Virus record (IMG/VR): IMGVR_UViG_2698536506_000001 | Coordinates: 1 to 13,042 of that record | From: a virus | Lineage: Duplodnaviria > Heunggongvirae > Uroviricota > Caudoviricetes | Direction: 5' to 3' (one strand) | Length of the DNA: 13,042 nt | Shown here: piece after piece, positions 1 to 13,042 of the stretch | Layout of the letters: each line of letters opens with the position of its first letter | How positions within the stretch are numbered: position 1 is the first letter of the stretch | Position numbers and translations under genes: made by a program | Notes under the pieces: model-generated | What the model was told of the DNA's origin: nothing | The model's database searches: none | The model's input: the letters and a program-made list of their open reading frames with translations, nothing else

Positions 1-1
1 G

Positions 2-316
2 GTTTCTTTTAAAGGTTATTACGGTGATCTGGCCATCATGGTGGCGAAAACAACGTATGTTGATGAAAACGGGGATGAGCAGCGTTATCTGCCGGAAGGC
101 ACACTGATTCTTGGAAACACTCAGGTGGAGGGTGTCCGTTGTTATGGCGCAATCCAGGATAACCAGGCGCTGAGTGAAGGGATCACCTCTGCAATTCGTT
201 ATCCGAAACACTGGCTGGAGGTGGGTGATCCTGGTTGCGAATATACCATGACGCAGTCTGCGCCGTTGATGGTGTTGCCGGATCCTGACGCGTTTGTGGT
301 GGTTCAGGTGAAATAA
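2..316 (+). CDS. Major capsid protein, lambda gpE family (C-terminal fragment; 5' end is upstream of the window)
   Basis: Frame is open from position 2 to TAA at 314-316; the track ORF 38..316 is only the first in-frame ATG. Translation ...KGYYGDLAIMVAKTTYVDENGDEQRYLPEGTLILGNTQVEGVRCYGAIQD...IRYPKHWLEVGDPGCEYTMTQSAPLMVLPDPDAFVVVQVK aligns closely with the lambda gpE C-terminus as I recall it (...LGNTQARGLRTYGCIQD...ARYPKNW...FTMIQSAPLMLLADPDEFVSVQLA). Recalled homology, not searched. Confidence 0.8.
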   Translation, partial: VSFKGYYGDLAIMVAKTTYVDENGDEQRYLPEGTLILGNTQVEGVRCYGAIQDNQALSEGITSAIRYPKHWLEVGDPGCEYTMTQSAPLMVLPDPDAFVVVQVK

Positions 317-320
317 GGTC

Positions 321-346
321 AGGCGGGATATTCCCGCCTTTTTCTT
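321..346 (+). terminator. Rho-independent terminator-like hairpin plus T-tract downstream of the capsid gene
   Basis: AGGCGGG (321-327), loop atatt, CCCGCCT (333-339) is a perfect 7-bp GC-rich stem, followed by TTTTTCTTT. Seen directly in the sequence. Confidence 0.55.
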
Positions 347-366
347 TATCGCACGGGAGAGATGTG

Positions 367-732
367 ATGACAAAAGAGCAGATGACGGAACGCCTTCAGG
401 CGCTGGCAGTGATTCTGGGGCGTGAAGCAGATATTTCAGGTTCAAAGGCCGATCTTGAGCAGCGCCTGGCGGAATGGGAAGAGGAGGCCGCCGGATTCGA
501 TGGGGAGGATACCGGGGCGGAAGAGGTGGACAACGATGCATCCGGCGACGGGATGCATTCTGAGCGGGGACTCGTCCGGGTGCGCATGCTGAAAACAGCG
601 CATATGCCAGCCTGTGATGCTGTGACGGGAAAAATGTTGATGTTCGCCCGGGCCTCCAGTGTTGTGCTGGTTAATGAAGCCGCAGTTCCTGCGTTGCTGG
701 CGGACGGTCTGGCAGAAAAAATCCGGGAGTGA
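367..732 (+). CDS. Head DNA-packaging / head-completion protein, lambda FI-like
   Basis: ATG at 367 sits 6 nt after GGGAGA (355-360); GTG at 364 is an alternative start. Position is immediately after the capsid gene, as in lambda. N-terminus MTKEQMTERLQALAVILGRE...GSKADLEQRLAEWEEE resembles recalled lambda FI (MTKDELIARLRSLGEQL...GTKEELALRVAELKEE). Acidic middle region. Confidence 0.6.
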   Translation: MTKEQMTERLQALAVILGREADISGSKADLEQRLAEWEEEAAGFDGEDTGAEEVDNDASGDGMHSERGLVRVRMLKTAHMPACDAVTGKMLMFARASSVVLVNEAAVPALLADGLAEKIRE

Positions 733-1136
733 TGATGTCCGATAATCTGTTCGATCAGGCCATGAGTGATGCGGATGACATCATCCTGGATACGATGGGG
801 ACGGAAATCAGCATATATCCGGGCGGCACGGAAAGAAAAATCCGTGCTGTTTTTGATGCCCCGGCAGATAACACCGGGATGAACACTGGCAGCGGCGAAA
901 TTCGTGATACTGCACCGGTGTTATTTACCCGGAGCGCATGGGTTGCCGGACTGAAAAAATATGACAGGGTCATGATCCACGGCGAACCCTACCAGGTGGT
1001 CGATCCTGGCTGGGATGAGTCAGGCACTGCGGGTCATGGTGTGATTACCATTACTCTTGCGCGGGGAGAACCCGGAAGAAGTACACCCGCCGCCCCTGTC
1101 CGACCGAGTAAACGTTATGACAGTCAGAGAGCATGA
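732..1136 (+). CDS. Head-tail joining protein, lambda FII-like
   Basis: Start ATG 732 overlaps the upstream stop (TGATG); ATG 735 is an alternative. Translation MMSDNLFDQAMSDADDIILDTMGTEISI...IRAVFDAP...PVLFTRS...IHGEPYQVVDPGWDESG follows the pattern of recalled lambda FII (MADFDNLFDAAIARADETIRGYMGTSATI...IRGVFDDP...PSLFVRT...IGEENFWVDRVSPDDGG). Confidence 0.65.
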   Translation: MMSDNLFDQAMSDADDIILDTMGTEISIYPGGTERKIRAVFDAPADNTGMNTGSGEIRDTAPVLFTRSAWVAGLKKYDRVMIHGEPYQVVDPGWDESGTAGHGVITITLARGEPGRSTPAAPVRPSKRYDSQRA

Positions 1137-1839
1137 ACGAAGCACTGTCCGGCAGCGACGGCTGGCACGAAACCTCGTCGTCGATATTGACGAGGATGAT
1201 GTGCTGAAAATTATCGCTAAACTGGGTGGTTCAAAAAGCCAGATCCGTAAAGCCTGGGGCGTGGCGCTGAAAAGAGCCGCGTCCGCACTGCGGATGAAGG
1301 CCATGGCAGAGTTTAAAAAACAGGTTGCGCCACGCAGCCAGAAAATGATCAAAAAACGTGTCCTGAATGCTTTTATCATTCGTCGAAATGGCGATGAGTT
1401 TGATGAGGCAAAGGTGTGGTTTGGCCTGAACGCCATCAAAGTACGTGATTTGCGCGGACGCATCAGTGGGGGACGACGCGGCGAACGCCATCAGTTGCGC
1501 GATGAACGGGGGCGTTTTGCACCGGCTTCCCGCCGCAGGAAAGTGCCGGAGATTCGTTTTAAACCTGCCGGGGAGGCAATACCGGTCACAACCTGGTCAG
1601 GTGAAGAGGCTTTTGTTAATGAGTTTGAGTCTGAAAACCGGCGCGGACGCATTTCACGACGTAAGACGGTACTGGTCAGGCAGGCATCCGGACGACGACG
1701 GGTGCGCGAAGCGGAAATTGATATTTATGAAGCCATGCTGAACCGTATAGAGGATTTTGTTTTCCCTGATGCGGAAGCACTGATCCTGAAAAATTTTGAG
1801 CATGAACTGAAATTCCGGGTATTTAAGGGGATGGAGTGA
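1117..1839 (+). CDS. Hypothetical arginine-rich virion/connector-region protein (about 240 aa); function unassigned
   Basis: Long ORF in the co-directional operon. The track start 1057 is a TTG; the first ATG is 1117 (MTVREHERS...), overlapping the FII-like gene by 20 nt. Contains two Arg-rich blocks sharing an RGRIS motif. Occupies the slot of lambda Z (after FII), but I cannot confirm homology by eye. Confidence 0.5.
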   Translation: MTVREHERSTVRQRRLARNLVVDIDEDDVLKIIAKLGGSKSQIRKAWGVALKRAASALRMKAMAEFKKQVAPRSQKMIKKRVLNAFIIRRNGDEFDEAKVWFGLNAIKVRDLRGRISGGRRGERHQLRDERGRFAPASRRRKVPEIRFKPAGEAIPVTTWSGEEAFVNEFESENRRGRISRRKTVLVRQASGRRRVREAEIDIYEAMLNRIEDFVFPDAEALILKNFEHELKFRVFKGME

Positions 1840-2402
1840 TGGAACCATTGATGATGGGAACCTGGCATCAGGCAGTGATTGACAGTCTGAAACAAATTCC
1901 CTGGGTGGAAGATGCCGATGAGTACCCGGAAAAAGTGACGCAACTGGTGACGCCTGCCGTGTTTGTGGATGTACCCGGATGGGACAAGGCTCAGTTTGCC
2001 GACGGGCAGACACGGGTCACGCTGAAATGCGATCTGTTTGTGGTGACAGACCGGGCCGGGAAGACGGAAAACGTGCCAAAACCGCAGATTTTTGCCCGCT
2101 GTCTGGCGATGGATTTATCTGACTGGATTGATGGAGCCACGTTCGGGCTGGATAACGTTGACCCGGCTGTTTTTATCGATGCTGAGGTGGATACCTTCGA
2201 CCGGCTGCTGGACGACTACATCGTTTTCCGTGTTTCTTTTGAACAGGACATTCCGGTCGGCGAAGATCCGTTTGCGGCTCCGGCAGGTGTGCCGTTACAG
2301 GAAGTCTGGCTGAGTAAAGTACCGGAAACCGGTAAAAAGCATGTGCAGGATTATCGTCTTATCTGGAAAGCGGAGGGCACCGGCGATGAGTCTGGCGGAT
2401 GA
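1839..2402 (+). CDS. Hypothetical protein (about 187 aa), candidate tail-completion / tail-terminator or neck protein by position
   Basis: ATG 1839 overlaps the upstream stop (GTGATG; GTG 1836 is an alternative). Lies between the lambda-type head-completion genes and baseplate gene V, the slot taken by lambda U or P2 R/S. Only weak, unconvincing resemblance to lambda gpU by eye. Confidence 0.5.
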   Translation: MEPLMMGTWHQAVIDSLKQIPWVEDADEYPEKVTQLVTPAVFVDVPGWDKAQFADGQTRVTLKCDLFVVTDRAGKTENVPKPQIFARCLAMDLSDWIDGATFGLDNVDPAVFIDAEVDTFDRLLDDYIVFRVSFEQDIPVGEDPFAAPAGVPLQEVWLSKVPETGKKHVQDYRLIWKAEGTGDESGG

Positions 2403-3009
2403 AGTGGCAGAGTTACGCCGCAGGGTGGCGGACATGGTCCGTCGTGGCGTGGTGGAAGAGGTGATCCCGGGTAACCCGGTGATGGTTCGGGTGGATATCG
2501 GGGATGTGCTTTCGCCGCCGTTGCCCTGGATTCAGATGCAGTCCGGGCGTTACATGCAGGTCAGTAATTACCCGGCACCAGGAGATGCGGTCACGGTGAT
2601 ATCGGAGGCGGGCGATCTGCGTAACGGTCGTGTGTATCCGGGGGCGAATATTGACGCCATTCCTGTACCGACGGGCAGTGAACACGAGCATGTTATTTTG
2701 TTTGATACTGGAACGGAAATCCGTTACGACCGTAAAGCCAATGCCCTGTCCATCACGCTGGCTGAAGGCGGCAGCTATAAAATTACCGGCAGGGGGACGC
2801 TGGACGGTCCGGTGGAAATCACGGATACCCTGACTGTGCAGGGAAAAACGAAGATTAATGCCGATACGCAGGTTATGGGCAATATCGGTGCCTCACAGGA
2901 GATCACCGACAAAACCGGTAGCATGAGTAAAATTCGCGAAATTTATAATACTCATGATCACCCTGGCGACAGCGGGGGAACCACCCGTAAACCTAACCAG
3001 GAAATGTGA
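2386..3009 (+). CDS. V: Baseplate assembly protein V (central spike), P2 gpV family
   Basis: ATG 2386 (MSLADEVAELRR...) is preceded by GGAGGG 7 nt upstream and overlaps the previous gene by 17 nt; the track start 2341 is less likely. About 207 aa, P2 gpV-sized. C-terminal ...HDHPGDSGGTT matches the gpV-family motif I recall (HKHPGDSGGTT). First gene of the V-W-J-I-H-G order. Confidence 0.8.
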   Translation: MSLADEVAELRRRVADMVRRGVVEEVIPGNPVMVRVDIGDVLSPPLPWIQMQSGRYMQVSNYPAPGDAVTVISEAGDLRNGRVYPGANIDAIPVPTGSEHEHVILFDTGTEIRYDRKANALSITLAEGGSYKITGRGTLDGPVEITDTLTVQGKTKINADTQVMGNIGASQEITDKTGSMSKIREIYNTHDHPGDSGGTTRKPNQEM

Positions 3010-3031
3010 ACGCCGCACCGGCGTTTTTTTT
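3010..3031 (+). terminator. Terminator-like hairpin plus T8 tract between V and W
   Basis: ACGCCG (3010-3015), loop CAC, CGGCGT (3019-3024) forms a 6-bp stem, followed directly by eight T residues. Seen directly in the sequence. Confidence 0.45.
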
Positions 3032-3043
3032 CGGAAAAATTTC

Positions 3044-3400
3044 ATGATTGGTATTGATTCCACCACCGGCAGATATCTGCACGGTAACGAACATCTGCGT
3101 CAGTCCGTCACCGATATTTTGTCAACACCAGTCGGCAGCCGGGTACTTCTCAGGGAATACGGCAGCAGGTTGTTCAGTCTGCTTGATAACCCGCAGGATG
3201 ATTTCACACGGGTGAGGATTGTCCGTGAGACGGTTACTGCTCTTGAACGCTGGGAACCGAGACTGACGATCCGCCGTGTGGAGGTGAGCTTCGGCGGTGA
3301 GGGAAATGTCATGTTGACGCTTTTGGGCGTGAATAACGAAACACAGGAAACAATTCGTCTGGAGGAAATCAGAATTGACAACGTCTCAGGCCATTATTGA
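3044..3400 (+). CDS. W: Baseplate wedge protein W (GPW/gp25 family)
   Basis: ATG 3044 (MIGIDSTTGRYLHGNEHLRQSVTDILSTPVGSRV...) gives 118 aa, the P2 gpW size. The track start 2954 would overlap the V 3' end and the hairpin. Position between V and J. Confidence 0.8.
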   Translation: MIGIDSTTGRYLHGNEHLRQSVTDILSTPVGSRVLLREYGSRLFSLLDNPQDDFTRVRIVRETVTALERWEPRLTIRRVEVSFGGEGNVMLTLLGVNNETQETIRLEEIRIDNVSGHY

Positions 3401-4289
3401 TTTGTCCGCGATACCTGTACCGGATGCGGTGGAGGTGCCGGACACCGCTGTGCTGGTCACTCAGATAGTGGCGAAATATCAGGAACTGGACACGTTGTTT
3501 TCGGCCCTGGTGGAATCAGATCCGGCGTATAAATGGGCGGAGGCGCTTGCTTTTCGGGTGGCGCTGATGCGCCAGCAGGTCAATGATGCAGTCCGGGCTG
3601 TACTGCTTGCCAGTGCCCGCAGGAACGATCTGGATCAGATTGGTGCGAATTTTCAGGTGCAACGTCTGGTGATTACTCCGGCAGATGACAGCACTATCCC
3701 GCCCACGCCTGCGGTGTATGAAGATGATGACGCTTTTCGCGAACGTATTCAGTTGTCATGGGCACGACTCAGCACCGCAGGCGCGAAAAACGCATACCAC
3801 TATTTTGCACAGAGTGCCGATCCTGATGTGCTGGATGTGAAAGCCTACGGGCCGGAAACGCATTCACAGGAAGGGCGTGTTTTTCTTTATGTGTTATCGC
3901 GAACCGGAAACGGTACGGCATCGCAACCCCTGCTGGATAAGGTGGCAGCGTCAGTCAATGATGATGAAATTCGACCTCTGACGGATTTTGTCAGTGTCCG
4001 TGCGGCAGAAATTATTCCCTACGATGTGGTTGCAGATATTCATATTCCCTACGGGCTGGATGGTGAACTGGTGATGAAAAATGCCCGTCAGGCGCTGCAG
4101 ACATACACTGACAGTGTTCACCGGATTGGTTCTGTGGCGTCCTGCTCCGGTATGGACGGAGCCCTGCATCAGACGGGGGTGATTACGGTGGCACTGAAAT
4201 CGCCGGTCAGTGATATTGTTCCGGCGATGGGACAGGCTCCATGGTGTCGCTCAGTCACACTGAACAAGGTGGAGACAACCGATGAATGA
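3375..4289 (+). CDS. J: Baseplate assembly protein J
   Basis: TTG start at 3375 with GGAGGA 8 nt upstream, overlapping the W 3' end. N-terminus ...IIDLSAIPVPDAVEV... resembles recalled P2 gpJ (MPIIDLNQLPAPDVVEEL...). 304 aa against about 302 for P2 J. Confidence 0.75.
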   Translation: MTTSQAIIDLSAIPVPDAVEVPDTAVLVTQIVAKYQELDTLFSALVESDPAYKWAEALAFRVALMRQQVNDAVRAVLLASARRNDLDQIGANFQVQRLVITPADDSTIPPTPAVYEDDDAFRERIQLSWARLSTAGAKNAYHYFAQSADPDVLDVKAYGPETHSQEGRVFLYVLSRTGNGTASQPLLDKVAASVNDDEIRPLTDFVSVRAAEIIPYDVVADIHIPYGLDGELVMKNARQALQTYTDSVHRIGSVASCSGMDGALHQTGVITVALKSPVSDIVPAMGQAPWCRSVTLNKVETTDE

Positions 4290-4863
4290 CATCATCAGAA
4301 GCATACTTCCTGTCAGCGCCAGCCGGGCAGAGCGGGTGGTGGACAGTACCGCCGGTGATATGCTGGCGGAAATCGCGGTCTGTCTGATCCGCTATGTAAA
4401 AAATCCCGATTTATGTCCGACGGAATTGCTGCCATGGCTGGCCTGGGAAATGTCGGTGGACACCTGGAATGAATACTGGACGGAGGCGGAAAAAAGAGCG
4501 GCGATAAAACGTGCCGCTTATATCCATCGTCACCGGGGAACAAAAGCCGCCCTGAACGAATCACTGACAGACAGCCCGTTCCGGTCACAGATTGTGGAGT
4601 GGTATGAGCAGACGCCACCAGGTGAACCCTATACCTTCCGGTTGAATGTGGAGCAGAAGGATTTACCGGTACAGATGAATGACTATCAGGATCTGAAGCA
4701 TGCGGTGCTCCGTGCCAAAAATCTGCGCAGCTGGTTCAGTGTTCATCTTTACGGAAACAGCAGGGGGCGTGTTTTTGGTTACGGTTATGTGATGGCAACA
4801 GAAAAAGTCAGTGGTATCAGTGCTGATGATACCCGGGGTATCCGGGATGAGTGGGTGGAGTGA
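4282..4863 (+). CDS. I: Tail protein I (baseplate)
   Basis: ATG 4282 overlaps the J stop (ATGAATGA). 193 aa. Position between J and H, with a conserved-looking LLPWLAWE.SVD.W block. Confidence 0.75.
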   Translation: MNDIIRSILPVSASRAERVVDSTAGDMLAEIAVCLIRYVKNPDLCPTELLPWLAWEMSVDTWNEYWTEAEKRAAIKRAAYIHRHRGTKAALNESLTDSPFRSQIVEWYEQTPPGEPYTFRLNVEQKDLPVQMNDYQDLKHAVLRAKNLRSWFSVHLYGNSRGRVFGYGYVMATEKVSGISADDTRGIRDEWVE

Positions 4864-4866
4864 GTT

Positions 4867-6240
4867 GTGGGTATGCATGGACTAGTTTTGACAACAGCCG
4901 GGGCAGCCGAAATTGAAGCTGCATATCATGCCGGTGAGGTGGTGACCATCAGTCAGGTGATGATTGGTGACGGGGGCGGGAAAACACTGCCCTCAACGCC
5001 GGATGAGATGGCGGCGATGGTCATGTTGTGTGGTGAGTTTGGTCGGGAGCCCTTTTCAGGCGGTGTGGTGGACGAAGGTTTTATCAGCGGAGATATTGTC
5101 ATTGACTGTCAGTCATACCCGGGTAAGACCCTGCGTGAGCTGGGCATGGTGAGTCATCGTGGTACGCTGATTGCGTATGGTCGTTATCCGGATACGTATT
5201 TACCGGCACAGACGGATTCCGTTATCAAGGAGGTGATACTGACACTGGTTCTTGCTCTTACACATACACAGAGTGTGACGCTGGAGGTGGATCCTCACAG
5301 GGCGATTATCACGCAGGAGGCCGGAGATAAACGCTATCTGCGCATCGGCGAGAATCTTGCCGATGTGGAAGATAAAGATGAAGCGGTTGATAACCTCGGA
5401 TTAAAACCTACGGTGGATAAAGCGAAAAATGCCGTTCAGCGTGATGGTGACACCATGACCGGGGAGCTGAAAATTGGCACGGTGAATGCGCTGCGAATTT
5501 TCGACGATGCTTTTGGCCTGATTTTTCGTCGTTCGGAAGAATATCTTCATTTTATCCCGACGTCTGAAGGACGGGGCGAAAACGGTGATATCGGCCCATT
5601 AAGGCCATTTGCTATAAATCTGAGAACAGGCGCTATATCAGTCAGCCACGGTGCAAAAATTGATGGTGGGCTGGCGCTTGGTACGAATAACGCATTGGGT
5701 GGTAATTCTATTACTCTCGGTGATAACGATACAGGTATAAAACAAAACGGCGACGGCATTCTGGATGTTTATGCTAATAATCAGCGCGTATTTCGCTTTC
5801 AGAATGGAGTTGCTATTGCTTTTAAAAACGTTCAGGCCGGGGATAGTAAAAAATTCACGCTATCCAGCTCCAACAGCTCCACGAAGAACGTAGGGTTTAA
5901 TTTATGGGGTAATCCATCCAGACCTGTAGTTGCAGAACTTGGTGATGATTCCGGCTGGCATTTCTACAGTCAGAGAAATACAGACGATAGCGTCACATTC
6001 GCTGTAAATGGGCAGATAACTCCATCAAACTACGGAAACTTTGATGCCCGCTATCAGACCAAAACAGGCGGCGTGCAGGATGTACGTCTGGGAAGCGCCA
6101 TTGGTATTGGACGCGGGGGAAATGCGCCATCAGGTCATTTACTGAGTGGTGTTGATGGCGGTGAAAGTGTGAACTGGGCCAATGCACGCCCGGTGCAGGT
6201 TCTGATTAATGGCGTCTGGAGAAATGTAGCGAGTTTGTAA
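4867..6240 (+). CDS. H: Tail fibre protein H (receptor-binding)
   Basis: GTG 4867 (or ATG 4873) starts 4-10 nt after the I stop. N-terminus ...LVLTTAGAAEIEAA...IGDGGGKTLP resembles recalled P2 gpH (...TVITTAGAAKLAAA...VGDGGGKLPVP). C-terminal about 230 aa (ALGGNSITLGDNDTGIKQNGDGILDVYANNQRVFRFQNGVAIAFKNVQAGDSKKF...NLWG...RPVVAELGDDSGWHFYSQRNTD) matches the conserved fibre C-terminal domain shared by P2 H, Mu S and related fibres. Confidence 0.85.
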   Translation: MGMHGLVLTTAGAAEIEAAYHAGEVVTISQVMIGDGGGKTLPSTPDEMAAMVMLCGEFGREPFSGGVVDEGFISGDIVIDCQSYPGKTLRELGMVSHRGTLIAYGRYPDTYLPAQTDSVIKEVILTLVLALTHTQSVTLEVDPHRAIITQEAGDKRYLRIGENLADVEDKDEAVDNLGLKPTVDKAKNAVQRDGDTMTGELKIGTVNALRIFDDAFGLIFRRSEEYLHFIPTSEGRGENGDIGPLRPFAINLRTGAISVSHGAKIDGGLALGTNNALGGNSITLGDNDTGIKQNGDGILDVYANNQRVFRFQNGVAIAFKNVQAGDSKKFTLSSSNSSTKNVGFNLWGNPSRPVVAELGDDSGWHFYSQRNTDDSVTFAVNGQITPSNYGNFDARYQTKTGGVQDVRLGSAIGIGRGGNAPSGHLLSGVDGGESVNWANARPVQVLINGVWRNVASL

Positions 6241-6242
6241 TC

Positions 6243-6788
6243 ATGATGCACTTAAAAAATATTACGGTACAAAACCCTAAAACAATTGAGCAATACCAGC
6301 TGGCGCGACAGCATAAATTTTTATTGTGGCTGTTCTCAGATGATGGACAGGAATGGCACGAAGCCCAGGAAAAATTTCTACCAGACACCCTGAAAGTTAT
6401 TTATGTTAAAACTGGCGAAGTGGTCTGGGTCGGAAAAGACATCACCTCAATCTGCCCGGAAAATAAAAGCGTGATTGAGTTGCCGGATATTACCGCTAAT
6501 CGTCGCATTGAAGCATCAGGCTACTGGTTTTACCGCAATGATGAATTTGTTTTCGACTACAAACTTAAAGCGGAAGACGAGCGTGATGCCCTGTTAAAAC
6601 AGGTCAGTATCATGACCAGCGAATGGGAAAAAGACCTGCTGCTGGGATTAATCAGCGACGAAGACAGGGAAAAGCTGAAAGCGTACCGCATTTACGCGAA
6701 ATCGTTGCAGGCGATGGATTTCAGTGCCATCAACGATAAAACCTCATATAACGCCATTGAGTGGCCAGTACCTCCACAAAACACCTGA
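6243..6788 (+). CDS. G: Tail fibre assembly chaperone (P2 gpG / Tfa family)
   Basis: ATG 6243 lies 2 nt after the H stop. MMHLKNITVQNPKTIEQYQLARQ...LWLFSDDGQEWHEA...ELPDITANRR resembles recalled P2 gpG (MQHLKNIKSGNPKTKEQYQL...LWSEDGKNWYEE...EVPDITSNRR). 181 aa. Confidence 0.85.
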   Translation: MMHLKNITVQNPKTIEQYQLARQHKFLLWLFSDDGQEWHEAQEKFLPDTLKVIYVKTGEVVWVGKDITSICPENKSVIELPDITANRRIEASGYWFYRNDEFVFDYKLKAEDERDALLKQVSIMTSEWEKDLLLGLISDEDREKLKAYRIYAKSLQAMDFSAINDKTSYNAIEWPVPPQNT

Positions 6789-6806
6789 AAAAGAAGTAAA
6801 TCAACT

Positions 6807-6830
6807 GACCGCCTCAGGGGCGGTTTTTTT
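6807..6830 (+). terminator. Rho-independent terminator-like hairpin between the fibre-chaperone gene and the sheath gene
   Basis: CCGCC (6809-6813), loop tcagg, GGCGG (6819-6823), extendable by A-T and G-T pairs, followed by seven T residues (6824-6830). Confidence 0.55.
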
Positions 6831-6843
6831 ATGGGAGAAATGT

Positions 6844-8319
6844 ATGTCCGGACTACATGGTGTGGAAACCATTGAACTGACGACAGGCACGGTTGCCGTG
6901 CAGACCGTCTCCACGGCAGTGATTGGCCTCGTGGGGACAGCGCCGGACGCCTCCGGCGGTGTGTGTGCTTCCGGTACTGCCGGATCATGGTTGTTGAGTT
7001 CCGCGCTGGATTTTACAGCGAAAAAAGCCGGGCGGTCCGGCAATGAGATTTCAGTTGTGGCCAACGGAAGCACGCAGCAAAACGCAGAGACAACCGCGGC
7101 TCTGGAGGGAAACACCCTGACGATCACACTGGGCACAGATGAACATGGTGAGAGGAATGCCACTGCGTCACGTGTGAAGGAGGTTGTGAATGCGCTGGAG
7201 GATTCACCGGTGATGGCCGATACCAGCATGCTGAATGCAGATTCTGTCGGGGAAGGAGTGGTATCTCCCTTTACCCTGACGTTGTCCGGCGGTGAGGATG
7301 AGGCATTTCCGGTTAATACGCCGGTGGTGGTGGCGGGGGCACTGACGCAGGCCGGAAAGCTGGGGGCTTCCGGAACGCTGTATCCTGCCCTGCGTGATAT
7401 TTTTGACCAGACCGGTGCGCTGGTGATTGTGGTACGTGCGGAAAGCAAACCGAAAGCGAAGGAGGCAGAACAGCGTGCCGCAGTGATTAAGGCCATGGAA
7501 GCTCTGACGAAGAGCAAAGGCGTAACAGGCTACCAGCCGCGTATTCTTGTCGCCACTGGCTACAGCGAGGATGATGGTGTGGCAAAGGCGCTGGAAACGT
7601 ATGCCGCGAAACTGCGGGCTGTTGCCTATATTGACTCCCCCTCAATGGTAACGCCGCAGGATGTGGTTCAGCGCCGGACGTTATTTGGTGGGCGTGTTGA
7701 ACTGCTTCGTCCGCGCGTGTCGGTGACGGATGACAGCGGACAAACAGTGTTTCGCCCGTATTCGGCACGCGCTGCCGGACTGCGTGCCCGTATTGATTAT
7801 GAAAAAGGATGGTGGTGGTCCAAATCAAATCAGGACGTGATGAATATCACCGGTCTTGAGCAGGTGGATACATTTATTCTCGGGGAGCAGAACTGCACGG
7901 CAAATCTGCTGAACATGGAAAACATCTCCACCATTATTCGTCATGACGGTTTTAAACACTGGGGTAACCGCCTGTGCACATCTCATAGCCAGTTGCGCTT
8001 TGAGTCTGTGCGCCGTACGGCTGATGTGATTGAAGACAGTGTTCAGGAATCCATGTTGCCTTATGTTGACCGTCCGATTGATCGGGATGTTGCGGACGAT
8101 ATTCTCGGCAGTATTAATGCCTACATGCGCCAGCTTAAAAATCTGGGCGCGATCCACGGTGGTAGCGCATGGCTGAACGACGAACTGAATACAGCAGAAA
8201 CCCTGGCTGCCGGGCAGTTGTATATCGACTATGACTTCGGGCCGAAGTCACCACTGGAACGCCTGACGCTGCGGACAATGATCAACAATAAACTGGCACA
8301 GGAGGAACTGACAGTATGA
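6844..8319 (+). CDS. FI: Contractile tail sheath protein (P2 FI family)
   Basis: ATG 6844 is 5 nt after GGGAGA. The track start 6724 lies inside the tfa gene and spans the terminator, so it is rejected. N-terminus MSGLHGVETIELTTGTVAVQTVSTAVIGLVGTAPDASGG resembles P2 FI ([39 protein letters not shown]). C-terminal blocks GLRARIDYEKGW, IRHDGFKHWGNRLCT and NTAETLAAGQLYIDYDFGP...PLERLTLR match the sheath family. 491 aa. Confidence 0.85.
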   Translation: MSGLHGVETIELTTGTVAVQTVSTAVIGLVGTAPDASGGVCASGTAGSWLLSSALDFTAKKAGRSGNEISVVANGSTQQNAETTAALEGNTLTITLGTDEHGERNATASRVKEVVNALEDSPVMADTSMLNADSVGEGVVSPFTLTLSGGEDEAFPVNTPVVVAGALTQAGKLGASGTLYPALRDIFDQTGALVIVVRAESKPKAKEAEQRAAVIKAMEALTKSKGVTGYQPRILVATGYSEDDGVAKALETYAAKLRAVAYIDSPSMVTPQDVVQRRTLFGGRVELLRPRVSVTDDSGQTVFRPYSARAAGLRARIDYEKGWWWSKSNQDVMNITGLEQVDTFILGEQNCTANLLNMENISTIIRHDGFKHWGNRLCTSHSQLRFESVRRTADVIEDSVQESMLPYVDRPIDRDVADDILGSINAYMRQLKNLGAIHGGSAWLNDELNTAETLAAGQLYIDYDFGPKSPLERLTLRTMINNKLAQEELTV

Positions 8320-8834
8320 TGTCATGCGAAAAAAAACTGCTACGGGCATGGGCGCTCTTTCTGCCGGGTGGTATTCGCCTTCAGGGGGCACATGAATACA
8401 CGCCTCCGGCCATCAATATCACGAAGGTGGACATCAAAACCGGTGCGATGGATGCGCCGGTGTCAGTGGATGACGGTATGGAGGCGCTGACCTGCTCGTT
8501 TAAAATTTACGGATACGACGTGGCCATACTGACCCTGCTTGGATTGCAGGCAGGGATTTATTCGCCAGAAATTGTTGTCCGTCAGGCGTATCAGGTGGGC
8601 GGTGCAACAAGCGGTCTGGTGGAAACCCTTCAGGGGATGATCACCAGTATCACGCCGGATGCGCGTCCGTCCACCTCGCAGGCGGAAGCAGCGGTGTCGG
8701 TGGAAATGTCACTGAGTTATTACCGCCAGGCTGTCGATGGACTGGAAACCATCTGCATTATTCCGGAGCAGTTTGTACGGCGCATTAACGGTGTGAATGT
8801 GCTGTCGGATCTGAAAAAAATTATCCGTGTGTGA
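8316..8834 (+). CDS. FII: Tail tube protein (P2 FII family)
   Basis: ATG 8316 overlaps the sheath stop (ATGA), with AGGAGG 10 nt upstream. 172 aa, the same length as P2 FII. Sits immediately after the sheath gene. Confidence 0.8.
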   Translation: MMSCEKKLLRAWALFLPGGIRLQGAHEYTPPAINITKVDIKTGAMDAPVSVDDGMEALTCSFKIYGYDVAILTLLGLQAGIYSPEIVVRQAYQVGGATSGLVETLQGMITSITPDARPSTSQAEAAVSVEMSLSYYRQAVDGLETICIIPEQFVRRINGVNVLSDLKKIIRV

Positions 8835-8854
8835 GCCGGAGAAGTGGTCATTCA

Positions 8855-8880
8855 GGCGGCTCAGGCCGCCTTTTCTTTTT
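8855..8880 (+). terminator. Terminator-like hairpin plus T-tract after the tube gene
   Basis: GGCGGC (8855-8860), loop tcag, GCCGCC (8865-8870), followed by TTTTCTTTTT (8871-8880). Confidence 0.5.
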
Positions 8881-8894
8881 AAGAGGAAATCAAT

Positions 8895-9197
8895 ATGCCA
8901 GAGATAAACAGTATTCCCTGCAGCAGCGTGGAGATTGTGTTATCCGTGCCGTATGTCACTGCGTCAGGTCAGACAATCTCGCATGTCACCATGCGTGCAC
9001 CCACCGTCCGCGATCGTCTGTTACATCGCCGGAGTACCAAGCCGGAAGCAGAAGCCGATCTGGATATGATAGCCGGCCTGTGCGGAATGGATGCGGCGGA
9101 CATGATGAATATGGAAGCGTGTGATTACCTGTCCCTGGAGCGGCAGTTTAATGTTTTTTTGCTGCCGCCGGTCAGGCGGAAGAAGACAGCATCCTGA
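8895..9197 (+). CDS. E: Tail assembly chaperone E (zero-frame product)
   Basis: ATG 8895 with AAGAGGAAA upstream. 100 aa. Sits between the tube and tape-measure genes and carries a slippery heptamer near its 3' end. Confidence 0.7.
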   Translation: MPEINSIPCSSVEIVLSVPYVTASGQTISHVTMRAPTVRDRLLHRRSTKPEAEADLDMIAGLCGMDAADMMNMEACDYLSLERQFNVFLLPPVRRKKTAS

Positions 9198-9334
9198 CAG
9201 CGATACGGCGCGCCGGTGCCTGGTTCGGGTGGTCTCCCGGAGATGTGATGGCACTGCCGTATGCAGATTTTGTGTCAATGATGCTGGAGGAATCGGAAGA
9301 GAGGCGGCGACGTTATGGCAACGGTGGGCGATAA
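8895..9334 (+). CDS. E': Tail assembly chaperone E+E' (-1 frameshift fusion product, about 146 aa)
   Basis: After a -1 slip at 9155-9161 the frame reads FFAAAGQAEEDSILTAIRRAGAWFGWSPGDVMALPYADFVSMMLEESEERRRRYGNGGR then stop, overlapping the tape-measure start by 20 nt. Same arrangement as P2 E/E'. Inferred, not experimentally shown. Confidence 0.55.
9155..9161 (+). promoter_or_regulatory. Candidate -1 programmed ribosomal frameshift site (slippery heptamer T TTT TTG)
   Basis: Zero-frame codons GTT TTT TTG (9153-9161) give the heptamer T_TTT_TTG. The -1 frame is open from here to TAA at 9332-9334. Confidence 0.6.
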
Positions 9335-10970
9335 CCTGAAAGCGAATATCAGGATCGGCGGCACGATAGATCCGTCGTGGAAAAAATCGGTTGATGGACT
9401 GAAGCACGGATTATCAGGGGCAACGCAGGAAGTGGCTCGCCTGACTCGCCAGCAGGATGTACTGAAACGAAAAATTCAGGCTGGCGTACTGGCAGGGCAG
9501 GATATTACTGAACTGCGAAAGCAGTATGAAAAGCTGGGCAAAAAAATTCATGATGCCACCGGAGAGCAGGATAAATTTAACCGTAAGCTGGCACGTGCGG
9601 AACGTCTGGAACGCTGGAAAGGGCGTGGAAAGACCGCTCTGAAAGCGGGGTTAGGGCTTTCGGTTGGGGGGGGACTGACACTGGCAGGCGCTGCCGGTAC
9701 AGCACTTAGCCGGAACAGTGAAACTGCAGAGCGGGCAGGGATAGCCCGGAGTTACGGTGTGGATTATGAGACGTATGCAGCGTGGGATTCGCTGGGTAAG
9801 CAGATGGGGCTGAACGGGGAAAACTTCGGGGATCTGTTTGAGGAGTACCGTAACAAGGTTTTTGATGATGATAATGGCGCATCGGATAAAGGTGCCATAC
9901 AGCAGGTCTTCGGGGCGCTGGGGCTGAAAACCGGGGTGATGGCGGGAAAAAACAACCAGGAGCAGGTTGAATTTCTTTTTGACCGATTGCTGCAGGTGAA
10001 GGATGAACAAAAGGCTGCCGGGATGGCGGATGCATTGTTTGGTGGTGAGGGTAATAAGATCCTGACCTGGATACGTCTGTCAGGAAAAACTTACCGGGAG
10101 CTTATTGAGGAGCAGAAGCGCTATAACCTGGTGACCAGGGAAGGGGCGGATGGTGCCGTCCGGGGACATATCGCCGTCTCAAACCTCACCGGTGTTCTGG
10201 GTTCGTCCATTGATGAAATCTGTGGACAGCTGGGGAAAGAGCTGGCACCGAATATTCAGCAGGTCACGGACGACCTGGCGGACTGGTTTAAAAACGGCGG
10301 GCTGGAAAAAATCAATACATTTATCAGAGAGGACGCGCTGCCGATGTTGATCAAGGTGACGGCCTGGGCGTGGAATTTTGGAAAAGTCATTGCCGGGCTC
10401 ACTGAAAAGGCCATCGAGTGGGGGCTGGCTGAAGATCCACGGAGTGACCGGCGTGAGGTGCTGGAATATCTGGCAAAAACAGGCTCACCAGAGCTGGCAA
10501 GGGCAGTGGCGAAGAGGAACGGGCAGGATAAATGGTTTGATGATCAGCTTAAAAAAAATCCCGATCTGACGAAGCAGGTTGTGAAGGCGTATACAGACAC
10601 ACGCGGTTTCCTGAGTGATGACGATAAAAAATTTGAGGCATCCCTCGAGCCTTTTCTGGGGCCAAAAGACGATCCGGACTTTGACGGATGGGAAAAGAAA
10701 GCGCTTGATGTCCTCGCGAAGTATGACACCCCACCCGCTACAAAACAGGGGCAGGAAAAAACGGATCCTCTTTCTGCGCTTCACTACGTTCCGGGCAGTA
10801 TCAGCCAGGTGGAAGTAAAACCCACGTATCAGATACGGGCTGAATTTAACCTCACCCAGAAGCCCGGCGAGGATGCCGGACAGCTGGCAGACAGGGTGAC
10901 GAAAAATCTGGGTGATATTGATTTTGGCCAGCGGGCCAGCATGACCGACAGTTATGCATTCTGGGGGTGA
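9315..10970 (+). CDS. T: Tail tape measure protein
   Basis: 551-aa ORF immediately downstream of the frameshifted chaperone pair. Contains a Gly/Ala-rich hydrophobic stretch (LKAGLGLSVGGGLTLAGAAGTAL) typical of tape measure proteins, and coiled-coil-like charged regions. Confidence 0.8.
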   Translation: MATVGDNLKANIRIGGTIDPSWKKSVDGLKHGLSGATQEVARLTRQQDVLKRKIQAGVLAGQDITELRKQYEKLGKKIHDATGEQDKFNRKLARAERLERWKGRGKTALKAGLGLSVGGGLTLAGAAGTALSRNSETAERAGIARSYGVDYETYAAWDSLGKQMGLNGENFGDLFEEYRNKVFDDDNGASDKGAIQQVFGALGLKTGVMAGKNNQEQVEFLFDRLLQVKDEQKAAGMADALFGGEGNKILTWIRLSGKTYRELIEEQKRYNLVTREGADGAVRGHIAVSNLTGVLGSSIDEICGQLGKELAPNIQQVTDDLADWFKNGGLEKINTFIREDALPMLIKVTAWAWNFGKVIAGLTEKAIEWGLAEDPRSDRREVLEYLAKTGSPELARAVAKRNGQDKWFDDQLKKNPDLTKQVVKAYTDTRGFLSDDDKKFEASLEPFLGPKDDPDFDGWEKKALDVLAKYDTPPATKQGQEKTDPLSALHYVPGSISQVEVKPTYQIRAEFNLTQKPGEDAGQLADRVTKNLGDIDFGQRASMTDSYAFWG

Positions 10971-11461
10971 CGATGGTGGATTTTGTTGGCTTTGGCGCAA
11001 ACATGATTGAGCGCAGGGCATGGGACAGGATTGGTTCATTAACCGATGTGGCCTCGCGGGTCATGCTGTCGTTTGGTGAGTTTGAGTTCAGTATTGATTC
11101 TGCGGCGTATAACGCCATGAAGCGCACCATGGAATGGCGATGGGATGAGCAGCAGTTAATCGGAAAAAAGGATCTGTTGCAGTATACCGGTAAGGGGGCC
11201 AGAACGATAAGCCTTGAAGGGATGGTTCATGCGGGATTTCGTGACGGTGTGGGGATGGATGCCCTTGATACGCTGGTTCAGATGGTGGATAAAAATCCTG
11301 CGCCGCATCTGCTGGTTTCCGGGACGGGGGATGTGATGGGGTATTTTGTTGTAACCGCCTATTCAGATAACACCACGTCCTTTCTTCCCGGCGGTGCGCC
11401 GAAAAACAAAACGTTCACACTGGAGCTGAAATACTATGGCGAAAAACTGGCGGACCACTGA
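10967..11461 (+). CDS. U: Tail protein U-like (tail formation)
   Basis: GTG 10967 overlaps the T stop (GTGA); ATG 10973 is an alternative. About 164 aa. Assigned by position (T-U-X-D), as in R-type pyocin and P2-like tails; sequence homology not verified. Confidence 0.6.
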   Translation: MTMVDFVGFGANMIERRAWDRIGSLTDVASRVMLSFGEFEFSIDSAAYNAMKRTMEWRWDEQQLIGKKDLLQYTGKGARTISLEGMVHAGFRDGVGMDALDTLVQMVDKNPAPHLLVSGTGDVMGYFVVTAYSDNTTSFLPGGAPKNKTFTLELKYYGEKLADH

Positions 11462-11654
11462 CGGCGATATGCTGGATGATATCTGTCAGAGACACTACGG
11501 CAGCGCCGGACTCAACCAGTCACTGGCGGCGGTACTGGAGGCTAATCCCGGGCTGGCTGATCTTGGTCCGGTGTATCCGTCCGGGGTGGAAATCGTGTTA
11601 CCGGACTGGACATATGAGCCGGAAGAGAAGGAGACGTTTCAGTTATGGGACTGA
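11436..11654 (+). CDS. X: Tail protein X (small LysM-like)
   Basis: 72 aa. ...DGDMLDDICQRHYG...AVLEANPGLADLGPVYPSGVEIVLPD resembles recalled P2 gpX (...QGDTLDAICVRYYG...VLAANPGLAELGAVLPHGTAVELPD). Confidence 0.7.
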   Translation: MAKNWRTTDGDMLDDICQRHYGSAGLNQSLAAVLEANPGLADLGPVYPSGVEIVLPDWTYEPEEKETFQLWD

Positions 11655-12721
11655 ATGAATATCAGCCGGATTTCAGTCTGACGGTGGAAGGCGAGGATAT
11701 CACGAAAGCAATAAAACGCGGACTGGCTGAACTGCGTTATACCGATAATGGTGCTGCCACAAAGCGGGCTGATGAGTTAATGATAACGCTGTTCAGTGAA
11801 ACGCTGGCATTGCCACCGAAAGGCGCAGTATTAACGCTGGGGCTGGGGTTTAACGGACGTCTGGTGAATAAGGGTAGCTTTACTGTCTGTCAGGTGGCAA
11901 GCGGTGGCCCTCCCCGCCGGATCACCATTTATGCCACAGCAGCCCCCATGAATGCGTCCAGGCATGGTGCAGATGTGACTGCACTGAAAACCCGCGCCTT
12001 CAGCGATGTCACGCTGGGTGACCTGGTAAAAACGATCGCCACTGAAAATAATCTGGTGGCGCGGGTATCTCCGGTACTGGAGGAAATTCGTATTCCGTGG
12101 GTGATGCAGTCATCTGAGTCGGATGCGTCCCTGCTTTCCCGGCTTGCAGGGATGTACGGTGCCACCAGTAAACCGACGAACGGTTACTGGTTATTTCTGG
12201 AGTATGGTGCGTCGCAGAGTACCGGAGGCAGGGATGCCCCAGTGATGACCATCACACCGGATATGGTGTCAGACTGGGATTACCGGGAGGGCGATCGGCA
12301 GGGGGCATCTGGAGGCGGAAAAGGGGGAAAGGTTGGTGTCAGGTACTTTACTCCGTCTGATGGTCGCACGCGTGAACTTAAAGTGGATGTGGAGTCCACA
12401 GACAAGCGGCATCCCTTCACCCAGCCAGACCAGAGCACGGCAGAACATTGTGCACAGTCGAAGGTAAAGCGGGTGCAGAAAGCGGGGCGTCAGATGACGA
12501 TAACGCTGCCCTGCCGACCGGTATTGCTGAAAGCGGGGGCGGAAGTGCGCTTTATCACACGGGGCTTCGGGGTACGGGAGGACCATAACTGGCAGGCAGA
12601 GTCAGTGGAATTTTCGTTGTCACCGGGGCAGGGATTTTCGCTGAATCTGTCGCTGGCCACGGATATTTCTGCAAAGGGGAAAGCCAGTGGCAAGAAAAAA
12701 GGCGTCAATTATTTTGGTTAA
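11645..12721 (+). CDS. D: Tail protein D (late control gene D family)
   Basis: ATG 11645 overlaps the X 3' end. 358 aa against 387 for P2 gpD. Terminal gene of the tail module. Confidence 0.8.
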   Translation: MGLNEYQPDFSLTVEGEDITKAIKRGLAELRYTDNGAATKRADELMITLFSETLALPPKGAVLTLGLGFNGRLVNKGSFTVCQVASGGPPRRITIYATAAPMNASRHGADVTALKTRAFSDVTLGDLVKTIATENNLVARVSPVLEEIRIPWVMQSSESDASLLSRLAGMYGATSKPTNGYWLFLEYGASQSTGGRDAPVMTITPDMVSDWDYREGDRQGASGGGKGGKVGVRYFTPSDGRTRELKVDVESTDKRHPFTQPDQSTAEHCAQSKVKRVQKAGRQMTITLPCRPVLLKAGAEVRFITRGFGVREDHNWQAESVEFSLSPGQGFSLNLSLATDISAKGKASGKKKGVNYFG

Positions 12722-12745
12722 TGTTTTCTGAATCAGGAAATAAAA

Positions 12746-13042
12746 ATGTCTGTATTAATTTCGGGTGTGCTGACGGATGGCGCGGGACTCCCCATGTCCG
12801 GATACCATATTATTCTGAAAGCCAGACAGAATACATCCGTAGTGGTCATGAGAACGGTGGCGACAGTGGTGACAGGTCCGGCAGGAGAATATGCTTTTGA
12901 AGCTCAGACCGGAAAATATGACGTTTATCTTCGGTCGTGTATTGAAAGGGAATACTGTGTCGGTAATATTTCGGTTTACCACGATTCAACGCCCGGCACG
13001 CTGAATGATTTTCTGACAGCCATCGATGAAGGCGACCTCAAG
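12746..13042 (+). CDS. stf: Side tail fibre protein, lambda Stf-like N-terminal domain (5' partial; continues beyond the window)
   Basis: ATG 12746, 8 nt after AGGAAA. Open for 99 codons to the window edge, so not in the supplied track. Translation MSVLISGVLTDGAGLPMSGYHIILKARQNTSVVVMRTV...GEYAFEAQTGKYDVYL...GNISVYHDSTPGTLNDFLTAIDEGD aligns with the recalled lambda Stf N-terminus (MAVKISGVLKDGTGKPVQNCTIQLKARRNSTTVVVNTV...GRYSMDVEYGQYSVIL...GTITVYEDSQPGTLNDFLCAMTEDD). Confidence 0.7.
   Translation, partial: MSVLISGVLTDGAGLPMSGYHIILKARQNTSVVVMRTVATVVTGPAGEYAFEAQTGKYDVYLRSCIEREYCVGNISVYHDSTPGTLNDFLTAIDEGDLK

Follow-up and report, generated by a model that had tools for sequence, protein, structure and literature searches.

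In phage lambda the neck genes follow the order FII-Z-U. In P2, whose tail genes resemble those of the prophage described here, the functional counterparts are gpR (the terminator) and gpS (tail completion), encoded in the reversed order, R then S, and the neck has no FII-type ring; Mu lacks an FII-type stopper ring as well. The R2-pyocin of Pseudomonas aeruginosa is headless, and the gene for its collar, PA0615, lies directly upstream of V-W-J-I-H in the PAO1 R2-pyocin cluster. Terminators of myophages and CIS have an extended C-terminus that holds the last sheath ring (PMC11915804), and the terminator-sheath handshake of P2 is reportedly unlike that of the pyocin collar (bioRxiv 10.64898/2026.09.14.750843). 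The tail completion protein (TCP) is the least understood component of long tails. TCPs are described as having long N- and C-terminal helices around a beta region (PMC11661146), and their location varies by phage: in the neck lumen for 80alpha, at the tail tip for T5, unseen in lambda, SPP1, Mu and P2. The structure of gp51 from the Staphylococcus phage 80alpha (PDB 9mu2_P) is, according to its authors, the first of any TCP.

The DNA analysed here (the window, 13,042 nucleotides) carries two genes, ORF-A and ORF-B, whose products RefSeq labels "hypothetical protein". In our reading they belong to a temperate myovirus prophage of Escherichia and encode, of a standard lambda-type ("type 1") neck, the half on the side of the tail; we would put the probability of this reading at roughly 0.85.

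Gene order and coding status at the head-tail junction

All features discussed lie on the plus strand. The window opens with the 3' end of a lambda gpE-type major capsid gene, cut at the window edge (1..316; Pfam Phage_cap_E, 2e-17); lambda E and the full-length capsid homologue of E. coli C5 have 59% identity. There follow a homologue of the DNA-packaging protein FI (367..732; Pfam Packaging_FI, 7.5e-14; phrog_92; 26% identity to lambda FI) and a head-tail joining or head closure protein of the lambda gpFII type, Hc1 (732..1136; Pfam Phage_attach, 2e-13; phrog_82, 1e-29), whose product matches lambda gpFII in the PDB (1k0h, E = 1.9e-7). ORF-A (1117..1839, 240 aa) and ORF-B (1839..2402, 187 aa) come next. 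Downstream are genes for the baseplate spike or assembly protein V (2386..3009; phrog_9992, 2e-24, with weak Pfam Phage_base_V and Apex matches; 28% identity to P2 gpV) and for the baseplate proteins W (gp25-like), J and I (3044..4863; Pfam GPW_gp25, Baseplate_J and Tail_P2_I; 34-41% identity to their P2 counterparts). Past I come fibre, fibre assembly protein, sheath, tube, U, X and D; the tail sheath (6844-8319; Pfam Phage_sheath_1 / 1C) finds the pyocin R2 sheath PA0622 as its best PDB match (E = 3.7e-51), and the tail tube (8316-8834) matches Pfam Phage_tube. A sequence-only reading of this DNA had placed two genes, one of about 240 aa and Arg-rich, the other of about 187 aa, between lambda-type E/FI/FII and a P2/R-pyocin-type contractile tail. 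The Pfam matches of the flanks bear this out, and the lengths, coordinates and Arg content (15.8% in ORF-A) are confirmed.

The frames are tightly packed. ORF-A runs from an ATG at 1117 to a TGA at 1837-1839 and overlaps the FII gene (stop at 1134-1136) by 20 nt. At its other end lies a TGATG junction, in which the A of the ORF-B ATG (1839) is the last base of the ORF-A stop codon, and this start/stop overlap suggests translational coupling. ORF-B ends with a TGA at 2400-2402, and the ATG of gpV (2386) is placed 17 nt within it. Another ATG, at 1133, is ruled out as the start of ORF-A because it is in a different frame.

Pfam has no match for either ORF, and in strain C5 the prophage region is complex, with other prophage remnants next to it, so it might be supposed that these are chance ORFs, or genes decaying in a defective prophage, one or both of them non-functional. 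The substitution pattern argues otherwise. Relative to the 96% identical prophage of E. coli C5, dN/dS is 0.06 for ORF-A (15 synonymous and 3 non-synonymous differences) and 0.025 for ORF-B (11 and 1), as against 1.3-1.4 when the ORF-A sequence is read in its two other frames as a control, which points to strong purifying selection on both genes. The overlapping start and stop codons with their hint of coupling, the homologues numbering in the hundreds, and the occurrence of the same gene pair in isolated phages tell in the same direction, and we regard the non-gene explanation as extremely improbable. Of 5426 complete E. coli genomes, 105 contain the region, at 80-99% identity. A megablast search of window positions 1-3100 against a phage collection gave zero matches; at the DNA level, the element is known from prophages only.

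ORF-B and the R2-pyocin collar

ORF-B belongs to phrog_1072 (8.6e-51), a family labelled "unknown", and a fragment of PA0615 matches the same PHROG at 1.8e-27. A search of the PDB with the ORF-B family profile yields a sole match, 6u5f "Collar PA0615" (E = 1.3e-7, envelope 3-166 of 171). The AF2 model of ORF-B (pLDDT 81.6), with helices at residues 6-18 and 82-97 and strands at 40-52, 58-71, 111-117 and 127-139, has the fold pattern of a terminator, an antiparallel sheet against two helices. In Foldseek, terminators or caps make up nearly all of the best 22 matches of this model (E < 1e-3), and more than 20 terminator or cap chains receive a probability of 1.00. The matches include Mu gp37 (9khy/9lj8), A-1(L) gp7, T5 p142, lambda gpU, GTA and the monocin cap, with the R2-pyocin collar (6u5j/6u5f, TM 0.62-0.70) the best structural match. 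By family and by predicted fold, then, ORF-B is a tail terminator. The Pfam terminator families Phage_tail_U, Tail_completion_gp17 / DUF3168, Phage_Mu_Gp37 and P2_Phage_GpR do not match it at E <= 0.1, and among 38 members of its family the sole match to a terminator family is to Mu_Gp37 (2 members, E = 0.053). DUF3168 also appears in one UniRef name within the family.

Lambda gpU and Mu gp37 have the alpha/beta terminator fold in common with ORF-B. Lambda gpU further resembles it in being acidic (pI 4.05, compared with 4.25 for ORF-B) and in its slot after Z. The two differ in that gpU shows no significant sequence similarity to ORF-B (hhalign of the ORF-B family alignment with gpU gave no signal, a weak test with a single-sequence template) and, at 131 aa, is without the C-terminal arm of ORF-B.

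This C-terminal extension (approximately residues 140-187, 2256..2399) reaches about 45-55 residues past gpU, aligns with the C-terminus of PA0615, and has predicted strands at 155-159 and 172-177 (pLDDT 55-70). It carries the conserved residues P162..G165..H168..D171-Y172, and the motif, PxxGxxHxxDY, is found in PA0615 too. In Mu gp37 the extension is of the sort by which terminators hold the last sheath ring (PMC11915804), and by analogy that of ORF-B is a putative sheath-binding arm; the partner sheaths of ORF-B and PA0615 are of the same type. The identity of the two proteins is only 18-20%, with an N-terminal half far less conserved than the C-terminal half. They differ also in what they have to bind, for PA0615, in a headless pyocin, can do without a face for FII, whereas ORF-B, encoded after FII and the TCP, must join a head.

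ORF-A and the lambda gpZ family

ORF-A aligns through residues 15-239 to positions 4-194 of 199 in phrog_27 (1.1e-26). This family, labelled "tail completion or Neck1 protein", also holds lambda gpZ (3.2e-69), and the "minor tail protein Z" of Wolbachia phage WO matches it at 6e-33. Lambda gpZ and ORF-A are alike in their slot between FII and the terminator, in fitting phrog_27 over their full length, and in being very basic (pI 12.0 and 11.0, Arg 14.6% and 15.8%, respectively). The 38 Arg residues of ORF-A, which has a net charge of +23, are concentrated at its centre, where residues 115-197 (nt 1459-1707) are 25% Arg. The differences are that gpZ has 192 aa, not 240, that it serves a siphovirus tail and ORF-A a contractile one, and that direct similarity between them is not significant.

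The relationship can be followed through intermediates. An exhaustive HMMER search finds 181 relatives of ORF-A, many of them 180-200 aa long. ORF-A itself has no match to Pfam PF06763 (Minor_tail_Z; gathering score 23.9 bits), and its family offers at best one match in 19 members, at E = 0.021; the intermediates P0127 (34.0 bits), P0157 (30.1) and P0145 (27.3) score above the gathering threshold. With ORF-A below that threshold and the intermediates above it, membership of Minor_tail_Z is transitive only. Lambda gpZ scores 11.9 bits with a broadened profile built free of gpZ, compared with 6.0 bits or less for 200 shuffles; with an HMM of the ORF-A family alone it does not rise above shuffled controls, and hhalign of the ORF-A family alignment with gpZ, again a weak test on a single-sequence template, gives no signal. 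Searching PDB sequences with the ORF-A profile returns only spurious matches to repeat proteins and ribosomal proteins, and the PDB copy searched holds no solved structure of lambda gpZ. The predicted structure of ORF-A, a beta region between long N- and C-terminal helices, would fit the published description of TCPs. Its similarity to 80alpha gp51 is weak and comes from a low-confidence model; gp51, unlike ORF-A, is a member of the HK97 gp10 family, has about 115 aa, and belongs to a headful-packaging siphovirus. At the level of PHROG membership, as judged from sequence profiles, ORF-A is a remote lambda gpZ-type tail completion protein.

The sequence-only reading had left both genes unassigned, and this does not survive the full-length placement of ORF-A in phrog_27 and of ORF-B in the PHROG of PA0615 and the terminator superfamily. 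Its suggestion that they occupy the slots of lambda Z and U or of P2 R and S holds for the lambda slots. The P2 pair, which like ORF-A and ORF-B is found upstream of V-W-J-I-H, is not supported by sequence: gpR and gpS belong to different PHROGs (phrog_65 and phrog_26), and hhalign of the ORF-A family with gpS and of the ORF-B family with gpR gives probabilities below 1% (a weak test, as the templates are single sequences).

The phrog_27 label also names Neck1, and ORF-A might accordingly be a structural neck ring ("Neck1", a collar or a sheath-terminator ring) between FII and the terminator instead of a low-copy protein of the lumen. Gene order usually mirrors the order of parts in the particle (PMC11784142), and genetic work has treated P2 gpS as a sheath terminator (summarised in PMC11784142). 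However, no TCP ring is visible in any of the neck structures solved for lambda, SPP1, Mu, P2 and other myophages, those TCPs that have been located (80alpha lumen, T5 tip) are monomeric, ORF-A is outside the gpS PHROG with hhalign against gpS negative, and a net charge as high as that of ORF-A is easier to reconcile with surroundings of DNA or tape measure than with a ring. A ring is thus very unlikely, and we retain the lumenal tail completion protein.

Part of the extra length of ORF-A is a basic insertion at about residues 119-145 (1471..1551), inside the Arg-rich centre, with the motif RHxLRDxxGRF. The clade of the window differs from lambda gpZ by this conserved insertion and about 13 more residues. 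ORF-A of the window and its counterparts in yong2 and EcoM-569R10 carry it, while Valp1, the WO "Z" protein, the short gpZ-like proteins and lambda gpZ do not. Residues H125, R128 and G132 are invariant across the family. As Valp1 and WO lack the insertion, a general adaptation of myophages is ruled out as its explanation.

The four-gene block and the proposed neck

FII, ORF-A, ORF-B and V form a fixed block that is inherited together. The order is kept in all 17 related enterobacterial loci with sufficient upstream DNA (17 of 19 loci), and V follows ORF-B in every locus compared. It recurs in EcoM-569R10, Hafnia phage yong2, Citrobacter phage Chris1, Vibrio phage Valp1 and Wolbachia phage WO. 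The "connector/baseplate" module of WO, and likewise yong2, Chris1 and Valp1, has an FII-like protein, a Z-like protein, an ORF-B homologue and V in the order of the window, at 24-53% identity; all four are phages already described. WO and Valp1 also have the lambda-type W-portal-C-D-E head; the WO terminator is missing the C-terminal PxxGxxHxxDY motif. The phages yong2 and Chris1 differ in their tail gene order and in their head, which has a fused Clp protease-capsid. Homology to known families, with the same gene order in a described lineage, is largely in evidence, fully so for ORF-B and for ORF-A as remote and transitive homology only.

There are several reasons why ORF-A and ORF-B might have been special adaptors that attach a head of siphovirus lineage to a contractile tail at this particular mosaic junction, as the sequence-only reading had it. 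Both lie exactly between lambda-like and P2-like genes, both are "hypothetical" in RefSeq and without Pfam matches, and ORF-B must fit two kinds of neighbour, one of FII type above it and, below, a sheath of P2/pyocin type. In EcoM-569R10 the pair has also diverged faster than its neighbours (26-29% identity, compared with 47-63%). But both proteins fall in universal neck families, and around the block the two head types (lambda C/D/E or fused Clp protease-capsid) and the two tail gene orders occur in all four combinations. Two of the related loci (L014 and L015) have lambda-type heads and yet an ORF-A nearer to the yong2 form (66-70%). The arrangement, shared with Valp1 and WO, is an old one. 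A block that stays constant while heads and tail orders vary means that ORF-A and ORF-B are not seam-specific adaptors and that the exchange points lie outside the block. We consider dedicated adaptors very unlikely; that the two are head-tail junction (neck) proteins, as the same reading had supposed, is upheld.

For the standard neck preferred here, we infer the following oligomeric states, contacts and position of ORF-A. A hexamer of ORF-B would sit on top of the finished tube and stop polymerisation of tube and sheath, its extended C-terminal arm gripping the last sheath ring. The gpFII hexamer, which closes the head filled with DNA, would dock on the upper face of ORF-B, gpFII being the head-side ring and the docking site for the tail. 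ORF-A, low-copy and very basic, would be added to the tail end, most probably in the neck lumen; there it would meet the packaged DNA at its end as well as the N-termini of the tape measure, whose gene is at 9315-10970, and would make the joined particle infectious. This position is an extrapolation, since TCP location differs between phages. Around the block, upstream head modules and downstream tail gene arrangements are exchanged.

The finding is an annotation gap and not a new adaptor, because the families are known neck families and the gene block is common to many prophages: ORF-A and ORF-B are divergent versions of two standard neck parts. The phrog_1072 family ("unknown function"), which hundreds of enterobacterial prophages and WO carry, can now be named as a tail terminator, given that the structure of one relative, the R2-pyocin collar, is solved. 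What looks like a lambda/P2 seam is no recent junction in need of special adaptors, and has a fixed FII-Z-U-V block in its middle. FII, TCP, terminator and V may represent a self-contained, portable "neck cassette" that fits P2/R-pyocin-type contractile tails to different head modules; the R-pyocin collar may come from this phage terminator lineage, not from a P2 gpR-type terminator; and the enterobacterial ORF-A insertion could be a new contact to the DNA end or the tape measure. Joined together, these three proposals are tentative, and we think it doubtful that all hold. This divergent ORF-A with its insertion could serve to locate a TCP in a phage with a contractile tail, though the case for choosing it is not compelling; if the proposals are true, the insertion might make the tail completion protein of a contractile tail easier to find.

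Two neck genes in a single late operon

The entire window is a single late operon, on the + strand, of a prophage. ORF-A (ATG 1117, stop codon 1837-1839, + strand, 240 aa) and ORF-B (ATG 1839, stop codon 2400-2402, + strand, 187 aa) are preceded by the end of a lambda E-type capsid gene, FI and FII, and followed by V, W/gp25, J, I, a tail-collar fibre, a fibre assembly protein, sheath, tube, tail chaperone, tape measure, U, X and D. Packing is tight: ORF-A opens 20 nt ahead of the end of FII, its TGA shares one base with the ATG of ORF-B, and gpV starts 17 nt before ORF-B ends. (The longest gpV ORF, 2341-3009, opens at ATG 2341, which would make the overlap with ORF-B 62 nt; in homologues and in RefSeq the start is ATG 2386.) ORF-A has 38 Arg (15.8%, and 25% within residues 115-197), a pI of 11.0 and a net charge of +23; ORF-B is acidic (pI 4.25). 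RefSeq labels both hypothetical, and a Pfam scan matched neither. A search of 5426 complete E. coli genomes finds the region in 105, chromosomal in every case, at 80-99% identity. When compared with the copy in strain C5, which is 96% identical, ORF-A has a dN/dS of 0.06 and ORF-B one of 0.025; ORF-A taken out of frame in this comparison gives 1.3-1.4. Coordinates and dN/dS thus confirm that two real genes, under selection, lie between lambda-like head genes and a contractile tail.

Other features of the operon can be read from the same DNA. G+C-rich hairpins with T runs, resembling intrinsic terminators, follow the capsid gene (321-349), gene V (3008-3034) and the tube gene (about 8853-8880); such late-operon hairpins may balance the output of strongly expressed proteins (capsid, tube) against that of downstream ones, though 1-3400 holds five terminator-like hairpins against 3.3 +/- 1.6 in shuffled sequence, no clear excess. 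The tail chaperone gene (8895-9197) contains GTTTTTTTG, with a slippery run at about 9154-9161, and is overlapped by an ORF in another frame (9121-9339) that runs beyond its stop; the layout of 8895-9339 is that of the programmed frameshifts of P2 E/E+E' and lambda G/GT. Elsewhere G+C is about 0.53, but at 5500-6500, where the tail fibre gene (4867-6240) has its distal half and the fibre assembly gene (6243-6788) follows, it falls to 0.45-0.46. The dip points to a host-range cassette exchanged horizontally; most relatives have nothing that matches the fibre tip. A 59-aa ORF (12721-12900), its ATG overlapping the stop codon of hub gene D, had no match in a Pfam scan; in C5 the matching position is followed by a gene for a tail-fibre N-terminal domain.

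ORF-B and the tail terminators

ORF-B clearly adds a member to the terminator family and belongs to the subfamily of the R2-pyocin collar. A family profile of 38 members, searched against all PDB sequences, has one match, "Collar PA0615" of R2 pyocin (6u5f/6u5j, E 1.3e-7), and the alignment includes a C-terminal motif, PxxGxxHxxDY, common to ORF-B and PA0615. ORF-B (8.6e-51), its homologue in Wolbachia phage WO (5.9e-52) and an 84-residue fragment of PA0615 (1.8e-27) all match phrog_1072 ("unknown function"), and therefore belong to one PHROG family. The AlphaFold2 model of ORF-B is good (pLDDT 81.6, pTM 0.68), and its best Foldseek matches include the pyocin collar (E 1e-7, TM 0.62-0.70), the Mu terminator (9khy, 9lj8), the gp7 terminator of cyanophage A-1(L), T5 p142, lambda gpU (3fz2, 3fzb, 8iyd), the GTA terminator and the monocin and diffocin caps. 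(The WO homologue, KX522565 8983-9456, is truncated to 157 aa and lacks the C-terminal motif. WO and Vibrio phage Valp1, at 10011-10301 in the latter, have a PAAR gene after V; the window has none.)

In published structures, the terminators of myophages and of contractile injection systems have a gpU-like body in common, extended at the C-terminus by a stretch that becomes part of the beta-sheet in the last sheath ring (PMC11915804; PMC11784142). The C-terminal extension of ORF-B (about residues 140-187) is predicted, at lower confidence, as two strands, which fits an arm that might become ordered only upon binding. The best solved relative of the window's sheath protein is the pyocin R2 sheath (E 3.7e-51), and that of its FII protein is lambda gpFII (E 1.9e-7). 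On the simplest reading, a hexamer of ORF-B would cap tube and sheath and offer the face bound by the FII ring of the filled head. P2 differs: its terminator gpR (phrog_65) and completion protein gpS (phrog_26) fall in other PHROGs than ORF-B and ORF-A and show no profile similarity to them, the order of the two genes is opposite, the neck has no FII-type ring, and the terminator-sheath handshake is reportedly unlike that of the pyocin collar (bioRxiv 10.64898/2026.09.14.750843).

ORF-A and the gpZ family

Residues 15-239 of ORF-A match phrog_27 ("tail completion or Neck1 protein") at 1.1e-26, and the same family takes in lambda gpZ (3.2e-69) and a WO gene annotated "minor tail protein Z" (6.4e-33). 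Run exhaustively over 1.84 billion representatives with HMMER, the ORF-A family profile picked up 181 relatives, many of 180-200 aa and aligned in two stretches because they lack the central insertion of ORF-A. Ten of these shorter proteins were scanned against Pfam: three score above the Minor_tail_Z gathering threshold, and another three match that family weakly. The link to gpZ itself is weak: the ORF-A family profile alone does not find lambda gpZ, hhalign of the family against the single gpZ sequence was negative, and a broadened profile scores gpZ at 11.9 bits, where none of 200 shuffles exceeds 6.0 bits. Membership of the gpZ family is thus transitive. The assignment to the tail completion proteins (TCPs) is supported by the gene slot, identical in lambda (FII-Z-U for FII-A-B), by the charge pattern (gpZ pI 12.0 and gpU pI 4.05, ORF-A 11.0 and ORF-B 4.25), and by a predicted beta-rich centre between long N- and C-terminal helices; TCPs have been described with such helix-flanked architecture, gpZ having an extra apical beta domain (PMC11661146). 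ORF-A belongs to the gpZ family of tail completion proteins as a remote and divergent member. The sequence-only reading was right to suspect neck proteins in the Z/U slots, and both genes prove assignable where it had found no convincing match.

Alignments of the ORF-A clade show a conserved basic insertion (about residues 119-145, motif RHxLRDxxGRF, with H125, R128 and G132 invariant) in the window, Hafnia phage yong2 and E. coli phage EcoM-569R10, with about 13 further residues in the window's own clade. It is absent from Valp1, WO, the short gpZ-like proteins and lambda gpZ in these alignments; since Valp1 and WO do without it, contractile tails do not require it in general. In 80alpha, a single TCP copy lies in the neck lumen, its apical loop capping the end of the DNA, and is paired with the tape-measure N-termini (PMC11661146). 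Lambda without gpZ makes normal-looking particles with about 500-fold lower infectivity (PMC11784142; PMC11661146). In T5 the TCP has been placed on the tail tip, and it is unseen in structures of lambda, SPP1, Mu and P2 (PMC11784142; PMC11915804; bioRxiv 10.64898/2026.09.14.750843). From the observations in 80alpha, lambda and T5 we propose that ORF-A may be a low-copy lumenal protein, the least secure step of the explanation, whose basic apex, enlarged by the insertion, would face the DNA end.

A conserved block within the mosaic

Relatives were searched by tblastn with every protein of the C5 prophage, and a scan covering a single genome per species gave 19 loci, all from Enterobacterales. 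The order FII-A-B-V is found in 17 of the 19, those with enough upstream DNA; one enterobacterial locus (L027) has this order but two adjacent ORF-B-type matches, and one 2-kb contig holds A-B-V only. Heads are of the lambda C/D/E type in the window, Serratia (L014), Erwinia (L015), Cedecea (L026), Valp1 and WO, and of another type, with a fused Clp protease-capsid gene, in yong2, Chris1 and most loci. The tail order is V-W-J-I-...-sheath-tube-...-D in the window, Serratia, Cedecea and L027, and V-sheath-tube-...-D-W-J-I in all other loci, Erwinia included. All four combinations of head type and tail order occur. ORF-A and ORF-B do not track head type: Serratia and Erwinia have a yong2-like ORF-A (66-70%) despite their lambda-type heads. 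(In C5, NZ_CP010122, the prophage lies in a nested or tandem region, adjoining, at 1-10300 and 32600-43121 of the locus examined, on one side a Mu-like element with Mor, GemA, a MuB-like ATPase, Mu transposase and a repressor, and on the other further tail-fibre and baseplate J remnants in reverse orientation.)

Since both head types and both tail orders vary around a constant FII-A-B-V, ORF-A and ORF-B are not adaptors made for one junction, as had been suggested. Both sit at the centre of a conserved block of neck and spike genes, and exchange has occurred on its two sides, upstream of FII and downstream of V. Judged by their best solved relatives, FII is lambda-like, ORF-A gpZ-like, and ORF-B and the sheath R-pyocin-like. 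WO and several isolated phages already show the window's architecture, and the WO literature counts these neck genes in a "connector/baseplate" module (PMC9203015). The picture of the mosaic is corrected accordingly, and a family so far without a label gains a functional name: phrog_1072, which holds PA0615 and the WO gene upstream of baseplate V, could be relabelled from "unknown function" to tail terminator.

Follow-up and report, generated by a model that had tools for sequence, protein, structure and literature searches.

Probable exchange of a fibre-tip and chaperone cassette within the P2-order tail module of an Escherichia coli-type prophage

The 13,042-nt stretch of viral DNA analysed here (the window) very probably carries, at ∼5455-6751, a host-range cassette that was replaced as a unit by recombination within a prophage tail module of P2 gene order. 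A step in base composition, the homologies of the two sides, a collapse of identity in an otherwise near-identical relative, a 96% match to an unrelated prophage and the two joints are all observed directly; the recombination mechanism and the direction of transfer are proposed from them. The cassette would comprise the distal shaft and tip of the tail-fibre protein H, the fibre-binding N-terminal domain of the assembly chaperone Tfa and most of the Tfa C-terminal domain.

The window represents the tail module of a temperate myovirus prophage of E. coli type. Gene order is of the P2 type, V-W-J-I-H-tfa followed by sheath-tube-E-T-U-X-D, and the Pfam families GPW_gp25, Baseplate_J, Tail_P2_I, Phage_tail_fib, Caudo_TAP, sheath and Phage_tube are detected, together with weak matches to Phage_base_V and Phage_GPD. 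RefSeq annotation of the relatives agrees with a P2-type contractile tail module. The heads of these relatives are annotated as lambda-like (S49 peptidase, head-decoration protein, major capsid protein and gpFI), making the phage a head/tail hybrid that is not filed as P2-like. Membership in the Peduoviridae was rejected, as the relatives do not have P2-type capsid and packaging genes.

The fibre gene H, on the plus strand, consists of two parts that very probably differ in origin. Its 5' part (4867-5352) encodes the N-terminal baseplate-attachment domain, with residues 6-150 matching PF12571 Phage_tail_fib (E 1.3e-16), and is of backbone type, as GC (54.1%) and GC3 (0.549) are backbone-like and identity to a prophage of E. 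coli strain C5 is 97.5%. The distal part (5455-6240, plus strand), which encodes the shaft and receptor-binding tip, forms the first half of the cassette and is Mu gpS-like, residues 197-456 aligning to residues 268-503 of 5YVQ_A, the Mu tail fibre protein S (phmmer, E 3.9e-19), with additional patches resembling T4 gp34 and gp37. If Mu, P1 and P2 are a guide, the receptor of the tip is probably the LPS core. The second half of the cassette is tfa (6243-6788, plus strand), directly 3' of H, whose stop lies at 6240. It encodes a 181-aa tail-fibre assembly chaperone, the gpG/gpU equivalent, of which residues 41-179 match PF02413 Caudo_TAP (E 1e-21; 77.9 bits, gathering score 22.1) and residues 1-159 match Mu gpU (5YVQ_B; E 2e-32). 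Tfa proteins of alternative cassettes (C5-own and A10) are only 35-39% identical overall in alignment A1, with a variable N-terminal domain and conservation concentrated in the C-terminal domain. This agrees with the modular Tfa model of North et al. (2019, Nat Microbiol 4:1645; summarised in PMC9608196), in which the N-terminal domain binds the fibre and varies while the C-terminal domain is conserved. H would depend on Tfa for folding and trimerisation of its tip, and tip and chaperone would travel together because the variable Tfa N-terminal domain must fit the tip that it folds. Between tfa and the sheath gene lies a terminator-like hairpin (6807-6832, plus strand) with an 8-bp stem containing 5 GC pairs followed by TTTTTTT. 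C5-own, PapRG and 52F4 keep it, whereas phiP27 and the neighbouring C5 prophage lack it (alignment A3); it is backbone sequence and marks the end of the V-W-J-I-H-tfa operon.

A low-GC segment had been described over the fibre end and chaperone in an earlier note, and the dip is real, GC being 45.8% over 5500-6788 compared with 53.5% over 1-5499, 53.7% over 6789-13042 and 52.9% in the whole window. The steps proposed at ∼5500 and ∼6790 do exist but at other positions, as a two-state fit by maximum likelihood puts the low segment, irrespective of strand, at 5351-6880 (45.8% vs 53.8%, LLR 17.2), with the left change point at 5351-5361; shuffles agree with the fit. Flanks of 55-68% GC had been claimed, whereas the computed flanks range over 47-60% in 300-nt windows with a mean near 54%, 65% being attained in 60-nt windows only in a small region where the sheath gene begins, and the step is ∼8 points and not 15-20. 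Nor does the low-GC part correspond to the 3' third of H; it starts near codon 163 of 457 and therefore covers the distal ∼60-65%. The right step, at ∼6880, lies ∼120 nt past the recombination joint described below (6752-6760), the intervening backbone being AT-rich and consisting of the tfa end, the spacer that holds the terminator and the opening 12 codons of the sheath gene. A random fluctuation of base composition has a practically negligible probability of accounting for the dip. Although shuffling in 300-nt blocks matched the observed score once in 200 trials, none of 200 did so at each of the block sizes of 1, 30 and 150 nt, the lowest 1289-nt window of the whole 13-kb sequence falls here (starting at 5518), and the borders of the dip coincide with homology breakpoints mapped independently of composition.

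Low GC arises differently in the two genes, residing at synonymous sites in H and in the amino-acid composition of the product in tfa. In distal H (47.1% GC), GC3 is about 0.41-0.42, with z about −6 to −7.4 relative to backbone blocks. At 44.1%, tfa has the lowest GC among the ORFs examined (other ORFs, 51-58%), with the deficit at GC1 (0.50) and GC2 (0.31; z about −3), while GC3 (0.511, z = −1.7) is not significantly low. Of the deviation at synonymous positions expected for a horizontally exchanged segment, only the portion in distal H was found. In Tfa, K, E, I and Y are over-represented while G, A and R are scarce, and with low GC located at codon positions 1 and 2 the cause is protein composition and not foreign codon usage; GC alone would therefore not prove transfer of tfa. 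The same local dip is seen in Mu, in which the Sc, Sv and U genes have 44-47% GC vs 53-54% for baseplate genes, and in the alternative cassettes of the prophage family, all at 44-50%; GC is 49.6% in the structural module of the neighbouring C5 prophage and 52.7% around the phiP27 cassette. As the fibre-tip and chaperone module is low in GC wherever it is found, composition cannot identify the donor, and naming a donor by GC was dropped. These same observations would suit an account without any transfer, in which the dip reflects amino-acid composition and functional constraint of fibre tips and chaperones. This is very improbable, as distal H combines a normal GC2 (0.436) with a GC3 of 0.409 (z = −7.4), and neither the identity collapse in C5 nor the 96% match to an unrelated prophage nor a tenfold wider distribution can come from composition. 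Composition is contradicted as sole explanation but still valid as a partial cause for tfa.

Comparison with the prophages of strain C5 supports replacement. The breakpoints that the earlier note had expected in aligned homologues are evident here: in one C5 prophage both flanks agree with the window at ∼97-100% identity (96.8% over 1-5470 and 98.5% over 6709-13041), and similarity collapses at ∼5470-6750, where sequence is diverged or unalignable and the middle instead encodes an H of 408 aa and a Tfa of 175 aa. Against this near-identical backbone, distal H retains 88.6% identity over just 49% of its length. Conversely, a neighbouring, unrelated C5 prophage matches the window at 96.3% over 1321 nt (5455-6775) and nowhere else; its fibre is 95.0% identical to distal H over 100% of the length and its tfa is 98.1% identical, with the phiP27 tfa at 93.8%. 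This neighbour has a Mu-type baseplate (J/gp47) and shows no similarity to the V-to-tape-measure backbone genes of the window. The window-type and phiP27-like prophages sit tail-to-tail in strain C5. PapRG-04-4 carries the same chimera as the window, at 98.9%.

Cassette and backbone also differ in distribution. Megablast of the whole 13 kb against 50,697 phage records yielded matches only within 5353-6766; backbone homologues were absent from these records by this search and were found in E. coli chromosomes, in which the family numbers ∼72 prophages. When the cassette and the adjacent backbone were compared with equal-length queries across 5426 E. coli genomes, the cassette was detected in 705 genomes at 882 places, mostly as pieces, with only 21 full-length and 32 on plasmids, while the backbone was detected in 74, with 69 full-length. 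Homologues of the H N-terminal part occur in these 74 E. coli genomes only, every one in J-I-H context. Separate searches with the two parts of H, as the earlier note had advised, returned different nearest phage relatives with no overlap among top matches. Residues 1-162 matched 113 phage records, the best being a Klebsiella member of the Peduoviridae at 69.7% aa identity, and residues 197-457 matched 728, with phiP27, Actinobacillus phage pPE4, P1, Yersinia YpM phages, P2 gpH and T4-like phages as best matches (tblastn: P1, 53.6% over 99% of the query; P2 gpH, 66% over 68%). A scan of genome contigs with full-length H detected four weak loci in Xenorhabdus and Apirhabdus (34-51% aa), none of which spans the H N-terminal domain (query residues 158-456 at most). 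These four loci fit the wider spread of distal H and add little.

Both joints lie in conserved patches, the left in a linker within H and the right in the conserved C-terminal part of tfa. The linker (…NLADVEDKDEAVDNLGLKPTVDKAKNAVQRDGDTMTGEL…; 5353-5470, plus strand), the left recombination zone, keeps 87-95% identity in every family member and in phiP27, even where the H N-terminal part is only 77% identical (alignment A2). Match edges on this side are staggered, phiP27 similarity starting at 5353, that of the C5 neighbour starting at 5455 and that of C5-own ending at 5470. The left joint can be placed only within 5256-5470 because the comparisons yielded an exact parent for neither side; at best, the donor proxy reaches 96% and the recipient proxy ∼98% identity. 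The right crossover interval (6752-6760, plus strand) falls within the last 12 tfa codons: in alignment A3 the sequence is of the phiP27/C5-neighbour type up to 6751 and of the backbone (C5-own) type from 6761 on, so that the Tfa C-terminus, …WPVPPQNT, is backbone-like in comparison with the donor-type end, …WPVSPEASS. The exchange proposed in the earlier note is supported, but its borders at 5500 and 6790 are replaced by homology joints at 5353-5470 and 6752-6760. The GC borders of the cassette agree with these breakpoints.

We suggest that the cassette was swapped by homologous recombination between these two short patches, the NLGL/GDTMTG linker in H and the 3' end of tfa, which are conserved across otherwise unrelated fibre genes. 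It is part of a pool that also serves phiP27- and pPE4-like prophages with Mu-type baseplates, and most probably entered the window lineage from a phage of this type. Transfer of an adhesin-plus-chaperone cassette is supported by the comparative data, whereas its direction, into the lineage of the window, is inferred. The opposite polarity, in which the cassette is native to the family and was exported to phiP27-like prophages while the C5 lineage acquired a foreign one, is unlikely but retains an appreciable chance. The same tfa type is present in four of seven more distant family members (52F4, ETEC1732, 401651 and M8) at 87-94%, above the backbone identity of 83-86% and sheath identity of 83-84%, and the C5-type 175-aa tfa is found only in some members (C5, A19 and A10); as the tfa type exceeds sheath identity in distant members, the cassette may be a long-standing resident and C5 the lineage that changed. 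Contrary to this, distal H shares 95% identity with the outsider prophage vs 73-80% with family relatives, and cassette GC (45.8%) is nearer to the neighbour genes of the outsider prophage (43-49%; module 49.6%) than to the backbone (53.7%). Entry from a phiP27/pPE4-like phage is preferred.

The left joint coincides with a position known from an invertible system. The core AACCTCGGATTA, at 5392-5403 in the linker, is homologous to the Mu gix crossover site, and the linker aligns to Mu gpS 122-196, spanning the annotated G-segment boundary; the gix sequence was confirmed at both G borders in the Mu genome. Given this alignment of the left border with the Mu Sc/Sv junction, the homology of H and Tfa to Mu S and U, and a Mu gix that encodes IQNLGLQE where AACCTCGGATTA in the window encodes NLGL, the cassette could be, or recently have been, a site-specifically invertible host-range switch such as Mu G, P1 C or e14 P. 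This is extremely improbable, since the 26-nt Mu gix has no match within 3 mismatches in the 13-kb window, the 12-nt core is present in a single copy in the 13 kb, no bracketing inverted repeat >20 nt surrounds the cassette and no second, inverted Sv'/U' gene pair lies beside it. There is no room for an invertase gene because the sheath gene starts 55 nt after tfa. The cassette has a single minus-strand ORF of at least 90 aa (6692-6988), which overlaps coding sequence and bears no resemblance to Tfa. A Din-invertase invertible segment (Mu G, P1 C, e14 P, p15B Min) was accordingly rejected, for want of paired crossover sites and an invertase gene. The linker does keep the Din-invertase core in the Mu gixL reading frame, and on this basis it might be imagined as a dual-use exchange junction at which cassettes move between co-resident prophages of different types, such as those of strain C5, by homologous recombination and by occasional invertase events at degenerate sites. 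This idea is speculative and quite unlikely; if true, prophage-to-prophage exchange within one chromosome would be the main route of host-range change.

The arrangement resembles several known systems. As in Mu gpS/gpU (PDB 5YVQ), the chaperone gene is directly downstream of the fibre gene; unlike Mu, the window is without a G-segment (gix pair, gin gene and alternative S'/U' set), its N-terminal domain and baseplate are P2-type and not Mu-type, and nucleotide similarity is confined to ∼70-80 nt at the H-tfa junction. With P2 H/G it shares the operon order V-W-J-I-H-G, a terminator before the sheath operon and a distal fibre 66% identical to gpH over 68% of the query (residues 85-261), but H is shorter (457 aa), the relatives have lambda-like heads and the lineage has a second fibre gene after gpD. 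The nearest copies of the cassette are p54/p55 of Stx2e phage phiP27, Actinobacillus phage vB_Apl-pPE4 and the pPE4-like prophage of E. coli C5. phiP27 is 91.6% identical to the window over 6017-6775 and 75% over 5353-5807, and pPE4 is 70-76% identical to the cassette. In all three, baseplate, sheath and tape-measure genes follow Mu gene order and lack detectable similarity to the window at the nucleotide level. Their tfa ends in …SPEASS, and the next gene encodes a second fibre, in contrast to the terminator and sheath gene of the window. Exchange of the fibre C-terminal part together with its chaperone among unrelated phages (P2 H/G, P1, Mu, lambda and T-even) was reportedly described by Haggard-Ljungquist, Halling and Calendar in 1992 (J Bacteriol 174:1462). 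Distant Alteromonas phages share host-recognition modules consisting of a fibre plus its cognate chaperone (PMC10579305), and recent shuffling of fragments is known for receptor-binding proteins (PMC10684548). The process in these systems is the same, with fibre and chaperone transferred together and the C-terminus swapped while the N-terminus is conserved, but hosts differ and the protein families are unrelated, so that they show only that the phenomenon is established.

Fibre-tip and chaperone exchange is a long-known, ordinary, textbook feature of phage genomes; the present case does not challenge current understanding and its practical value is modest. For annotation it carries a caution, in that low GC in a tfa gene is a matter of protein composition and does not by itself point to foreign origin. 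The window is a clean, well-delimited example of the known modular replacement of tip plus chaperone, with the right joint mapped to within 10 nt and the left to ∼100 nt or wider, both inside conserved patches. The NLGL/GDTMTG linker and the last 12 tfa codons would be natural splice points for chimeric fibres or tailocins with changed host range.

The tail module of the window lies on the plus strand in P2 gene order: V (2341-3009, weak Phage_base_V match), W (2954-3400, GPW_gp25), J (3375-4289, Baseplate_J), I (4282-4863, Tail_P2_I), the 457-aa fibre gene H (4867-6240, Phage_tail_fib at residues 6-150), the 181-aa chaperone gene tfa (6243-6788, Caudo_TAP), the sheath gene (about 6844-8319, sheath domains), the tube gene (8316-8834, Phage_tube), the tape-measure gene (9315-10970, no Pfam match), U (10967-11461) and D (11645-12721, weak Phage_GPD). 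The names of the tape-measure gene and U ('phage tail protein') come from RefSeq annotation of relatives. In a comparison with solved structures, two parts of H (residues 128-203 and 197-456) align to protein S of the Mu tail fibre (5YVQ_A, E 3.9e-19), short patches of H resemble T4 gp34 and gp37, and Tfa residues 1-159 align to Mu gpU (5YVQ_B, E 2e-32); distal H is a distal fibre of the Mu S type and tfa encodes a Caudo_TAP chaperone. Between tfa and the sheath gene, at 6807-6832, a strong hairpin resembling a terminator (GACCGCCTCAGGGGCGGT and then T7) is kept in related E. coli prophages and missing from phiP27-type loci. It probably ends a late operon running from V to tfa and fits the arrangement of P2, in which V-W-J-I-H-G form one late operon.

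A single sustained GC trough is observed in the sliding-window profile, GC passing in 300-nt windows from 0.49-0.54 at ~5100-5550 to 0.43-0.49 over 5550-6900 and to 0.55-0.59 from ~6750. GC is 45.8% over 5500-6788, compared with 53.5% over 1-5499 and 53.7% over 6789-13042, in line with the low-GC stretch that the earlier note had placed at ~5500-6790 from hand counts. The note's estimate of 55-68% for the flanks was too high, the average being ~54%, and the low-GC part of H extends beyond the 3' third to the distal 60-65% of the gene. The best low-GC segment in a two-state likelihood scan (segments of 300-4000 nt) is 5351-6880 (LLR 17.2), the lowest-GC 1289-nt window of the whole sequence starts at 5518, and none of 200 shuffles attained the maximal LLR when blocks of 1, 30 or 150 nt were used; one of 200 did so at a block size of 300 nt. 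Thus, the dip exists, lies where the earlier note put it and exceeds chance expectation.

The composition of the two genes differs by codon position. GC1/GC2/GC3 values are 0.613/0.436/0.568 in pooled backbone genes, 0.568/0.436/0.409 in distal H (5353-6240) and 0.500/0.313/0.511 in tfa. GC3 of distal H lies 7.4 SD under contiguous backbone blocks matched in length, its GC2 being normal. In tfa the deficit falls at codon positions 1 and 2 (z ~ -3), GC3 is not significantly low (z = -1.7), and the product has an excess of K, E, I and Y and few G, A and R residues. The dip thus arises in two ways, from synonymous sites in H and from protein composition in tfa. The alternative cassettes of related prophages all show the dip (distal H 48-50%, tfa 44-47.5%, backbone 53-54%), as does Mu (Sc, Sv and U 44-47%, baseplate genes 53-54%). 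Low GC is a trait of the module family wherever it resides and indicates no particular donor.

Backbone and cassette have separate relatives. When all 13 kb were compared by megablast with 50,697 phage records, matches were confined to 5353-6766 (phiP27, an Actinobacillus phage, Yersinia YpM phages, Xuanwuvirus and a Citrobacter phage). The backbone gave no match in this collection, and the prophage family is therefore without a close relative among its isolated phages. Prophages of the window type occur in ~72 of 5426 complete E. coli genomes, and that of PapRG-04-4 is 98.9% identical across 2235-13042, cassette included, the same chimera thus being already present in RefSeq. In strain C5, the window-type prophage reaches 96.8% identity across 1-5470 and 98.5% across 6709-13041, whereas between these positions only 5696-6081 aligns, at 88.6%; its H and Tfa products are 408 and 175 aa. 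The fibre and tfa genes of the adjoining phiP27/pPE4-like prophage in C5, a separate element with a Mu-type baseplate J/gp47 gene, match window 5455-6775 at 96.3% over 1321 nt, and this neighbour resembles none of the V-to-tape-measure backbone genes. By segment, the C5 window-type prophage has 98-99.6% identity in the backbone, 88.6% in distal H (49% coverage) and a tfa copy that is not alignable, compared with 0%, 95.0% (100% coverage) and 98.1% (100%) for its neighbour and 0%, 77.0% (73%) and 93.8% (100%) for phiP27. The incongruence of backbone and cassette is directly visible in these values.

Distribution was compared using two 1436-nt queries against the E. coli genomes. The backbone query (3917-5352) was found in 74 genomes, with no less than 80% of the query covered in 69, and the context was J-I-H throughout. 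The cassette query (5353-6788) matched 882 places in 705 genomes, only 21 at 80% of the query or more; the matches are for the most part fragments lying in fibre genes of differing annotation, and 32 are on plasmids. In tblastn against phages, H residues 1-162 matched 113 records, led by a Klebsiella Reipivirus (Peduoviridae, 69.7% aa), while residues 197-457 matched 728, led by phiP27 (75%) and followed by pPE4, P1 (53.6%, 99% of query), Yersinia YpM phages and P2 gpH (66%, 68% of query), with Tequatrovirus (T4-like) records also in the organism summary. The two parts of H thus have separate nearest relatives, a check suggested by the earlier note, and the note's proposed exchange of an adhesin-plus-chaperone cassette is supported.

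Both joints can be placed in aligned homologues. At the right, the sequence is of phiP27/C5-neighbour type up to 6751 and of backbone type from 6761, placing the crossover 28-36 nt ahead of the tfa stop codon; consequently, Tfa ends in …EWPVPPQNT as in the C5 window-type prophage and not in the donor-type …EWPVSPEASS. This joint falls within a C-terminal part conserved among otherwise divergent Tfa proteins. The position of the joint and the pattern of conservation agree with the two-domain model given in PMC9608196, which cites North et al. 2019: there, fibre binding is the task of a variable N-terminal domain, and trimerisation that of a conserved C-terminal one. The left joint lies inside a linker (5353-5470). 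Identity in this linker is 87-95% across all family members and phiP27, including those in which the neighbouring N-terminal domain of H falls to 77%, and the GC change point (5351-5361) coincides with the linker's start. The match to the donor proxy (C5 neighbour) starts at 5455 and that to the recipient proxy (C5 window-type) stops at 5470, but divergence from the latter climbs already from 5256 (24 mismatches in 5256-5464), so the joint can be narrowed only to 5256-5470. Within the cassette, which elsewhere is 96% identical, a 13-nt patch at 5479-5492 has 7 differences from the C5-neighbour, phiP27 and 52F4 copies. This patch encodes KIGTV instead of KIRGV, is shared by PapRG-04-4 and is a micro-mosaic or small conversion tract.

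The linker aligns to Mu gpS residues 122-196, and the annotated G-segment boundary of Mu is codon 170 of S, where the repeated site TTATCCAAAACCTCGGTTTACAGGAAAC encodes IQNLGLQE. Window 5387-5410 (GTTGATAACCTCGGATTAAAACCT) encodes VDNLGLKP, and the 8-nt core AACCTCGG is common to this stretch and the Mu site. By position, the cassette is thus bordered on the left by the homologue of the Mu Sc/Sv junction. An invertible segment was considered and rejected: the site is degenerate, with no match to the Mu site within 3 mismatches in the window, the core is present in one copy, and no inverted partner site, invertase gene or alternative gene set was found there. Thus, the window shares with Mu the S-type distal fibre and gpU-like chaperone but not the invertible segment, and the locus is a fixed cassette.

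The account we consider most likely has four parts. The N-terminal domain of H would anchor the fibre to the phage's own baseplate and so remain part of the backbone; the receptor, probably LPS core by analogy with Mu, P1 and P2, for which LPS core is the receptor, would be set by the distal shaft and tip; the tip would require a chaperone with a fitting N-terminal domain and the two would therefore be inherited as a unit; and short patches common to many fibre families, flanking this unit, would let phages or prophages with no other relationship recombine homologously within one cell. Anatomy, homologies and the exchange as such are demonstrated by the data, whereas the recombination mechanism, the need for the chaperone and the receptor are inferred. 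The polarity of transfer is uncertain. Import is favoured by distal H, which is 95% identical to the outsider in C5 but only 73-80% to family relatives, and by cassette GC, nearer to the outsider's neighbourhood than to its own backbone. The reverse, a cassette type resident in the family, is a less likely alternative that draws on the wide occurrence of a similar tfa type there (87-94%) but fits the distal H identities and cassette GC less well.

Further features of these prophages were noted. Gene I (homologous to window 4282-4863) encodes 800-860 aa instead of 193 aa in several relatives (L011:5366-7933, L012:4577-7162 and L013:4582-6993 of the related loci) and is a second variable site beside the fibre gene, the extension possibly being an added receptor-binding or depolymerase part; strain A19 has an extra ORF also ahead of H. 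The beginning of a second tail-fibre gene occupies 12746-13042, downstream of gpD; relatives have it annotated as 'prophage tail fiber N-terminal domain'. Its nucleotide identity to the corresponding second fibre genes in phiP27 (p56), pPE4 (gp69) and the C5 neighbour is 71-74%, and two fibre sets are therefore probable for this phage. The two C5 prophages lie tail-to-tail (L001:14120-15915, L009:5884-7721) with their second-fibre genes cut to N-terminal fragments facing each other, which suggests deletion or rearrangement between them at homologous fibre genes. Two ORFs within 8831-9334 (8831-9124 and 8895-9197) overlap in different frames; in relatives the annotation gives a tail assembly gene of 303 nt and, after it, an ORF of 138 nt that overlaps the tape-measure start. 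This looks like the frameshifted E/E' tail chaperone pair of P2.

The prophage as a whole is not a P2-like phage, because relatives carry lambda-like head genes by RefSeq annotation. In these relatives, the stretch upstream of the counterpart of window 1-2340 (L001:1-3360, L003:1-2335) is annotated with an S49 protease, decoration protein, major capsid protein and gpFI, and the family is a head/tail hybrid, in which head genes that look lambda-like are joined to a P2-order contractile tail. The same phenomenon of fibre exchange was reportedly described in 1992 for P2 H/G, Mu S/U, P1 S/U and lambda stf/tfa (Haggard-Ljungquist et al., J Bacteriol 174:1462). Fibre/chaperone exchange has since been generalised (PMC10684548, PMC10579305). 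The observation is thus confirmed and its interpretation supported, and the finding is an ordinary one, an instance of a phenomenon already known.

Follow-up and report, generated by a model that had tools for sequence, protein, structure and literature searches.

The open reading frame that runs off the right-hand end of the window (the whole stretch of 13,042 nucleotides analysed here) appears to be the 5′ end of an intact, late accessory gene for a trimeric receptor-binding fibre that is most likely attached to the neck of the virion; we favour this reading tentatively, giving it close to an even chance. It builds on the observed identity of the N-terminal domain, the completeness of the gene in near-identical genomes, its chaperone partner, its conservation, the purifying selection acting on it and the exchange of its tip. 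According to the proposed mechanism, the gene would be transcribed together with the P2-ordered tail operon, its product would trimerise and be incorporated into virions, the collar domain would fix the fibre to a virion ring, and the resulting head-proximal neck fibres could add a second specificity beside that of the H fibres on the baseplate. The features of the window that bear on this reading are the following.

729..1136, + strand: lambda gpFII-like head–tail connector (PF05354, E 2.1e-13; phrog_82, head closure Hc1)
1057..1839, + strand: Neck1/tail-completion-type protein (phrog_27, E 1.4e-26)
1836..2402, + strand: conserved protein between the neck genes and V (phrog_1072, E 8.7e-51)
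4867..6240, + strand: gpH-type baseplate fibre, the first fibre class (PF12571 tail-collar N-terminus, E 1.3e-16)
6243..6788, + strand: gpG/Tfa-type chaperone of the H fibre (PF02413, E 1e-21; 94% identity to phiP27 L55)
11645..12721, + strand: gpD-type baseplate hub gene, closing the P2-ordered tail module immediately 5′ of the fibre gene
12735..12738, + strand: Shine–Dalgarno sequence AGGA, 7 nt 5′ of the fibre ATG, read from the sequence
12746..13042, + strand: accessory fibre gene, first 99 codons, encoding the StfN ‘collar’ anchor; the gene is cut at the window edge

The fibre ATG occupies positions 12746-12748, 24 nt beyond the gpD stop codon (TAA, 12719-12721), and the frame stays open through 99 codons up to base 13042. 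The gene upstream is assigned to the gpD type by phrog_52 (E 3.8e-92), its match to PF05954 being weak (25.2 bits, under the cut-off of 30.1). The 99 residues align with positions 1-99 of the 134 in the PF08400 model (phage_tail_N) at E 8.8e-41 and 139.5 bits, where the gathering cut-off is 26.6 bits, and they also match several PHROG tail-fibre families (best E 7e-50). Judged by sequence, the Stf-type N-terminal domain is genuine, the match lying far beyond chance. The original prediction of an Stf-type fibre ORF immediately after gpD was thus correct in its coordinates as well as in its domain, and the profile search that it proposed for the N-terminal domain returned a significant result. 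An antisense ORF at 12755-12982 (75 aa, GTG start) was dismissed, as it lies inside this strongly supported + strand gene.

Several properties of the junction suggest that the fibre gene is a regular member of the late operon. In contig L012, a near-identical E. coli sequence described below, a scan of the interval from D to the fibre gene showed neither a promoter-like nor a + strand terminator-like site, the promoter and terminator counts did not exceed those of shuffled sequences, and there was no shift in GC content or composition at the D-to-fibre boundary. With its own Shine–Dalgarno sequence and no intervening promoter or terminator, the fibre gene would be co-transcribed with the P2-ordered late tail operon. 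Both the D-to-fibre spacer and the Shine–Dalgarno sequence are kept in diverged E. coli relatives (L003 and L005, ~85% DNA identity), and dN/dS for the 99 codons against relatives is 0.11-0.26, indicating purifying selection on the anchor domain.

The remainder of the gene was recovered from E. coli genomes. An exact look-up of the gpD protein found many E. coli assemblies. Each of the 10 contigs returned has the same gene order: gpD, a PF08400 protein of 474 aa, a DUF4376 protein of 187-192 aa, and host genes after these. Contigs L012 and L010 differ from the window by one and two mismatches, respectively, in 11.4 kb, and contig L017 by one mismatch in 7.1 kb. All three carry an intact fibre gene of 474 aa, and residues 1-99 of the L012 protein are identical to the 99 residues of the window; an early stop or frameshift, which had been raised as a possible failing of the prediction, was looked for in these near-identical contigs and the gene proved whole. 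A full-length relative scores 185.6 bits on PF08400 over positions 1-133. In a BLASTP comparison with lambda orf-401, the N-terminal part of Stf, the 474-aa protein shows 43% identity over residues 1-123 (E 3e-27) and no similarity past residue ~123. The description of the gene as lambda Stf-type therefore holds for the anchor (residues 1-123), but not for the shaft and tip.

An AF2 model combined with alignments divides the full-length protein into three parts. Residues 1-94 are predicted to form a beta-sandwich, the Ig-like collar anchor, which is followed in the model by a short linker of low confidence; residues ~100-228 form long helices, a predicted coiled-coil shaft; and residues ~260-474 form a mixed alpha/beta C-terminal domain that is predicted to bind the receptor. 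Between the helices and the C-terminal domain lies a conserved motif, ...EEAQQESRDNLGLK..., with the DNLGLK junction. A PDB fold search with the C-terminal domain found no significant match among solved structures, and this domain is unrelated to the C-terminus of the window's H fibre, with which it has only the DNLGLK junction motif in common; the comparison with known fibres that had been suggested thus gave no solved counterpart for the tip. A Pfam search showed that the PF12571 tail-collar domain is absent from the fibre ORF and from its full-length relative, an NCBIfam search gave no matches, and viral contigs searched for exact copies of the final 61 nt of the window likewise gave 0 matches.

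The gene that follows the fibre gene encodes its probable partner. DUF4376 (PF14301) is found on this 191-aa protein, which lies outside the window, at E 1.2e-16 and 61.5 bits (cut-off 25), and in contig L012 its gene starts 8 nt past the fibre stop codon. It has no match among PDB sequences. Proteins with this domain have been linked to fibre maturation elsewhere: gp27 of Alteromonas phage V22 is an experimentally supported tail-fibre chaperone (PMC7289586), and DUF4376 chaperones are listed for phage A5 (PMC10579305). By analogy, the DUF4376 partner may mature the fibre described here, and it would then represent a chaperone class different from lambda Tfa and P2 G. No tfa-type (PF02413) gene was found downstream of the fibre in any relative inspected, and none of these relatives contained an invertase or an inverted fibre segment; a host-range switch by inversion was dismissed on these grounds. 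It had been proposed that the downstream sequence be examined for a tfa-like chaperone or an invertase: in the near-identical contigs a chaperone does follow, but it is of the DUF4376 kind rather than tfa-like, and there is no invertase.

In contig L012 the prophage ends with the fibre/DUF4376 pair, next to which come tRNA-Ser(UGA) and the hya operon. In E. coli CFIAFB20190172 (L003, 9347-11246), the fibre gene is separated from the integrase at the prophage end by a reverse-transcriptase gene and a SLATT-domain gene; these two may be defence cargo, possibly retron-like.

The tail genes of the window run in the order V W J I H G FI FII E(+E′) T U X D, which is the order of P2. For all but two of them the Pfam or PHROG match is of the kind expected from this order: the tape measure is recognised by PHROG matches alone, and D has a strong PHROG match with a Pfam match under the cut-off. 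The sheath gene matches PF04984/PF17482. The module contains a fibre (H) and a chaperone (G) of its own, as had been anticipated, identified by their PF12571 and PF02413 matches; relatives of H are annotated from the position equivalent to 4873. The P2-type setting assumed for the fibre gene is correct for the tail, but the head and neck are lambda-type: the left end of the window encodes the C-terminus of capsid protein E, FI, an FII homologue and the Neck1-type protein. The gpFII-like protein matches gpFII itself (PDB 1K0H; phmmer E 1.4e-7), the true start of the Neck1-type gene is probably later than 1057, since its relatives are annotated as 240 aa, and the phrog_1072 protein is also kept in phages yong2 and Chris1. 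The whole phage can be seen in E. coli ETEC1732, where a complete relative integrated at ompW carries lambda-type terminase, portal, protease, D, E, FI and FII genes and continues into the P2-ordered tail and then the fibre pair. The combination of a lambda-type head and neck with a P2-ordered tail identifies a lambda-head/P2-tail hybrid rather than a phage that is P2-like as a whole.

Two further observations concern this architecture. Window positions 1-2234 are lambda-type, and a mosaic joint relative to E. coli PapRG-04-4 (L001, 1-5760) lies at ~2235, inside the gene 5′ of V; the tail module of the PapRG-04-4 relative is 98-100% identical to that of the window, FI, FII, the Neck1-like gene and most of the phrog_1072 gene are missing from it, and a different capsid gene (44% identity) stands beside RepA-helicase and SSB genes, with no portal or large terminase within the 15 kb shown. 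The head region of the PapRG-04-4 relative is mosaic or degenerate. Separately, the gpE-type tail assembly chaperone gene (8895-9197, PF10109) contains an in-frame T TTT TTG at 9155-9161, and from there the −1 frame is open to a TAA at 9332-9334, overlapping the tape-measure start at 9315. We take the arrangement at 8895-9334 to resemble the programmed −1 frameshift of P2 E/E+E′.

Of 5426 complete E. coli genomes, 86 (~1.6%) contain the D-to-fibre junction, in prophages located at ompW, dusA, prfC and other sites. At 90% identity the fibre falls into a cluster of 368 sequences annotated ‘prophage tail fiber N-terminal domain-containing protein’, and fibre lengths of 474, 608 and 664 aa are found behind a near-constant N-terminus. 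The D-plus-fibre region gave no megablast match among isolated phages, so at this level of identity the arrangement is known only from prophages. The nearest kin of the 99 residues among isolated phages are phiP27, Rac-SA53 and a Rac-SA53-like phage, whose anchors are about 75% identical and whose tail modules are of the baseplate-J type, with a sheath annotated in phiP27. Identity to the Stf of lambdoid siphophages is only 46-50%, and the anchor domain would, by these comparisons, belong to a subfamily of baseplate-bearing phages. By gpD (48-50%) the nearest isolated phages are Hafnia phage yong2 and Citrobacter phage Chris1, both of which are without the fibre pair.

The tip of the fibre also occurs on a different anchor. 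A 415-aa protein, P0052, combines a gpH-type PF12571 N-terminus with the same tip (~97% identical from residue ~205), joined just 5′ of the DNLGLK motif and followed by a DUF4376 gene. P0052 belongs to assembly GCA_012340135.1, where the same tip is found on a PF08400 anchor in a window-like prophage (L017) and on a PF12571 anchor in a different one (L021), with a DUF4376 gene next to each. The presence of one tip on both anchors indicates that a tip-plus-chaperone cassette moves between anchor types. A tblastn search of all window proteins against phiP27 and against the tail region of Rac-SA53 found only distal H, G, the fibre and the DUF4376 protein in common. Thus, only host-recognition genes are common to the window phage and phiP27, pointing to module exchange across unrelated tail types. 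The distal part of the window's H shows 62-75% identity to phiP27 L54 (L006, 38636-40185 region), and G shows 94% to L55.

Fibre copies are disrupted in two of the five complete-genome relatives inspected (strains C5 and Sx181-0-1), which implies that a prophage, at least, can do without the fibre. In E. coli C5 (L002, NZ_CP010122.1, 9102-10367) only 211 aa remain of the fibre linked to D, and its gene faces a convergent, truncated PF08400 gene of an inverted Rac-SA53-like prophage; it looks as if the two prophages had undergone a deletion or rearrangement within these genes.

The position of the fibre on the virion was approached through the fold of its anchor. In the 2025 structure of Ur-lambda, Stf residues 1-94 form a ‘collar domain’, of which 12 copies encircle the tube where its last gpV hexamer meets gpM, bearing four trimeric fibres between them (PMC12617516). 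In a contractile tail, this docking surface would be covered by the sheath and the baseplate wedges. When an AF2 model of the 99 residues (pLDDT 79) was compared with the PDB using Foldseek, two structures and no others reached E <= 0.001: the lambda collar domain (9E7M, TM 0.81) and the N-terminal domain of gp40 from Vibrio myophage XM1 (7KJK, TM 0.76). The solved Stf collar fold, a beta sheet followed by a short helix, is accordingly modelled in the N-terminal domain of the fibre, and the Ig-like N-terminal domain of XM1 gp40 and the coiled coil that comes after it have their predicted equivalents there too. Sequence similarity to gp40 is marginal (phmmer E 8.7e-5 with the full-length fibre; gp40 scores 18.5 bits on PF08400, under the cut-off of 26.6). 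XM1 is contractile, and six gp40 trimers are bound to its neck through their N-terminal domains, where they touch connector gp4 and terminator gp5 (PMC10457771). For cyanophage A-1(L), the published report describes a neck pentadecamer carrying five fibres (PMC10966104). The solved proteins with the collar fold are listed below by phage type, location and score.

Lambda Stf, siphophage, distal tail collar: 13.7
XM1 collar spike gp40, myophage, neck: 13.0
A-1(L) neck fibre gp82N, myophage, neck: 9.9
Bxb1 tail collar fibre gp4, siphophage, tail collar: 9.1
Bxb1 tail collar spacer gp6, siphophage, tail collar: 9.0

The fold is therefore found on the distal tail in the solved siphophages, lambda and Bxb1, and on the neck in the two solved myophages, and a PDB search found no solved contractile-tailed virion that carries it on the baseplate. 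Neck attachment is preferred because the lambda site would be buried and because both solved contractile phages carry the fold on the neck; by analogy with these virions, and with moderate confidence, the second fibre would more likely sit at the neck than on the tail. In the window phage the gpFII-like protein (729..1136) is a candidate docking ring for the collar domain and the Neck1-type protein (1057..1839) a candidate neck component. Sequence and PHROG comparisons found no neck or baseplate protein common to the window phage, phiP27, Rac-SA53 and XM1, and the neck-protein PHROG families of these four phages are all different. No conserved docking partner was identified from sequence, despite the 70-75% anchor identity in the window phage, phiP27 and Rac-SA53, and protein-by-protein comparison with ETEC1732, PapRG-04-4, yong2 and Chris1 gave identities that did not set the neck apart from the baseplate.

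A possible, if somewhat doubtful, alternative, and the one implied by the original prediction, is that the fibre is mounted on the distal tail or baseplate beside the gpH fibres, such that the contractile tail would engage two receptors at the cell surface. The collar fold does occupy the distal tail in lambda and Bxb1, but the site used in lambda, the outer surface of the junction between tube and gpM (PMC12617516), would be covered in a P2-type tail, and in the PDB search the fold was seen on the baseplate of no solved contractile virion, both examples being on the neck. Gene order is consistent with a baseplate location, as the fibre gene ends the tail operon and in phiP27 and Rac-SA53 comes directly after an H-type fibre and Tfa; however, no baseplate protein is common to the three tail types in spite of their 70-75% identical anchors. 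The occurrence of the same tip/DUF4376 cassette on a gpH-type PF12571 anchor suggests that the tip works at baseplate distance. Fibre length provides a further argument. Coiled coils rise by ~0.15 nm per residue, and by this rule of thumb the ~130-residue coiled coil would make a shaft of ~20 nm, while the 551-aa tape measure would correspond to a tail of roughly 80 nm. A neck fibre of this size would not reach the cell alongside the baseplate before contraction, and in this respect the baseplate, as the distal site, fits the short shaft better.

A more general proposal, quite possible though short of probable, is that the Stf collar is a portable anchor, which either docks at the neck in a widespread group of baseplate-bearing temperate E. 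coli phages, comprising those with P2-ordered tails and phiP27, or uses a site on a contractile baseplate that would be unprecedented. If true, one and the same tip could be displayed at the neck or at the baseplate, depending on the anchor with which it has recombined. Either way, the structural interest lies in how a collar that wraps the bare tube of lambda docks on a sheathed virion.

It is unlikely that the cassette is carried by the prophage without being built into the virion, as a spare module, a recombination reservoir or a captured remnant. Tip modules do move between prophages (GCA_012340135.1 holds one tip on two anchors), the C5 rearrangement appears to involve two prophages inside the fibre genes, disrupted copies exist, and the isolated phages closest by gpD, yong2 and Chris1, manage without the cassette. 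Against these observations, the anchor domain is under purifying selection (dN/dS 0.11-0.26), the start context is kept across relatives of ~85% identity, and the intact gene and its chaperone are present in every one of the ten contigs with an identical gpD; moreover, the identity of only 46-50% between this subfamily and lambdoid Stf argues against recent capture from a lambdoid phage. That the fibre gene of the source genome is a pseudogene, truncated or frameshifted beyond the window edge, is very improbable, for although only 99 codons are visible in the window and two of the five complete-genome relatives inspected have disrupted copies, the gene is intact at 474 aa in L012, L010 and L017 and the 99 residues are identical to those of L012.

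The preferred reading, an intact accessory fibre most likely borne on the neck, leaves a prophage with genes for two classes of fibre whose tips are unrelated, which makes dual specificity plausible. The original prediction had offered dual receptor specificity or a host-range switch as consequences of two fibre systems on one tail: two classes with unrelated tips are indeed encoded, but a switch finds no invertase to perform it, and the placement on the tail had been assumed, with the neck now appearing more likely. Hence a common family of E. coli prophages encodes two independent receptor-binding fibres with differing anchors and chaperone classes. Such two-fibre prophages bear on the prediction of host range and on the engineering of phage and tailocin specificity, and their importance is modest. 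Databases already contain the fibre gene with its family and annotation. The cassette, which is annotated in hundreds of genomes, belongs to the phiP27 L56/L57 family, itself known before, and sequenced phage genomes have included the ‘second fibre pair’ arrangement since the phiP27 record.

The comparison with named systems places the fibre more precisely. The anchor resembles that of lambda Stf/Tfa, whereas the shaft and tip of the window fibre are not Stf-like, the tip is not gp37-like, and the partner is a DUF4376 (PF14301) protein instead of Tfa (PF02413). The lambda collar surrounds a bare tube at the gpV/gpM junction, whereas the window phage is sheathed and the same docking site would not be available. 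XM1 gp40 (7KJK) is only 24% identical and falls below the Pfam cut-off; its tip is a tailspike, its gene is remote from the tail genes, and it has no noted DUF4376 partner. For XM1 attachment to the neck has been demonstrated, whereas for the window fibre it is inferred. Cyanophage A-1(L) gp82 (8KEG) and Bxb1 gp4/gp6 (9D93) have no detectable sequence similarity to the fibre, and their stoichiometries differ. In the case of V22 gp26/gp27 and of A5, the DUF4376 family partner is alike and the fibres themselves are unrelated. P2 gpH/gpG resembles the window fibre in being the receptor-binding fibre of a P2-ordered module and in its DNLGLK motif, and similar tips occur on gpH-type anchors; however, gpH/gpG is defined by PF12571 and PF02413, the second fibre is without both, and the window keeps an intact H/G pair in addition.

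The true family of the fibre pair consists of phiP27 L56/L57, Rac-SA53 tail3/tail4 and gp69/gp70 of ‘Actinobacillus’ phage pPE4. The L012 fibre and phiP27 L56 (NC_003356) are 51% identical over 474 aa (E 6e-134), with the first ~240 aa far more conserved, and the DUF4376 partner is 70% identical to L57 (E 5e-106) and 70-73% identical to the partners across this family. Tail types differ: phiP27 is an Stx2e-converting phage with an annotated sheath, Rac-SA53 is baseplate-bearing with a sheath not confirmed, and neither has a neck or baseplate protein in common with the window phage at E<1e-3. In the phages of this family the tail module is not P2-ordered and the pair comes directly after the first fibre and Tfa, whereas in the window phage the genes from the sheath to D separate the fibre pair from H-G. 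As in the window phage, the pair of phiP27, Rac-SA53 and pPE4 lies at the prophage end and is an additional one, each of these temperate phages having a first fibre with a Tfa-type chaperone.
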